64,000 bases of DNA from Bacteroidetes/Chlorobi group bacterium MS-B_bin-24 (GCA_003731685.1 RCNO01000004.1:2222-66221), one strand, 5' to 3'; numbered from the stretch's first letter, positions 1 through 64,000 are shown. Notes: generated by a model not told the origin, from the letters alone. Numbers and translations are program-made.

Positions 1-376
1 GCAAACCGACGGGATGAGCAGCACCGATATTTGTTCCCGGTGCCATTGCAGCAATATGGGCGGAAAGGGTTATGAAAACGCCTGCCGAACCGGCACGAGC
101 TCCGCTAGGCGATACATACACAATTATTGGCACCTTAGAGTTTAAAATATTCTGCACTATTTCCCTTGTAGATTCTAAAAGACCCCCGGGGGTATTGAGC
201 TGAATTATCAACCCTTGCAAAGGCATATTTTCAGCCCATCTGATTGCTCTTTCTATTCGTGCACTGCTCGACGGCGTGATTGCTGAGTTGATTTTGAGCA
301 AGCCGAAATCACTTGAATAAGCGATAGAAAAGGCAAAAATTATGTATATAGATACTAACTTAATATAAAACCTCAT
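1..376 (-). CDS. NfeD-like membrane-bound serine protease (ClpP class), N-terminal part; the gene runs off the window
   Basis: My own minus-strand translation from the ATG at 376-374 gives MRFYIKLVSIYIIFAFSIAYS (signal/TM), then LIIQLNTPGGLLESTREIV, VYVSPSGARAGSAGVFI and MAPGTNIGAAHPV. TPGG / GARAxSAG / MAPGT are typical NfeD/SppA-type motifs. It is open-ended, so it is absent from the ORF track. Confidence 0.7.
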   Translation of the reverse strand, partial: MRFYIKLVSIYIIFAFSIAYSSDFGLLKINSAITPSSSARIERAIRWAENMPLQGLIIQLNTPGGLLESTREIVQNILNSKVPIIVYVSPSGARAGSAGVFITLSAHIAAMAPGTNIGAAHPVGL

Positions 377-437
377 AGCTTTAAGATTAATTATACAAAT
401 ATAATTAAAACTGGTAATAAAAATACCAATTATTCAA

Positions 438-2669
438 TCAGTCAACGATTATTGTTTTTGCTTTTGAAATAGAACCTTCGAGAATCTGAACAATGTAAAC
501 GCCCGGTTGCAAAGTGAATGGCAGAACAACAAAGTCCTGATATGCTTTGCCATATACATTGAGTTGAGTCGAGTAAATCTTTTGTCCCAAAAGGTTGTAG
601 ATGTAGAAATTAAGTTTAGTCGAAGTAGGATTGTTTAGTTTGTAGTCGACGAAGAAGCTATACTTTCCGGGAAGCAGAAAGATTTTGAAGCCATCGTTGG
701 AAATTTGTTCTTGGGCGGAAAGGGGATAATCGAGTGCAAAAAGGCCTGCTTCGGTTGCCATAAAAAGAATTTCTCTGCCATTATTTTCGTAATAGTATGC
801 ACGCCAAACATTTGCCTTAGGTCCGGAGCCACCAGACCTGGGTGTCCAAGTAGCTCCTAAATCAGTAGACCGGAAAATAATTGCATATTGCCCAACGAAA
901 TAGACCGTGTCGCCAGTAAATCCTATTGCATTTAGCTTCCTGTTAATAACATTTTTTTCGAGTGTCCAAGTATTGCCACCATCGGTTGTTTTTAGATGGA
1001 AAAACTTGTTTGTTACTACAAATCCAATTGAATCATTAGCAAAGGCAATGTCATTGAATTTAAAAGAGTCGTCGAAAAATTTTAGTTCCAATGAAGAGAA
1101 ATCGGAAGAATGATAAATTTTTCCATTTGCAGTGATGATGTAAATTGAGTTGATTTGTTTAAAAGCGAGACCAGTAATATTCTCGTTTATTGCAAGTGGA
1201 ACTTTTGACCAAGATTTTCCCGAATCTTGTGAAAGAAAGATAGTACCATTTGTTCCGAATGCATAAAGGAAGCCATTGCGGAACTTTAAGCCATTGAAAT
1301 CGCAGGGATAATCGATTCCGAGGTCAGTCCAAGTTTTGCCTGCGTTGGTAGTTCGCAAAATTGTACTTCTTTCGCCAACCACAACACCAATGGTGGTATC
1401 GATAAATACAACTGCTTTCAGATTGTTTTTTGTGGGGAGGTTGATTTTGAACCACTTAAAACCGCCGTTGTAAGTTCTTTGCAAATATCCATTGTCTCCA
1501 CAAATGTAACCATTTTTGGTATTCCAAAAATACATTCCTTTGATATTAGTGGTGTCATCGAGATTATTATTCGAAAAGTATTGTCCACCATTGTAAGTCA
1601 CCCGAAAGATGCCATAATCGCCAGCAGCATAAACGGTATCGTTAAAACATTGAACAGCGTTTAAGTCGGAGTTTGCCCCTAGGCTTTCGATTACCCAATA
1701 CACCTTGTCATCGAAGTTCAACCAAGTTTCGCCGCCATCGGTGGAGATTCTGACAATTCCGACGCCTGGAACGTACATAGTTGATTGAGTACTTAAATCT
1801 TCGGTATATCCGCCGATGAAGATTTCATCCTTGTCGCCACGAGGTTTTACAGCCAAAGCCCAAATGCTTGTATCGGGAAAAGCAAGCAAATCCCAAGTGT
1901 ATCCACCATCGGTGGTTTTGTGTAATCCTCCGTTGTTCTTGTTCAAAGGAAACAAATAGGTAACGACAGCGTAACCCGTACGTGGGTCGCGAGGCGAGAA
2001 TTCGATTCTTGTTATTTCTACATCTTTCTGAAGGCTATCTGGTCGGCGTAAATAATCGCAGAATATCCAAGTATGTCCAGTATCTTGCGAAAGGTAAATT
2101 TCACCATACATACTTCCTGCTAAAATGATATTCGTGCTGTCTTCCCGTAAACCAATTGAACAGATTTCGGTGGGAATTTTGGTAAGCGAGTCCCAAGTGG
2201 CTCCGTTATCAGTGCTTCGATATATTACACCCCATTTGAAATCGCCTGCGTAGATTACATTCGGTTTGTCGGGTTTGTAAAGCATAGCTTTACCATTAAG
2301 GTCGATAGCGTGGTTTTTGGCAAGAACGACTTGCCAAGTTTTTCCTTGGTCCGTTGAACGTACTATGTTGCCAAAATTTAGACCCCCAACAAGAACAATG
2401 TTTGTGTCGTTCGGAAGAATTAGCACATTATTTAGTCGAGATAAACCCATTCTCGCGAATATGACCACAGTGTCCCAAGTGAGTCCACCATCATAAGACC
2501 GATAGACCAGGTTCCCCTCGCCTCCAACGAATATTGTGTTGAGGTTATGTGGATTGACTGCAACGTCGAAAGTAACTGCTGGAAGTACAAGTCGCCAACG
2601 GCTACTTTGCGAAATTAAGATTGTTGATGTTGAAATCAACAAAATTAAGAGAAGAACAAACTTTTTCAT
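438..2669 (-). CDS. Secreted BNR/Ycf48-like repeat beta-propeller protein with T9SS C-terminal sorting domain
   Basis: N-terminal signal peptide. About 11 SxDxGxTW-type motifs (SYDGGLTW, STDQGKTW, STDNGATW, TTDGGYTW, STDGGETW, TTNAGKTW and others). The C-terminal ~80 aa (NPTSTKLNFYIYNLLGQKIY...GVYIVQI) resembles a Por_Secre_tail. Confidence 0.8.
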   Translation of the reverse strand: MKKFVLLLILLISTSTILISQSSRWRLVLPAVTFDVAVNPHNLNTIFVGGEGNLVYRSYDGGLTWDTVVIFARMGLSRLNNVLILPNDTNIVLVGGLNFGNIVRSTDQGKTWQVVLAKNHAIDLNGKAMLYKPDKPNVIYAGDFKWGVIYRSTDNGATWDSLTKIPTEICSIGLREDSTNIILAGSMYGEIYLSQDTGHTWIFCDYLRRPDSLQKDVEITRIEFSPRDPRTGYAVVTYLFPLNKNNGGLHKTTDGGYTWDLLAFPDTSIWALAVKPRGDKDEIFIGGYTEDLSTQSTMYVPGVGIVRISTDGGETWLNFDDKVYWVIESLGANSDLNAVQCFNDTVYAAGDYGIFRVTYNGGQYFSNNNLDDTTNIKGMYFWNTKNGYICGDNGYLQRTYNGGFKWFKINLPTKNNLKAVVFIDTTIGVVVGERSTILRTTNAGKTWTDLGIDYPCDFNGLKFRNGFLYAFGTNGTIFLSQDSGKSWSKVPLAINENITGLAFKQINSIYIITANGKIYHSSDFSSLELKFFDDSFKFNDIAFANDSIGFVVTNKFFHLKTTDGGNTWTLEKNVINRKLNAIGFTGDTVYFVGQYAIIFRSTDLGATWTPRSGGSGPKANVWRAYYYENNGREILFMATEAGLFALDYPLSAQEQISNDGFKIFLLPGKYSFFVDYKLNNPTSTKLNFYIYNLLGQKIYSTQLNVYGKAYQDFVVLPFTLQPGVYIVQILEGSISKAKTIIVD

Positions 2670-2683
2670 AAGCCCTCCTGTGC

Positions 2684-3178
2684 CTATTTAATTATATATG
2701 TTTCTCCTTTAGAGGATTGATAGCGGAAGCGAAAACTTACCTCGTCATAGGGTATTTCAACATCTCGTTTCAATACATTACCTTTTTCGTCAATAAGATT
2801 GCATACCACAGTGTCGAAGGGTTGTTTTTTTGAAGTAAACATAACGAAAACGTAAATTCCGCTTGGATGTTCAACTTTTTCGGGTATAACTTCGATATAG
2901 CCCGTTTTGAAATAATCTTTGTAGAAATAGCCGTATTTGGCGAGTGGGGGAGCCTCGGTTTGCTTGCTTAAAAAGTAACTTTCGATTTTGGGTTGAACAA
3001 TGATTTGGAATATAGATTCACAAACATCGTCGAATAAGTCGATTTCCCGCCAAGGTATTTTTGCTTTTTCCAAAACTGGAACCAATGACAAAATTGCTTC
3101 TCGAAAAAGATAAATTAGTGCCGGTACCCCACTGATTACTTTCGGTCGTTGATTACTTTCCATAACCTTTTTTAACAT
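2684..3178 (-). CDS. Hypothetical protein (164 aa)
   Basis: Clean ORF in the same orientation as, and 15 nt upstream of, the next gene. No recognisable motif. Confidence 0.5.
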   Translation of the reverse strand: MLKKVMESNQRPKVISGVPALIYLFREAILSLVPVLEKAKIPWREIDLFDDVCESIFQIIVQPKIESYFLSKQTEAPPLAKYGYFYKDYFKTGYIEVIPEKVEHPSGIYVFVMFTSKKQPFDTVVCNLIDEKGNVLKRDVEIPYDEVSFRFRYQSSKGETYIIK

Positions 3179-3311
3179 TTGTTAAATAATTAAAAGCAAA
3201 AATATAAATTAAAAAATTAAGAGCAAAAAACAAACTTGGTGAAAAGTGAATTTGAGTTCAGTTTGGGTAGAAATTGAATAATGGGTAATTTTGAATTTAT
3301 TTGGGGTGGAT

Positions 3312-4460
3312 ATGGTTGCAAAAAGAATTTCTGCAATTGAAGATTCAATTTTTGGTTTGATGAGTGCTCTTGCCTTTGAGCATAAGGCTATTAATCTGGG
3401 CCAAGGGTTTCCCGATTTTAGCGGACCCGAGTGGATAATTGAAGCAGCCTACAAATCAATGCTCGAGGGCAAAAACCAATATGCACCTACCCAAGGTATC
3501 CATTCTTTGCGAAAGATAATTTCAGAAGTTTACAGCAGGCATTATGGTGTAGAATTTAGCTTTGAAAATGAAATAACAATAACTGCTGGTGCAACTGAAT
3601 CCTTGTTTTCCACAATTCTTGCTCTTGTTGATGAAGGGGACGAGGTGATTCTGTTTGAACCCTTTTACGATGCTTATCTTTCCGATGTTTTACTTGCTGG
3701 GGGAATTCCAAAATTTGTTACCCTTTACAAACCGGATTTCAAATTCGATTTTAAAGAGTTGGAATCTGCTATTAGTTCCAAAACAAAAGCCATCATTGTG
3801 AACAACCCGCATAACCCAACCGGTAAAGTTTTTTCGCAAGAGGAATTGACTTTTATCTATGAACTTGCTAAAAAATATAATCTTTATATAATTAGCGATG
3901 AAGTTTACGAATTTTTGACTTATGATAATATCCCTCACATTTCCTTTTTAACTCTTGATAGGCAAAGAGAGAGAACAATTATGATTTCATCCACCGGTAA
4001 AACTTTTAGTATGACGGGATGGAAAATTGGGTGGGCTGTTACAAATCCTATTTTGACAGATGCAATTAGAAAAGTGCACCAATGGACAACATTTACAATT
4101 AACACTCCGGGACAGCACGCAATGGCTTATGCATTTTCGAGATTGGACGAGTATCTTCCAATTTTCCGACAAGAGTATCAGGAACGACGAGATATAATGT
4201 TCAACGGGCTTTTGGAAACGAATTTTAAGCCATTTAAGCCCTTTGGTAGTTACTTTTTGATGGTTGAATTTCCGCAGGTTGGAAAGGATGATGTGGAACT
4301 TGCCAAAGAGCTTGTAATAAAATATAAAATAGCCACAATTCCACCTTCACCATTTTACCGAAAGTCGCACGAAGGGAAAACTATGCTTCGCATTTGTTTT
4401 GCAAAAAAGAAAGAAACACTTTTAGAGGGGTTGGAAAAACTTAAACAATTTAGAGTTTAA
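3312..4460 (+). CDS. Class I/II PLP-dependent aminotransferase (YbdL / kynurenine-methionine aminotransferase-like)
   Basis: Motifs LGQGFPDF, NNPHNPTGKVF and SSTGKTFSMTGWKIGW (PLP lysine). The ATG at 3312 is preferred over the TTG at 3291 in the track. Confidence 0.85.
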   Translation: MVAKRISAIEDSIFGLMSALAFEHKAINLGQGFPDFSGPEWIIEAAYKSMLEGKNQYAPTQGIHSLRKIISEVYSRHYGVEFSFENEITITAGATESLFSTILALVDEGDEVILFEPFYDAYLSDVLLAGGIPKFVTLYKPDFKFDFKELESAISSKTKAIIVNNPHNPTGKVFSQEELTFIYELAKKYNLYIISDEVYEFLTYDNIPHISFLTLDRQRERTIMISSTGKTFSMTGWKIGWAVTNPILTDAIRKVHQWTTFTINTPGQHAMAYAFSRLDEYLPIFRQEYQERRDIMFNGLLETNFKPFKPFGSYFLMVEFPQVGKDDVELAKELVIKYKIATIPPSPFYRKSHEGKTMLRICFAKKKETLLEGLEKLKQFRV

Positions 4461-4465
4461 AGGAT

Positions 4466-5224
4466 ATGAAGAAAATATTAATCACGGGTGCTTCGCGAGG
4501 GATTGGTTTTGCCCTTGCAACTAAAATTGCCGATTCAGAAAATGCTAATTTCCATCTCATTGCTCGCAATGAAGCTCGTTTGCTTGAACTTAAAGCCAAA
4601 TTGGAATCCCAGGGTTCCATTGCCAATATTTACCCTTGCGATGTATCGGAGAAAAATAGTTTCCAAAATACAATCAAATTAGCTGCAAGCAAAGCAAGGA
4701 ACTTCGACATTGTTGTTCTGAATGCGGGAATCTCCGAAAACAAATGGATTATGGAAAATAATTATTCAGAGTCATTTGAGCGCATTTATAGGGTGAATGT
4801 TTTCAGTATTGCTTATGCACTTGAAGTTTTGGCAAGTTTGATGGCTGAGAAAGGCATTATAGCAATTGTTAGCTCGCTTGCCGATGTGAGGGGTTTTTTG
4901 TCTAGTAGTGCCTATTGTTCGAGCAAATCGGCTGTGACCCGATTATCCGAGGCTGCAAGGATTGAACTCAAACGAATTGGAATCGATGTCCTAACCATTA
5001 AGCCCGGGTTTGTTCGAACTGATATGACAGCCAAAAATCGTTTCCCAATGCCTTTCTTGATGGACCCCGGAAAAGCTGCCGATATTATTTGGCGGGGGAT
5101 AATTAATCGTAAGAAAATTATTGCCTTCCCTTTCCCAATGGTTCTTTTGACCAAATTTATTGCTTTGCTTCCCAACTGGCTTTTCGATTTTTTAAGTTCT
5201 TTCTATAAACAAAATGGGGTATGA
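4466..5224 (+). CDS. Short-chain dehydrogenase/reductase (SDR) family oxidoreductase
   Basis: TGASRGIG cofactor motif, NAG, and catalytic S...YCSSK (YxxxK). Confidence 0.85.
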   Translation: MKKILITGASRGIGFALATKIADSENANFHLIARNEARLLELKAKLESQGSIANIYPCDVSEKNSFQNTIKLAASKARNFDIVVLNAGISENKWIMENNYSESFERIYRVNVFSIAYALEVLASLMAEKGIIAIVSSLADVRGFLSSSAYCSSKSAVTRLSEAARIELKRIGIDVLTIKPGFVRTDMTAKNRFPMPFLMDPGKAADIIWRGIINRKKIIAFPFPMVLLTKFIALLPNWLFDFLSSFYKQNGV

Positions 5225-5576
5225 CATTTACCAAATATACTTTTATTTAAGAGAAGACGTAGAGGTCTTTATTCCAAGATTCAATCGCATTCTTTGCCGT
5301 AAAGGGTTGTATGTTTATACCGGCAGTGGAGGTAAAAATGTTCTATCCCGAATCAGTAGACACATAAGAAAGAATAAGAAAATGCACTGGCATATTGACT
5401 ATCTTTTGCCATTTGGTAAAGTTGTTTTGATAAAAATCATCAGAAATTTGCCTGAACGCAACGAATGTTTGATAAATCTTGAAACTTTTAGAAAATTTAA
5501 TGGACACTTTCCAATTTTTGGCTTTGGTTCGAGCGATTGCCGAACTTGTCCTTCACATCTAATTAAAATTACCTAA
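5214..5576 (+). CDS. DUF123 / GIY-YIG superfamily (Uri-like) domain protein
   Basis: GLYVYTGSGGKNVLSRISRH...HWHIDYL...ECLIN...GFGSSDCRTCPSHL matches the DUF123 signature as I remember it. The start overlaps the SDR stop (ATGGGGTATGA). Confidence 0.6.
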   Translation: MGYDIYQIYFYLREDVEVFIPRFNRILCRKGLYVYTGSGGKNVLSRISRHIRKNKKMHWHIDYLLPFGKVVLIKIIRNLPERNECLINLETFRKFNGHFPIFGFGSSDCRTCPSHLIKIT

Positions 5577-6699
5577 CCTTGAATGTTGTCATAGCGATTA
5601 TAGCAAGCATTACTGCAACGATGTAGAATCGGATAACAATTTTGGATTCGTGCAATCCTTTCTTTTCGAAATGATGATGTAAAGGTGCAATGAGGAATAA
5701 TCTTCGCCCTTCGCCGTATTTCTTTTTGGTGTATTTAAAATATGAAACTTGAAGTATGACCGACAGGGTTTCGGCAAAGAAAACACCACCAATAATTGGA
5801 AGCAGTAATTCCTTCTTAATAAGAATAGAAATAACACCCAAAGCACTTCCGAGAGCGAGCGAACCAGTATCACCCATAAAAACTTGTGCCGGGTAAGAAT
5901 TGTACCAGAGGAAGCCCAAAGCCGAACCAACTAATGCGGCGCAGAAAATTGTCAATTCCCCCGAACCTTTTAAATAAATAATGTTTAGATAATCCGAGTA
6001 AATAATGTTACCAGTGACATAAGTTATGATTGAAATACTCAAGAAGGCAATACCGACAGTTCCAATTGCCAAGCCATCGAGCCCGTCGGTCAAATTGACT
6101 GCGTTAGATGTTGCAGTGATAATGAATATTACTACTGGAATGTAAAAATAAGAGAAATCGAAGTTGAAATTTTTTGCAAAGGGAACTGTCGTCAATGTAT
6201 TGAATTTCTGAAAGTTGTCGGCAAAGACTTCGGGGAAAAAATAAATCAGTATGCCAACAAAAAGTCCCAAGATAATTTGCCCGAGCAGTTTCCATCTTGC
6301 AATAAGTCCTTTGGGTTTCTTTTTGACAACTTTAAGGTAGTCATCGAGGAAACCAACCAAACCCATCCACAATGTTGCAATGAAAATGGTAATAACATAG
6401 GCATTCCTAACCTCGCCCCAAAGAAGGGTTGGGATTAAAACTGAACAAAGGATAATGATGCCACCCATAGTTGGTGTTCCTGCTTTGAGGGAATGGTTCC
6501 CAACCCCGTTGAGTTCGTTTTTGTTCTGTTCCTTTATCTGTTTCTCTCGCAGATATTTGATAATTTTTGGTCCAATCCAAAAACTAATTAAAAGCGAGGT
6601 AATTGCAGCTGCGGCAGAACGGAATGTAATGTATTGGAAAACACCAAATCCCGGGGGATGTAACACTTGATTAATCCACAATGCAAGATAGTATAACAT
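5569..6699 (-). CDS. mraY: Phospho-N-acetylmuramoyl-pentapeptide transferase
   Basis: Full-length polytopic protein with GTPTMGG, NAVNLTDGLDGLA and MGDTGSLALG motifs. Lies immediately downstream of murF. Confidence 0.95.
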   Translation of the reverse strand: MLYYLALWINQVLHPPGFGVFQYITFRSAAAAITSLLISFWIGPKIIKYLREKQIKEQNKNELNGVGNHSLKAGTPTMGGIIILCSVLIPTLLWGEVRNAYVITIFIATLWMGLVGFLDDYLKVVKKKPKGLIARWKLLGQIILGLFVGILIYFFPEVFADNFQKFNTLTTVPFAKNFNFDFSYFYIPVVIFIITATSNAVNLTDGLDGLAIGTVGIAFLSISIITYVTGNIIYSDYLNIIYLKGSGELTIFCAALVGSALGFLWYNSYPAQVFMGDTGSLALGSALGVISILIKKELLLPIIGGVFFAETLSVILQVSYFKYTKKKYGEGRRLFLIAPLHHHFEKKGLHESKIVIRFYIVAVMLAIIAMTTFKVR

Positions 6700-6702
6700 A
6701 AT

Positions 6703-8097
6703 CTAATTGTTTATTTTATTAACAAATTCCCAAAGAATTTCTTCACATTTCATACCCCTCGAAGCTTTGAAGAGTATAATTTCACCCGGTACGAATGTGT
6801 TAATTAATTGTGCTACAATATCTTGTTTATTTGGGAACCAGCTAACATTTGCTTTGTTTGGAAGTACATCGAAGGCTTTACGCATTTCTTCGCCGTAGAT
6901 AAAAACATTTTGACAAATTTCGCTTGCCAAAGTGATTGTTGCCTTGTGTTCCTCGTGCGAAACTTCACCGAGTTCAAGCATATCGCCCAGAACAGCAATT
7001 TTGGGTTGGTTCGATTCAAAGAGTCGTAAATTTTCCAAAGCCATTTGCATCGAGGAAGGGTTGGCATTGTATGTATCGTTGATGATTACTGCGTTCTTAA
7101 TCTTTTTAATCAGCATTCTGCCTGTTGTGTTTGTTTCTGGAATCGTGAAGGATTCCAAACCTTTAGTAATTTCCTGTTCGGTCAATCCGAATTTGATTCC
7201 TACTGCAACGGCAGGAATGCTTGCAAGAGCGACGGAAAGTCCTGAATTTCGTAACTTAACATTTATGTTTATATCTTCATAATTGAAAGCGATTTCAGGA
7301 ATTAATTCATTGTTTAATTTGATTTTAGCTTGTAAAATAGCATTTTCGTTTGAACCATAAGTAAATTTATTTTCAAGAATCTTTGTATATCGCATAAGCC
7401 GAGGGTCGTCCATATTAACAAATGCGAAGCCAGAATGTTTAAGAAGATAACCAAAAAGGGAAGTTTCTTCCATTTCGACTCCGTCGAGGTCGTAAAAAAA
7501 TTCTAAATGCTCTTTCCCAATGTTTGTTATGACCCCATCCGTTGGTTGAATAATTTCGCATAATCGAGCAATTTCGCCGGGTTGATTAGTGCCGATCTCA
7601 ATTACTGCAACTTGATGTTCCTTTCTTAGTTTGAACAAAGTTTGGGGAACACCAATAAGGTTGTTAAGATTTCCTTCTGTTTTTAAAACATTAAATTTTT
7701 GCGAAAGTATATGGGCTATGAAGTCCTTCGTGGTTGTTTTCCCATTCGAGCCTGCCACAGCTACAAAAGGAATATCGAAGTGCTCTCGGTACAAATTGGC
7801 AAGCTCGCCAAGAAAAAACAAAGAGTCTTTTACAACGATTAAAGGATAGTTGTTCTTTGGATTGGATGTGAACCAATCTTGTTCAACAACGCATAAAGAT
7901 ACCCCTTTGCGAATTGCTTCTTCAACAAAGTTATGCCCATCAAATTTTGAACCACGCAACGCAACGAAAATGTCCCCGGGCTCAATTGTTCTTGTGTCGG
8001 TACTAATATTTTGGATGATAAAATTGTCTGAAATGTTTTCGGTACTTATGATGTCTAAATTTTCGATGACATTATCAAAAGTTAAAAGCGATTCCAT
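6703..8097 (-). CDS. murF: UDP-N-acetylmuramoyl-tripeptide--D-alanyl-D-alanine ligase
   Basis: Mur ligase P-loop AVAGSNGKTTTKD, DTYNANPSSM, and murF-mraY synteny. Confidence 0.9.
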   Translation of the reverse strand: MESLLTFDNVIENLDIISTENISDNFIIQNISTDTRTIEPGDIFVALRGSKFDGHNFVEEAIRKGVSLCVVEQDWFTSNPKNNYPLIVVKDSLFFLGELANLYREHFDIPFVAVAGSNGKTTTKDFIAHILSQKFNVLKTEGNLNNLIGVPQTLFKLRKEHQVAVIEIGTNQPGEIARLCEIIQPTDGVITNIGKEHLEFFYDLDGVEMEETSLFGYLLKHSGFAFVNMDDPRLMRYTKILENKFTYGSNENAILQAKIKLNNELIPEIAFNYEDININVKLRNSGLSVALASIPAVAVGIKFGLTEQEITKGLESFTIPETNTTGRMLIKKIKNAVIINDTYNANPSSMQMALENLRLFESNQPKIAVLGDMLELGEVSHEEHKATITLASEICQNVFIYGEEMRKAFDVLPNKANVSWFPNKQDIVAQLINTFVPGEIILFKASRGMKCEEILWEFVNKINN

Positions 8098-8200
8098 AGC
8101 AATAAAAAATTCAAAATTAATTCAAATTTTTCAAAGTTGAACACATAGTTTTTTCTCTTGCTTTGTAATTGGAGCCATATTTTTAACTTGTCATTTTGAA

Positions 8201-9133
8201 ATGAATAAAATGTTGATAAAATATATCCGAACTTGGATTGGTAAAAAAGAGGTTCAAATATGTTTGGTTGGAATTATTTTCCTACCTATAATAACTTACC
8301 AAATTTCATTCGAATTCAATGGAACTAAAAAAAATATTAAGTACCATTTATTCAAATCTGCAATAGATACACTCTTGAAGCAACGCGTCGATACAGTTTC
8401 TTTGTTTACATTGATTAATGATTACAGAACACATTTCGAGGAAAGATACATAAGGATAAACATTATTGGAAGGACGTTAATAAACCCAAATTTAAAACAG
8501 GAACCGATACCACTCAAAGTTATTGCAAAGTTTATCAAAAATAATTTTGATATTTTGGATAAAGCAGAACGCATTTACGGCATTCCAAAGGGGATAATAG
8601 CTTTAATCCTTTGGGTAGAATCTCGCTTTGGAAGCAACACGGGGAACCATCATATTCTGAGCGTTTTCTTTAGCATTGCTGCTGGTAATGATTTATTGCA
8701 AAATTCTAATGAATTCCGAAGTCATTTCGATATGTTATCGAACAAGGATAGTTTGAATTCAGATATTTTGAAAAGGGCAAAATCGAAACAAGATTTTGCA
8801 TTTAAGGAGTTGAAAGCACTGGTTGAAATTCAAAGCCGGAAAATTCTTGATGTTACAAATTTATTTGGGTCGTATTCGGGTGCATTCGGCATTCCTCAGT
8901 TCCTTCCATCAAGCTACTTGATTTATGGTGCCGATGGGAACGGCGATGGACACGTTGATTTGTTTAATTTGGATGATGCTATTTTTAGCGTTGCTAATTT
9001 CCTGAAACAAAATGGATTCCGCAAAGAGGATGCAAATACATATTTCAAGGCTCTTTTTGCTTACAATAAAAGTTCAGCATATGTTTCGGAAATACTCGAA
9101 GCATACAAGAAATTAAGTAGCGGTGGTTATTAA
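8201..9133 (+). CDS. Lytic murein transglycosylase (MltB/SLT_2-like)
   Basis: WVESRFG (catalytic Glu context), GAFGIPQFLPSSY, and YNKSSAYV near the C-terminus. Confidence 0.7.
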   Translation: MNKMLIKYIRTWIGKKEVQICLVGIIFLPIITYQISFEFNGTKKNIKYHLFKSAIDTLLKQRVDTVSLFTLINDYRTHFEERYIRINIIGRTLINPNLKQEPIPLKVIAKFIKNNFDILDKAERIYGIPKGIIALILWVESRFGSNTGNHHILSVFFSIAAGNDLLQNSNEFRSHFDMLSNKDSLNSDILKRAKSKQDFAFKELKALVEIQSRKILDVTNLFGSYSGAFGIPQFLPSSYLIYGADGNGDGHVDLFNLDDAIFSVANFLKQNGFRKEDANTYFKALFAYNKSSAYVSEILEAYKKLSSGGY

Positions 9134-9193
9134 ATTTATGAATTTGAAAAAAAATTGCTTTGGGATAGTTAATTTTGTTTTTTTGTGGTGGTT

Positions 9194-10924
9194 ATGAATA
9201 ACGAAATGAACAATATGATGAGCGAGGAAGAAAAGGAAAGAATAGCACGAAATTTTATTCGACAAATAATCATTGAGGATTTGAAGACCAACAAGTGGGG
9301 AGGCCGTGTTCACACCCGATTTCCTCCCGAGCCAAATGGATACTTGCATATTGGTCATGCAAAAAGTATTTGCTTGAATTTTGGACTTGCCGAAGAGTTT
9401 GGTGGCTTGTGCAATTTGCGCTTTGATGATACGAATCCCACAAAAGAAGATGAAGAATATGTGAATGCCATCATCGAAGATGTTCGGTGGTTGGGTTTCG
9501 ACTGGGGCGACAGAATGTATTTTGCTTCGGATTACTTCGACCAGCTATATGAATATGCTGTACGATTGATTAAAATGGGCAAAGCATACGTATGCGATTT
9601 GTCCCAAGAGGAAATCCGACAAACACGCGGAACCCTAACCGAACCCGGTATTGAAAGCCCATATCGTAACCGCTCGGTGGAAGAGAACCTTGAACTTTTT
9701 GAGCGTATGCGAAAAGGGGAATTCCCCGACTTCGCCAAAACCTTGCGGGCAAAGATTGATATGGCATCTCCAAATCTAAATATGCGTGACCCCGTGATTT
9801 ATCGTATTAAACACGCTACTCACCATCGAACTGGGGATAAATGGTGCATTTACCCGATGTATGATTTCACTCACTGCCTTTCAGACTCAATCGAAAGAAT
9901 TACGCATTCAATTTGTACATTAGAATTCGAAGACCATAGACCTCTTTACGATTGGTTTCTTGACCAGTTGGGAGTTTATCATCCGCAACAAATAGAATTT
10001 GCTCGGTTAAATCTTTCCTATACTGTTCTAAGTAAACGAAAGTTGTTAGAATTGGTTCAGCGGGGAATTGTGGATGGATGGGATGACCCGCGAATGCCTA
10101 CAATTCGTGGTTTACGGCGACGCGGATACACACCTGAATCAATTCGTAATTTTGCAGAAATTATTGGTGTTTCGAAGAAAGAGAGCATAGTCGATATTGC
10201 AGTTCTGGAGCACTGCATTCGGGACGATTTAAACAAGAGGGCTCAAAGAGCATTCGTTGTTCTCAATCCTCTGAAAGTTATAATTGATAATTATCCCGAC
10301 GACCTTGTCGAAGAGATGGATGCGATTAATAATCCCGAGGATTTGTCGATGGGCACTCGCAAAGTTCCTTTTTCGAAGGAACTTTACATCGAAAGAGATG
10401 ATTTTATGGAAAATCCGCCCAAAAAGTATTATAGACTGGCTCCGGGAAGAGAAGTCCGCCTCCGCTATGCATATTATATAACTTGTACCGATGTAGTCAA
10501 AGACCCACAAACTGGCGAAATCGTCGAAGTTCATTGTACCTATGACCCTGCCACTCGTGGCGGAAGTTCTCCGGATGGTCGAAAAGTTCTTGGGACTATT
10601 CATTGGGTTTCGGCAAGGCATTGTTTCCCCGTCGAAGTTCGGCTTTACGATAGATTGTTTATCAAAGAGAATCCCAACGATGTTGAAGAAGGCAAAACTT
10701 TTCTGGATTACATAAATCCAAATTCATTAGAGATAAAGACTGGATATGCCGAGCCATTTTTGAAAGATGCAAAGCCCGAAGAACGTTTCCAATTTGAAAG
10801 GATTGGGTATTTCTGTGTGGATTCGAAATATTCCAAGCCCGGGAAACCAGTTTTCAATCGAACAGTAACTTTGAAAGACACTTGGTCGAAAATTCTGAAA
10901 TCTTTGCAAGAATCAAATGAATAA
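9194..10924 (+). CDS. glnS: Glutamine--tRNA ligase
   Basis: [17 protein letters not shown] (HIGH), VLSKRKL (KMSKS-like), and a GlnRS-type anticodon-binding C-terminus. The ATG at 9194 is preferred over the GTG at 9185. Confidence 0.95.
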
Positions 10925-11183
10925 ATTACAAAGGTATGAAATGAGTATTGAGGATGAAAAACTTTTTAACGAAGTCAAAAAAGTCATAGAAAGGGAAATT
11001 CGTCCAATAATCGAAGCCGATGGAGGACGGATAATGCTCCGGAAGGTGGATTCGGGTGTGGTTTATGTTTCCCTTTCTGGTGCCTGTGCTGGATGCCCCG
11101 GTGCAGTAATGACATTGCGGGGCGGAGTTGAAAGAATTTTGAAAATGCGAATCAAAGAAGTTAAAGCTGTTAAACTTGCTTAA
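10917..11183 (+). CDS. NifU-like Fe-S cluster assembly domain protein
   Basis: [10 protein letters not shown]...[21 protein letters not shown] is the Nfu/NifU C-terminal CxxC motif. Confidence 0.8.
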
Positions 11184-12499
11184 TCAACAATTTTGCCGAA
11201 CAATGTCGCGCAAGTTGAGTTAGTAATCTTCACGCGAATCAATTCGCCAGTAGCCACATTTCGTTTTGGTTCGAAAATTACAACTTTGTTTGTATCGGTT
11301 CTTCCTTGCCATTTCGTTTTGTCTTTTTTCGATGGTCCTTCGGCTAAAACTTCGTGGATTTTGTTATGCTCAGTTTCGTTAATTTCTTTTGAGATTTTGT
11401 TTTGCAGGTCGATGATTTCGTTGAGCCTACGGATTTTTTCTTTGTCTGGAACATCGTCGGGCATTTTGTAGGCTTTTGTATGTTCCCGAGGCGAGTAGCG
11501 GAACATATAAGCCCCGTCGAAACGGATGATTTCTAATGCTCGGAGCGTGGCTTGGTGGTCATCTATTGTTTCGGTTGGAAATCCTGCAATAATATCGGTA
11601 GAGAGAGCACAATTGGGCATAAGACTGCGTATTTTCTCAATCCTACCAAGGTAATGTTCAAATGTATAGTTCCTGCCCATTAGTTCCAAAATCCTGTTGG
11701 AACCGCTTTGTATTGGCAAGTGTATGTATTTACAAATGTTGGAGTATTCTGCGATTGTTTCGATTAGTTTATCGCTCATATCTTGTGGGTGCGAGGTTAC
11801 AAAACGAATTCTCATTTTAGGGACAGCAAGAGCACAGGCTTTCAAAAGGTCGGCAAAATCGGCATTCGATTGCGGACAGCGATAGCTATTTACATTTTGT
11901 CCAAGAAGTGTAACTTCTTTGTAACCTTCGTCCCAAAGCTTTTTAACTTCGTTCACAATTGAATTAAGAGGACGGGAGCGTTCTCTGCCGCGGGTGTATG
12001 GAACAACGCAATAGGTGCAGAATTTATCGCAACCACGCATAATGGAAATCCACGCCGAAATTCCTTCCTTGCGGAGAGGTTCGATATCGTCGTAGGTTTC
12101 GACTCTGGACAAACGCACTGCTATGCCTTTTTCGCCAGCAAATGCTTTCTGAATCAACTCCGGGACTTTTCGGTATTCATCGGGTCCAACCGAAAGGTCG
12201 ACAACTTGTGTTTCTTCGAGCAACTTATGGCGGAGCCGTTCTGCCATACATCCCAGAATTCCGATTACGAAAGGCTCGCCATTTTGCTTGAATTTTTTTA
12301 ATTGCGAAAGACGCTCGAAAATCTTTCGTTCAGCGTTTTCGCGCACTGAACAAGTATTCAAAAGGACAACATTTGCTTTGCGAGGGCTATCGACAAGGTC
12401 GTAGCCTGCGTTTTTCACTACTCGCGATACAATTTCTGTATCGCTTAGATTCATCTGGCATCCGTATGTTTCGATGTATACAGAAAATTTGTTTTCCAT
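11180..12499 (-). CDS. miaB: tRNA (N6-isopentenyl-A37) methylthiotransferase
   Basis: UPF0004 N-domain (YIETYGCQMN, NTCSVRE), radical-SAM CDKFCTYCVVP, and a TRAM C-terminus. Confidence 0.9.
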   Translation of the reverse strand: MENKFSVYIETYGCQMNLSDTEIVSRVVKNAGYDLVDSPRKANVVLLNTCSVRENAERKIFERLSQLKKFKQNGEPFVIGILGCMAERLRHKLLEETQVVDLSVGPDEYRKVPELIQKAFAGEKGIAVRLSRVETYDDIEPLRKEGISAWISIMRGCDKFCTYCVVPYTRGRERSRPLNSIVNEVKKLWDEGYKEVTLLGQNVNSYRCPQSNADFADLLKACALAVPKMRIRFVTSHPQDMSDKLIETIAEYSNICKYIHLPIQSGSNRILELMGRNYTFEHYLGRIEKIRSLMPNCALSTDIIAGFPTETIDDHQATLRALEIIRFDGAYMFRYSPREHTKAYKMPDDVPDKEKIRRLNEIIDLQNKISKEINETEHNKIHEVLAEGPSKKDKTKWQGRTDTNKVVIFEPKRNVATGELIRVKITNSTCATLFGKIVD

Positions 12500-12727
12500 T
12501 TTAAGTCTTTTTTAAAACACAAAATTACAAAAAAATCAGGAAATAAGATATCTTAAAAAAAGGATTTAGTTTCGACTAATTAATTTGATTGATATCCACA
12601 TTGTAACAATGGAAATAGATAAATTTATGATTTAAATTTTTGTATAATCGATTTTTTTTCATAGCTCAATGATATAGAAAACTTATTCAAAATAAATTCC
12701 ATTATTTTTAAAATTAGAATTCGATTT

Positions 12728-15466
12728 TTATTCTATGACCAATTTATGTGTATATCCGCTTTTTGTTTCACGGATAAAATACACTCCGCAGGGCAAATCC
12801 ACCTGTATTTGTTCGGCTGGATTTTGCACATTATAAGTTTGAATAACCTTTCCAGATATGTCTATCAACTCGAAAACACCACCTTTTTTGGTTTGTAAAA
12901 TAAAGATGCCGGTAGTGGGATTGGGAAATATGTACCAAAGTACTTCTATTCCCGGACAACCAATAACCGTAATATTACCCATAGCTGTTGTTTTTCCACA
13001 GCCACCGGTTAAGGTTATCGTGTAGTTAAATGTGCCACTTACCGTAGGTATCCCACTGATTGTTATGTTATCGCCTTCATATTTTCCTGTAATTCCCGCA
13101 GGCAAGCCACTAAACATTGCTCTTGTGGCTCCGGTCGTTGTGTAGGTGATGTTAGTGATAGGTGTATTGATACACACCGTTTGATTATCTGTACCCACAT
13201 CAGAAGTTAATGTTATTGTGTTGTTTGGCTTTACAGTAATGCTGCCCATTACGTTGCCACAGGTACCCTTTAAGGTTACCGAGTAATTAAATGTGCCGCT
13301 TGCCATTGGTATCCCGCTTATGGTGATGTTACCATCCGCATAATTGCCTATAACCCCGGGAGGTAAGTCAGTGAACGTAGCTCCAGTAGCTCCGGTCGTA
13401 GTGTAGGTAATGTTTGTGATAGGTGTATTGATACACACCGTTTGGTTATCAGTGCCCGTTGCTGAGGTTAATGTTATTGGGTTGTTGTTTGGTTTTACGG
13501 TAATGGTGCCATTAGCAGTTATTGTTTTGTTGCCACAGTCACCTGTTAAAATTATCATATAGTTAAATGTGCCGGTGTCTGTTGGTATGCCGCTTATAGT
13601 AACCTTGCCATACGAAAAATTGCCCATAACCCCAGGAGGCAAGCCACTGAACTTTGCTCTTTTGGCACCGGTCGTAGTATATGTAATGTTAGTGATAGGA
13701 GAATTGATACATACCGTTTGATTATCTGTACCCGCATCTGAGGTTAAGGTTATTGTGTTGTCTGGTTTTACAATTATTATGCCATTAGCTGTTTCGTTGC
13801 TACATCCACCGATTAAGGTTACTGTGTAGTTAAATGTGCCACTTATCGTAGGTGTACCGCTTATAGTTACAATATCATTAGCAAAACTTCCATATACTCC
13901 GGGCGGCAAACCGCTGAAGGTCGCTCCTATGGCTCCAGTCGTTGTGTAGGTAATGTGAGGAATAGGTGTATTGATACATACCTTTTGGTGGTCAGTACCT
14001 TCCCCAGAACTTAAAAAGATACTAACTATACATAACTTCAGGACAAAGATATCTCCTCCTTCTGAATATCCAGTGCCTCCGCCTCCATATCCTGTTTGAA
14101 ATGCTCCTGGGGTAACAATAAAGTCGGTTGAATTTGTAAACCCTGTCACATATGGATTCCCACTAACATCTATGACAATACCAAAACCCCTATCATTGCG
14201 ACGCCCCCCAATGTAGGTAGAATACACCAAGCCACTTCCACTCGCATTGAGCTTCGTGACAAAGACATCAGCAGCTCCACCTATTGTCGTTTGAAATGCT
14301 CCTGGGGTAACATCATAGTCGGTTGAACCAGTATAACCAGTTACATAGGCATTCCCGCTAATATCTACGGCAACTCCCCAACCAAAATCATCACCACTCC
14401 CCCCAAGGTAGGTAGAATACGCTAAGCCCCTTCCAGTCGCATTGAGCTTCGTGACAAAGGCATAATATTTTCCTCCTCCAAACGTCGTTTGAAATGCTCC
14501 TGGGGTCACATCAAAGTCGGTTGAATATGTATACCCCGTTACATACGCGTTTCCACTTTCATCTACTGCTATATCATTACCTCCATCCTCACCGCTCCCA
14601 CCAAGATAGGTAGAATACACCAAATCACTCCCACTCGCATTGAGCTTCGTGACAAAAACATCCCAAGGTCCTCCTCCATATTTCGTTTGAAATGCCCCCG
14701 GAGTAACATCAAAGTCGCCAGAATTTGTCCACCCCGTTACATAGGCATTCCCTCTGCTATCTATGGCTATACCATTACCTACATCATCACCACTCCCCCC
14801 AAGGTAGGTGGAATACACCAAGCCACTCCCGCTCGCATTGAGCTTCGTGACAAAAACATCCCATGGCCCTCCTCCATATTTCGTTTGAAATGCCCCCGGA
14901 GTAACATCAAAGTCGCCAGAATTTGTCCACCCCGTCACATAGGCATTCCCTCTGCTATCTATGGCTATACCAAAACCTCTGTCCTTACCGCTCCTTCCAA
15001 GGTAGGTAGAATACACCAAGTCGTTTCCACTTGCATTGAGCTTCGTGACAAAAATATCAGTACATCCTCCTCCATGTTTTGTTTGAAATGCTTCTGGGGT
15101 AACAGGAAAGTTGGCTGAATATGTAAAGCCCGTCACATACACATTCCCACTACCATCAATGGCTATACCATAAGCATCATCACCTTTACTTCCCCCAAAG
15201 TAGGTGGAATACACCAAGTCACTCCCACTCGCATTGAGCTTAGTGACAAATGCATTACCATATCCTCCATATTTCGTTTGAAATGCCCCCGGGGTCACAT
15301 CATAGTTGGTTGATCTTGTATATCCGGTCACATACGTATTCCCGCTACAATCTATGGTGATACCACGAACTTCATCAATATCATTTCCACCAAGGTAGGT
15401 AGAATATATTAAAGGGTCTATAATTAGTGCTTGGGTTCTATCGTAGTTTGCTAAGGTAATACTCAA
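12728..15466 (-). CDS. SBBP beta-propeller-repeat / Ig-like-repeat surface protein with T9SS sorting domain. These are the distal 912 codons of a gene split by an in-frame TGA.
   Basis: Seven approx. 66-aa SBBP-type repeats (VYSTYLGGSG.D.G.GIA.D..GNAYVTG.T.S.DF.VTPGAFQT), four approx. 83-aa repeats (GTDNQTVCINTPITNITYTTTGA...) and a Por_Secre_tail-like C-terminus. It is in the same frame as ORF 15500-16180, with only TGA 15500-15502 between them. Confidence 0.8.
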   Translation of the reverse strand: MSITLANYDRTQALIIDPLIYSTYLGGNDIDEVRGITIDCSGNTYVTGYTRSTNYDVTPGAFQTKYGGYGNAFVTKLNASGSDLVYSTYFGGSKGDDAYGIAIDGSGNVYVTGFTYSANFPVTPEAFQTKHGGGCTDIFVTKLNASGNDLVYSTYLGRSGKDRGFGIAIDSRGNAYVTGWTNSGDFDVTPGAFQTKYGGGPWDVFVTKLNASGSGLVYSTYLGGSGDDVGNGIAIDSRGNAYVTGWTNSGDFDVTPGAFQTKYGGGPWDVFVTKLNASGSDLVYSTYLGGSGEDGGNDIAVDESGNAYVTGYTYSTDFDVTPGAFQTTFGGGKYYAFVTKLNATGRGLAYSTYLGGSGDDFGWGVAVDISGNAYVTGYTGSTDYDVTPGAFQTTIGGAADVFVTKLNASGSGLVYSTYIGGRRNDRGFGIVIDVSGNPYVTGFTNSTDFIVTPGAFQTGYGGGGTGYSEGGDIFVLKLCIVSIFLSSGEGTDHQKVCINTPIPHITYTTTGAIGATFSGLPPGVYGSFANDIVTISGTPTISGTFNYTVTLIGGCSNETANGIIIVKPDNTITLTSDAGTDNQTVCINSPITNITYTTTGAKRAKFSGLPPGVMGNFSYGKVTISGIPTDTGTFNYMIILTGDCGNKTITANGTITVKPNNNPITLTSATGTDNQTVCINTPITNITYTTTGATGATFTDLPPGVIGNYADGNITISGIPMASGTFNYSVTLKGTCGNVMGSITVKPNNTITLTSDVGTDNQTVCINTPITNITYTTTGATRAMFSGLPAGITGKYEGDNITISGIPTVSGTFNYTITLTGGCGKTTAMGNITVIGCPGIEVLWYIFPNPTTGIFILQTKKGGVFELIDISGKVIQTYNVQNPAEQIQVDLPCGVYFIRETKSGYTHKLVIE
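14641..15036 (-). repeat. Two near-identical 198-bp tandem coding repeats inside the SBBP gene
   Basis: The copy at 14641-14775 and the copy at 14839-14973 differ at only about 3 positions by eye. The period is 198 bp, which is 66 codons. Confidence 0.85.
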
Positions 15467-15499
15467 TTGACCGTTCTTCCGTACAAACCAGCTCTTTAT

Positions 15500-16180
15500 T
15501 CACTTTTTGTCTTTCTCTTGATAAGTTTTCAACTCTGCAATGGCAACTTCGCCAAATCTTGTTGTAAATACCAAATTGCCTTGACTGTTTATGTAAGTCT
15601 TATCACTGCCTTCTAAATTAAATACAATTTTTGATGGATCCGCTCCGGGATGTACAATATAATCATAACGCAAACTGCCTTTGTCAAAATAATAGCGTAT
15701 GTCTATGCCTTTGTAAACATCCTTTACTATGGCTTCTTTGTAAAGTCCTACAAATGAGGCATATTTGCTCGGGTCATTTCCAATGAAATAGTTATAATAA
15801 CCTTCCAGCTTCTCTTTGCCTTCTCGAACAGGACTTTCATTGTGACCCTGTAACTTCATTAACACACGATGTCCAAGCAGAATGTAATCTTTGTGCTCAA
15901 ATTTGTCAGGCAAACGACGCTCACTCTGTTGTGAGGATGGAACTTCTTCTAACTTGAAAAAAGTGTAATTTACACCATACTTCGTTATCCATACATCCAA
16001 ACCGCCCAAGCGTGCTAAAAATAACACATCCGGGTGCCACTGTCCTTTGTTTTCGATGAAGAAATTCCGCCCAACTTTATTGAGCGCATTTTGAGCAACT
16101 GCTGAAACGGTTGGCGATTGAGCAGAAGCAATGTTAAACACAATGGGCAATACAATGATTATGTAGTATAATTTTTTCAT
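15500..16180 (-). CDS. Signal peptide plus conserved N-terminal domain of the same SBBP-repeat protein gene. This proximal fragment ends at the in-frame TGA.
   Basis: MKKLYYIIIVLPIVFNIASAQ signal peptide. The ORF stops at TGA 15500-15502, and reading continues in frame (IKSWFVRKNGQLSITLANYDRTQALIIDPLIYSTYLGG) into ORF 12728-15466. Confidence 0.7.
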   Translation of the reverse strand: MKKLYYIIIVLPIVFNIASAQSPTVSAVAQNALNKVGRNFFIENKGQWHPDVLFLARLGGLDVWITKYGVNYTFFKLEEVPSSQQSERRLPDKFEHKDYILLGHRVLMKLQGHNESPVREGKEKLEGYYNYFIGNDPSKYASFVGLYKEAIVKDVYKGIDIRYYFDKGSLRYDYIVHPGADPSKIVFNLEGSDKTYINSQGNLVFTTRFGEVAIAELKTYQEKDKK

Positions 16181-16531
16181 AATTTAAGTAGAAATCATTA
16201 ACGAATTTATTAATTTTTTCGATTACATCCAAATATTTTAGTTTCATATTCACAATGTATCAATCGCAATTCAAACAATTTTAGGATTTAAGTTTCTGTT
16301 TCGGTTGAGAAATTAAATAATGGAATTTGCTCATTAAAATCCTTTCTAAATTTTAATTTGAAAATTTACTACATTTTTCTCTATTGTTAATGCAATTCAC
16401 GAATTGGTCTTAAAAAAGATGCCTTTTTGGGCAACAAAAGATTTCGTCAAAAGATGTAGCATAAGTGGCAAACCCGTAAGAACAGGAGGTGAACATACAG
16501 GTTCGCCCCTATGAGAATTTGTAATTTTTTC

Positions 16532-16569
16532 AGACATCGGATGTTTCGTAAACATCCGATGTCTTTTTG
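16532..16569 (+). terminator. Strong rho-independent terminator on the plus strand with no annotated gene upstream
   Basis: Perfect 15-bp stem AGACATCGGATGTTT / AAACATCCGATGTCT with a 3-nt loop, followed by TTTTTGT. On the minus strand the hairpin is followed by an A-run instead, so it works in one direction only. Confidence 0.65.
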
Positions 16570-16696
16570 TTATGAATTCCGTCGAGGTTACGAAGGAAAG
16601 TTTTCGGTCAGGCCACCAAATAATTTAATAGATTGTAGTAACGAATAATTATTCGCTCCTACAACTTAGGTGGATTAAATTGAGTAATTACAAAAA

Positions 16697-19033
16697 TTAA
16701 TCAATAATAAAAGTTTTGAATTTAATTGTATTGCCTAAGGTAGCCACAATGATATAAATGCCTTTTGAAAAGGCTGAAACATCCGTCCAAACTTCTGCTG
16801 AGTAATTATTCAACTTTACAATACTAAAGGAACGAATTTCTGCCAATGCTCTACCGGTTAAATCGTAAATATTAAATCTAACTTGGCTAATATCGTATTT
16901 TTGGTTCCAAAATATTTTAAACCGAATAACTTTCGAAGTTGGATTAGGATATGGTTCAGTTATACTTATATCTGGAATATAAGGTGGTTCAGAAGGTATG
17001 TTAATACTGTCGCAAGTTTTGCATTTTGCGATGAATAGAGCATCCGATTTAAATAGACTATCGTATGCAACAAACGCAAAAATTGAATCGCCAATAACAC
17101 CTGTCAAACCGGAATTAAATAATCCTGTATATGGGAAAATTTTCGGAGGGGAGAAACGCCTAAAAGTATAGTTGTATAACTTTGCACTGGGCTTTAATGA
17201 ATCAATTGGAATAAATTTTACACTACCATTTAAATCAAAGAGTGCAATTTGTCTTTTAATTTTAATTGCAAAAGAAGGAGAAAAATTGTCGGTTTGTAGA
17301 ACCTCGATTAATTGTCTTGTTTTAATATTAAAAGCTAACAATGTGATTATTCCAGATGAACTAGGGAATTTCTGGAAAGAACTAAAAGTTAAAAGTAAAA
17401 TTGTGTCAATTCGATTAACATTTGAAAGATCGGTCGAAAAAAATCCCGGCACTTTGAAAAGAAAACAAGTATCTTTTTCCCAGTTCAGGGCGGTATCGCG
17501 AGAGATGTATAAACAATAAAGATTGGGATTGTTTTGGGTTGTGTCGTTGCCAATTGCATATAGTGAATTGTCAATATTGAAAAGGTAGTAGAACAAAAGC
17601 TTTTTAAAATAAGTTATTCTTTGAAACTCCAAATCGGGGGTAATTTTGTCAAAAATTAAATAACCACCAAGTATGACGCTAATGGTTACAAGTATTACCG
17701 AAGAGTCAAATTTTGTAAGTAGCGGAAGGTTAGTGCTAAAATGTTGGAAACCTTTTAAAGGCTGGATTTCAATAGTTTCACCACCATCTTTGGTTTTTGC
17801 TATTTTATCGAGGTTGTCACTTTGAGCGATGAAAAAACCTTTGTTTGCGTCAAGAAAAAATATGAAATTACCTGGATAAAAGGGATTTTGAAAAGGCTGA
17901 AAAAGGTAGGAAGTATCGTAATTTTTCTGAGGTAACCATATTACACCCCCATTATTGGTTGCAAAAAACCTTGCATAGGGAGCAATTGAGCGGAAATGCA
18001 AAGTATCGAGCAGAAAAAAGGTCGAAAATTCGTTGAGCAAAGATTTTAATGTCCAATTTATTCCACCGTCGTAAGAAATGTAAATTAGTTTCCCATCGCC
18101 TACTACTATTAAAGTGTCGTTTGTAATGAAGTTTAAGTTCTTTAACTTAATGTTCCAGATATAACGGTCGTTGAATGGAGTTTTCAATAATATGAAATTT
18201 TGATTTTGTTTATCGTACTTTCCAAAATACAAGGAATCCAAATGTAAAGATTCGAATTTTTTTGAGTAAATTTGATAAATATTATCGTTCCGAGCAAAAA
18301 AGGCAGAATTTTTGACAGATTCAGGCGAATATAGAAATTTTATGGTTCTATATTTTAAATCATATTCATATAATTTCTCTTCGACAAAGAAATAGAGTGA
18401 GTTCACTTTGTCCGAAAAGAAGCCATAAGGAATAGGGCAATTGGTACAAATACCCAAAGAGTCCAAATTCAAAGTTCCAATTGTACTATCGGTTAGGCTT
18501 AAAAAATTGATTACGCCTTTATATGAGGAATAAAATAATGTTTTCCCAACAAGTTCTGTCGAAAATTTTAGCGTATCCCAATCCCAGTTATATAAAATTT
18601 GTTTTTGTAGGTTTTGGTTAATTTTCCAAAGTCCTTTGTTCGAAACAATTAAGATATTGGAGTCGAGATTGAAAATTCGGTAGAATCTAAATTCGTTCCC
18701 AAAGTCAACCAAATTCCAACTTACCCCGTTATTGAAAGAGTAAATAAGATATTTTGCGTCAGAAATACCATAGAAAGAAGTTCCTATATGAACCATTTCC
18801 AAAATATTTAAAGAATCGTTTAAATTTATTTGTTCCCAGTTTTGTCCAATATCTTTTGAGCGTAGGATAACCCCGCCGTCGCCATAAACAATTAGGGCGT
18901 TGCCATTATAATCCGAACCATTAAAGTTTGCAGAGATTCGTTTAATCTCGAATTGTTTATAGAAATCCCAATCGGATGAGGTTAGGGGATAATTGATTAC
19001 AACAACTAATAAAGCAATAATCATTGCTAACAT
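16697..19033 (-). CDS. Secreted BNR-like repeat protein with T9SS C-terminal sorting domain (778 aa)
   Basis: Degenerate SxDxGxxW motifs (SKDIGQNWE, SFNNGVSWN, SYDGGINWT, TKDGGETI) and a C-terminal PNPTSKVIRF...GIYIIVATL tail. An extended hairpin at 16612-16672 lies just downstream of the stop. Confidence 0.75.
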   Translation of the reverse strand: MLAMIIALLVVVINYPLTSSDWDFYKQFEIKRISANFNGSDYNGNALIVYGDGGVILRSKDIGQNWEQINLNDSLNILEMVHIGTSFYGISDAKYLIYSFNNGVSWNLVDFGNEFRFYRIFNLDSNILIVSNKGLWKINQNLQKQILYNWDWDTLKFSTELVGKTLFYSSYKGVINFLSLTDSTIGTLNLDSLGICTNCPIPYGFFSDKVNSLYFFVEEKLYEYDLKYRTIKFLYSPESVKNSAFFARNDNIYQIYSKKFESLHLDSLYFGKYDKQNQNFILLKTPFNDRYIWNIKLKNLNFITNDTLIVVGDGKLIYISYDGGINWTLKSLLNEFSTFFLLDTLHFRSIAPYARFFATNNGGVIWLPQKNYDTSYLFQPFQNPFYPGNFIFFLDANKGFFIAQSDNLDKIAKTKDGGETIEIQPLKGFQHFSTNLPLLTKFDSSVILVTISVILGGYLIFDKITPDLEFQRITYFKKLLFYYLFNIDNSLYAIGNDTTQNNPNLYCLYISRDTALNWEKDTCFLFKVPGFFSTDLSNVNRIDTILLLTFSSFQKFPSSSGIITLLAFNIKTRQLIEVLQTDNFSPSFAIKIKRQIALFDLNGSVKFIPIDSLKPSAKLYNYTFRRFSPPKIFPYTGLFNSGLTGVIGDSIFAFVAYDSLFKSDALFIAKCKTCDSINIPSEPPYIPDISITEPYPNPTSKVIRFKIFWNQKYDISQVRFNIYDLTGRALAEIRSFSIVKLNNYSAEVWTDVSAFSKGIYIIVATLGNTIKFKTFIID

Positions 19034-19062
19034 TTTTACACCTTTTAAAAATTGAACAATTG

Positions 19063-19099
19063 AAAAATCAGGTGGGTAAATTAGGAAATTTACCTACCC
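19063..19099 (-). terminator. Rho-independent terminator of the Cys/Trp-rich protein gene
   Basis: The minus strand reads GGGTAGGTAAATTTCCTAATTTACCCACC followed by TGATTTTTC. Confidence 0.55.
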
Positions 19100-19114
19100 T
19101 TTTAGACTAAATTA

Positions 19115-19810
19115 TCATTCAAAACAACTCCTTGCAAAACAAGTTGTTCTCCAGGTTGCCTCCCAAGTTTTACCAGGCGGTGGTATTGTAGGTTCATCAA
19201 ATGGGCAGGTTGGTGATTCTATGATTTCCCAGTTATTAAATAATATTATAATTTCTGGGGGAACTTTAGAATAATCGATGCAAGCAACATATTCATGTAA
19301 GCATTTTCCTCGCTCGGTCTTGCAAGATCTTAAAATAAGAAACCAATCTTCTTCGTTGGGGTATTTTGTGAAATGATAATTTTCCCAGTACCAACACGAG
19401 GGGATATATTCTTTAACATTAATTTGTGGTGGGGTTGGCAATTCATCACAAGACGGTAAATTTACATTACAATTTTTTATTGCATCAATTAAAATTATAG
19501 TATCTGCCCACAAGCGAAATGTATTCCATTCATTAGGTGGTGGCTGGCATTCACAACCATACCCCAAACAATAAAACCAGAAAGAAGATACTTCATATTT
19601 TAATTGGAGACTAATCTCATCCCAATAACAACAATATTCTATTCCTATTTTTGCACAACTCCAGTTATGGCCTCTTGGTAGCCAAGTTTCGGGTCCAACC
19701 CAAACTATGTGCCTGGTATAAGGCGGGGGGCATTCATCAGAGTTTTGTCCAAATAAAAAGTTTGTAAAGGCTAAACAAATTAAGACTATTAATAACTTTA
19801 TTTTTTTCAT
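19115..19810 (-). CDS. Small secreted Cys-, Trp- and Pro-rich hypothetical protein (231 aa)
   Basis: Signal peptide MKKIKLLIVLICLAFTNFLFGQ. Many Cys and Trp residues and several PP(P) motifs. It has its own terminator and no T9SS tail. Confidence 0.6.
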   Translation of the reverse strand: MKKIKLLIVLICLAFTNFLFGQNSDECPPPYTRHIVWVGPETWLPRGHNWSCAKIGIEYCCYWDEISLQLKYEVSSFWFYCLGYGCECQPPPNEWNTFRLWADTIILIDAIKNCNVNLPSCDELPTPPQINVKEYIPSCWYWENYHFTKYPNEEDWFLILRSCKTERGKCLHEYVACIDYSKVPPEIIILFNNWEIIESPTCPFDEPTIPPPGKTWEATWRTTCFARSCFE

Positions 19811-20234
19811 AATCCCTCCTTTTAGTTTTTTAAAAATATTATTGTTTTTTGTTGTTTTTAATTTTTGTTCAAAGGTTTTTGGTGTTTGTTTTTAAACAAT
19901 GGGTGGCGAACGAGACTTAGTAACTAATAGGAAATAAACTAAATTTTTTGGATTTATCCAAACTAAATACACTTTCTTTCTACTATTGAGTAAATGAGTT
20001 TTACTATAAGAAAATACGTTAATGGAAAAAATTCGTTGAAATATATAGAGAGAGTGGCTTGATAAGTAACTCCGCCAAGGCATTAAAGATACCAAATATT
20101 TAAAACGCAAAATTACAAAAAATTTTCATAAAAACAAATTTTTTTTATTAACAAAACATTAACAATACTTTAAACAAAAACAAATACTACTTGGGGAATT
20201 TTGAATGTTGTAATGTTTAACATTTTGGTTTACT

Positions 20235-23066
20235 ATGAAAAAGTTGGTTCTTTTTATTCTTGTTGGTTGGGCATATTTTGCTTATGCCAGCGAGGCGACC
20301 TTTACATTGGAGGGCAAAGTTTTCGACGCCGAAACCAACGAGCCTTTGCCGGGTGCAACTGTCCAAATCGTCGAAATTCCCAAAGGCACTTTTACCGATG
20401 TGAAAGGTAGGTTTCGACTTAGCAATGTTCCTTTGCAACAAATTTCCATCAAAGTTAGCTACATAGGCTATCAAGCGTCTCTGATTAATTTAGACCCGAA
20501 AAAAGAAAGGGAACTCGAAGTCCCATTGTATCCCGAAATCAAAGCTACCCAAGAGGTTACTGTCGAAGCAGTTCGCTCGCGGGATAATGAGACTGCTATC
20601 CTAAATTTGAAGAAGAATTCATCGAACCTTGCCGATGGAATTTCTTTGACCGAAATTAAGCGAATGGCGGACAATAGCTTATCATCGGCACTGAAGAGAA
20701 TTTCTGGCGTTTCGATGTATAACGATTTCGTTCTCGTTCGCGGAACAAGCGAAAGATATAGCAATGCAACTTTAAATGGTGTCGTTTTACCTTCGACTGA
20801 AGCCGACAAAAAGGTTTTTTCTTTCGATTTATTCCCCAGCGATTTTGTCGAAAATGTTACTTTGGTAAAGTCTTTCACGCCCGATATGCCTGGGAACTTT
20901 GCAGGCGGAATTGTCCAACTGAACACTGTTGATTTTCCTGTTGGTACCTCTTTGAAAGTCTCAATTGCTTCGAGCCAGAATTCAAACTTGCTTTTCAAAA
21001 GGAATGGCTTTTTGTCTTATCCGGGCGGAAAACTTGATTGGTTAGGAATAGATGATGGAACGCGAAAACTTCCCGATGGCTTCCCAAGCAACAGGACAGA
21101 ATTTAACCAATTGTTGAGCCTTGCAAACAATCCTTTCGATACGACTGGCGCAGTTCAAAAGTACGAAAAATTGGCAAGAGCATTCCAGAATAAGACCTTG
21201 AAGCAACAGCAGAGAACGATAACACCTTTCGATAATCGAAATTTTGCTTTGCAATATGCCACTTCGTTCGATGTTTCTGATTACTTGATTGGTATAACTG
21301 CAAACGGATTGTTTTCGAGCGAAAACAATGCGCAGATTATTCAAAGGAATACATATCTTTCGAACTTCGACACAATGTATAAAGCATCTGGTGGAAAATA
21401 CATTCGTTCTGCGAATCTTGGAGGTTTGCTTAACCTATCGTTCAAAACCCCATCGAGCCAGATTTATACGTTAAAAACATCAATTGTAAATAACACAGAT
21501 GATGAAATTCTAACTCTTGATGGTTCAGACTTGGGCTATCAATTTTTGGAATTTAAAACAAGAAGTATGCACTATACCCAAAAAACTTTATTCACAACTT
21601 CGCTACAAGGGAATAATGTCATTATTCCGTTAAATTTAAAATTTGATTGGACAGCGAACTATTCTAAATTAAATCGTTATGAACCCGATTACCGCCGATT
21701 CCGTTTCTCTCGTTCATTATTTAATGCACAATACGACCCAACGACGCCTTTTGTTCTTGAACTACTTTTCAATCAACAAGGCGATGGAACTCGGGCTGGT
21801 AGATTCTTTGCAAACTTAGACGAAGAGAAGCTATCGTTCCTATCGAATTTTGAGAGAACCTTTGGGTCAACAAAAGTCAAGTTCGGAATTTTGTTCGATA
21901 ATACTCGCCGAAATTTCAACGCACGGTCGATAACAATAACTGCATCACCATATTTAAGCGAGGACATCTATCAATTGCTTAGTGAATATGATAATATTGA
22001 TAAAATACTTGACCCCGCTAATTTCCGTTATGAAGATGGTTTGCGGATAGGCGAAGACTCAAGACTAAGCGATTCTTACAATGGAGACGAACGACAAATA
22101 GCCGGCTATTTGATGATAGACCAGCGTTTTAATTTGTTCGATATTTCGATGCGTTTTGTTGGTGGAATTCGCTTCGAAAGTAATTTAATCCAATTACGAA
22201 GCCATAACATTAACGAACAACCCGTGCAACTTGATTATCTGACAAATGACTTTTTACCTTCGTTGAATTTAATTGTAATGACATCGAAGAACTCAAATCT
22301 TCGTGCTTCGGTAAGTCGAACACTGGCGCGACCATCGTTCAGGGAGTTTGCTCCTTTCGCATTCTACGATTATTACGAACTGTGCCTTGTTCAGGGAAAT
22401 CCTAATTTGAAGCGTGCGTTGATTACAAATATTGACTTGCGATACGAAATCTTTCCGTCGTTGAATGAGCTTTACTCTGTTGGTTTGTTCTACAAATCCT
22501 TTGTCGATGCAATCGAAGAGACAATCTTCCCGCAACAAAGTGAGTTAACTCGAACATTTGCTAATGCTAATGGAGTTGCGAAGAATTTCGGAATTGAAGT
22601 TGAGTTGCGTAAAAATCTTGGTTTCCTTTGGAGTGCACTCCAAAATTTATCTTTGACAACCAATGTTACTTTTATCCATTCCAGAGTAGAAGTTGACCAA
22701 GGCGGCAAAGGTACAACAGACGTGCGTCCTATGTGGGGACAATCTCCATATACCGTTAATGTTGGTTTGTTCTACCAAAATCAAACGACAGGTACAAGCT
22801 TTTCATTGACATATAACACCTATGGGAAACGTATTGTTCGAGTTTCCCAAGTTGGCGTGTATCAGACCAATGACCCACATGTTTACGAAATTCCCCAAAA
22901 CTTTTTGGATTTGGCAATTATTCAAAGGATTGCCCAGTTCGATCTGAAATTATCTGCGAGGAATATATTGAATGCAAAGACGATATACGAGCAGAATGGC
23001 AGAACTTGGGGAATTAATCGAATTGGAACCACATTTTCTATTTCTTTGTCTTACAGTATCTTATAA
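20235..23066 (+). CDS. TonB-dependent receptor with N-terminal carboxypeptidase-regulatory-like domain
   Basis: Signal peptide. GKVFDAETNEPLPGATVQI (CarbopepD_reg-like). Plug region (SLSSALKRISGVSM, VLVRGTSERYSNATLNG). Beta-barrel with a C-terminal ...FSISLSYSIL. Confidence 0.9.
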   Translation: MKKLVLFILVGWAYFAYASEATFTLEGKVFDAETNEPLPGATVQIVEIPKGTFTDVKGRFRLSNVPLQQISIKVSYIGYQASLINLDPKKERELEVPLYPEIKATQEVTVEAVRSRDNETAILNLKKNSSNLADGISLTEIKRMADNSLSSALKRISGVSMYNDFVLVRGTSERYSNATLNGVVLPSTEADKKVFSFDLFPSDFVENVTLVKSFTPDMPGNFAGGIVQLNTVDFPVGTSLKVSIASSQNSNLLFKRNGFLSYPGGKLDWLGIDDGTRKLPDGFPSNRTEFNQLLSLANNPFDTTGAVQKYEKLARAFQNKTLKQQQRTITPFDNRNFALQYATSFDVSDYLIGITANGLFSSENNAQIIQRNTYLSNFDTMYKASGGKYIRSANLGGLLNLSFKTPSSQIYTLKTSIVNNTDDEILTLDGSDLGYQFLEFKTRSMHYTQKTLFTTSLQGNNVIIPLNLKFDWTANYSKLNRYEPDYRRFRFSRSLFNAQYDPTTPFVLELLFNQQGDGTRAGRFFANLDEEKLSFLSNFERTFGSTKVKFGILFDNTRRNFNARSITITASPYLSEDIYQLLSEYDNIDKILDPANFRYEDGLRIGEDSRLSDSYNGDERQIAGYLMIDQRFNLFDISMRFVGGIRFESNLIQLRSHNINEQPVQLDYLTNDFLPSLNLIVMTSKNSNLRASVSRTLARPSFREFAPFAFYDYYELCLVQGNPNLKRALITNIDLRYEIFPSLNELYSVGLFYKSFVDAIEETIFPQQSELTRTFANANGVAKNFGIEVELRKNLGFLWSALQNLSLTTNVTFIHSRVEVDQGGKGTTDVRPMWGQSPYTVNVGLFYQNQTTGTSFSLTYNTYGKRIVRVSQVGVYQTNDPHVYEIPQNFLDLAIIQRIAQFDLKLSARNILNAKTIYEQNGRTWGINRIGTTFSISLSYSIL

Positions 23067-23072
23067 AATTTT

Positions 23073-25121
23073 ATGTTTAACAAATTAATTAGAAAAATGA
23101 AAAAAATAAGAATTACTTTACTTGCAATAGCAATAACAATTTTGGCTTCGATTGGAATAGTCGCTCAGCCGACAACTATTCGATTGTTGTATCCTAACGG
23201 CGGCGAAAAGTTTCGTCCAGGTTACTCTGTTACAATTCGATGGGATACGACTGGTACTTATCGCTCGCGGTTTGCATTTCAGTTTGGTACCTCTCCAACT
23301 GGTCCTTGGACTACAATTTCAAGCCTCTCAAATGTTTTGGATAGTGGCAGAACGCGCGGCAAAGTGGACGGTGGATGGAGAGTACCTGCTGTAAAAACGC
23401 AGACCGGTTATATTAGGATGGTTCTGTTAAATCCCGATGGCAGTCTTAATGAAAATGTAACAGATATCAATGATGCTCCATTCGAAATTGAGCAACCAGA
23501 ACCGATAAAACCTGATTCAGTTTTAAGAACGCCGATTACCTCCCGTGTTAAATTAACATCGAAAAAGTTATATGCTCTTGATGGATATGTTTTTGTTGAT
23601 TCTCTTGGTGTGCTGGAAATTGAGCCGGGTACGATAATCATAGGAGACACAGTTGGTCAAAATTCTGCTTTGTGTGTGAATCGTGGCGGTAAAATCTTTG
23701 CGGTTGGCACGCCCGAAAAGCCAATAATTTTCACAAGTTCAGCGCCTCCGGGGCAAAGACGACCCGGTGATTGGGGTGGAGTGCTTATTTGTGGGCTGGC
23801 AAGCACAAACCATCCCGGTGGTGAAGCTGCTTTGGAAGGTGGAATTGCAGATGCTAATAGAGTGCGTGGTTGGTTTGGCGGTAGAAACAATCCAAATGAT
23901 GATGATAACAGCGGAATCCTCCGCTATGTTAGGATTGAATTTGCCGGAATTGCTGCTGCTCCAAACCAAGAACTTAATGGACTTACGTTGGGTGCTGTTG
24001 GCAGGGGAACTCAAATTGACCACGTAATGGTTTCCTATGCTAATGATGATTCCTTCGAATGGTTTGGTGGAACTGTAAATGCCAAATATATAATTGCATA
24101 CAAAGGATTAGACGACGAGTTTGATACCGACAATGGTTATAGTGGTTTTGTACAATTTGCTTTATCTATTAGGGACCCGCAGATTGCGGATGTGTCGGAA
24201 AGCCATTTATTTGAATCGGACAACGACGCTGCTGGTTCTTATAATCAACCTTTTACAAAGGCTGTCTTTTCGAATGTTACTGCTATTGGTCCACTTAAAG
24301 ATACAAGTTGGACTTCGGGCGTAGGACCAAATAAATATAATCCCCGATTTACAAGTATGGTGCAAATCCGCCGTAATTCTCGAATGAGTCTTTTTAACTC
24401 TTTAATGATAGGATGGCCTAAAGGTATTGAAATACTTTCTTCTGCTGGACAAAAAGCTGCCGCCAGCGATTCTATTCAAATAAGAAACAATTACATCTAT
24501 GGAATTAAATCTGCATTATTCTTTGCCGATGGGCAGAATCCAGGTGTTCCTTCCGATTGGCTTTTGAATCCACAATTTGGCAATTATGTGGATTTATCTT
24601 CCCCATACAATGCTCAATTAATTGACCCTTTTGCTGATAATGGCACATACGTCCCCGTGCCAAAACCAAATGCACCATACTTGAATTCTGCTACATTCGA
24701 AAGACGTGGTCCCGTCCCAATTGACAATCCATTTTTCGAAAGAGTTAGTTATGTCGGGGCATTCTCGCCAAATTTGATTGAACGCTGGGACTTGCCTTGG
24801 GCTGAATACGACCCAATAAATGCTTCATATTCCACAAGTTCGGTAGAAAGTGATGGGAACGCAAACGAACAACTTATTTCTATCCGACCAAACCCAACCA
24901 GCGATAGAATTCGCGTTTTGTTCAGAACGAACGGAAACAATGCCGCTTTTAAACTTTACGATGGGTTTGGAAATCTTCTCTTTGAATTTTCCGAAAGGAA
25001 TTTGAAGGACTCTTACTATGAATTACCTATTGATTTGAGCAATTTTGCAAGCGGAATTTATTACTTGCAATTCTCCATCGATGGTCGTTTTGGTGTTGAA
25101 AAGGTTATTTTGAACAAATAA
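23073..25121 (+). CDS. Secreted hypothetical protein with T9SS sorting domain, co-transcribed with the TonB-dependent receptor
   Basis: Starts 7 nt after the receptor stop. Signal peptide (MKKIRITLLAIAITILA). C-terminal IRPNPTSDRIRVLF...GIYYLQFSI tail. Confidence 0.75.
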   Translation: MFNKLIRKMKKIRITLLAIAITILASIGIVAQPTTIRLLYPNGGEKFRPGYSVTIRWDTTGTYRSRFAFQFGTSPTGPWTTISSLSNVLDSGRTRGKVDGGWRVPAVKTQTGYIRMVLLNPDGSLNENVTDINDAPFEIEQPEPIKPDSVLRTPITSRVKLTSKKLYALDGYVFVDSLGVLEIEPGTIIIGDTVGQNSALCVNRGGKIFAVGTPEKPIIFTSSAPPGQRRPGDWGGVLICGLASTNHPGGEAALEGGIADANRVRGWFGGRNNPNDDDNSGILRYVRIEFAGIAAAPNQELNGLTLGAVGRGTQIDHVMVSYANDDSFEWFGGTVNAKYIIAYKGLDDEFDTDNGYSGFVQFALSIRDPQIADVSESHLFESDNDAAGSYNQPFTKAVFSNVTAIGPLKDTSWTSGVGPNKYNPRFTSMVQIRRNSRMSLFNSLMIGWPKGIEILSSAGQKAAASDSIQIRNNYIYGIKSALFFADGQNPGVPSDWLLNPQFGNYVDLSSPYNAQLIDPFADNGTYVPVPKPNAPYLNSATFERRGPVPIDNPFFERVSYVGAFSPNLIERWDLPWAEYDPINASYSTSSVESDGNANEQLISIRPNPTSDRIRVLFRTNGNNAAFKLYDGFGNLLFEFSERNLKDSYYELPIDLSNFASGIYYLQFSIDGRFGVEKVILNK

Positions 25122-25144
25122 GATTTAGTTTAATAAAAGAACGA

Positions 25145-25176
25145 GGGGTTGCTCCAGACGTGGGCAACCCTTTTCC
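25145..25176 (+). terminator. Rho-independent terminator after the 23073-25121 gene
   Basis: GGGTTGC-(11 nt)-GCAACCC followed by TTTTCCCTTT. Confidence 0.6.
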
Positions 25177-25178
25177 CT

Positions 25179-27392
25179 TTATCCCACACCGAAATAATTC
25201 TTGTCGATCATTTTGAGGTCGAGAAATTTTTTTAACTTTTGGTGTTTCGTAAAGTTAGGGTCATACGTTAATATTTCGAAAGCAACTTTGCATGCTGTTG
25301 AAATGATTTCACCGTCGTAAGCAAGGTTGATGTATTTGAATGGCGGAAGCCCTGATTGTTGCTTCCCAAGAATATCGCCGGGTCCTCGCAATTGCAAATC
25401 GACTTCGGCAATTTGGAAGCCATCCGTAGTCGATTCCATTGTCTTAAGTCGTACAGCAACTGATTTCGATTCGCTATCGGTTGCAAGTGTTTTCTGCATC
25501 GAGGAATTATATTTGTCATCAGTAACAAGGAAGCAATAGGATTGTATTGAACCTCTGCCAACTCTACCACGAAGTTGGTGTAGTTGCGACAAGCCAAATC
25601 TTTCCGCATTTTCGATGACCATAATTGTGGCGTTTGGAACATCTATTCCTACTTCAATCACTGTTGTGGAAACAAGTATATCGTATTCGCCTCTTTTAAA
25701 TCGCTGCATTGTTTCCTCTTTCTCTTCGGCTTTCATTCTTCCGTGGAGTAGACCACAACGAAATTCGGGGAAAATCTCATTTTGCAGCAGTTCCCAGTGT
25801 TCACTTGCCGATTTTATGTCAATCTTTTCTGATTTTTCGATTAATGGATAAACGAAATATGCTTGCCTACCTTTTTTGATTTGCTTCCTGATGAACTCAT
25901 ACATTTTGTCTAAGTTGCTTTCGTAGACAATCTTTGTTATTATAGGTTTGCGTCCCTGCGGAAGTTCTTTGATTGTTGACACATCTAAATCGCCATATAA
26001 AGTCATTGCGAGCGTTCGAGGAATTGGAGTTGCCGACATAACTAATAAATGGGGTAGAAAGCCGTTCCCAAGCGATTTAGCAGCGAGTTCTCTTAGCCGA
26101 GAGCGTTGCTCAACACCAAATCGGTGTTGCTCATCGACAATGACAAGTCCAAGTCGGGCAAATTTCAAATTCCCTTCAAAAAGTGCATGGGTTCCAACAA
26201 TAATGTCTACTTTGTGGTCGCTGATTTGTTTTGCAACGCTATTTCTGTGCTTGGCATTTTGACTCCCGACCACAAGTTCAATATGAATTGGGAAATCTTT
26301 TAACAAGTTTTTTAAAGTCAAATAGTGCTGTTCGGCGAGTATTTCAGTTGGAGCCATTATTGCCGATTGAAAATTATTGGCTTTTGCAAGAAGCATTGCG
26401 AAAATGGCAACAATTGTTTTGCCCGAGCCAACATCCCCTTGCAAAAGCCTGTTCATTGGTTTGCCGCTCTTTAAGTCGTCGAAGATTTGCTTAATTACCT
26501 TTTTTTGGTCATTAGTTAATTCAAATTGTAAGCTGGAATGAAACTCTTTGATTATTGATTTAGAGGTGTCGAAGATTGGAGCTTTGGAGTGTAATTTCTG
26601 ATTTTGCCTGTTAAAAGCAAGGAAAATTTCAAACACCAAAGCTTCGGTGAATTTGAATCGCTCGAATAATTTAGGTATTTCCGATGGATTTTGTGGGAAG
26701 TGTAAGTTCTCAATTGTATAATGCAAGTCTTTATAACCCAGTTGGTTGATAATTTCATTTAAAAGGATGTCTTCGATTTTATGTAAACTTTCTTTTAAAG
26801 ATTCCGAAATGATTTTCCTCAAAATTCTATTGTTAATTTTTGCAGATTTAAAATAAGAATTCAGTGGGTAAATTGGGATTGTTGTTCCCTTTTGCAATTC
26901 AAATTGTTCGGCTTGGTCGAATCGTTCTGTTTCGGGGTGGTGGAATGTGATTTCGTTATGAATTCCTAACTCGGCAATACCATAAATGATGTAGAATTGA
27001 TTGATTTCGAAATACTTTTCGTAATAATCGGGATATTGCCAATATATCAAGTTTGCGAAATCACCATTGAAATCTTGTATTTTCACCACAAGGTATTTTT
27101 TTCTATCTCTTGTTGTTCGGATTTCCTTCTCTACAACTTTGCCAAGAATAGTTACCTCTTCTTTGAAATCCAATGAATTAGGTTCTTGAATAAAAAAGTT
27201 GTCTTTAAGTATTTTTCCGTAAACTTGTTTGATGGTAAGAAGCGAACTTCTGTTTACATAACTTCGAGGGAAATAGAATAGCAAATCGACATCGTAAAAA
27301 ATTCCCGTTTTATGGAAGGCTTTTGCTCGCGAAGGTCCCACTCCTTTAAGAAATTGTATAGGCTTTGGTTCGGCTATTAAATTGTAAAACAT
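25179..27392 (-). CDS. recG: ATP-dependent DNA helicase RecG
   Basis: Wedge/OB N-domain, GDVGSGKT (motif I), VVDEQHRFG (motif II), HGRM...TTVIEVGIDVPNA...QLRGRVGRG. Confidence 0.9.
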   Translation of the reverse strand: MFYNLIAEPKPIQFLKGVGPSRAKAFHKTGIFYDVDLLFYFPRSYVNRSSLLTIKQVYGKILKDNFFIQEPNSLDFKEEVTILGKVVEKEIRTTRDRKKYLVVKIQDFNGDFANLIYWQYPDYYEKYFEINQFYIIYGIAELGIHNEITFHHPETERFDQAEQFELQKGTTIPIYPLNSYFKSAKINNRILRKIISESLKESLHKIEDILLNEIINQLGYKDLHYTIENLHFPQNPSEIPKLFERFKFTEALVFEIFLAFNRQNQKLHSKAPIFDTSKSIIKEFHSSLQFELTNDQKKVIKQIFDDLKSGKPMNRLLQGDVGSGKTIVAIFAMLLAKANNFQSAIMAPTEILAEQHYLTLKNLLKDFPIHIELVVGSQNAKHRNSVAKQISDHKVDIIVGTHALFEGNLKFARLGLVIVDEQHRFGVEQRSRLRELAAKSLGNGFLPHLLVMSATPIPRTLAMTLYGDLDVSTIKELPQGRKPIITKIVYESNLDKMYEFIRKQIKKGRQAYFVYPLIEKSEKIDIKSASEHWELLQNEIFPEFRCGLLHGRMKAEEKEETMQRFKRGEYDILVSTTVIEVGIDVPNATIMVIENAERFGLSQLHQLRGRVGRGSIQSYCFLVTDDKYNSSMQKTLATDSESKSVAVRLKTMESTTDGFQIAEVDLQLRGPGDILGKQQSGLPPFKYINLAYDGEIISTACKVAFEILTYDPNFTKHQKLKKFLDLKMIDKNYFGVG

Positions 27393-28246
27393 CAATCGTC
27401 AATGTAAATTTTGTATTTACCTAAGAATTTAAATCCTCCAATCAGGTCTATTTCTTTGATTTTTTTATCATCGTGCAAAATTACAACTTTTAACTTTTCT
27501 TTGCTTGTTGGAATGATTTCAAACGAATTTCGGTTTGGATTTTTAAGGAAAACTGAAACGGCGGTAGCAATAGCACCAGTGCCGCAAGCTCCTGTTTCGG
27601 CTTCAACTCCGCGTTCGTAGGTGCGGAGGAAAATTTGGTCATTGTGGATTTTGAAAATGTCTACATTGGTGCCATCAGGTAAAAAATCTTTATGGTAGCG
27701 AATTAGACGTCCTAATTCGGTAATTGGATAGTTGGAAAAATTAGTATTAGTTCCTTTGGAAATTATATCGAAATTTACAATGAAGTGTGGAGAACCAACG
27801 TCGATTAAATCACCAAGAAAATGCTGCGTTTCTGTTTCAATCTTTTTGTTTTCAATAATCAACTTTGGAGGTGGAAAAATGATTTTTATTTCAGTCCCAA
27901 TGATTTCAGCAGAATATTCCTGACCCCATACGTCAAATTTGATTGGTTCATTCTTGGGTTGAAATAATCCTTTTTCCAAAGCGAATGCTACTGCACAGCG
28001 TCCGCCGTTTCCACACATCATTCCAAAGGAGCCATCGGGGTTAAAGAATTTCACAGAGAAGTCTTGTTTTGGCTCATCCGAGGGTTCGATTAGAAGAATA
28101 CCTTCAGTTTTGTTCTGTGGATAACTTTTGGTACAAATTTGATTTGAATATTTCCTTATTAAATTGGGTGGATATTTTCTTTCCCGATTGTCAATAACGG
28201 AAAAGATATTGCCCGCACCCGACATTATCTCGACTTCAAATTCCAT
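27392..28246 (-). CDS. dapF: Diaminopimelate epimerase
   Basis: NPDGSFGMMCGNGGRC and ETGACGTGA, the two catalytic Cys motifs. Confidence 0.9.
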   Translation of the reverse strand: MEFEVEIMSGAGNIFSVIDNRERKYPPNLIRKYSNQICTKSYPQNKTEGILLIEPSDEPKQDFSVKFFNPDGSFGMMCGNGGRCAVAFALEKGLFQPKNEPIKFDVWGQEYSAEIIGTEIKIIFPPPKLIIENKKIETETQHFLGDLIDVGSPHFIVNFDIISKGTNTNFSNYPITELGRLIRYHKDFLPDGTNVDIFKIHNDQIFLRTYERGVEAETGACGTGAIATAVSVFLKNPNRNSFEIIPTSKEKLKVVILHDDKKIKEIDLIGGFKFLGKYKIYIDD

Positions 28247-29051
28247 TGGTTATTTCCAGATAACAGGAAATTAGAGTTTGCGAAAGTTCATCGTGGATTA
28301 ATCCATTTGTTGCAAGGATGTTGTTATCGGTAATCCAGTATGGGTCGCCGTTATATTTTGTAACTTTGCCACCTGCTTCTTGGATAAGTAGAAACCCAGC
28401 GGCGACATCCCACGGGTTCAAATTTATTTCCCAAAAGCCATCGAAACTTCCTGCGGCAACATAGGCTAAATCTAATGCGGCTGAACCAAGACGGCGCACA
28501 GGTATTCCCATTTTCAGCATTTGAATGAACTGGTCGATACAATATCCGGGATTCGAATCGATGTTGTATGGAAATCCTGTTACAAGGAACGATTCTTCAA
28601 GCCTTTGGCTAGTTGAAACTTTGAGTTTCACTCCGTTGAGGAAAGCACCATGCCCTTTTTCCGAAACAAATAGTTCGTCGAGGATTGGATTGTAAATTAC
28701 TCCTGTGAAAATTTCTTTGTTTTGTGATAGAGCAATAGAAACGCTAAAAATAGGCAAGTTGTGGGCAAAATTTACTGTTCCGTCGAGTGGGTCGATTATC
28801 CAAATTGGAATGTCATTTTTCCACTGGCTCGATAGCCCGCTTTCTTCGGCAAGGAAAATTGTCTCGGGGAACGCTTTCGAAAGGCTTTCGATTATGAATT
28901 CTTCGGAACGGTGGTCGTAATCGGTTACAAGGTTGTTTTTCCCTTCTTTGTTAGTAATTGTAAATGTACTTCCAAAGCCTTGTCGGAGTATCTTCCCCGC
29001 TTCTTTTGCAACCTCTATTGCTTTTTGAGTATAATCGCTAAACATAGACAT
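28236..29051 (-). CDS. Inositol monophosphatase family protein (SuhB-like)
   Basis: LAEESG, WIIDPLDGTVNF and WDVAAG motifs. Confidence 0.85.
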   Translation of the reverse strand: MSMFSDYTQKAIEVAKEAGKILRQGFGSTFTITNKEGKNNLVTDYDHRSEEFIIESLSKAFPETIFLAEESGLSSQWKNDIPIWIIDPLDGTVNFAHNLPIFSVSIALSQNKEIFTGVIYNPILDELFVSEKGHGAFLNGVKLKVSTSQRLEESFLVTGFPYNIDSNPGYCIDQFIQMLKMGIPVRRLGSAALDLAYVAAGSFDGFWEINLNPWDVAAGFLLIQEAGGKVTKYNGDPYWITDNNILATNGLIHDELSQTLISCYLEITNGI

Positions 29052-29094
29052 CTTATTTAAAATTATTTCGACGATTTATTCGTTTTTTTCTTTA

Positions 29095-29685
29095 TTGTTT
29101 TTAATTTTGTTTTTTCAAAGGAGGCTGGAATTCGACAAAGATTTATCGAAAGACGAGAAAGAATCGCAGCGTAATCCTTTGAAATCAAGAGTTTTGGTAC
29201 TCAACCAAAGTTATGAACCAATCAGCATCTGTTCTGCAAAAAAAGCTTTACTTCTTCTTTTAACCACAAAGGCGGAGTTAGTCGAGAAAAAAGATGGTTT
29301 TGTGCTACATTCAGTTCGTTCCGACTTTCCATTGCCAAGCATCATTAGACTTTCCCGATTTATCAATATTCCTCGGAAAAGAATAGAACTATCTCGTAAG
29401 AACATTTTAAGGCGAGATGGCTATAGGTGTCAGTATTGTGGAACTTATTCAACAAATTTAACTGTTGACCATATAATTCCCAAATCCCGAGGCGGAAGCG
29501 ATACTTGGGAAAATCTGGTGGCTGCTTGCATTTCTTGCAACAACAAGAAAGGCAATAGAACACCCGAAGAAGCAGGTATGAAGTTGATAAACAAACCAAG
29601 GAAGCCTAATCATATCATCTTCATTAAGAGCTTCGTTGGTAATGCTATCGACGAAAATTGGAAACCATATCTTTTTGTAGATTAG
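29095..29685 (+). CDS. HNH endonuclease family protein (McrA-like small HNH)
   Basis: RDGYRCQYCG...LTVDHIIPKSRGGSDTWENLVAACISCNNKKGNRTPEE. The true start is probably the internal TTG at 29179 (LKSRVLVLNQSYEP). Confidence 0.8.
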   Translation: MFLILFFQRRLEFDKDLSKDEKESQRNPLKSRVLVLNQSYEPISICSAKKALLLLLTTKAELVEKKDGFVLHSVRSDFPLPSIIRLSRFINIPRKRIELSRKNILRRDGYRCQYCGTYSTNLTVDHIIPKSRGGSDTWENLVAACISCNNKKGNRTPEEAGMKLINKPRKPNHIIFIKSFVGNAIDENWKPYLFVD

Positions 29686-30911
29686 ATTTTACTTTTCGGT
29701 ACCAATGGAATTATCTTTCCAATTAAATAAACGCTAAGAACGAAGAAGCCCAAAGAACCAAAAGTCAAAGAATAATCAATAATTGTGGGGCTGTACGATA
29801 TTTTTTCGTTCGTTATTAAATCGAAGCTTAGGGTAGGTACAATTAACAGAAACCTTTCGAGCCACATTCCAATGACTACATTGAAGGAAATTAAAATTTG
29901 AAGATTAGTGTTCTTACGAACTTTTTCGAACCAGAAAAATTGCGGAAGGATGAAAATCTGAAAAATCATAATCAATGTTAAGATTAAGTAAGATTTATTA
30001 AAACGAAGCGAAAGCAATCTTAAAATGCTTGGTTCCTGCGAATAAAATCCAAAGAAGTATTCCAGAAGATAGAAATATAATGTGAGTAATGAGAATGTTA
30101 AAATAAGTTTTGAAAGATAAATTCCAGAAATTTCGGGTATTTCTAATTTAGTTGAATTATATTTTGTTAAAATTGCTGTAACAAACAACAAAAGAGCAAG
30201 TCCTGTATATATCGCTCCGATTACAAAGTAGATTGGCAGCATTGTTGAATGCCAAACGGGAAGAATGGTTACGGAAAAATCAAAAGAAACAATGGAATGC
30301 ACAGAAACGACAACAAAAGTTAGTATTCCCGCAAATAGGTTGTATGTCCAATGGTATTCTTTCCAATTTGCACTTGAACCAGACCAATATTTGTTCAGGA
30401 ACGAAAAAACTTTTCGTTTTCTTTTTGGATGTTTAATGTTGAAAAGTTTGTAGTCGGGGAGAATTCCTAAAAACCAAAACAGGAAGCTTAAAATCATATA
30501 AGTGAAAATTGCTATCAAATCCCAAATTAATGGTGATTTGAAATTAACCCAGAGTGAAGTTTGATTGGGCAGGGGAAATAACCAGTAGAAAAACCAAGGG
30601 CGACCAAGATGAATAAGAGGAAAGAACCCTGCAATGATTATTGAAATTATTGTCATTGTTTCTGCAATTCGATGGATTGTTTCCCGCCATTGTTGTCGAA
30701 GCAAATATAGAATTGCCGAAATCAAAGTGCCAGAATGTGAATTACCAATCCAAAAGACAAAATTTACAATGTCTGTTCCCCAGACAACCTTTTTGTGAAT
30801 GCCCCAAGGTTCTAATCCATACACAAAAGTGTAAATGGCTGATAAAATCCAAATTATGGTTAAAAATATTGAGGTTATAATGATTGATTTTTCGATTTTA
30901 TGTGTTCTCAT
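29682..30911 (-). CDS. actC: NrfD/PsrC-family polytopic quinone-interacting membrane subunit (ActC/QrcD-like)
   Basis: About 10 predicted TM helices with NrfD-like sequence character. The start overlaps the stop of the upstream Fe-S subunit. Confidence 0.65.
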   Translation of the reverse strand: MRTHKIEKSIIITSIFLTIIWILSAIYTFVYGLEPWGIHKKVVWGTDIVNFVFWIGNSHSGTLISAILYLLRQQWRETIHRIAETMTIISIIIAGFFPLIHLGRPWFFYWLFPLPNQTSLWVNFKSPLIWDLIAIFTYMILSFLFWFLGILPDYKLFNIKHPKRKRKVFSFLNKYWSGSSANWKEYHWTYNLFAGILTFVVVSVHSIVSFDFSVTILPVWHSTMLPIYFVIGAIYTGLALLLFVTAILTKYNSTKLEIPEISGIYLSKLILTFSLLTLYFYLLEYFFGFYSQEPSILRLLSLRFNKSYLILTLIMIFQIFILPQFFWFEKVRKNTNLQILISFNVVIGMWLERFLLIVPTLSFDLITNEKISYSPTIIDYSLTFGSLGFFVLSVYLIGKIIPLVPKSKI

Positions 30912-33645
30912 CGTTCATTTTATAAAATACATTGGGAAAAGTGTTTGAACTCGCTAATAGGACTTTTAATTTGTTCACTTGCTCTGAATCGTTTAGAAGT
31001 TTATGCCTTCGACCGAAAGAAATTGCCGAAACTGGGCAAATTTCTCGGCAGGCAGTAGTTACGGAAAAGTCATTTAATCCAGACAACGAGGCTCTGCTTC
31101 TTTCAAAATTGATTCTGTGAATACAGAATGTGCATTTTTCGGTTATTCCCCTTGAACGCAATGTAACAAATGGATTGGTCATTCTCGGGTCGAAGTTAAT
31201 ATGGACATTTTCTGCACTTTTGAAATTGAATTTACGAACATTGTAAGGGCAGTTTGCCATACAAATCCTTGAGCCAATGCACCGAGAGTAGGTCATTTCG
31301 TTAATTCCTTCCGTTGTATGGCTTGTGGCACCAACAGGGCAAACACTTTCGCAAGGAGCGTAATCGCAATGCTGACACATCAACGGAGCAAATTTTTTTC
31401 GACCATTGCCAAAGTCCAAATGAATGATGTTAATCCAATATAAGTCCCGTTGTTTTATGATTTGTTCTTTTCCAACGACAGGGATATTGTTTTCAATTTG
31501 GCAAGCAATCATACAAAGGTTGCAACCAATGCATTTATCTACATCAATAATCATTGTCCATTTATTATCGTATGGTTGAATTTTGTTAGGATACATTTGA
31601 TTTTGATTTATCAGTGGGGGAGCAAATTTTTCGGAAATTTCGTTTGCGTTTATGTTTCGATTTATCTTTGCTATATCGAATACTTTTGTTGTTGGCTCAA
31701 TCTCACAATCCAAAATAAGTTCAGGGTTTTTGGGAATAAGGATGTCGGAATCAGTATGGCGTTGTGTGTATGGATTCAAAAAACATTTGAAGTAATCATT
31801 GTTTCGATAAATTAAATAGGATGTATATTTTGGAATATTGTCTTTTAAAATGCAAGGAATAATTATTGAATTGGAACCAAAGGCAACCTTAACGGAAAGA
31901 CCATCTCCAATTCCTTTTTCCTTTGCCAGTTGGTAAGAAATATAAATTGGATTGTCCCAAGAGATTCCATCAATTGTCGAAGGGAGTTCTTTCAGATAAA
32001 CATTGTTGGAATACATCCCCGCATAAGTATCTTGTTCGGGGACGATTCTAATGTAATAATGCCTTGTTAGAGTATTTATCTCCTTTTTTAGAAAGTTCAA
32101 AATAGAAATAACATCTTTTTCATCAAGATGAAATTTTTTCCGATTATTTTTTTCCGCTTTCAAAAATATTCCGTTGCGAAGGTTTTCGCTTAATTCATTC
32201 GGATTGATATAATTTTTTTGATAAAAGTTTATTAACTCATCGAAGTAATTTATTGTTAAATTTGGACTTAAAATTTTATTTGAAAGTATGTGAATAAATT
32301 CTGGCAGTGATATTGAATCTTTGTTTAATTGCGAAACTATTTGTTGTTGAGAATACACGCAATTGTCGATGTTTTCAATATCCAACCAAAATTCCAAATA
32401 ATGTTGTGATGGAATGAAAATTTCCGATTGTTCAGAAGTCTTGTTTTTATAAAGGCTTAATGTGATTAGGCTTTGGGACGGAAGTACTCTGATTCGTTCA
32501 AGCAATGGAAAGTTAAGATAGAAATCTGGGCCATAATCCAAAAAGATAATTTGCACAAACTCTTCTGGTTTTGTAATGAATTTGTCGAAATTTTTTTTGT
32601 ATTTGGCGTAGTTTTTTAATTCGAGGGATATCAACTTTTCATCAATCGTTGCCAAGAGGTCTTGATTAGAAAAGAGGTTTAGCAGAAAAGTAATGATTTG
32701 CATCGAAGGTGGCAAAAAATCGTTGCAAAGGAAATATGTCGAATGTAAACTCCTTTCCAGATGTGATATAATGCTTTCTGGAATAGGGGGAAGGTCAATT
32801 CCATTAAATATCTCTTTGAATTTTTCTGCAAGTTCCTGTTTGTTGTTTAGTTCAAGTATTTTTTGTAAAAAACTTAAACCGAACAGGGGAAAATCATTTC
32901 GGTGAACAGGGATTCTTAAATGTGAATTTGCACCTGTGAGGGAATGTGTGTCTTCGAAAGTGAAGAGTTTGAGACTTCCATTGCTTGCAAATCTTGAAAT
33001 ATAGAATGGGGACAATGGGTCGTGTTCGAGGAAGTCACGACCGAAATTTATTAGAATTTTGGCTCTTGAAATGTCTGGAATAAAGTAAACATCATTGTTC
33101 AAAAAAGAAATATTAGCCTGATGTTGTGAATGGAAAAAATCGAATGGCGGAAGTCCCACGAAGACTATTTTATCGGTAAGATTTTCAATTTGGTTGATTT
33201 TAAAATTCAGAAATGGGGAATTGATGAAAGGCAGAAAGATGGCAATTTTCTTTCCTTCGGAAACACTATTTTCAATACTTGAAAAAATTCTTTCTAAAGC
33301 AAAATTCAAATTTGTTTCTTTCCCGTCGACCAATGGTTTGGAAATTCGATATTTATCGTATAAGTTGTATAATGAAGCCAGAGCAGATTTGGGCACAATT
33401 CCCTTGTTAAAGGGATTGTCCTTGTCTCCCGAAATGCGAAATGGAAAGTTCTCGTATGTTTCGATAATTAAACCAGTGGGGAAGTAGCCAAAAACGAAAT
33501 TCGTTCGATACTTAAGAATATTTTCGTATGTCGCTGAATGTTCTTGCTTAACTTCGGCAAGGTGGAAAATTTCGGGTCTTTGGCAGGATAAACCGAACAT
33601 AAATGAGGATGCCGTCAGAAATTTTGTGAAATCACGCCTGTTCAT
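30898..33645 (-). CDS. actB: Tat-exported molybdopterin-oxidoreductase-like / 4Fe-4S ferredoxin fusion subunit (ActB-like)
   Basis: MNRRDFTKFLTASS twin-arginine signal and a long MopB-like N-domain. C-terminal cluster motifs CIGCNLCMIACQ, CQHCDYAPCESVCP, CIGSRICMANCP and CREICP. Confidence 0.7.
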   Translation of the reverse strand: MNRRDFTKFLTASSFMFGLSCQRPEIFHLAEVKQEHSATYENILKYRTNFVFGYFPTGLIIETYENFPFRISGDKDNPFNKGIVPKSALASLYNLYDKYRISKPLVDGKETNLNFALERIFSSIENSVSEGKKIAIFLPFINSPFLNFKINQIENLTDKIVFVGLPPFDFFHSQHQANISFLNNDVYFIPDISRAKILINFGRDFLEHDPLSPFYISRFASNGSLKLFTFEDTHSLTGANSHLRIPVHRNDFPLFGLSFLQKILELNNKQELAEKFKEIFNGIDLPPIPESIISHLERSLHSTYFLCNDFLPPSMQIITFLLNLFSNQDLLATIDEKLISLELKNYAKYKKNFDKFITKPEEFVQIIFLDYGPDFYLNFPLLERIRVLPSQSLITLSLYKNKTSEQSEIFIPSQHYLEFWLDIENIDNCVYSQQQIVSQLNKDSISLPEFIHILSNKILSPNLTINYFDELINFYQKNYINPNELSENLRNGIFLKAEKNNRKKFHLDEKDVISILNFLKKEINTLTRHYYIRIVPEQDTYAGMYSNNVYLKELPSTIDGISWDNPIYISYQLAKEKGIGDGLSVKVAFGSNSIIIPCILKDNIPKYTSYLIYRNNDYFKCFLNPYTQRHTDSDILIPKNPELILDCEIEPTTKVFDIAKINRNINANEISEKFAPPLINQNQMYPNKIQPYDNKWTMIIDVDKCIGCNLCMIACQIENNIPVVGKEQIIKQRDLYWINIIHLDFGNGRKKFAPLMCQHCDYAPCESVCPVGATSHTTEGINEMTYSRCIGSRICMANCPYNVRKFNFKSAENVHINFDPRMTNPFVTLRSRGITEKCTFCIHRINFERSRASLSGLNDFSVTTACREICPVSAISFGRRHKLLNDSEQVNKLKVLLASSNTFPNVFYKMNDENT

Positions 33646-33647
33646 AA

Positions 33648-34337
33648 TTAATTATGGCAAGTTGAACATTCCACAGAAGCCTTGATTATTTTCTTTGGTA
33701 TCGGAAAAGTAGCCTGCAAAATATTGGAAGGAACAGACGAAAGTAAAATTTGTAATTTGTTTTGATTAAATGCAGGGTCATTTGGATAAAAAATCCCAGA
33801 AATGCTTCTCGGAGGAATCAGATAATTTTCGGGATTTTTGTGACAATCGACGCACCAGCCCATCGTTAAGTTCCTGACTTGGTAAATCGAGTCCATTTGG
33901 TCAACGAAGCCGTGACAAGTAGCACAATCGATTCCGCTACGGATATGTAGGCTGTGGCTGAAGCGAACATAATCGGGCAAGTCGTAAACTTTTTGGTAAC
34001 CAAGTGCTATGGAACTATCGTATGAAGCAATAACGTTTTTCAGCAATTGGCTTTCGGTTCGTAATGCAATGTGGCAAATCATACAAGTTTTTGTGGTTGG
34101 GAGATTGGCAAAACTATGGGTTTCGGCTTGATAATGGCAGAAAAGACAAGTAATTTTGTATTTTGTATGCAATTTATGGGAAAAAGATACATTTTGCTTC
34201 GGTCGGAAACCAATTCCATTTCTCAAATAGTTGATTGCCAAAAAAACATCCAAACAAAAAAAGGAAATAATAAGTACCAAAGCAATATTTTTTGACTTCC
34301 AAATTTTCATAAACTCAAAAATAGTATATTTTACCAT
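33648..34337 (-). CDS. actA: Membrane-anchored pentahaem cytochrome c (ActA-like)
   Basis: Five CxxCH motifs: CLFCH, CMICH, CATCH, CVDCH, CSTCH. N-terminal TM anchor. Confidence 0.75.
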   Translation of the reverse strand: MVKYTIFEFMKIWKSKNIALVLIISFFCLDVFLAINYLRNGIGFRPKQNVSFSHKLHTKYKITCLFCHYQAETHSFANLPTTKTCMICHIALRTESQLLKNVIASYDSSIALGYQKVYDLPDYVRFSHSLHIRSGIDCATCHGFVDQMDSIYQVRNLTMGWCVDCHKNPENYLIPPRSISGIFYPNDPAFNQNKLQILLSSVPSNILQATFPIPKKIIKASVECSTCHN

Positions 34338-34484
34338 AAAGAACGAAAATTCCTTGCAAGTAACTTTTCGAGATTTGCTTGATATTTTTTCACAGAATTT
34401 AGTATGCTAACATTTTCAAAATAAATAATAATAAGTTCTTTTTCGTTTATTTTCAATTTGAAAAGATTTCGGGAAAAGAGCTGT

Positions 34485-36359
34485 ATGGAAATGGAGGGGA
34501 AAAAGGCACAAGAGTTTGAATTTGTTGCAGAAATCAAACAGCTCCTGGATATTATTATACATTCGCTTTATACCCACCCCGAGATTTTCATCCGAGAGTT
34601 GATTTCCAATTCTTCTGATGCACTACATAAGATTCGTTTCAAAAGATTAACCGAGCCCGATATTTTGAATCCAGAAGCTGAACTTCGTATCGACATTTGG
34701 GTGGACAAAGATACGGGCTTGTTCAAGATTGAAGACACTGGAATTGGGATGACCAAAGAAGAAGTTATTACCCAGATTGGGACTATTGCCCATTCTGGCA
34801 CTGCAAACTTCTTGAAAAACTTGAAGCAAGGCGAACAGCAAATCGATTTAAATCTTATAGGGAAATTTGGAGTTGGCTTCTACTCTGTTTTTATGGTGAC
34901 CGACGAAGTGATTCTTGAAACTCGTTCCTATTTGCCCAGTTCCACTGGCATTCGTTGGAAGTCTTTGGGGGCTGAAAAGTATTCAATCGAGGAAATTGAA
35001 CGACCAAACCGAGGCACTCTGATTTATTTCAAATTGAAAGACGAATACAAAGAATTTTCCGACCCAGAAAAGGTTAAAGAAATAATTCGTAAATATTCGA
35101 ATTTTGTCGATTTCCCAATTTATGTTAATAACGAAAAAGTCAATACAATTGAGGCTATTTGGCACAAGAAGAAGGATGAATTAACATTCGACGAAGTCGT
35201 GTCGTTTTATAAGTTTCTGACAAAGGACGAAAATCCGCCATTGACATATTTACACTTTTCGGTCGAGGGTTCTGTTAATTTCAAAGCACTTCTTTATATC
35301 CCCGAAACTCCGCCACCATACTATTGGCGTGATTTTTTCGATACAACCATACATTTGTATTCACACAAGATTTTTATTCAAAACGATAATCAAGAAATTA
35401 TACCTGAATATCTTCGATTTGTGCGAGGTGTTTTGGATACAGACGATTTTCCGTTAAATATTTCCCGCGAAACCATCCAAAGTAGCCCAATAATTGCGAA
35501 AATTAAACAAATTTTAACATCTAAAATTTTGAGTCATCTTGAAGAACTTTCGCAAAATGAACCACAGAAGTATTCCAAATTTATTCAAAACTTTGGGCAA
35601 ATTTTTAAAGGAGGAATATTAATTGATACGAATAATAAATCGAAAATAGTTAACTTGCTTCGTTTCCAAAGCACTTTGTTACCCGAAGGGGAATACACAT
35701 CTTTCAAAGACTATGTTGCACGAATGAAACCCGAGCAGAAATCTATTTACTATGTTTTGACCGATTCTCGTAGTTCGTTGAATAGAAATCCCAATCTTGA
35801 ATATTTCCTGAAAAACAACCTTGAAGTTCTGATAATGACAGACCCAATTGATGCACTTGTTATTCCTTCGATTGGCGAGTTTGAAGGGAAGCTTTTGAAA
35901 TCTATTGACAAAGTGGATGTTGAAATACAAAGTCAAAGGGACGAGGCAAACCGACTTGAACCCGACGAGGCAAATTTATTGCTCGAACGCTTTAAACAAG
36001 TTCTTGGCGATAGAGTTTTGAATGTGCAAGAATCTCTCCGTTTGGTCGATTCGCCAGTTACATTGGTTGCTCCTGTGTTTGGATTAGACCCACAATCCGA
36101 AAAGATTTTTAAAATGATAGATAAAAATTACCAGCAGTCGAAAAAAATTCTTGAAGTTAATACAACACATCCATTAATTAAGAATCTTGCAAAAATTTTG
36201 AAAGAAAATAAAGAACAGAATTTGGTCGATGAAATTATTTTAAACTTGTATGAAGGAACTTTGATGTTGGAAAATCAATTGGAGAATCCGAAAGAATTTA
36301 TTCAAAGGACAAATGAATTAATTTTAAAACTAACAGAATTAAATGTTTCAAAAAATTAA
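34485..36359 (+). CDS. htpG: Molecular chaperone HtpG (Hsp90)
   Basis: FEFVAEIKQLLDIIIHSLYTHPEIFIRELISNSSDA and IGKFGVGFYS. Full length. Confidence 0.95.
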   Translation: MEMEGKKAQEFEFVAEIKQLLDIIIHSLYTHPEIFIRELISNSSDALHKIRFKRLTEPDILNPEAELRIDIWVDKDTGLFKIEDTGIGMTKEEVITQIGTIAHSGTANFLKNLKQGEQQIDLNLIGKFGVGFYSVFMVTDEVILETRSYLPSSTGIRWKSLGAEKYSIEEIERPNRGTLIYFKLKDEYKEFSDPEKVKEIIRKYSNFVDFPIYVNNEKVNTIEAIWHKKKDELTFDEVVSFYKFLTKDENPPLTYLHFSVEGSVNFKALLYIPETPPPYYWRDFFDTTIHLYSHKIFIQNDNQEIIPEYLRFVRGVLDTDDFPLNISRETIQSSPIIAKIKQILTSKILSHLEELSQNEPQKYSKFIQNFGQIFKGGILIDTNNKSKIVNLLRFQSTLLPEGEYTSFKDYVARMKPEQKSIYYVLTDSRSSLNRNPNLEYFLKNNLEVLIMTDPIDALVIPSIGEFEGKLLKSIDKVDVEIQSQRDEANRLEPDEANLLLERFKQVLGDRVLNVQESLRLVDSPVTLVAPVFGLDPQSEKIFKMIDKNYQQSKKILEVNTTHPLIKNLAKILKENKEQNLVDEIILNLYEGTLMLENQLENPKEFIQRTNELILKLTELNVSKN

Positions 36360-36437
36360 AACTAAAATTCGATTTTTTCGTTATTTATGAATGTATTCAA
36401 TAATTTTTAAATTAATTGCAGTAAGTTAAGGTAGCTT

Positions 36438-37481
36438 ATGAGGTTATCGGAGTTCAACTTTACTATACCCAAAAGTCAGATTGTCAAATACCCAGCCGAC
36501 CCTCGAGATTCCGCCCGAATGCTAGTTGTGAATCGGGAAACTGGAGAACTCGAGGATAGAGTTTTTTCGGACATCGTTGATTACTTCGAGAAAGGCGATT
36601 GCTTGGTTGTTAACGAAACTTCTGTTTTCCCCGCAAGGCTGTTCGGTAGGAAAGAGAAAACGAATGCCAAAATCGAAGTTCTTCTTTTAAGAGAATTGCG
36701 AACCGAGGAACGGCTTTGGGATGCTTTGGTCGAGCCAGCCAGAAAAGTCCGAATCGGCAACAAAATTTTCTTCGATGAAAATAATTTTTATGCCGAAGTG
36801 ATGGATAACACCACTTCACGTGGACGCACACTTAGGCTTAGTTATGAAGGTAACATTTACAAAATTCTTGACCGCATCGGGCAGATGCCTTTGCCTTCTT
36901 ACATCAAAAGGGAATATACACCACTTGATAAGGAACACTACCAAACGATTTTTGCAAATCCTCAATACAATACTTCGATTGCACCCCCTTCGGCTGGTTT
37001 GCATTTCACCAAAGAACTTGTTGAAAAGCTGAAAAAAAAGGGCGTGAAGATTGCCAAGGTTGTAATCACTATTGGTCAAGGTGCCTACGAAAAAATTGAG
37101 GTCGAAGACCTTACGAAACATCGAATGTATAGTGAGTACTTCATTATTCCAATGGAGTCTGCCGAAATCATCAATAAAACTTTGAAGATGAAGCGTAACG
37201 TGTTTGTTGTGGGCAGTAGTGTTGCTCGTGCACTTGAATCTTCAGTTTTGATTTCGGGCACTGTGAAACCCAACAGAGACTGGACAGACAAGTTTATTTA
37301 TCCACCTTATGAATTCAAAATTGCGACACGATTAATAACCAACTTTCATGAGTCCGATTGTCCTTCGACTTATTTAGGAATGGCTTTTGCAGGAAAGGAT
37401 TTATACTTGAAGGCAGTCAAGCATGCTTTGAAGAATGACTATCGCTTCCTCGTATTCGGGGATGCAATGCTAATAATTTAA
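36438..37481 (+). CDS. queA: S-adenosylmethionine:tRNA ribosyltransferase-isomerase
   Basis: LSEFNFTIPKSQIVKYPADPRDSARMLV, SIAPPSAGLHFT and TNFHES motifs. Confidence 0.9.
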   Translation: MRLSEFNFTIPKSQIVKYPADPRDSARMLVVNRETGELEDRVFSDIVDYFEKGDCLVVNETSVFPARLFGRKEKTNAKIEVLLLRELRTEERLWDALVEPARKVRIGNKIFFDENNFYAEVMDNTTSRGRTLRLSYEGNIYKILDRIGQMPLPSYIKREYTPLDKEHYQTIFANPQYNTSIAPPSAGLHFTKELVEKLKKKGVKIAKVVITIGQGAYEKIEVEDLTKHRMYSEYFIIPMESAEIINKTLKMKRNVFVVGSSVARALESSVLISGTVKPNRDWTDKFIYPPYEFKIATRLITNFHESDCPSTYLGMAFAGKDLYLKAVKHALKNDYRFLVFGDAMLII

Positions 37482-37494
37482 TTTTTGAACTGGT

Positions 37495-38493
37495 TCAACT
37501 TTTGCTTTTCCGATTTTTAACAATCCTTATTGCCAGCGCAAAAGCATTGGCAAGGCTTTTGTAATCTGCTATGCCCTTCCCAACTATGTCGAAAGCGGTT
37601 CCGTGGTCGGGGGAACAGCGAACAACAGGTAAATTCGCCGTGAAGTTGACCCCTTTGCCTTTTGAAATTAATTTGAAAGGGATAAGCCCTTGGTCGTGGT
37701 AGCAAGCTAAAATTCCATCGTATTGTTTTTCTAAACCAAATGCAAAGAACCCATCGGCAGGGAAAGGACCTTCGAGTTTAATTCCAATCGACTGCAAGTG
37801 CTTTATTGCTGGCATAAATGTATCAACTTCTTCTTTGCCTATGTTTCCATTTTCACCTGCGTGTGGATTTAATCCCAAAATTGCTATTTTGGGACTTGGA
37901 ACGAGGAAATCACTTTTCAGTGTGTTGTAAAAAATTTTGCTTTTCTTTACAATTAAGTTAGAATCAATTTTGTTGGATAAAGATTGTATTGGTAAGTGGT
38001 TTGTAAGTAAAGCAACACGAAGTTTTTGGTAAACAAACATCATTAAGCTTTGTCTGCCAGTGAAATAGTTTGCAAGGTGTTCGGTATGCCCCGAAAAATC
38101 GGGGAGATTCATTTTTATGCTTTCCTTACAAATTGGCAAAGTAATAACTCCATCCAACTTTCCGTTAATTGCAAAGTCAATAGCTAAATTGAAGGATTCC
38201 AGAGCATATTTCCCCGTTGCCTTCGACACCCAACCAGGCTGAATTTTAACCTTTTCGCCAACTTCTACAAAAACAACCTGAGCGAGAGCAGTTTGGGCTT
38301 GTTTGTATAAATCTTCGAGCGTTTTGTTTATTTTATAATATCTTTTGAAGTTTGATTGGTTGCAAAAAAAGAAAAATTCAGCTTGTTTAGAATGTTGCAA
38401 AAATTCTTTAGAAATTAAATACTTAGCAAAAACTTCCAGACCAATTCCATTCAAATCGCCAGCTGTAACCCCAATTTTAACTTTGTTTTGCAT
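37495..38493 (-). CDS. pdxA: 4-hydroxythreonine-4-phosphate dehydrogenase
   Basis: IGVTAGDLNGIGLE, GHTEHL, LNPHAGENG, YHDQGL and VRCSPDHGTAFDI. Confidence 0.9.
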   Translation of the reverse strand: MQNKVKIGVTAGDLNGIGLEVFAKYLISKEFLQHSKQAEFFFFCNQSNFKRYYKINKTLEDLYKQAQTALAQVVFVEVGEKVKIQPGWVSKATGKYALESFNLAIDFAINGKLDGVITLPICKESIKMNLPDFSGHTEHLANYFTGRQSLMMFVYQKLRVALLTNHLPIQSLSNKIDSNLIVKKSKIFYNTLKSDFLVPSPKIAILGLNPHAGENGNIGKEEVDTFMPAIKHLQSIGIKLEGPFPADGFFAFGLEKQYDGILACYHDQGLIPFKLISKGKGVNFTANLPVVRCSPDHGTAFDIVGKGIADYKSLANAFALAIRIVKNRKSKS

Positions 38494-38526
38494 AATTTTC
38501 CAATTTCTTGAATATTAGAATTTAAA

Positions 38527-39606
38527 ATGAATACAAAGATAGTAATTTCATTTGTATTGGCAATTCTTTTACTTTCTTCTTGCAAGGAAGATAGTGGGAC
38601 TTCTGCAAATCTGCCCGATACAACTGCGTCAAACTTTGCTTTGGTGCTTTGCGAGGGCTTGTGGGGATATAATAATTCAACCGTAACAAAATTGAATTTG
38701 TTTAACTTCAATGTTATCAATGACTTCACGGCAATTGCAAATCCCAATTTCAAGATTGGTGATTTGGGCAACGACATTGCAATCAAGGGCGATACATTTT
38801 TTGTTGTTGTAACTACTTCCAAAGCTATTGAGTTTTTTGATATTCGCACTGGACGACTTTTGGGATACATTACATTCGAAGGAAACTCGGCACCCCGCCG
38901 ACTCGATTTTATTAATGATTCTTTGCTTGCAGTTACGGATTTATATCAAGACTGCGTTTATATCGTTAATTTTAGAGCAAAAAGGGTTGAGAAAAAAATC
39001 CAAGTTGGACCTGCACCTGAATTTGTAGTTCACTTCAATGGCAAACTGTTCGTTACAAATTCTGGTTATGGTGATTTTCGAGCTAATGAACCAAAAGCTG
39101 GAACACTTTCGGTGGTTGACCTTAACAAAATGGCAGAAGAGAGTAATATCTGGATTGGTCCGAATCCCATTGAGATTGTACTCGACAAAAAGAGAAATCT
39201 TATGTTCGTTTCATACAATCATTTACCTTCTTTTAAGGATTCAGTTGGCGGAATCGTTGTTCTAAATCCTATTACATTAGAGAGGATTGCTGAATTTAAA
39301 ACGCCTGTGCGTTCTATGCATCTTGTGGATGAAGATGGTTCCTTGTTTTTCGTTGGAGACCGCAATGTTTCGAGATTGTTTTTTGCGTCAAATAAGATTG
39401 ATACGATTTTAGTTAACAGTGACTCGAAAGAAAACTGGTATTCTATTGCCTTCGATACCAAGAACAAAAATATCCTGATTGGCAACGCTCGAAATTATAC
39501 AATAGATGGCGAAATTTTAATATTTAGGTTAACACAGCAAAATACAGAGTTTCTGGCGAAAGTTTCTGTTGGAGTTAATCCCTCGAAAACTGTCATTAAA
39601 TATTAA
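38527..39606 (+). CDS. Lipoprotein with YncE/YVTN-like beta-propeller repeats
   Basis: Lipobox LLLSSC. Repeated V.V....p..i..d....lfV.N-type blades. Confidence 0.6.
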   Translation: MNTKIVISFVLAILLLSSCKEDSGTSANLPDTTASNFALVLCEGLWGYNNSTVTKLNLFNFNVINDFTAIANPNFKIGDLGNDIAIKGDTFFVVVTTSKAIEFFDIRTGRLLGYITFEGNSAPRRLDFINDSLLAVTDLYQDCVYIVNFRAKRVEKKIQVGPAPEFVVHFNGKLFVTNSGYGDFRANEPKAGTLSVVDLNKMAEESNIWIGPNPIEIVLDKKRNLMFVSYNHLPSFKDSVGGIVVLNPITLERIAEFKTPVRSMHLVDEDGSLFFVGDRNVSRLFFASNKIDTILVNSDSKENWYSIAFDTKNKNILIGNARNYTIDGEILIFRLTQQNTEFLAKVSVGVNPSKTVIKY

Positions 39607-39703
39607 CAACAATTCAATACAAACATTTCTGTAAAATTTTCATTTCTGACAATTTTGAAGTTGGGTTTTTTTATATTGCTATTCTTTTAATAAAGGAGAG
39701 AGA

Positions 39704-41704
39704 ATGGTTGAAAAGTTAATTTTTGCTTTTCTGACGGTTTTAGCTTTTGGATTTTTGTTTTACAACTTGTATCGATTCATTCTTATACTTAAATTGGCAA
39801 AGCAGGAAAAGAGAACCGACCGCTTCTGGTTGAGGCTGAAAAATCTGTTTAAAATCGCATTGTTTCAAAGCAAGATTTTGAGGGAACCTTTTGCAGGGGT
39901 GGTTCACGTCGCAATTTTCTGGGGTTTTCTTGCACTGCTATTTTCGGCATCGGAAGCTGTGTTTCAAGGCTTTTATCCCGAGTTCAGCTGGTCGTTTCTT
40001 GGTTGGTTCTACACAATAATCAGTTTTTCTAATGATTTATTTTGTGTGTTGGTGTTATTTGCTGTTCTGTTTGCTTTTTTGCGTCGTTTCGTGTTTCGTG
40101 TGAAAAGGTTGCAAGGCGACAGGCGGGAAATGCTCGATGCCATCGTTGTTCTTGGCTCGATTTTTATAATTGTTACAGCTTTGCTATTGCAAAATTCTGC
40201 TAAAATTGCTTTGTATGGTGCCGAACCCTATTCTTTTCAACCTTTTGCTTCTTTGCTCAGCAGTATTTTCTCGACCGAGAGTTCCTTCCTTTTCTACAAA
40301 ATTTTCTGGTGGCTTCATATTCTGTGGATTTACTTTTTTATGAATTATATTTTCTATTCAAAACATTTTCATGTTTACACTTCGATTCAAAATGTTTTCT
40401 TCCGTGAACCTGAATACTTCTTCAAGCCTGTTAGAATTAATTTTGAAGAGGAAAATCTGGAAAGCTTTGGAGCTGGGGATTTCGAGCAACTGAGCTGGAA
40501 GTCCATACACGATTCTTTTTCCTGTACTCATTGTGGACGCTGTGATAGCGTTTGTCCTGCAAATCTAACTGGCAAGGTTCTCAGCCCAAGACGAATTATT
40601 ATTGAAATAAGGCACCGTGCACACGAAAAGGGTATAATCCTTTTGAAACAATTGAAAAACAAAAGTGGCAATCCAGCACAGGAAGAACAGGAAGTTTTGG
40701 AAAAAAGTTTTATTGGTGATTACCAAAATCCCGAAGCACTCTGGCAATGTACTACCTGCGGTGCCTGTATGCAAGAATGCCCAATTTCGATTGAACATCT
40801 CCATCCTATAATTGAAATGCGAAGAAATCAGGTGCTGATGGAGTCGAAGTTCCCAACTCTTTTGCAAAATGTGTTTTCGAGCCTTGAGAACAATGGAGCA
40901 CCTTGGCAATTTCCGCAGGCAGACCGTGCACAATGGGCAGAAGGCTTGGACATTAAGATTGCAAGCGAGAATCCAGATTTTGAATACCTGTTTTGGGTTG
41001 GTTGTGCAGGAAGTTATGACGAAAGAGCAAAGAAGATTTCAATTGCTTTCGCTAAGATTTTACAAAGAGCAGGTGTTAACTTTGCCATTCTTGGTAGCGA
41101 GGAAATGTGCAATGGCGATGTTGCCCGTCGCACTGGCAACGAATACCTCGCCGATTTTTTGATTAAAACTAATGTTGAGACATTCAAAAGATACAATGTC
41201 CAAAAGATTTTGACGATTTGCCCGCATTGCTACAACATATTTAAAAATGAGTATCCCGATTATGGCTTCCAAGCCGAAGTTATTCATCATACACAATTCA
41301 TTAGCGAGTTGATTGACAAGGGATTGATTCGTTTACGAAGTGGGAACAAATTGAGTATTACATATCACGATTCATGTTATCTCGGGCGTTATAATAGTAT
41401 TTACGAGCCTCCTCGGTCGGTTTTGAAATCGATTTATGATGGGAGTTTCGTCGAGGTGAAAAGAAAGAAAGACAAAGGATTGTGTTGTGGTGCTGGGGGT
41501 GGGATGATGTTCCTCGAAGAAACTCAAGGTAAGCGGGTCAATATCGAACGGACAGAGGAACTGCTTTCAGTAAATCCAAATACAATCGCAGCAAATTGTC
41601 CCTTCTGCATAACAATGCTTACCGATGGTGTGAAAGCAAAAGAGAAAGACGAGCAGGTTCAAGTTAAAGATATTGCAGAAATTGTTTTGGAAAATTTAGT
41701 GTAA
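39704..41704 (+). CDS. Membrane-anchored Fe-S oxidoreductase: N-terminal polytopic domain fused to an HdrD/GlpC-like domain (2x 4Fe-4S plus CCG domains)
   Basis: About 5-6 TM helices in the first ~240 aa. CTHCGRCDSVCP and CTTCGACMQECP, then the CCG-type regions WVGCAGSYDE...MCNGD and DSCYLGRYN...GLCCGAGGG. Confidence 0.8.
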   Translation: MVEKLIFAFLTVLAFGFLFYNLYRFILILKLAKQEKRTDRFWLRLKNLFKIALFQSKILREPFAGVVHVAIFWGFLALLFSASEAVFQGFYPEFSWSFLGWFYTIISFSNDLFCVLVLFAVLFAFLRRFVFRVKRLQGDRREMLDAIVVLGSIFIIVTALLLQNSAKIALYGAEPYSFQPFASLLSSIFSTESSFLFYKIFWWLHILWIYFFMNYIFYSKHFHVYTSIQNVFFREPEYFFKPVRINFEEENLESFGAGDFEQLSWKSIHDSFSCTHCGRCDSVCPANLTGKVLSPRRIIIEIRHRAHEKGIILLKQLKNKSGNPAQEEQEVLEKSFIGDYQNPEALWQCTTCGACMQECPISIEHLHPIIEMRRNQVLMESKFPTLLQNVFSSLENNGAPWQFPQADRAQWAEGLDIKIASENPDFEYLFWVGCAGSYDERAKKISIAFAKILQRAGVNFAILGSEEMCNGDVARRTGNEYLADFLIKTNVETFKRYNVQKILTICPHCYNIFKNEYPDYGFQAEVIHHTQFISELIDKGLIRLRSGNKLSITYHDSCYLGRYNSIYEPPRSVLKSIYDGSFVEVKRKKDKGLCCGAGGGMMFLEETQGKRVNIERTEELLSVNPNTIAANCPFCITMLTDGVKAKEKDEQVQVKDIAEIVLENLV

Positions 41705-41769
41705 ATTTGGAAAAAAGAAAAGTATTTTTTAAGTTTGTATACTTTTTTATAATATAAAAGGGGCTATAT

Positions 41770-42957
41770 ATGCTTAAATTTCCAATATGGGAAGAATTAA
41801 GTAAAGATGAACAAGTTCCTATTTATAATTTACCTTTGGATAAAAATTATGTGATAACTGGTGGACCCGGAACAGGAAAAACTGTACTTGCAATTCACAG
41901 GGCAGCGAGATTGAAAGATGAGGTAGGAGAAGGGAAAGTTAAGTTTTTGGTTTTTAATAAACCTCTAATGCTTTATTTAAAAAGAGTCTTAGAAGAAACT
42001 CAATTAAAGGTTGAAGATGAGAATGATAGTTTTGATGTTGACGTACAAACTTGGCATTCTTGGTTTTATGGTTTTTATTCGAGATTTATGAATAGCCCTG
42101 TTCCGCAAAAACGCGATTACGAACCAGATTGGAATAGAATAATGAATGACTCAAGATTTGTACGACTAATCAATGAAACAACACTTTGGGACCATTTAAT
42201 AATTGACGAAGCCCAAGATTTTCCTTTGGAACTTTTAGAAATTTTAAAAAGACTTTCTAAAAATGTAACTATTTTCGCAGATCCTAACCAATCAATCTTA
42301 TCCAATGACACCAATATTGCCGAAATACTTAGAATATTTGAAGCCGGTGAAAGGCGTTTTTATTTAACAAGAAATTATAGAAATACTTTTGAAATATATA
42401 ATGTTGGAAAAGTTTTTTATACTGGGGAACCTAGTAATTTACCTGGTCAGCCAATAAGAACTGGAAATAAACCTCGGATAATTGCTTATGAAAACGAAGA
42501 GGTCGTATATAAAAGAATCAAAAATTATGCGGAAAATAATCCTACAAGTAATATAGGAATCATTCTATACGATTTTAAAAATGCTAAAGATTTTTTCAAC
42601 AATCTTAAAAAATATATAGATAAAAAAATTTGTAAAGTTATGTTGTATCGACATAGTAGAAATATTGAGGATTATTTTAATTTTGACGAACCAGGAATAA
42701 AAATAATCTATAATTGGGTGATGAAGGGTCTTGAATTTGATACTGTCTTTTTGCCAAGATTAACAGATATAGATTTTATTTTAAAAGACCCACTAGACCC
42801 ACTTAAAATTAACCAAATTTATGTTGCCACTACAAGAGCCAAGAATGATGTATTTTATTTTTATGAAAAAGACAAGGAAGATTTATCCTTTGTTATAAGA
42901 AAATTGAAGTTAAAAGAAAATAGAAATTTAGTTGAATGGGAGGTTAGTAATGGATAA
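41770..42957 (+). CDS. Compact SF1 (UvrD/Rep-like) helicase/ATPase, first gene of the AT-rich three-gene operon
   Basis: GGPGTGKT (I), TWHSWF, LIIDEAQDF (II), ADPNQSI (III), LTRNYRNT (IV), MKGLEFDTVFL (V) and YVATTRAKNDVF (VI), all within 395 aa. Confidence 0.8.
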   Translation: MLKFPIWEELSKDEQVPIYNLPLDKNYVITGGPGTGKTVLAIHRAARLKDEVGEGKVKFLVFNKPLMLYLKRVLEETQLKVEDENDSFDVDVQTWHSWFYGFYSRFMNSPVPQKRDYEPDWNRIMNDSRFVRLINETTLWDHLIIDEAQDFPLELLEILKRLSKNVTIFADPNQSILSNDTNIAEILRIFEAGERRFYLTRNYRNTFEIYNVGKVFYTGEPSNLPGQPIRTGNKPRIIAYENEEVVYKRIKNYAENNPTSNIGIILYDFKNAKDFFNNLKKYIDKKICKVMLYRHSRNIEDYFNFDEPGIKIIYNWVMKGLEFDTVFLPRLTDIDFILKDPLDPLKINQIYVATTRAKNDVFYFYEKDKEDLSFVIRKLKLKENRNLVEWEVSNG

Positions 42958-44770
42958 ATTTGAGTTCTATGTCTATACTAATAACAATAACTTAAGACAC
43001 ATACTATCTCAAAATGAAATTATGTCGAAAGATTTTTTTGAAACAGATAAATATTATGAATCATTTTCCACATTAATCGATTGGGGGATTTTACTAACAG
43101 ATAAAAAATGTAGCTCCAGTTTTTTAAACAACTTCAAAGATGATTATCAAAATTTATATCCAGTTGTACTTAAAGTTAATTTAAATCATTTGCTCAATCA
43201 AAATGCTTATTTAATCAAAAATGATTATACTACATTCTTTAATAAGATAGGCAATTATGATTCATCAAAACATTTTGGTTTGATAATTCCTGGTTTTTTG
43301 CCCGCTTTTGTTATTGAGACTATCTGTTTTAATTCTGAAGAAGAAAAAAAAAGATATACTTCTTTATTAATGAGAAATATTTTTTTAGAAAGTTACGATT
43401 ATGAAGTTAATTCAGATTTATTCAATGGGGATTATGCCTTTGATATACAAAAACTTAAATGTATTGAAGGAAAAAATTTTTCTGAACCTCAGGATAAAAT
43501 TAAAAATTTTATACAGCTACGAAGAAAAATAAGAGCAGGAATTATCGCAGCTTTTGGCAATTTTAAATACAACGTAACCAATGAATTATTTTTAAATTTT
43601 GACAAACTTTTTCTTTCATTATTTGAATTTTTGATTCCCAATTATAATTCAAGTGAGGATTGGAATAAAATAAAAAAACAATTTCTTGAAAAGCCGTTGA
43701 CTAATGCACAGGCTTTGTGGGATGATAACACTCTGTTCCCGGCAATTTTGAAAAATTTGTTCGAAAGTAATAGTTCATCACCATTTTTATCCAGTTCAAA
43801 TATGGTTGAAAAAGATAGAATTTTAGATGAGAAAATTTCCCTTTTTTTGGTAGAAACATTTATTAAAGGAAAAGAGCTTGAGCGGGATAATTTTAGAAAT
43901 TTTTTGGATTCATTAGAAAACAATCTATGTGAAACAGAAAATGGATTCCATAAGATTAGGAGTTATATAGATACTATTTTTAAAATCAAACATTCTGAAA
44001 TAAGTATTAGGGACGCGGTCCTAACTTTAAATAATGCATTTATGTCATTGAAATCTCTCATTTTTTTAATGAGTATGAATCCTCAAGATACATTAAATGA
44101 CATCTTGTATAAATTGGAACAATATAAAACAAATCCATTTTTTAAGAGATTGACATTATTCTATTATGGTTTAATGAAGGGTTTATCACCATTGGATGCA
44201 GATTTTAAAAAAAATCAAACCGTTTTAGTTTTATCCGACTTCCTTTCTTTAAAAAAATATTATCCTGAATTTTTCCAATCATTATCTATTGAATATGTAA
44301 AAGAATGCCTCCTTAGGGCAAATCGTAAAGATTTAAAATTTGTAGAGAATAACTTTGTTGAATCCACTCTTGGTTTGAAATTAATTTATTTTAAAATTGA
44401 TTTCAAAGAAAAATTTAGGAAAATATTGTTATCCCTTTTAAATTCAAAGGGTAAAGAAATATTGCAAAAATACATTCCGGAGTGCATAGAAAAGGCTAAA
44501 ATTTATTGTTCCCCTGAGATAAGTTTTTCTCAAGAAAACCTCAATTCACTGGTTTTTGAAAATAATAAATGGTATATTACGCTAAAAAGTGATCAAAATT
44601 TGAATATAAAATTTAAGTTTTTGGAAAGTGGGTGGACTAAATTCGTGGAAAAATATTTAAAAAACGAGAAAGAATTTAGAAAAATTCCCCCTGAGCAACT
44701 TATTGAATTATATAAATATCTTGAAAAAGCTAAATTGGTAAACAGCTATGAACTTAGAATCGATCATTAA
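42950..44770 (+). CDS. Hypothetical protein (about 606 aa), second gene of the operon
   Basis: Long uninterrupted ORF. ATG 42950 is preceded by GGGAGG and overlaps the helicase stop by 8 nt. No family recognised. Confidence 0.7.
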   Translation: MDKFEFYVYTNNNNLRHILSQNEIMSKDFFETDKYYESFSTLIDWGILLTDKKCSSSFLNNFKDDYQNLYPVVLKVNLNHLLNQNAYLIKNDYTTFFNKIGNYDSSKHFGLIIPGFLPAFVIETICFNSEEEKKRYTSLLMRNIFLESYDYEVNSDLFNGDYAFDIQKLKCIEGKNFSEPQDKIKNFIQLRRKIRAGIIAAFGNFKYNVTNELFLNFDKLFLSLFEFLIPNYNSSEDWNKIKKQFLEKPLTNAQALWDDNTLFPAILKNLFESNSSSPFLSSSNMVEKDRILDEKISLFLVETFIKGKELERDNFRNFLDSLENNLCETENGFHKIRSYIDTIFKIKHSEISIRDAVLTLNNAFMSLKSLIFLMSMNPQDTLNDILYKLEQYKTNPFFKRLTLFYYGLMKGLSPLDADFKKNQTVLVLSDFLSLKKYYPEFFQSLSIEYVKECLLRANRKDLKFVENNFVESTLGLKLIYFKIDFKEKFRKILLSLLNSKGKEILQKYIPECIEKAKIYCSPEISFSQENLNSLVFENNKWYITLKSDQNLNIKFKFLESGWTKFVEKYLKNEKEFRKIPPEQLIELYKYLEKAKLVNSYELRIDH

Positions 44771-45956
44771 TTGCATTAAAAATAAACTACCCTCTCCAGA
44801 AATAGATAAAATGGCTATTTCAATTTTTGAAAAAGGAACCTTCCTCAATGAAATATATTATTCTGGGAAATATATTTATCTTTTTTGTAATGTTGAAGGA
44901 AGTTACGACCATAAAATCTTGATAAAATTTGAAGAACTTATTAACAACGGGTTAAGTTATAATAAAGATAAAGAAATCTATCTAGATGTTTTATCTGTTC
45001 TTTCTGAGTTGTGTTTTAAATACAAGCTTTACAAACAAGCTAACAATTATTTACTCTTGTTACGAGATATAGGGGAATATGAAAATTTACCAATATGGGT
45101 TTTTAATTATTCTGCTAAAATAATTTTTATGAACGATATTAAAGATGCTTTATATAATCCTGATACTATAATAAAACTGTTGACCAAAAAATGCAGGTTA
45201 GATAAAAATTTTCAAGGGGTCAGCATTTTGAAAGAATTTATATTGTGTTTAATTGATTCAGTTGAAAATCTTGATAAACAAAATAGTCTGAATTTTGAAT
45301 TATTTTTTGGGCTCCAGAATGTTATAAAACCATATACTCATTTAATTGCAAAAGAATGGAATCTTTTGTTAGAAACCATTATAAATCATTGTAGAATACA
45401 TAATAAAAAGCAATCTCAATTTTACGAGTTTTTATTTGACTTAAATACAATAAATCAATTATTAGAGGAAAAAAATAAAGAATATGAAAGGTTATATAAT
45501 AAATATATTGAACTCGAGGATAGATATCAAAGTCTTATGTCGCAATCTTATTTGCTTGAAGATGATAGGAGTAATTTTAAAGAAAAGATAAAAATATTAG
45601 TATTAGGGGCAAGTTCTTTAAAAAAAGAGTATATTTTTGGAATAGCAAAAGAATTTGGTTTGTCTAAAGACCAATTAGATTTATTTCTGGATTATGATAA
45701 AAATAGAAGATTTCAAATCGAAAAATTAAGATATAACTCCCCCTATTCAGGTATTTTAATAGGTCCAGTAGCTCATTGTGTTACCGGTTTAGGTGATTAT
45801 AATTCTGTAATTGAAAAATTACGAAACGAAGAAGGTTATCCTCCGTTTAGAGAAATTAAAACATTTAGTGGAGAATTGAAAATTACAAAAACAGCTTTTA
45901 AAGAAGCTTTGGAGCAATTATTAACTTCTATAAAGGGAAATATTCAAGTTTTTTGA
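44748..45956 (+). CDS. Hypothetical protein (402 aa) with a central coiled coil and a C-terminal DUF2325-like module, third gene of the operon
   Basis: The ATG overlaps the upstream ORF by 23 nt. Heptad-like segment LEEKNKEYERLYNKYIELEDRYQSL. C-terminus ILVLGASSLKKEY...GILIGPVAHCVTG...KITKTAFKEALEQLL. Confidence 0.7.
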   Translation: MNLESIINCIKNKLPSPEIDKMAISIFEKGTFLNEIYYSGKYIYLFCNVEGSYDHKILIKFEELINNGLSYNKDKEIYLDVLSVLSELCFKYKLYKQANNYLLLLRDIGEYENLPIWVFNYSAKIIFMNDIKDALYNPDTIIKLLTKKCRLDKNFQGVSILKEFILCLIDSVENLDKQNSLNFELFFGLQNVIKPYTHLIAKEWNLLLETIINHCRIHNKKQSQFYEFLFDLNTINQLLEEKNKEYERLYNKYIELEDRYQSLMSQSYLLEDDRSNFKEKIKILVLGASSLKKEYIFGIAKEFGLSKDQLDLFLDYDKNRRFQIEKLRYNSPYSGILIGPVAHCVTGLGDYNSVIEKLRNEEGYPPFREIKTFSGELKITKTAFKEALEQLLTSIKGNIQVF

Positions 45957-46109
45957 GTAATCATCAAAAACTTATTTGGCTTATTAAATAATTTTCTATT
46001 TATTAAGGTTTTACTTTTTAGCCAAAAATATTTACAAATAGCAATATTTATACTTTATACCCTTTATTTTCCTTGATTTTTTGTAATTTGCTTTTTTTAG
46101 GTAAATAAA

Positions 46110-48390
<2,281 letters not shown>

Positions 48391-49722
48391 TTATAAATCT
48401 TCTTCGTTCCGCTGGCGGTGTTTCTTTCTAAAAACAAAGGAAATTGGGGTTCCTTCGAAGTTGTATTTTTTGCGGATTACTTTTTCGATAAATCTTTTGT
48501 AAGAGTCGGGAATAAGGTCGGGGAAATTGCAAAAGAATACAAAAACAGGCGGTTCTGTCTTTGTTTGAGTAATGTAGTTGATTCTTAAATCTTTGCCTCG
48601 GATGGCTGGGGGCGGCACTTTTTCTAATTCTGGCAAAATATCTTTATTCAATTGGGATGTTTGTATTCTCAACATCCTGTTATGTTTTATTTCTTTTGCT
48701 TTCTCAATGATTTTGATAAGTCTTTGTTTTGTCACTGCACTTGTGAACAAAATAGGGACGTAGTAATAAGTTTGTAGTTGGTCATAAATTTTTTCTTTGA
48801 ATTCGTCTGCTGTTTTTTCGTTCTTATTTTCAATCAAATCCCATTTGTTAACAGCAATTATAATTCCTTTTCGGGCTTCTTCGACGGAATTGATAATCTT
48901 TTTGTCTTGGTCTTCTAAACCTCTTGTTGCGTCGATTACAACCACGGCGACGTCGCTTCGTTCGATTGCTTTTACGGTTCTAACAACGCTATAAAATTCG
49001 ATGCTTTCCTTGATACTGCTTCGCCTTCGCAATCCTGCTGTATCGATTAGTACTATTTCTTCGTTGTAATGTTTGATGATTGTATCGATGGAATCCCTTG
49101 TTGTTCCGGGAATATCTGTAACTATGGAGCGAGGTTTACCAACCAAAGCATTAACAATAGAAGACTTGCCAACGTTTGGTCTTCCAACAATGGCGATTTT
49201 TAATCTCGGGTCTTCATCTTTAATCGTTTTTTCAGGGAGCAGTTCAACCAAATCATCAAGGAATTCCCAAGAGTTTCTGCCCGAGAGAGCGGAAATTGGG
49301 TAGGGTTTCCCCAAGCCAAGCCTATGGAATTCAAATGAATTTTGGTCTTGTTCGCTGTTATCACATTTATTGACAAGCAATAAAACGTTTTTTTCTCTCC
49401 GTCGTAAAATGTTTGCTATATCGATGTCATAGTTTGTAATACCATCGCGACCATCGCAAACGAAAAGAATTGCGTCGGCTTCTTCGATTGCAATGATTGC
49501 TTGTTCTCGAACAGCAATCTCTATTTCGTCTTCGGTTTTTGGAACGAATCCCCCCGTATCAATCAGGGTAAATTTTTTGCCGTTCCATTCCGCAGTACCG
49601 TAAAGTCGGTCTCGGGTTACGCCCGGAACATCGTCGACAATCGCTTTCTTCTCGCCAATCAACCTGTTGAAAAGCGTTGATTTTCCTACATTTGGTCGAC
49701 CTACTATTGCAACTAAGCTCAT
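48391..49722 (-). CDS. der: Ribosome-associated GTPase Der (EngA)
   Basis: Two G domains (GRPNVGKSTLFN and GRPNVGKSSIVN, DTGG/DTAG, NKCD/NKWD) plus a KH-like C-terminus. Confidence 0.95.
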   Translation of the reverse strand: MSLVAIVGRPNVGKSTLFNRLIGEKKAIVDDVPGVTRDRLYGTAEWNGKKFTLIDTGGFVPKTEDEIEIAVREQAIIAIEEADAILFVCDGRDGITNYDIDIANILRRREKNVLLLVNKCDNSEQDQNSFEFHRLGLGKPYPISALSGRNSWEFLDDLVELLPEKTIKDEDPRLKIAIVGRPNVGKSSIVNALVGKPRSIVTDIPGTTRDSIDTIIKHYNEEIVLIDTAGLRRRSSIKESIEFYSVVRTVKAIERSDVAVVVIDATRGLEDQDKKIINSVEEARKGIIIAVNKWDLIENKNEKTADEFKEKIYDQLQTYYYVPILFTSAVTKQRLIKIIEKAKEIKHNRMLRIQTSQLNKDILPELEKVPPPAIRGKDLRINYITQTKTEPPVFVFFCNFPDLIPDSYKRFIEKVIRKKYNFEGTPISFVFRKKHRQRNEEDL

Positions 49723-49808
49723 CTTCTCTTTCTCTATTTAGATTTAATTTAACAAGATTGCCTATTTATTTATTATTTTTGAATTTTAAAAGAATTTGAC
49801 GAAACAAA

Positions 49809-50684
49809 ATGAAAAGTATGACAGGTTTTGCAAAAGTTGAAAAGAATTCCAATGGAGTTAAAGCAACAGTTGAAATTAAATCTTTGAATAACAGGTATCT
49901 TGATATTACCTGTAAAATTCCCCGTTCCATTTCCTCTTATGAAATGGAGATTAGAGACCTTGTGAAAAATTATATTGCCAGAGGAAATGTATCGGTTTAC
50001 ATTACAACTGAACTTGACGAAACAATAAAGCCCTTCAATCTTAACGAAAAAGTCGCCGTGGGCATTTATAATTCTCTGGTTTCTCTTGCAAAGAAACTTA
50101 AAATCAAAAGCCAAGTAACAATTAGCGATATTCTTGCTTTTCCCAACTACTTGTTGGTGGATGAAAATTCTCAATACGATGTCGATATTGAATGGAAAGT
50201 TGTAAAAGATTGTCTCACCGATGCTTTACGGAAGCTTGACGAATATAGGCTACAAGAAGGAAAAAATCTTTACCAAGATATTACGAATAGAAACAAAAAG
50301 CTGCAGGCAATTTTGAACAAAATCGAAAAGAACAGTAGCAATCGAATTGAGATAGAGCGAGAGAAGCTACGACAAAAAATCGCTCTTTTATTCGAAAGCG
50401 ACGAAATTGACGAAAACCGCTTGCAGATGGAAATTCTTTTGATGGCAAATCGATTGGACATTACCGAAGAATGTACCCGTTTACATTCCCATTTGAAATT
50501 TTTAAAGGAGGCATTGAAATCGCGTGAGCCAGTTGGTCAAAAAATAAATTTTATCCTCCAAGAAATTAATCGTGAATTCAACACAATTGGTTCAAAGTCT
50601 GATAATGCAGAAATTTCCCAATTAGTTGTAAATGCCAAAGAAGAATTGGAAAAGATTCGCGAGCAAATCCAGAACATTGAGTAA
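49809..50684 (+). CDS. yicC: YicC/YloC family protein
   Basis: MKSMTGFAK...EIKSLNNRYLDI N-terminus and QEINREFNTIGSK...AKEELEKIREQIQNIE C-terminus. Confidence 0.85.
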   Translation: MKSMTGFAKVEKNSNGVKATVEIKSLNNRYLDITCKIPRSISSYEMEIRDLVKNYIARGNVSVYITTELDETIKPFNLNEKVAVGIYNSLVSLAKKLKIKSQVTISDILAFPNYLLVDENSQYDVDIEWKVVKDCLTDALRKLDEYRLQEGKNLYQDITNRNKKLQAILNKIEKNSSNRIEIEREKLRQKIALLFESDEIDENRLQMEILLMANRLDITEECTRLHSHLKFLKEALKSREPVGQKINFILQEINREFNTIGSKSDNAEISQLVVNAKEELEKIREQIQNIE

Positions 50685-50692
50685 AACCACAG

Positions 50693-50714
50693 TGGCTGCC
50701 CCGAAGGGCAGCCA
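50693..50714. terminator. GC-rich hairpin between convergent genes (yicC and the TonB-dependent receptor)
   Basis: TGGCTGCCC-CGAA-GGGCAGCCA. On the minus strand it is followed by CTGTGGTTTTAC. Confidence 0.55.
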
Positions 50715-50725
50715 AAGTATGTACA

Positions 50726-53110
50726 TTAAAAGCCCAATTCGATTCCGACGAAGAAGCTTCTTTCCGCTGCGGGGAAAAATTCTTTACCTTCGGCGCCAGC
50801 TGCATAGAGTTTATTGAGTAAGTTCCTTATTTGTATTTTTAAAAGTAAATCTTCGATGATACCAATGTTCTTAAATGTGTAATTTGCGTCGAAATGCATA
50901 ACGAAATATGGGTCGAGCTTATTATCGGCATAATAATCGCCTCGATATCGAAGATGCTCAATAAGTTTTTGGTTTGTGGCTAAAAGGTCGCCGTAGTTAT
51001 CAGTTCGATATTCTCCGACATATTGCCCAATCAGAGATACAAATAAGTTTTTGAAAGTATAGGAAATAGCAAAGTTTCCCATAACTTGTGGGAATCCAGA
51101 TATCGGATTTCCTTTAAAAGAGATGGTTGAACCGTCGTAAGTTACGAAGTTATAATCCACAATTTCGTTTTTGGAAAGAGTTGCGTTGCCCGAAAGTTGC
51201 AGTTTACCATATTTATTGTCGAAAACACTTGCCGTTAGTTCAAGTTCTAAGCCAAAGTGTCGCGTTTTTGGGATATTTTCCTCGACAGGATTACCGAATA
51301 TGTCCAATCTCCCTGTTTTAACAAGCTCATCTTTGTAATCCATATAGAATATGTTTGCATTTGCTTCGATTGTGTTGAAGAGATTGAGATTAGTTCCGAA
51401 TTCAATGTCGAGCAACTTTTCGGGTTTAGAAATTGGCTTTGAAAAATCGAAAAGAATCTCATTCCCAACTTGTTTAAATTCAAACTGGGGCTTTGCACCA
51501 AAGTAGGAATCTTCGGCACGATAAAGATTATGCATTCTGGGTTCTCGGGATGTATAAGCAACAAAACCGAAAAAGTTAATATCCGAGTTGAGTTTGTAAT
51601 TAACTCCAAGTCTGGGATTAAAGAAAAGGTATTTTATATCGAAAAGGTATTTATCTCCACCAACCAAGTTTCCATTGATGTCCTTGAAATAAACATACTT
51701 GTCTCGTGCCTCTTCGTTTTTCAAACCGTATCTTTGGTAAGTTAATTGCCCTTCTAAGAAAAGCGAAAGTTGTTTGTTTAATACGAGTTTTTCCCTTGCA
51801 AAAGCTGAAAAAATGTCTCGCACTCCGTTGTTTGAATAAACTTTGCTGTCTGGGTCATAATTTTCGGGTAATAATTCAGCATAGCGAATCTTTCCCCAGT
51901 GTTCGGAGCGGTGTAATCTGAGTTCCAAACCTGCTGTTAGTTCATTTTCGCCGTGAGTCCAAACAATTCGAGGAATCCAACCGCCTTGCTTGTTTCCAAC
52001 AAAAGCCCGAAAAATTGTTCCAGTTGGGTTCGCATTTAAGCTATATCCATATTCTGATGTAAGTCGAAGCATAGTTGTGTCTGCCCAGCTTGCATCGTAA
52101 TCGAAATAACCATCACCTGTGTAGTAGAATAAAGCCGATAGAAATCGCAAGGATGAGGAAATTTTCCATTCGTTCAAGATTTCATAATGCGGTTGTGAAA
52201 ATTCTTCAATTTCCTGCTTCCTTCGTTCAACCGAAAATGTTACAATTTTGCCAGTCGAATCGTATTCCCAATAGCTCAGGTTTAACCTTCTCATCTTGTA
52301 ATCATTGATGTAATCTTTGGGTAAACCATTGTAGACCAAACCGTCGGTTAAAGGACCTCCGAATATGTTTATTTGGGTGGATAGATTCTCGTCGAATCGA
52401 GATGCACTAAAGAAGTAGCTATTTAAGAGAGCATAAGAGTGATTGCGATAGCCAAGCGAATTGATTTTAGAAAGCCTTCCGTAGAATGCGTAGTTATTTA
52501 TCAAGCCAGAAGAGAATTCAACAGCAAATTTGCTAACATTTGGATGATATTTTGTTTCGTCATCGTAACCAAATTGCTGCCAACCAATACCAGAAAAGAT
52601 TTTTACACCTTGCTTATTCAAATAGTTCCCCGTGTTAAAGTTGATTGAACCCCCAATTGCAGCCTGTCCATAGTTATTCAATCCAGCACCTCGCTGAATT
52701 TGAATTTGCTGAACATTTGGGAGGAAGTCGGGGAAATCAATCCAGTAGACATTGTGGTCTTCGGGGTCATTTTGAGGAATTCCATTAATCAAAACCGAAA
52801 TTCTTCGTTGATTGAAACCACGCATCGTAAGATTCGAATAGCCAATGTCGTTTCCACTTTGCGAGAATGTGATAATCGATGGCATTTGGCTCAGAAGGCG
52901 AGGAATATCTTGTGTTGTGTAAATGTGCGAGAATTGGGAGTAACTGATTTCGGAGAATGGCACGGGAGTTTCGCCGCGTATCGCTCGAGTGGAAGTAACA
53001 GTAATGCTCGGGAGCGTATACTTTTTGAGTGTGTCGCTCGCTTCCTCCGAAGCGAATGCGGTAAATGTTACCGCAAAGCAAATTGCCAAAAAGAAACTCT
53101 TTTTAAACAT
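50726..53110 (-). CDS. TonB-dependent receptor under TPP-riboswitch control (putative thiamine or thiamine-precursor uptake)
   Basis: Signal peptide MFKKSFFLAICFAVTFTAFA from the ATG at 53110, plug (ITVTSTRA, NLTMRGFNQRRISVLINGIP), and a barrel ending FFVGIELGF. A TPP riboswitch lies directly upstream. Confidence 0.85.
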   Translation of the reverse strand: MFKKSFFLAICFAVTFTAFASEEASDTLKKYTLPSITVTSTRAIRGETPVPFSEISYSQFSHIYTTQDIPRLLSQMPSIITFSQSGNDIGYSNLTMRGFNQRRISVLINGIPQNDPEDHNVYWIDFPDFLPNVQQIQIQRGAGLNNYGQAAIGGSINFNTGNYLNKQGVKIFSGIGWQQFGYDDETKYHPNVSKFAVEFSSGLINNYAFYGRLSKINSLGYRNHSYALLNSYFFSASRFDENLSTQINIFGGPLTDGLVYNGLPKDYINDYKMRRLNLSYWEYDSTGKIVTFSVERRKQEIEEFSQPHYEILNEWKISSSLRFLSALFYYTGDGYFDYDASWADTTMLRLTSEYGYSLNANPTGTIFRAFVGNKQGGWIPRIVWTHGENELTAGLELRLHRSEHWGKIRYAELLPENYDPDSKVYSNNGVRDIFSAFAREKLVLNKQLSLFLEGQLTYQRYGLKNEEARDKYVYFKDINGNLVGGDKYLFDIKYLFFNPRLGVNYKLNSDINFFGFVAYTSREPRMHNLYRAEDSYFGAKPQFEFKQVGNEILFDFSKPISKPEKLLDIEFGTNLNLFNTIEANANIFYMDYKDELVKTGRLDIFGNPVEENIPKTRHFGLELELTASVFDNKYGKLQLSGNATLSKNEIVDYNFVTYDGSTISFKGNPISGFPQVMGNFAISYTFKNLFVSLIGQYVGEYRTDNYGDLLATNQKLIEHLRYRGDYYADNKLDPYFVMHFDANYTFKNIGIIEDLLLKIQIRNLLNKLYAAGAEGKEFFPAAERSFFVGIELGF

Positions 53111-53192
53111 ATCGCACCATACGAATAGTTTAACATACAAACTATCCGTTTGGAGGCTGTTGAAGAGGAATTACCTGGAATGTAGGGCTTTG

Positions 53193-53280
53193 GTCCGTTT
53201 CCCTACGCCGGTATTACCCGGATCAGGTTCCAGGGGTATCCTCTCAGCCCAATCGTCTGATTGAGCACCCCCAACGGACA
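53193..53280 (-). promoter_or_regulatory. TPP (THI-box) riboswitch
   Basis: The minus strand reads CCGUUGGGGGUGCUCAAUCAGACGAUUGGGCUGAGAGGAUACCCCUGGAACCUGAUCGGGUAAUACCGGCGUAGGGAAACGG. It contains the GGGGUGC, CUGAGA, ACCC, ACCUGAUC..GG.UAAU.CC.GCGUAGGGAA core, closed by a CCGUU/AACGG P1 helix. Confidence 0.9.
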
Positions 53281-53582
53281 AATGCAAAATTAATAAATTT
53301 TGGAATTAAAAAGTTCAAACAAACTTGAAAATCATTTAAATTTTTCTCTTGCTTCTTCAAATCATACATCCTAAGCAATGCTTTAACTCTGTTAATTGAG
53401 GTAATTTGTTGCATTTAAAATATCAGAACCTGAAAGTGGCAACTTTTGCAAATCAAATGTTAATATTTTGTTTGGTTTTTGCAAATATTTTGTTAACTTG
53501 CTCCTTTTTATATTTTGTTTGTTGTTTAAAAATGAATTTAATTTTTAGGTATTCAGTTTTGTTTTAAAATTAGAAAGATGAT

Positions 53583-54689
53583 ATGAAAATTTCAAAATTC
53601 AATTTTCGCCTTTTAGCGCTTGGTTTTGTTTTTTGGATTATTGGTTCTAATTTTTTGTTTTCTTTGGAACTGAACAAATCATTTGAGATTAATAACTTAA
53701 GTTACCTTTCCTATTCCATTGGCTTTTCCGATGGAAAAATCCAAAACAATCAGTTCAACGTCTCTCGCTCCTATTTGACTTTTAGATATTCTTTGTTCGA
53801 CTTTTTGAGCTTTCGAATGACTGTGGATACAAGGCAGGATGAAACTGGTGATTTTAAAGCACTATTAAAATTTCTTTATGCAAATTTTGTTTTCAAAGAC
53901 ATTTCCTTTCTGGTTAAACCGAATATCCAATTTGGTTTGGTTGAAAATACTTGGCATTGTTTTGAAGAAAACATTAACCTTTATCGTATGCAAGGAACAA
54001 TGTTCATCGAAAGGGTTGGTATTTTCAATTCCGCTGAATTTGGAATTACTTTTACAAGCCTTTTGGGTGGCAAAATGGACGAAGAGTATCAAAAAACTGT
54101 TAACAAAAAATTTCCCGGCAAATATGGAAGTATTGCATTAGGTGTTTACAATGGGGGTGGTTACCATTCTTTTGAAAAAAATAAAAATAAAGTTTTTCAA
54201 AGTCGATTAACTTTGCGACCATTGCCAAAATTTGTTCCAGGTTTTCAAATCTCATATCTTGGGATTTTTGGTAAGGGGAACCAACCCGAAATTGATACGT
54301 TGAGGAATTCACCTCCCACCTGGGTTACTCACGATGTTTTCCTTTCTTTTGAGCACAAAAAGTTTACTTTTACTTTGCAGTATCTTGATGGAAAAGGGAA
54401 TCAATTTGGCAAAATGGTGGACAGTATAAATAATTCAATTAAATATCGTGGTTACTCTGCCTTTGCCGAACTGAAACTTGATAACAACTGGAGAATTATT
54501 GGTAGATACGACTTTGTCGACCCCAACACGGAGATTGATAACAATAACGAACAGAGACTGATAGCAGGTATTGGATATAATTTTGGCAATGGAAATATTC
54601 TTATTCTGGATTATGACCGAAGGATGTTCCAAAACTCGAGCAAACCAAGCGAAAACAGCCTGAAATTAACGATGCAGATTAACTTTTAA
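53583..54689 (+). CDS. Putative outer-membrane beta-barrel porin (OprO/P-like)
   Basis: Signal/TM N-terminus, alternating-hydrophobicity strands, aromatic girdle residues, and a terminal ...LKLTMQINF. Confidence 0.5.
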   Translation: MKISKFNFRLLALGFVFWIIGSNFLFSLELNKSFEINNLSYLSYSIGFSDGKIQNNQFNVSRSYLTFRYSLFDFLSFRMTVDTRQDETGDFKALLKFLYANFVFKDISFLVKPNIQFGLVENTWHCFEENINLYRMQGTMFIERVGIFNSAEFGITFTSLLGGKMDEEYQKTVNKKFPGKYGSIALGVYNGGGYHSFEKNKNKVFQSRLTLRPLPKFVPGFQISYLGIFGKGNQPEIDTLRNSPPTWVTHDVFLSFEHKKFTFTLQYLDGKGNQFGKMVDSINNSIKYRGYSAFAELKLDNNWRIIGRYDFVDPNTEIDNNNEQRLIAGIGYNFGNGNILILDYDRRMFQNSSKPSENSLKLTMQINF

Positions 54690-54799
54690 TCTGCATTGTC
54701 TTTAATCCAAAATATCAAGATTTGTTTTTTAAGGAATAACTTTGATTTACATTTAGTAATTTTGCTTTTGTGAAAATGTTTGTTTATAAGGAGCGATTA

Positions 54800-55118
54800 A
54801 TGGCAGATTTACCTAAACACTATCGAAATTTTATAGAAAACTACCCAGAAGTTGCAAAAGCATATGAAGCACTTGGCAATGCTGTTCACACCGCTGGACC
54901 GTTAGATTCAAAGACTCGGGCGCTGATTAAGCTTGCAATATCGATTGGCGCAAGGTTGGAGGGTGCTGTTCATTCTCACGTTCGAAAAGCGTTGGAAGCA
55001 GGATGCACACCCGAAGAGATTTGACAAGTTGCTCTGCTTTCGTTACCAACAATCGGTCTTCCTTCAATGATGGCTGCATTAAGCTGGATTGATGATATTA
55101 TTGAGAAAAAAAATGATT
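54800..55118 (+). pseudogene. Carboxymuconolactone decarboxylase (CMD/AhpD-like) family gene interrupted by an in-frame TGA
   Basis: AAGGAG-N7-ATG start. MADLPKHYRNFIENYPEVAKAYEALG...KALEAGCTPEEI, then TGA (55022-55024), then 31 further in-frame codons QVALLSLPTIGLPSMMAALSWIDDIIEKKND. These complete the usual CMD C-terminal helices. Confidence 0.6.
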
Positions 55119-55635
55119 GAAAGTTTAGTAAATCTTTTCTGGGCTTTCGTTAAAGTTGGTTCTTTTTCTTTCGGTGGAGCTTATTCATTAATTCCATTGA
55201 TTGAAAAAGAAGTTGTTAAAAATCAACAGTGGTTAAGTCACGATGAGCTTCTTAAAGTACTTGGAATGGTTGAAATATTTCCCGGCGCCATTTCTATAAA
55301 GTTTGCAACATACACTGGCTATAAAACTGCCGGAATTCTTGGAGCTGTTGCAGCAAATCTTGGGAATATTTTTACTCCGGCAATATTGATTTTGTTAAGT
55401 ACTTACGTTTATTCCATTTATGAAAACAATGTTCTTGTAACGAAAGCATTCAACGGAGTTAAGTACGCTGTTATTGGAATGATTGTAGCAATTATGTTTC
55501 AGAATGCTGGTAAGAATGGAAATCGTTGACAGGAATTTTCGTTACTCACAGTTGGTGCAACGTTGATATTTTTTCAAATTTCAACCAGCATATGTGGTGC
55601 TGATTGTAACAGTGATTGGAATTTTAATTTTATGA
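55113..55635 (+). pseudogene. chrA: Half-size chromate transporter (ChrA family) gene with an in-frame TGA and a 1-nt homopolymer frameshift
   Basis: FVKVGSFSFGGAYSLIPLIEKEVV is typical of ChrA. The ORF stops at TGA 55527-55529. It continues as QEFSLLTVGATLIFF, and after the T6 run at 55569-55574 the +1 frame gives KFQPAYVVLIVTVIGILIL-stop (55635), the expected ChrA C-terminus. Confidence 0.55.
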
Positions 55636-55647
55636 AGAAAGAAATTA

Positions 55648-55730
55648 ACAACGAAGAGGACAAAGAAATTCACAAAGTTGAATGCTTTGTGCACCTTTGG
55701 GATGAACTTGGTGTTCCTTTGTGGTAAAAG
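55648..55730 (+). repeat. Inverted heptamer-array element A (CAC[A/G][A/G]AG / CT[T/C][T/C]GTG) in the moaA leader
   Basis: CAACGAAG-GACAAAG-CACAAAG ... CTTTGTG-CTTTGGG-CTTGGTG-CTTTGTG-GTAAAAG. Positions 55701-55730 are 26/30 identical to 57800-57829. Confidence 0.7.
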
Positions 55731-55737
55731 AAATAAT

Positions 55738-56733
55738 ATGAAATTAGTAGATAACTTCAACCGAATTCACGACTACATTCGTATCTCTCTGATTGATAAA
55801 TGCAATCTGAATTGTATTTACTGCAATCCATCAAATTCTTTTGCACGATTTGAATCTAACAAGTCAATTTTAACTTACGAAGAATTGTTTCGACTGATAA
55901 AAATTTTTGTTCGTGATTTAGAGGTAAAAAAAATCCGATTTACAGGCGGTGAACCACTCATTAGAAAAGATGTGATGAAATTTTTTGAAATGACTTCATC
56001 ACTTAAAAATCAATATGATTTTGAAATCGGAATTACAACTAACGGAACTCATCTGCTTGATAAACTTGATTCGCTCCTCAACTTTGGTGTTGAGAGATTG
56101 AATATTAGTCTCGACACTTTGAATAAAACTAAATTTATTGCAATTACCGGCAGAAATTATCTTGATGAGACACTCACAGCAATTCAAAAAGCAGTTTCGA
56201 TGAAATTCAGATCAGTAAAAGTGAATGTGGTCGTTATCAAAAATATTAATGATGATGAGCTGAGTGATTTCGTTGAGTATTTCAAAACATATCCAATCAC
56301 ACTAAGATTTATTGAGTATATGCCATTCACCGGTAACCAATGGGATGACTCGAAATTTTTAAGCTGGAAAGAAATGAAAAGCAGAATAGAAGAAAAGTTT
56401 TCCTTAACAGAAATTCAAAGCGATGGGAAAGTTTCCAAAGATTATTTTGTCAATAGCTCAAATTTGAAAGTTGGATTTATCAGTTCTATATCAGATCATT
56501 TCTGTGATAGTTGTAATCGTCTTCGCATCACAGCAGCTGGACAAATAAAAAATTGTCTCTTTTCAAATCCATCAGATTTGAGTTTAAAATCTTTATTAGC
56601 CGATGAAACTATATCAGATGATATGATTATTGAGTTTATAAAAAATTCATTGCAATCAAAATGGTTAAAGCATCCGAGTGTCGATGAATTGTTAAAACTA
56701 AATCAAAACAATATGATGAGTATAGGCGGATGA
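55738..56733 (+). CDS. moaA: GTP 3',8-cyclase
   Basis: Radical-SAM CNLNCIYC, RFTGGEPL, and a C-terminal CDSCNRLRITAAGQIKNCLF cluster. The ATG at 55738 is preferred over the upstream TTG, which lies inside a repeat element. Confidence 0.9.
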   Translation: MKLVDNFNRIHDYIRISLIDKCNLNCIYCNPSNSFARFESNKSILTYEELFRLIKIFVRDLEVKKIRFTGGEPLIRKDVMKFFEMTSSLKNQYDFEIGITTNGTHLLDKLDSLLNFGVERLNISLDTLNKTKFIAITGRNYLDETLTAIQKAVSMKFRSVKVNVVVIKNINDDELSDFVEYFKTYPITLRFIEYMPFTGNQWDDSKFLSWKEMKSRIEEKFSLTEIQSDGKVSKDYFVNSSNLKVGFISSISDHFCDSCNRLRITAAGQIKNCLFSNPSDLSLKSLLADETISDDMIIEFIKNSLQSKWLKHPSVDELLKLNQNNMMSIGG

Positions 56734-57209
56734 AGAAAAAATTATCACACATTAACAGTAAAGGCAAAGCAGAAATGGTTGATGTTTCTGTAAAAGAAAT
56801 ATCAACACGAACAGCCGAAGCGTACGCCGAAGTAAAAGTATCAAAAGAAGTTTTTAACGCAATCAAAAACAATTCAGTAAAGAAAGGCGATGTGCTTTCA
56901 ATTGCAAAGTTTGCCGGCATTCAAGCCGCAAAGAAAACGAGTGAATTAATTCCACTTTGCCATAATATCTTTATATCTAAAATTGATGTTGAATTGAAAT
57001 TGAATTCCCAAAAGAAAACTGTCGAAATAAAATCCTTTGCAAAAACTACTGCACAGACGGGAATTGAAATGGAGGCATTAACTGCCGTTTCGGTTGCTGC
57101 ATTGACTGTCTATGATATGTGTAAAGCGATTGATAAGTCAATGATCATCAGTGAAATTAAATTGTTAAGTAAAACCGGAGGAAAAAGTGGAAACTATTTT
57201 ATTAAATAA
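56730..57209 (+). CDS. moaC: Cyclic pyranopterin monophosphate synthase
   Basis: LSHINSKGKAEMVDVS, KGDVLSIAKFAGIQAAKKTSELIPLCH, GIEMEALTAVSVAALTVYDMCKA. Confidence 0.9.
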   Translation: MKKKLSHINSKGKAEMVDVSVKEISTRTAEAYAEVKVSKEVFNAIKNNSVKKGDVLSIAKFAGIQAAKKTSELIPLCHNIFISKIDVELKLNSQKKTVEIKSFAKTTAQTGIEMEALTAVSVAALTVYDMCKAIDKSMIISEIKLLSKTGGKSGNYFIK

Positions 57210-57213
57210 CTCA

Positions 57214-57294
57214 GTGGTTCTCCGTGTTTTTCCGTGTAATAAGAATAATTACACGTCGAGCCGCAGAGAATTCATAGAGAAACAAAGAGAAGGA
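57214..57294 (+). repeat. Inverted heptamer-array element C (diverged) in the leader of the MOSC gene
   Basis: CTCCGTG-TTCCGTG, hairpin CGTGTAAT/ATTACACG, then CGCAGAG-CATAGAG-CAAAGAG-AAGG ending at the SD-like GAAGGA. Confidence 0.5.
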
Positions 57295-57300
57295 ATATTT

Positions 57301-57798
57301 ATGAATAACATAGAGACAAAAGAATTACCCTTAAAAGTTGAAACTAAAAATGTAATCGGCAAAGTTGTTGCAATATCCATCAGCAAGAAAAAGGGAATAC
57401 CAAAGACAAATGTTCAATCAGCAAAGTTGATAGAAAACTTTGGAATTGAAGGGGATGTTCACGCTGGCAACTGGCACAGACAAGTTAGTTTTCTTGCGCT
57501 CGAAAGCATTGATAAAATGCGTGAGAAAGGATTGCCAAATCTTCGTCCCGGCGCATTTGCTGAAAACATTACAACAGAATTTCTTGAATTGCCGGACTTA
57601 GAGGTCGGTACACGAATGAAAATAGGAAAAGAAGCTGAACTGGAGATAACGCAGATTGGAAAAGAATGTCACAGCAAGTGTGCGATCTTTTACAAAGTTG
57701 GGGATTGCGTTATGCCGCGAGAAGGAATTTTTGCAAAGGTAGTTCGTGGCGGAGAAATATTCGTAGGTGATGAAATTAAAATACTTAGTGTACCTTAG
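57301..57798 (+). CDS. MOSC domain-containing protein
   Basis: GKVVAISISKKKGIPK...GIEGDVHAG...RQVSFLALESI...PGAFAENITT...EITQIGKECH. The ATG at 57301 is preferred over the track start at 57187. Confidence 0.8.
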   Translation: MNNIETKELPLKVETKNVIGKVVAISISKKKGIPKTNVQSAKLIENFGIEGDVHAGNWHRQVSFLALESIDKMREKGLPNLRPGAFAENITTEFLELPDLEVGTRMKIGKEAELEITQIGKECHSKCAIFYKVGDCVMPREGIFAKVVRGGEIFVGDEIKILSVP

Positions 57799-57799
57799 T

Positions 57800-57875
57800 G
57801 ATAAACTTCGTGTACCTTTGTGGTAAAAAATTAACCACGAAGGGCACAAAGGTAGTCACAAAGAACACAAAGGAG
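57800..57875 (+). repeat. Inverted heptamer-array element B in the moeA leader
   Basis: CTTCGTG-TAC-CTTTGTG-GT aaaaaatta AC-CACGAAG-GG-CACAAAG-GTAGT-CACAAAG-AA-CACAAAG-GAG. There is a 10-bp stem CCTTTGTGGT/ACCACGAAGG. The last unit supplies the AAGGAG SD for moeA. Confidence 0.7.
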
Positions 57876-57879
57876 AAAT

Positions 57880-59082
57880 ATGATAAACTATAACGAAGCA
57901 CTTGAAATAATTAAAAGCGAATTTGAAAAATTAACTCTTCACACTGAAGAAGTTGATTTGCTTGAATCATTCAATCGCATACTTGCTGAAGATGTAATTG
58001 CTGATGTAGATTTACCTCCATTCGATAATTCAGCGGTAGATGGCTATGCAATTAAATTTTCAGAAAGAACTCAATGGAAAATAATTGGCGAAATATCAGC
58101 CGGAAATTATTCCTCATTCACTTTAACTGAGAACGATGCAGTACTTATTACAACCGGAAGTAAGCTTCCACCGAATGCCGATACAATTATTCCAATTGAA
58201 GATGTAGAGGTGAATGGCAATGTTCTTTCCCTGAAGCAAGATGCTTTTTTCAAAAAAGGAATGAATATTCGCAAACAAGGGAATGATTTAAGAAAAAATG
58301 AAATTGCAGTTTATTGCTTCACAAAAATTGATGCAAAGACTATCGCAGTTCTTGCAAGCTGCGGAAAAGAAAAAGTAAAAGTTTATTCTAAACTCAAAAC
58401 TGCGATTCTTGCAACCGGCGATGAACTGATTCCAATCAATGAGAAACCGCTTGATGATAAACTTCGGGTATCAAACAATTATTCTCTTTATGCTGCAATG
58501 AAAGAAATGAATCACATGGTCATCAATCTTGGTTTCGTAAATGATGACAAAAAAATAGTTACAGAAAAAATTAAATCAGCTTTAGCATTGGATATTGATT
58601 TACTTATCACAACCGGTGGAGTATCAGTCGGCAAATATGATTTTCTAAAGGAAGTTTTTGAGGAGCAAGGCGTGAAAGAAAAATTTTGGAAAGTAAACAT
58701 CAAACCCGGTAAACCGATTTACTTCGGATCGTATGAAAAAGATGAAAGAAGAATTTTAGTATTTGGTCTGCCCGGTAATCCAGTTTCTTCGCTTGTAAGT
58801 TTCTATGTATTCATAAAGCCAGCTATTAATTTCTTATTCAGACAAAATGAAATGAAAAGTGTAACAGCAACTTTGCAGAATGATTTAAAGAAAAAAGATG
58901 GAAAGCGGCATTTTTTGCGAGGAATATTATTTGAAGAAAATGGCGAATGGAAAGTCATCTCTGAGTTTTCTCAGTCATCCGGCAATCTTGTTGAAATGGG
59001 TCGCGCAAATTGTTTAATTGAAATTGAAGAAGATAAATTGAATCCGAAAAAAGGAGAAAGAGTGAAATGCATTCTCATATAA
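57880..59082 (+). CDS. moeA: Molybdopterin molybdenumtransferase
   Basis: PPFDNSAVDGYA, TGDEL, ITTGGVSVGKYDF, KPGKP and GLPGNPVSS motifs. Confidence 0.9.
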   Translation: MINYNEALEIIKSEFEKLTLHTEEVDLLESFNRILAEDVIADVDLPPFDNSAVDGYAIKFSERTQWKIIGEISAGNYSSFTLTENDAVLITTGSKLPPNADTIIPIEDVEVNGNVLSLKQDAFFKKGMNIRKQGNDLRKNEIAVYCFTKIDAKTIAVLASCGKEKVKVYSKLKTAILATGDELIPINEKPLDDKLRVSNNYSLYAAMKEMNHMVINLGFVNDDKKIVTEKIKSALALDIDLLITTGGVSVGKYDFLKEVFEEQGVKEKFWKVNIKPGKPIYFGSYEKDERRILVFGLPGNPVSSLVSFYVFIKPAINFLFRQNEMKSVTATLQNDLKKKDGKRHFLRGILFEENGEWKVISEFSQSSGNLVEMGRANCLIEIEEDKLNPKKGERVKCILI

Positions 59083-59672
59083 CAGGAGTAATTCTCGCCG
59101 GTGGGAAAAGTTCCCGTATGGGAGTGAACAAATCTTTTTTGAAATTAGGAAATCAAACAATTATCGAACGCCTTGTCGATTTAATGAAATCGATTTTCTC
59201 GGAAGTAATAATTATTACGAACACACCCGATGAATATAAATTTCTGAACATTCCTTTGTACGAAGATATTTACAAATGGAAAGGACCTTTGGCTGGGATA
59301 CACTCGGCATTAATTCATTCCAAGTCCGAAAGAATATTTGTTTTGGCCTGCGACCTTCCATTTATTTCAAAAGAGATGATTGAGTACATTCTTGATTATC
59401 CTACTGCAAAACCTGTTGTTTTTTGTCAAGCTGGGGGATTCCATCAACCATTGGTTGGTATCTATTCTAAAAGTATTTTACCAAATGTAGAAAATTTTTT
59501 ATCAAGCAACGACTTTAGCGATAAGTCTTTCCATACCTTTTTGAAAACAATAGATGTTGAAATTATTCACCCCGAAAACCTACCTTTCTATAAAGAAGAG
59601 TTATTTTTTAATTTGAATACCACAGAGGATTATCTAAAATTGATAGATTTATGGCAAACTTTTACTTTTTAA
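59067..59672 (+). CDS. mobA: Molybdenum cofactor guanylyltransferase
   Basis: GVILAGGKSSRMG, GPLAGIHSAL and LACDLPF. Confidence 0.85.
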   Translation: MHSHITGVILAGGKSSRMGVNKSFLKLGNQTIIERLVDLMKSIFSEVIIITNTPDEYKFLNIPLYEDIYKWKGPLAGIHSALIHSKSERIFVLACDLPFISKEMIEYILDYPTAKPVVFCQAGGFHQPLVGIYSKSILPNVENFLSSNDFSDKSFHTFLKTIDVEIIHPENLPFYKEELFFNLNTTEDYLKLIDLWQTFTF

Positions 59673-59763
59673 TTCGTTATAATTTCTAAAAAATTTTGAA
59701 CATTTTCTGGTATTTTTATTTGGTTATTTTTGAAAATTCTATTAATTTTGTATTTGATTTTAT

Positions 59764-59837
59764 TCCTGAGTAGCTCAGCTGGTTAGAGCACCTGACTGTT
59801 AATCAGGGGGTCCGGGGTTCGAATCCCCGCTCAGGAG
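59764..59837 (+). tRNA. tRNA-Asn (anticodon GTT)
   Basis: Acceptor stem TCCTGAG/CTCAGGA, D-arm TAGCTCAGCTGGTTAGAGC, anticodon loop CTGTTAA, T-arm GGGGTTCGAATCCCC. No encoded CCA. Confidence 0.9.
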
Positions 59838-59922
59838 CTTTTTGGTCAAGCTACCCTCCGTAATCCTTAATTTTTATTAATTTTGGTTTTGTTGTTATGT
59901 TATTTTTTGTATGAGTTGAAAA

Positions 59923-62844
59923 ATGAAAAAGTGTTTGTTTTTGTTGATTTGGTTAGTACCATATTTACTTTTTTCACAACTTGAGTATAGGATGTTACCA
60001 CCAATTTTTGATGCCGAAAAGTCTGTGTTGAGCTCTTACAACGATGTTTTCAAACCCAAAGAAATACCTTTGGATAAACTCGAAAAGGGTCCAGAAAGAA
60101 TTTTAACTTCATCAGGTATTCAAATCATCAATATTGTTAAGTCTGTTGGTGGTCAATCCGAAACTTTTATAACCCGGCACCCACTCAATCCCAATGTCAT
60201 TGTGGCTGCAGCAAACGATATGCAGTATAATTCACCTGCCAGTAGATATCGAATGGCGGCATATTATTCCACGGACGGAGGTCAAACCTGGAATACATCT
60301 TTAACCCCGCCAAATGCTGATGTGTTTGTTCCAACGCCAACCAATGGCGGAATGACAAATGTTGACCCCGGCTTGGCGTTCGATTCAAAAGGCACGCTGT
60401 ATTATTCATACATCTTTACGCAAGTATCAAATGAGGGTAATATTGAAGATGGCGGCGTGTTTGTTAATAAATCGACCGATAATGGTGCTACTTGGAGCCA
60501 ACCTATTCCTGTTGCTCTCTCTGTTGGTGGTGGAGCTTCGCAAGATTCACACGACAAGCCATTTATTGCTTGCGATGCTAATCCAAATTCGCCATTTAAG
60601 GACCGTGTCTACGTCACTTGGTATTTGATTTCGCCAAGCCAAGGTTCAACGATAGGCTTTTCCTATTCAGCTAATGGTGAAGATTTTGCCCCAGTAGTAA
60701 AGGTTCCCGGAAGCATCGGAATGGGTGGCGTTCAATCGCCAATGCCAATTGTTGCATCTGATGGGACTTTGTATGTTGTTTGGGAAAACAAAAACAACAA
60801 TTATACGAGCATTATGGTCCAAAAATCCACAAATGGTGGAGTAAGTTGGGCCTGGACAAGTCCAAAAGTCGCTCAAACTGTTGTTACTATTGGGGAAAAA
60901 GTTAATCTTCGTATGGCATTGCCAAACAAGGGGAATATGCGTGTTTCATCGCATCCATACATTTGTTTTGGCGATAATCCAAATAAACTTTTCATTGTTC
61001 AAGCGGGCAAAGACGATAAAAGTAAATATGGGATTTATCTTGCAAAATCAACCGACGGCGGTGAAACTTGGACGAGTAAGATTAAAGTGGATGATAATCC
61101 TTATGGCAATGATATGTTTTTCTCGGCAGTGGCATACGACCCAAAAACGAAAATTTTAGCAGTGGCTTATTATTCTTCACAAATGGACGCCCAAAATAAA
61201 GCAGTTGATTTGTTTGTTTCGGTGTCTTTCGACGAGGGTAAGACTTGGAAAAGCATTCGTGTTACCCCAGAATCTTGGTATCTTGACCACGCAAACGCTG
61301 TGATAGATGCTGGTGGAGCTTCTCTTGGCCGCTATTGGGGCGATTATCTTTCGATGATAGCATTCGATGGCAAAATTATGCCTTGCTTCTGGATGCCTAA
61401 TAATCCAAGAGGTACTTTTTATTCTAACAATGCATATGTGGCTATTTTAACGACAGCACCTAAACCCCCTGATAGTTTGAATTACATTAATTCATATAAG
61501 GAACCAAATAAAATTGTTTTGAAATGGAAAGACCCTAAAGAAAATCAGTTGGGCGGTGCCCTTGGAAATTTCAAGATTCATATTTACAAGGATAACACGA
61601 AGATTGCTGAAGTTAACAAAGGTGTCGAAACTTATACCTATGAAAATCTTGTTGATGGCGAATATTTTACTTTCAATTTAAAAACTGTTGATGAGACAGG
61701 CTTAGAAAGTCCGTTTGTATCTATTTCAGGGGTTGCTGGTGGTGCATTGCAACCACTACCTCCCGAGATTATCTCGGCTAAACCAAACGAAAACGGAATA
61801 CTTTTGACTTGGAGGTATCCATCAACACATATCGACAGTTCATACTTCCACGATTATGAGGCTTTGGAAGTTTTTGCCGATACAACAAAAGTTTATTCTA
61901 TCGATAAAAGTAATTTGACCGTTGGTGAGGTTCAAACGGCGGTTATTCCTGTGCCAACCAAAAAGTTTTACAAAATCAAAATTCGGGCAGTTGGGAAGCG
62001 AGGAGACAAATTGATCCCGAGTGAGTTTTCAAATGAGCTTCTTGCTTATTCTGGTGCTCCTTTGAGCACTTTAAATGAGAATTTTGATGATATAAATAAT
62101 TTGACCCCTTACTATACTCAAGGCACTACTGGAACTTGGGGCTTAACAAATGTGGCTTTTGTTTCGCCTCCAAATTCGTTGACAGATTCTCCAAATGGTG
62201 ATTACAAGCCAAAGTCCGACAATTTCGTTATTTTCGCTCCTGTTGTTGTCAAAGCACCAAATTTGACTTTAAGCTTCGAAGAGATTGCAATCATCGATAG
62301 CTCAGGTGATGCGGGTATAATTAGTATTTCTCGGGATTTTGGTCGAAGTTGGAAGGATATTGCATTTATCGATATGAGAAGGTCGGCGGGCTTTAAAGAT
62401 AATGTTTCCCAAAGTCAGTGGTTTACCGAGCATCGAAGTTTGGCTGATTTCGAAAACGATACAGTTTTGATTAAATTTACTCTGACTTCAAATCCATTAA
62501 AAAACAAGGATGGTTGGTATATCGACAATTTGAGGCTGGATGCAAGCGTCGACTGGGTGAATGATTGGTTTACTTCCGCAGAGCAATTCGATGCTAATGT
62601 AAGCCCAAATCCAACTTCGGGCAGTTCTTCGTTGTATTTAACGATTTATTGCCCCGGAACTCTGGAAGTTGAATTGATTGACATATTAGGCAGGAAGATA
62701 CAAACTATTTTCCCAACACAGAAAGTTTTTGCTGGTCAGGTAAAATTCGATTTGACATTCGATAACCTTATTCAGGGAATTTATTTCGTTCGTATTAAGT
62801 TTAATAATTTAATGCGAAGTTTGCCTGTTGTGTTGATGCATTAA
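59923..62844 (+). CDS. Secreted BNR/sialidase-like repeat protein with FN3-like region and T9SS sorting domain (973 aa)
   Basis: STDGGQTWN, STDNGATWS, STNGGVSWA, STDGGETWT, SFDEGKTWK and SRDFGRSWK. C-terminal VSPNPTSGSSSLYL...GIYFVRIKF tail. Confidence 0.8.
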   Translation: MKKCLFLLIWLVPYLLFSQLEYRMLPPIFDAEKSVLSSYNDVFKPKEIPLDKLEKGPERILTSSGIQIINIVKSVGGQSETFITRHPLNPNVIVAAANDMQYNSPASRYRMAAYYSTDGGQTWNTSLTPPNADVFVPTPTNGGMTNVDPGLAFDSKGTLYYSYIFTQVSNEGNIEDGGVFVNKSTDNGATWSQPIPVALSVGGGASQDSHDKPFIACDANPNSPFKDRVYVTWYLISPSQGSTIGFSYSANGEDFAPVVKVPGSIGMGGVQSPMPIVASDGTLYVVWENKNNNYTSIMVQKSTNGGVSWAWTSPKVAQTVVTIGEKVNLRMALPNKGNMRVSSHPYICFGDNPNKLFIVQAGKDDKSKYGIYLAKSTDGGETWTSKIKVDDNPYGNDMFFSAVAYDPKTKILAVAYYSSQMDAQNKAVDLFVSVSFDEGKTWKSIRVTPESWYLDHANAVIDAGGASLGRYWGDYLSMIAFDGKIMPCFWMPNNPRGTFYSNNAYVAILTTAPKPPDSLNYINSYKEPNKIVLKWKDPKENQLGGALGNFKIHIYKDNTKIAEVNKGVETYTYENLVDGEYFTFNLKTVDETGLESPFVSISGVAGGALQPLPPEIISAKPNENGILLTWRYPSTHIDSSYFHDYEALEVFADTTKVYSIDKSNLTVGEVQTAVIPVPTKKFYKIKIRAVGKRGDKLIPSEFSNELLAYSGAPLSTLNENFDDINNLTPYYTQGTTGTWGLTNVAFVSPPNSLTDSPNGDYKPKSDNFVIFAPVVVKAPNLTLSFEEIAIIDSSGDAGIISISRDFGRSWKDIAFIDMRRSAGFKDNVSQSQWFTEHRSLADFENDTVLIKFTLTSNPLKNKDGWYIDNLRLDASVDWVNDWFTSAEQFDANVSPNPTSGSSSLYLTIYCPGTLEVELIDILGRKIQTIFPTQKVFAGQVKFDLTFDNLIQGIYFVRIKFNNLMRSLPVVLMH

Positions 62845-62858
62845 TAAAGTTGTTTATA

Positions 62859-64000
62859 TTGAAGGGATTTCCAAATTTACCGTCGGAAAAGAAAATCATT
62901 AAAATTTTCCCTCAAAACATAACGAAGGAGTTAGGCTCTTTTGCAATAAACTTTGCAGGGAATCCTTTTATTCAAAAGTTTATTAGGAACTTAAAAGATA
63001 ATTTGCTCATCGAGCCTAATTCGAAAATTTTGGTTGGGGTCAGTGGGGGAGTGGATTCTGTTGCACTTCTGGACGCTTTGTATTGCACAAGACATTATAT
63101 TCCATTTGAAATAGCAATTGCCCACCTAAATCATTTATTAAGAGGTGAGGAATCGGATGCTGACGAAGAATTGGTGAAGGAACTTGCCGAAAAGTATGCA
63201 TTGTTGCTTTTTCTCCAAAGAACAAATGTCAAGGAATTTGCCGAAAAGCATTCGTTGAATCTTGCAGAGGGGGCTCGAATTGTTCGATACGATTTTTTCC
63301 GAAGGGCAAGCCAATCTTTTTCGGCGAAATATATTGCCACTGCACACAATGCCAACGACCAGGCAGAAACCGTTTTGTTTAATTTATTCCGTGGAACTGG
63401 AATTGCTGGATTGCGTGGTATTGCCGAGAAGAACGAAATTTCAAAAGGTTTGTATTTGATTAGACCATTTTTGAATTTTACACGCGAAGAAATTCAGAAT
63501 TATGCAATTACGCGGAATCTGACTTGGCGGGAAGATTCTTCGAATCAATCATTGCAATATGTTCGAAATCGAATTCGTTTGCAGTTAATTCCACTTCTGC
63601 AAAAAGATTTTAATCCCAATATCTTAGAAAATTTGAATCGAACAGCAAAACTGGCTCGGGAAGTTCAACGAATTGTGTCGAATCAGATTCAGAGCCTATA
63701 TGATAGGTTTGTTATCGAAAGAAACTCAAAAGAGATAGAGCTGCAATTGCAAGGTCTACAACATTTTGATGATTTCCTTATTGGAGAGTTGCTTCAGGAA
63801 ATTGTAAGAAAGAATTTCGATGAACTTTTATCTTTTGGGAAGATACAAGAGTTGAAAAAACTATTTAACGCAAATCCGGGCAAGGTGGTTTCGTTGCAAA
63901 AAAATTTGTTTGCTTTTAAGAATCGTGATAAGATATTTTTCATTCAGCGGGAAATTATTAAATCGAAGCAAAAAGAGATAGTGATAAAAAAGACTGGGCA
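62859..64000 (+). CDS. tilS: tRNA(Ile)-lysidine synthetase, partial (runs off the window). The start is uncertain.
   Basis: My own translation gives KILVGVSGGVDSVALL (PP-loop SGGxDS), IAHLNHLLRGEESD, ATAHNANDQAETVLFNLFRGTG and IRPFL. It is open-ended, so it is absent from the ORF track. Candidate TTG starts are at 62850 and 62859. Confidence 0.8.
   Translation, partial: MKGFPNLPSEKKIIKIFPQNITKELGSFAINFAGNPFIQKFIRNLKDNLLIEPNSKILVGVSGGVDSVALLDALYCTRHYIPFEIAIAHLNHLLRGEESDADEELVKELAEKYALLLFLQRTNVKEFAEKHSLNLAEGARIVRYDFFRRASQSFSAKYIATAHNANDQAETVLFNLFRGTGIAGLRGIAEKNEISKGLYLIRPFLNFTREEIQNYAITRNLTWREDSSNQSLQYVRNRIRLQLIPLLQKDFNPNILENLNRTAKLAREVQRIVSNQIQSLYDRFVIERNSKEIELQLQGLQHFDDFLIGELLQEIVRKNFDELLSFGKIQELKKLFNANPGKVVSLQKNLFAFKNRDKIFFIQREIIKSKQKEIVIKKTG

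Follow-up and report, generated by a model that had tools for sequence, protein, structure and literature searches.

DarTG is an anti-phage system in which DarT, an ADP-ribosyltransferase toxin acting on single-stranded DNA, is combined with DarG, a macro or NADAR antitoxin. DISARM comprises the helicase DrmA, the DUF1998/MZB protein DrmB, a methylase and DrmC. In Gabija the OLD/TOPRIM nuclease GajA is accompanied by the UvrD-like helicase GajB, while NERD-UvrD, Nhi and AbiO are helicase-nucleases made of a single protein. The present study deals with an AT-rich block of three genes in a 64-kb stretch of DNA (the window) from Bacteroidetes/Chlorobi group bacterium MS-B_bin-24, which shares features with each of these systems. 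We consider it probable (about 0.6) that the block is a self-contained three-gene conflict system, most likely directed against phages or plasmids. The features of the locus are as follows.

41705-41769, + strand: left end of the insert, leader to ORF1 (65 nt, AT-rich)
41770-42957, + strand: ORF1, 395 aa, compact SF1 UvrD-like helicase/ATPase
42950-44770, + strand: ORF2, 606 aa from ATG, three-domain protein, conserved partner of the helicase
42950-43444, + strand: ORF2 N-terminal domain (~residues 1-165), predicted DarT/Tpt1-like ADP-ribosyltransferase fold (Foldseek)
43445-44344, + strand: ORF2 central all-helical domain (~residues 166-465, model secondary structure)
44345-44767, + strand: ORF2 C-terminal alpha/beta domain (~residues 466-606, model secondary structure)
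44748-45956, + strand: ORF3, 402 aa, TPR-like domain, coiled-coil, disordered linker and C-terminal domain
44748-45287, + strand: ORF3 TPR-like helical domain (residues 1-180, AlphaFold2 model)
45294-45533, + strand: ORF3 long coiled-coil hairpin (residues 183-262, AlphaFold2 model)
45585-45953, + strand: ORF3 C-terminal alpha/beta domain, or CTD (residues 280-402), Rossmann-like, beta-alpha-beta-alpha-beta
45957-46109, + strand: right flank, ancestral spacer 5' of nfnA, outside the insert (similarity to the spacer of relatives)

A probably horizontally acquired three-gene operon

The three genes form one operon, as seen from their overlaps and from the Shine-Dalgarno sequence of ORF2. ORF2 opens with ATG 42950, in an 8-nt overlap with the ORF1 stop, and has GGGAGG before it at 42938-42943; ORF3 opens with ATG 44748, in a 23-nt overlap with the end of ORF2. 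An alternative ORF2 start, TTG 42932, would give 612 aa. The tight packing of same-strand ORFs and the GGGAGG sequence had both been described earlier and were found in place. The three ORFs have a G+C of 0.27, the remaining window one of 0.376, and GC3 is 0.19-0.23 in the block genes as against 0.33-0.39 in the flanking genes. The block is the sole part of the window where G+C of a 1-kb segment falls below 0.30 (n=14, every start within 42001-45251). A preliminary description had judged the block to be AT-richer than its flanks on spot checks, and the computed profile bears this out with a larger difference.

It had also placed the block between an HdrD-like Fe-S oxidoreductase and nfnAB, and the domains of the neighbours agree: an HdrD-like protein (two CCG domains and 4Fe-4S) lies upstream and an NfnA/NfnB-like pair downstream. 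In seven related Kapaibacterium/Ignavibacteria genomes the site is empty, the order PdxA-lipoprotein-HdrD-NfnA-NfnB-Der being kept with an HdrD-nfnA gap of 167-540 nt, as compared to 4.4 kb in the window. Therefore, the block (41705-45956) is an insertion of ~4.25 kb in a Kapaibacterium-like genome, foreign by its composition and most likely gained by horizontal transfer. Searches of the block and its surroundings agreed with the reported lack of mobility features: there was no tRNA in 30-58 kb of the window, no flanking direct or inverted repeat besides short AT-rich chance matches, and no integrase-sized ORF inside the block.

The leader contains TATAAT (41748-41753) and, a few nucleotides 5' of the ORF1 ATG, the purine-rich sequence AAGGGG. 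A promoter scan, the promoter set of which does not cover the phylum of the host, found no enrichment there. The 8-bp hairpin said to mark the left boundary is present in the sequence, but its role as a boundary signal did not hold up, as the stem is unused in the minimum-energy fold and the 65-nt leader folds no better than shuffles (z = -0.76; 46/200 shuffles as good). The leader does not resemble the ancestral spacer that relatives have between HdrD and nfnA (z from -0.9 to 1.1), whereas the right flank has weak, above-shuffle similarity to this spacer in the two most closely related genomes (z = 3.5 and 2.8; score reached by 1/300 and 4/300 shuffles; z ~0 for an internal control segment). 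This similarity marks the right spacer, but not the left one, as ancestral.

The three proteins

In ORF1 all motifs of the SF1 UvrD/Rep set claimed for it could be placed: GGPGTGKT (31-38), DEAQD (146-150), ADPNQS (170-175), RNYRNT (201-206) and VATTRAK (352-358). Pfam matches were SLFN-g3_helicase (7e-13), AAA_19, UvrD-helicase and UvrD_C, and the nearest PDB sequence is HelD. The best PADLOC match, C3a187 'NERD+UvrD' (4.6e-17), covers only positions 214-542 of the 559 in the profile; others were GajB (7e-14, parts only), Nhi (5.5e-7) and AbiO (1.3e-6). ORF1 thus falls in the same broad UvrD-like SF1 group as Gabija, NERD-UvrD, Nhi and AbiO, but it has only 395 aa and neither NERD nor another nuclease domain. 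Its motifs indicate an intact compact SF1 helicase without a nuclease domain.

ORF2 and ORF3 had been considered proteins of no recognisable family. This stands for direct Pfam, PADLOC and NCBIfam scans, as ORF2 matched nothing in Pfam, PADLOC, NCBIfam or PHROG and ORF3 no model of PADLOC, NCBIfam or PHROG, but it does not stand for the N-terminal domain of ORF2, so that the latter is not the orphan it was taken for. In the AlphaFold2 model (pLDDT 89.0, pTM 0.87) the N-terminal ~165-200 residues are predicted to fold like DarT, the DNA ADP-ribosylating toxin. Foldseek ranks 1-8 against the PDB are all DarT/DarTG (7omw, 7omx, 7omv, 7yk3, 7omy, 8baq, 7omu), at a probability of 1.00 and E-values from 4e-4 to 2.5e-2; TM (target) is 0.31-0.55, or 0.48-0.55 except for the 376-residue DarTG fusion 7omu. 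Tpt1 (7yw4) was matched with a probability of 0.96. Among 27 relatives of ORF2, six matched Pfam 2CompART (best 1.5e-6) and two matched DarT (0.0059), all sub-threshold, and the window protein itself is below every Pfam threshold, DarT included. The family is rare, with 36 representative relatives at E<=1e-3 among 1.84 billion proteins, and it diverges fast; its subgroups were joined by hhalign (95.6%, E 1e-8; 72.8%, E 3e-5). The central domain has a conserved stretch R400...Y406...G411...K420 (RLTL..YG.L.G motif); its only Foldseek match, to ARH3, an ADP-ribosylhydrolase (6d3a; probability 0.44, TM 0.35), is weak and was not relied on. For the C-terminal domain Foldseek found no structural match in the PDB.

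Conserved residues of the N-terminal domain are T10, N11, N13, S20, Y35, P71, G115, P118, F127, S129, N143, F158 and G160. Conservation does not extend to the canonical H-Y-E catalytic residues, and the alignments show no conserved His/Arg in beta-1. At the position before the penultimate strand, which we take to be that of the catalytic Glu by secondary-structure analogy with ART folds, 13 of 40 sequences have D, 12 have H and 2 have E; D/H/S/N fill the position in the family, and the window protein has H108. Transferase activity is doubtful because beta-1 has no conserved His/Arg and the presumed Glu position is occupied by these residues. As compared to DarT, ORF2 has two extra domains, has an SF1 helicase and a TPR/coiled-coil protein as obligatory partners, and belongs to an operon without macro or NADAR antitoxin.

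ORF3 (AlphaFold2 pLDDT 85.9, pTM 0.81) matched only TPR proteins in Foldseek searches of the PDB and BFVD (LapB, BamD, LGN; E>=0.012), and its coiled coil probably makes it dimeric. No housekeeping homologue was found for ORF2 among its 36 relatives or for ORF3 among the 20 matches returned by a word-indexed search. In the CTD G287, G339, P340, H343, G363, P365, L377, K378, T380 and K381 are invariant in the alignments. Its 23 members gave no Pfam match even at E<=10, and no PDB sequence relative or NCBIfam match was seen; no relative of known function was found by Pfam, PDB, NCBIfam or Foldseek against PDB/BFVD, nor any known nuclease motif by alignments, Pfam and PDB sequences. Sequence comparison identifies the CTD as a new ~120-residue alpha/beta domain, a mobile module in three gene contexts. 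Full-length ORF3 homologues are always 3' of the helicase and the middle gene. Stand-alone CTD proteins of 170-200 aa directly follow genes for N6-MTase+TRD fusions in 13 loci, with an HsdM-like methylase gene next in most of those with downstream sequence; this arrangement lies inside type I R-M loci and resembles accessory genes of these systems. In P0021 the CTD is fused to a Dev_Cell_Death (DCD; PUA-like) domain beside an ASCH gene, like the EVE/DCD/ASCH type IV-like fusions of modified-base readers and effectors. The window CTD differs from both in being joined to a TPR-like domain and coiled coil and coupled to helicase and ART-like proteins, not to a methylase or reader.

It is possible, though we regard it as rather unlikely, that within the same defence system the DarT-like domain, as a 'pseudo-ART' without catalytic activity, only senses single-stranded DNA, NAD+ or ADP-ribose derivatives, with damage coming from the ORF3 CTD or the ORF2 C-terminal domain. 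The lack of conservation at the catalytic positions described above would fit this, and conservation of T-N-x-N-N-L, S129 and N143 points to a ligand pocket that has been kept. The operon encodes no macro, NADAR or other ADP-ribose eraser; the third slot in DISARM-linked relatives holds a NERD or NOV_C nuclease-type protein; and the CTD, after MTase-TRD fusions or fused to a DCD reader, sits in usual effector positions. On the other hand, the residue equivalence between ORF2 and DarT comes from secondary-structure analogy, not superposition, the CTD is without a known nuclease motif, and Tpt1-type ARTs work without the Glu. DarT1 itself departs from the H-Y-E pattern, S63 replacing Tyr and aromatic residues being shifted into beta-1 (PMC11543638).

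Distribution of the triad and its neighbourhoods

Whether the three genes recur as a set in unrelated taxa had been raised as a check, and the triad was found in the same order in ~18 distinct loci across phyla (Bacillota, Gammaproteobacteria, metagenomes), carried by Oscillospiraceae, Eubacteriales and Bacilli MAGs, Wenzhouxiangella, Lysobacterales and many metagenome contigs. All three genes are present wherever a full-length ORF3 homologue has enough DNA upstream, and wherever the sequence reaches far enough, an ORF1-type helicase lies directly 5' of the ORF2-family gene. The triad often adjoins defence or mobile-element genes (restriction-modification, TIR, PLD-helicase, anti-restriction), such as:

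HsdM/HsdS/ThsB_TIR
PLDc-SNF2-DUF3427 protein
SbcCD-like pair and NucS_C
ImmA/ArdC/RadC
ArdC-N and Eco57I-like methylase
Macro, ThiF and DnaG-like primase

Distant helicase+ORF2 pairs lie inside DISARM-type loci, directly after DrmA (1e-224) and DrmB (3e-75) and near a DrmMII-like C5 methylase, with NERD or NOV_C proteins. These gene orders indicate that the helicase+ORF2 pair is the invariant core and ORF3 a variable third slot. However, the cassette is without DrmA, DrmB or methylase in the window, as it is in the other triad loci inspected, and ORF3 replaces the nuclease-type third gene. A DISARM variant with the helicase+ORF2 pair was not described in the literature searched.

The ArdC, RadC, primase and relaxase-like neighbours of some loci would fit mobile-element maintenance as well. 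We hold it improbable that the triad is non-immune cargo by which mobile elements process their DNA or establish themselves (replication, recombination, anti-restriction), present here as a remnant. ArdC-N, RadC, an ImmA/IrrE-type regulator, a weak relaxase-like match and a DnaG-like primase beside the triad in some loci would agree with it, as would foreign DNA without its own mobility genes. But searches of 72,556 plasmids and 50,697 phage records gave no match, a result which is neutral regarding defence, classical defence islands (type I R-M with ThsB_TIR, PLD-helicase) hold the triad in other loci, and the core pair is built into DISARM-type operons. In addition, the window cassette stands alone among housekeeping genes, and its reading frames are intact and translationally coupled.

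A diverged member of Gabija, Hachiman, Nhi/AbiO, DarTG or DISARM is highly improbable in spite of the partial GajB, Nhi and AbiO matches of ORF1, the DarT-like fold and the DISARM-type loci of relatives, since ORF2 and ORF3 matched 0/5,027 PADLOC models, window ORF2 is under all Pfam thresholds, the match of ORF1 to the NERD+UvrD profile is confined to its helicase part, and no GajA (OLD/TOPRIM), HamA (DUF1837), DrmA/DrmB, NERD domain or macro/NADAR gene is in or beside the operon. The earlier exclusion of Gabija and Hachiman is thus upheld, PADLOC finding no partner proteins; ORF1 has an ART-fold protein and a TPR/coiled-coil protein as partners.

A proposed helicase-coupled conflict system

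The reading as a defence or conflict system, put forward in the preliminary description, gains support from composition, empty sites, conservation of the triad and its neighbours, the function being one we infer from context. None of the computational refutation tests set out in that description went against it. Its basis is the insertion, the conserved set and order of genes, the intact helicase motifs, the resemblance of ORF2 to the DarT fold, the domains that make up ORF3 and the defence-type neighbourhoods. The lack of any PADLOC, NCBIfam or PHROG match for ORF2 and ORF3 leaves no direct tie to a validated system.

All biochemical steps of the working proposed here are ones we infer. The helicase would load on invading or replicating foreign DNA, translocate with ATP and expose single strands, which is the substrate type of DarT (PMC11543638) and would be supplied in this way. 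The DarT-like domain of ORF2 could engage the exposed single-stranded DNA, and possibly NAD+, and ADP-ribosylate bases, so that replication stalls; ADP-ribosylation of DNA by the system is plausible but unproven. Alternatively, if catalytically dead, the domain would serve as a nucleic-acid or nucleotide sensor. ORF3 may couple the action of ORF1 and ORF2 to an output, its TPR-like domain making protein contacts. Its CTD could be an effector or regulator because it occupies the slot of the NERD/NOV_C nuclease-type proteins in DISARM-linked relatives; the effector role is suggested by this slot only.

Our data indicates that the block is most likely an undescribed, helicase-coupled defence system, built on a compact helicase and a DarT-fold protein. 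The pairs embedded in DISARM-type loci show that the helicase and its ORF2-type partner work within R-M-like, DNA-acting defence machinery.

Position, layout and composition of the operon

The block at 41705-45956 consists of three genes, which are as follows:

41770-42957, + strand: ORF1, compact SF1 helicase, 395 aa
42950-44770, + strand: ORF2, protein with a predicted DarT-like fold, 606 aa counted from the ATG
44748-45956, + strand: ORF3, predicted TPR/coiled-coil protein, 402 aa

The ATG of ORF2 at 42950 lies 8 nt inside ORF1, with GGGAGG upstream of it at 42938-42943, and the ATG of ORF3 at 44748 lies 23 nt inside ORF2. The preliminary description of three overlapping ORFs on the same strand, forming one coupled operon, is thus borne out by the coordinates. 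The block had also been described from spot counts as more AT-rich than its flanks, and the computed profiles both confirm and sharpen this. The G+C content of the three ORFs is 0.27 as against 0.376 in the remaining window, every 1-kb window with less than 0.30 G+C in the full 64 kb starts within 42001-45251, and GC3 is 0.19-0.23 in the three ORFs compared with 0.33-0.39 in the neighbouring genes. A second, shorter stretch of low G+C was observed at 53250-53999 (0.27-0.29 in 500-nt windows).

The upstream flank is an HdrD-like CCG/4Fe-4S protein, whose closest relatives (70-78% identity) are found in Candidatus Kapaibacterium and Ignavibacteria MAGs, and the downstream flank is an NfnA/NfnB-like pair, so the earlier placing of the block between two redox units holds. 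In seven related genomes (L045-L048, L051, L053, L072) the site is empty. These genomes keep the gene order PdxA, lipoprotein, HdrD, NfnA, NfnB, Der, their NfnA/B are 88-96% identical, and the gap between HdrD and nfnA is 167-540 nt, whereas it is 4.4 kb in the window. The incoming segment spans about 41705-45956, placed directly after the HdrD stop codon and carrying no mobility gene of its own. These bounds were chosen because the 153 nt 3' of ORF3 are similar to the ancestral spacer in the two closest genomes (z = 3.5, 2.8), whereas the 65 nt before ORF1 show no resemblance to the ancestral HdrD-nfnA spacer of the relatives. Of the features used to recognise a genomic island, deviant composition together with an empty site in related genomes is present; an integrase, a tRNA target and flanking direct repeats are absent. 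ORF, tRNA and repeat checks agree here with what had been read by eye, as no tRNA lies within 30-58 kb of the window and no meaningful repeats flank the block.

An AU-rich hairpin had been proposed to mark the left boundary. Though its letters are present, the folding of the 65-nt leader does not surpass that of shuffled sequence (z = -0.76) and its best fold leaves the stem unused, so the hairpin was dropped as a terminator or boundary mark. A scan for sigma-70 promoters and terminators found no enrichment.

Predicted domains of the three proteins

ORF1 carries the SF1 UvrD/Rep motifs in order (GGPGTGKT 31-38, VFNKP 61-65, DEAQD 146-150, ADPNQS 170-175, RNYRNT 201-206 and VATTRAK 352-358), that is Walker A, Ia, II (DExx), III, IV and VI over two RecA-like domains. 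It scores above the Pfam cut-offs for AAA_19, UvrD-helicase, UvrD_C and SLFN-g3_helicase, in keeping with the full motif set recognised earlier. The best PADLOC match is C3a187, a NERD+UvrD candidate, in its helicase part only (positions 214-542 of 559), and the PADLOC matches to GajB (e.g. residues 24-100 and 138-223), Nhi and AbiO are partial. ORF1 contains no nuclease domain, and Pfam NERD is not matched.

ORF2 had been regarded as an orphan of no recognisable family, and it has no direct match in Pfam, PADLOC, NCBIfam or PHROGs. Its structure prediction changes this view. In a Foldseek comparison of the AlphaFold2 model (pLDDT 89, pTM 0.87) with the PDB, ranks 1-8 are all DarT (Thermus, M. 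tuberculosis, E. coli DarT1, Thermosipho DarTG), with E 4e-4 to 2.5e-2, probability 1.00 and about 200 aligned columns; TM scores (target) are 0.31-0.55, or 0.48-0.55 apart from the 376-residue DarTG fusion 7omu. Tpt1 comes next in the list (probability 0.96). Below threshold, 2CompART (PF22546) matches 6 of 27 ORF2 family members, at best with 1.5e-6, and Pfam DarT matches 2 of 27 relatives at E = 0.0059; full-length P0054, a distant relative, reaches 25.7 bits in partial matches, against the 2CompART gathering cut-off of 27. The window ORF2 matches neither 2CompART nor, at E<=1, Pfam DarT (PF14487). The structural ranks and the sub-threshold matches therefore argue that the N-terminal 165-200 residues or so of ORF2 form a domain of the DarT/Tpt1-type ADP-ribosyltransferase (ART) fold, as predicted from the model. 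To judge by the full name of 2CompART in Pfam, "2-Component system ADP-ribosyltransferase", curators have seen a related ART family.

The catalytic positions to be expected in ORF2, which we take from the order of secondary-structure elements and from DarT/PARP motifs, are approximate; at these positions the family has Y/F in beta-1 in place of His and no conserved His/Arg, and ahead of the penultimate strand it has D in 13, H in 12 and E in 2 of 40 members (H108 in the window). Conserved in the family are T10-N11-x-N13-N-L, S20, Y35, P71, G115, P118, F127, S129, N143, F158 and G160. Active ARTD-type enzymes use H-Y-E, and in DarT2 E160 and R51 are active residues (PMC11543638). The ART-like domain could be either an unusual enzyme or a pseudo-enzyme which only binds. 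The remainder of ORF2 is predicted to comprise a central all-helical domain (residues ~166-465) and a C-terminal alpha/beta domain (residues ~466-606), neither of which gave an informative structural match; an ARH3-like reading of the central domain, from one weak match (probability 0.44), was rejected.

The model of ORF3 is confident (pLDDT 85.9) and has the following parts:

Residues 1-180: TPR-like helical domain, for which Foldseek with the whole ORF3 model (PDB and BFVD) returned TPR matches only
Residues 183-262: long coiled-coil hairpin
Between coiled coil and C-terminal domain: disordered linker
Residues 280-402: C-terminal domain (CTD) of ~120 residues, Rossmann-like

In the CTD, G287, G339-P340-x-x-H343, G363-x-P365 and L377-K378-I-T380-K381 are invariant. 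No relatives of it were found in Pfam, NCBIfam or PDB sequences. Run against PDB sequences, profiles built from ORF3, its CTD, the ORF2 N-terminal domain and the DISARM-linked ORF2 subgroup gave coiled-coil noise or nothing. Kinship with DUF2325 was discarded, as none of 23 CTD members matched it (Pfam, E<=10), and PD-(D/E)xK and PLD (HxK) readings of H343/D350/K378 were discarded by eye because spacing and conservation do not fit. By its model, ORF3 is made to bind other proteins and to oligomerise, and it carries a conserved small domain.

Recurrence of the triad and other settings of its parts

Loci compared with the window (L, locus or contig; P, protein)
Triad, Logan/JGI contigs: L001/2, a JGI contig, L017-L026, L128, L132-L136
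Triad, named taxa: Oscillospiraceae L006, Eubacteriales L007, Bacilli L014, Wenzhouxiangella L008, Lysobacterales L012
DISARM-type variant: L127:725-11402; L130:1-8902 (and L131); L125:1-8754 (and L126)
N6-adenine methylase-TRD fusion and CTD protein: L013:6209-8342, L009:6071-8426, L010:6336-8600
Methylase-TRD and CTD module, further loci: L011, L015, L016, L032-L035, L038, L039, L041
P0021 (DCD-CTD fusion): L003:7390-8388, L004:4882-5880, L005:1678-2676, L029:3300-4307

ORF2 belongs to a rare family. Among 1.84 billion representatives searched exhaustively with HMMER, 36 proteins matched it at E<=1e-3, and a word-indexed protein search with ORF2, alone or as a 4-sequence profile, returned only itself; the same type of search with ORF3 returned 20 matches. 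The preliminary description had asked whether the three proteins recur together in unrelated taxa and adjoin known defence genes, and both were found. At every locus that has a full-length ORF3 homologue and sufficient DNA upstream of it the order is kept, with an SF1 helicase of 370-460 aa, a middle gene of 570-680 aa and then the ORF3 homologue, and such triads occur at ~18 distinct loci in the listed taxa and metagenome contigs. The middle gene is fast-evolving and its subgroups are not linkable by phmmer; profile comparison joins them (L014, 95.6% probability, E 1e-8; L008 type, 72.8%, E 3e-5).

Genes near the triad are often defence or mobile-element genes, namely HsdM/HsdS/ThsB_TIR/ATPase_2; a PLDc-SNF2-DUF3427 protein with NUDIX; an SbcCD-like pair with NucS_C; an ImmA-type regulator with ArdC-N and RadC; ArdC-N with an Eco57I-like methylase of 1,349 aa; and a DnaG-like primase with Macro proteins and ThiF. 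It is improbable that the triad serves in the housekeeping of mobile elements, a role which some of these neighbours would bring to mind; a tblastn search of 72,556 plasmids and 50,697 phage records found no relatives of ORF3.

A conserved fourth gene was considered and is improbable; judged by size and Pfam annotation, the gene following ORF3 differs from locus to locus, and the window lacks it. Several of these following genes are recorded here. In the Clostridia MAGs L006 (4431-8419) and L007 (4389-6679), proteins of 621 aa and 403 aa lie directly 3' of the triad and a Macro-domain protein (336-352 aa) comes after each; the pair in L006 shares one base, and L006 also has a DnaG-like primase. 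These genes might form an ADP-ribose-related module of their own or supply the triad with an accessory eraser. In the Bacilli MAG L014 (8627-10181), the genes after the triad encode ThiF (E1-like) and a PP-loop ATPase. In L001, the closest metagenomic homologue, a 302-aa gene after the triad (L001:9460-10365) weakly matches the restriction-alleviation protein Lar, below threshold (22.4 bits, E 1.5e-4; cut-off 28.6), and the window has no equivalent.

Three distant ORF2 relatives (P0051, P0052, P0054) each have their own compact SF1 helicase directly upstream, and these pairs come directly after DrmA (E 1e-224) and DrmB (3e-75), adjoining NERD-helicase or NOV_C proteins and a DrmMII-like C5 methylase. 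The order of the variant is (NERD-helicase), DrmA, DrmB, compact SF1 helicase, ORF2-like ART-fold protein, NOV_C or NERD-AAA_30; in L127 and L130, genes for a C5 methylase and an HhH-GPD glycosylase lie close by as well. Such DISARM-type loci carry the helicase and ORF2 pair as an extra module. This pair is the constant core, and the third place is taken by ORF3 or by one of several other partners.

The CTD in turn is a mobile module. At 13 loci (Bacillota, Kiritimatiellae, metagenomes) it occurs as a protein of 170-200 aa directly after a gene fusing an N6-methylase to a specificity domain, and where sequence downstream is available, an HsdM-like methylase gene is next in most cases. Full type I R-M genes surround L013 and L009, HsdS and/or HsdR being confirmed there only. 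One such module, L016, is on an IMG/VR viral contig. In P0021 (332 aa) a Dev_Cell_Death (DCD) domain, which is PUA-like and of the modified-base-reader type, is fused to a CTD with 53% identity to that of the window, and an ASCH gene adjoins. P0021 lies near PLDc_2 and cpYpsA genes in L005 and near a HigB/HTH toxin-antitoxin pair in L003. A 422-aa protein with the CTD (E 2.7e-26) was also seen at L043:7152-8417 and L044:392-1657; neither a helicase nor an ORF2-like gene precedes it, Pfam and NCBIfam gave no match, and it may represent a fourth context of the domain. By the DISARM pair and by the CTD contexts alike, the parts of the operon belong with restriction and defence machinery directed at DNA.

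Relation to known systems and proposed function

The reading of the operon as a defence or conflict system, put forward in the preliminary description, is supported by the foreign coupled operon, the recurrent triad and the defence-type contexts, and we give a defence or conflict system of this architecture a probability of about 0.6. It is highly improbable that the triad belongs to a named system, near as ORF1 and ORF2 come to components of several. Gabija and Hachiman had been excluded by eye, and the searches agree. For Gabija, no GajA (OLD-family ATPase with TOPRIM) stands beside the helicase, as ORF2 and ORF3 have no PADLOC match at E<=1 and the flanks are HdrD-like and nfnAB, and ORF1 at 395 aa is not a full-length GajB (about 500-600 aa). 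For Hachiman, neither DUF1837 (HamA) nor HamB was matched in Pfam or PADLOC, and ORF1 is SF1 whereas HamB is SF2. The fused N-terminal NERD or other nuclease domain of NERD-UvrD, Nhi and AbiO is absent from ORF1. DrmA, DrmB (DUF1998/MZB) and the methylase of DISARM are absent from the window and were found only around the distant pair relatives (L125, L127, L130). ORF2 shares with DarTG the predicted DarT-type fold, but it is below the gathering score of PF14487; neither the operon of the window nor the genes flanking it include a macro (DarG) or NADAR gene, and macro genes one or two genes downstream of a triad were seen in only two related loci (L006, L007). In its working the triad would come closest to a hybrid of DarTG, whose ART fold is directed at ssDNA, and systems that depend on a helicase, such as Gabija or DISARM.

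In the mechanism proposed for the defence system, the helicase would act on foreign DNA as it invades or replicates, yielding single strands, and these could be bound by the DarT-like domain of ORF2, since DarT enzymes act on ssDNA (PMC11543638). ORF2 might then ADP-ribosylate bases or merely signal the presence of single strands. ORF3 would pass on or carry out the response, a role proposed because the same slot holds nuclease-type proteins in the DISARM-linked versions. Within the defence reading, real ADP-ribosyl transfer has roughly one chance in three and a sensor-only ART-like domain somewhat more.

A more specific joint reading is offered only tentatively, and we consider it doubtful as a whole. 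It holds that a DarT-like ART is kept safe by physical coupling to a dedicated SF1 helicase and not by an eraser antitoxin, modifying or sensing only the ssDNA which the helicase exposes on invaders; that the same helicase and ART pair is a plug-in module for DISARM; and that the CTD is a new effector or regulatory fold common to type I R-M methylase-specificity modules and DCD readers.

What is new is two protein families and one domain undescribed in the searched libraries, within known defence machinery: in the searches made of Pfam, PADLOC, NCBIfam and PHROGs, the families of the two larger proteins were absent, and the new domain of ~120 residues recurs in restriction and modified-base-reader contexts. 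No description of the triad, of a DarT-like protein plus helicase, of DUF1998 plus ART or of ART in DISARM was found in the searchable literature, nor was the DISARM variant with the helicase and ORF2 pair, flagged here, found in searchable DISARM/YprA papers. The triad would be a case of a potentially toxic DNA-modifying fold controlled without an antitoxin. If it protects against phages or plasmids, it would add a compact, portable three-gene system and would link three fields that are mostly studied apart, namely DarT-type ADP-ribosylation of nucleic acids, the sensing of foreign DNA by means of a helicase (as in Gabija and DISARM), and the accessory modules embedded in type I R-M loci.
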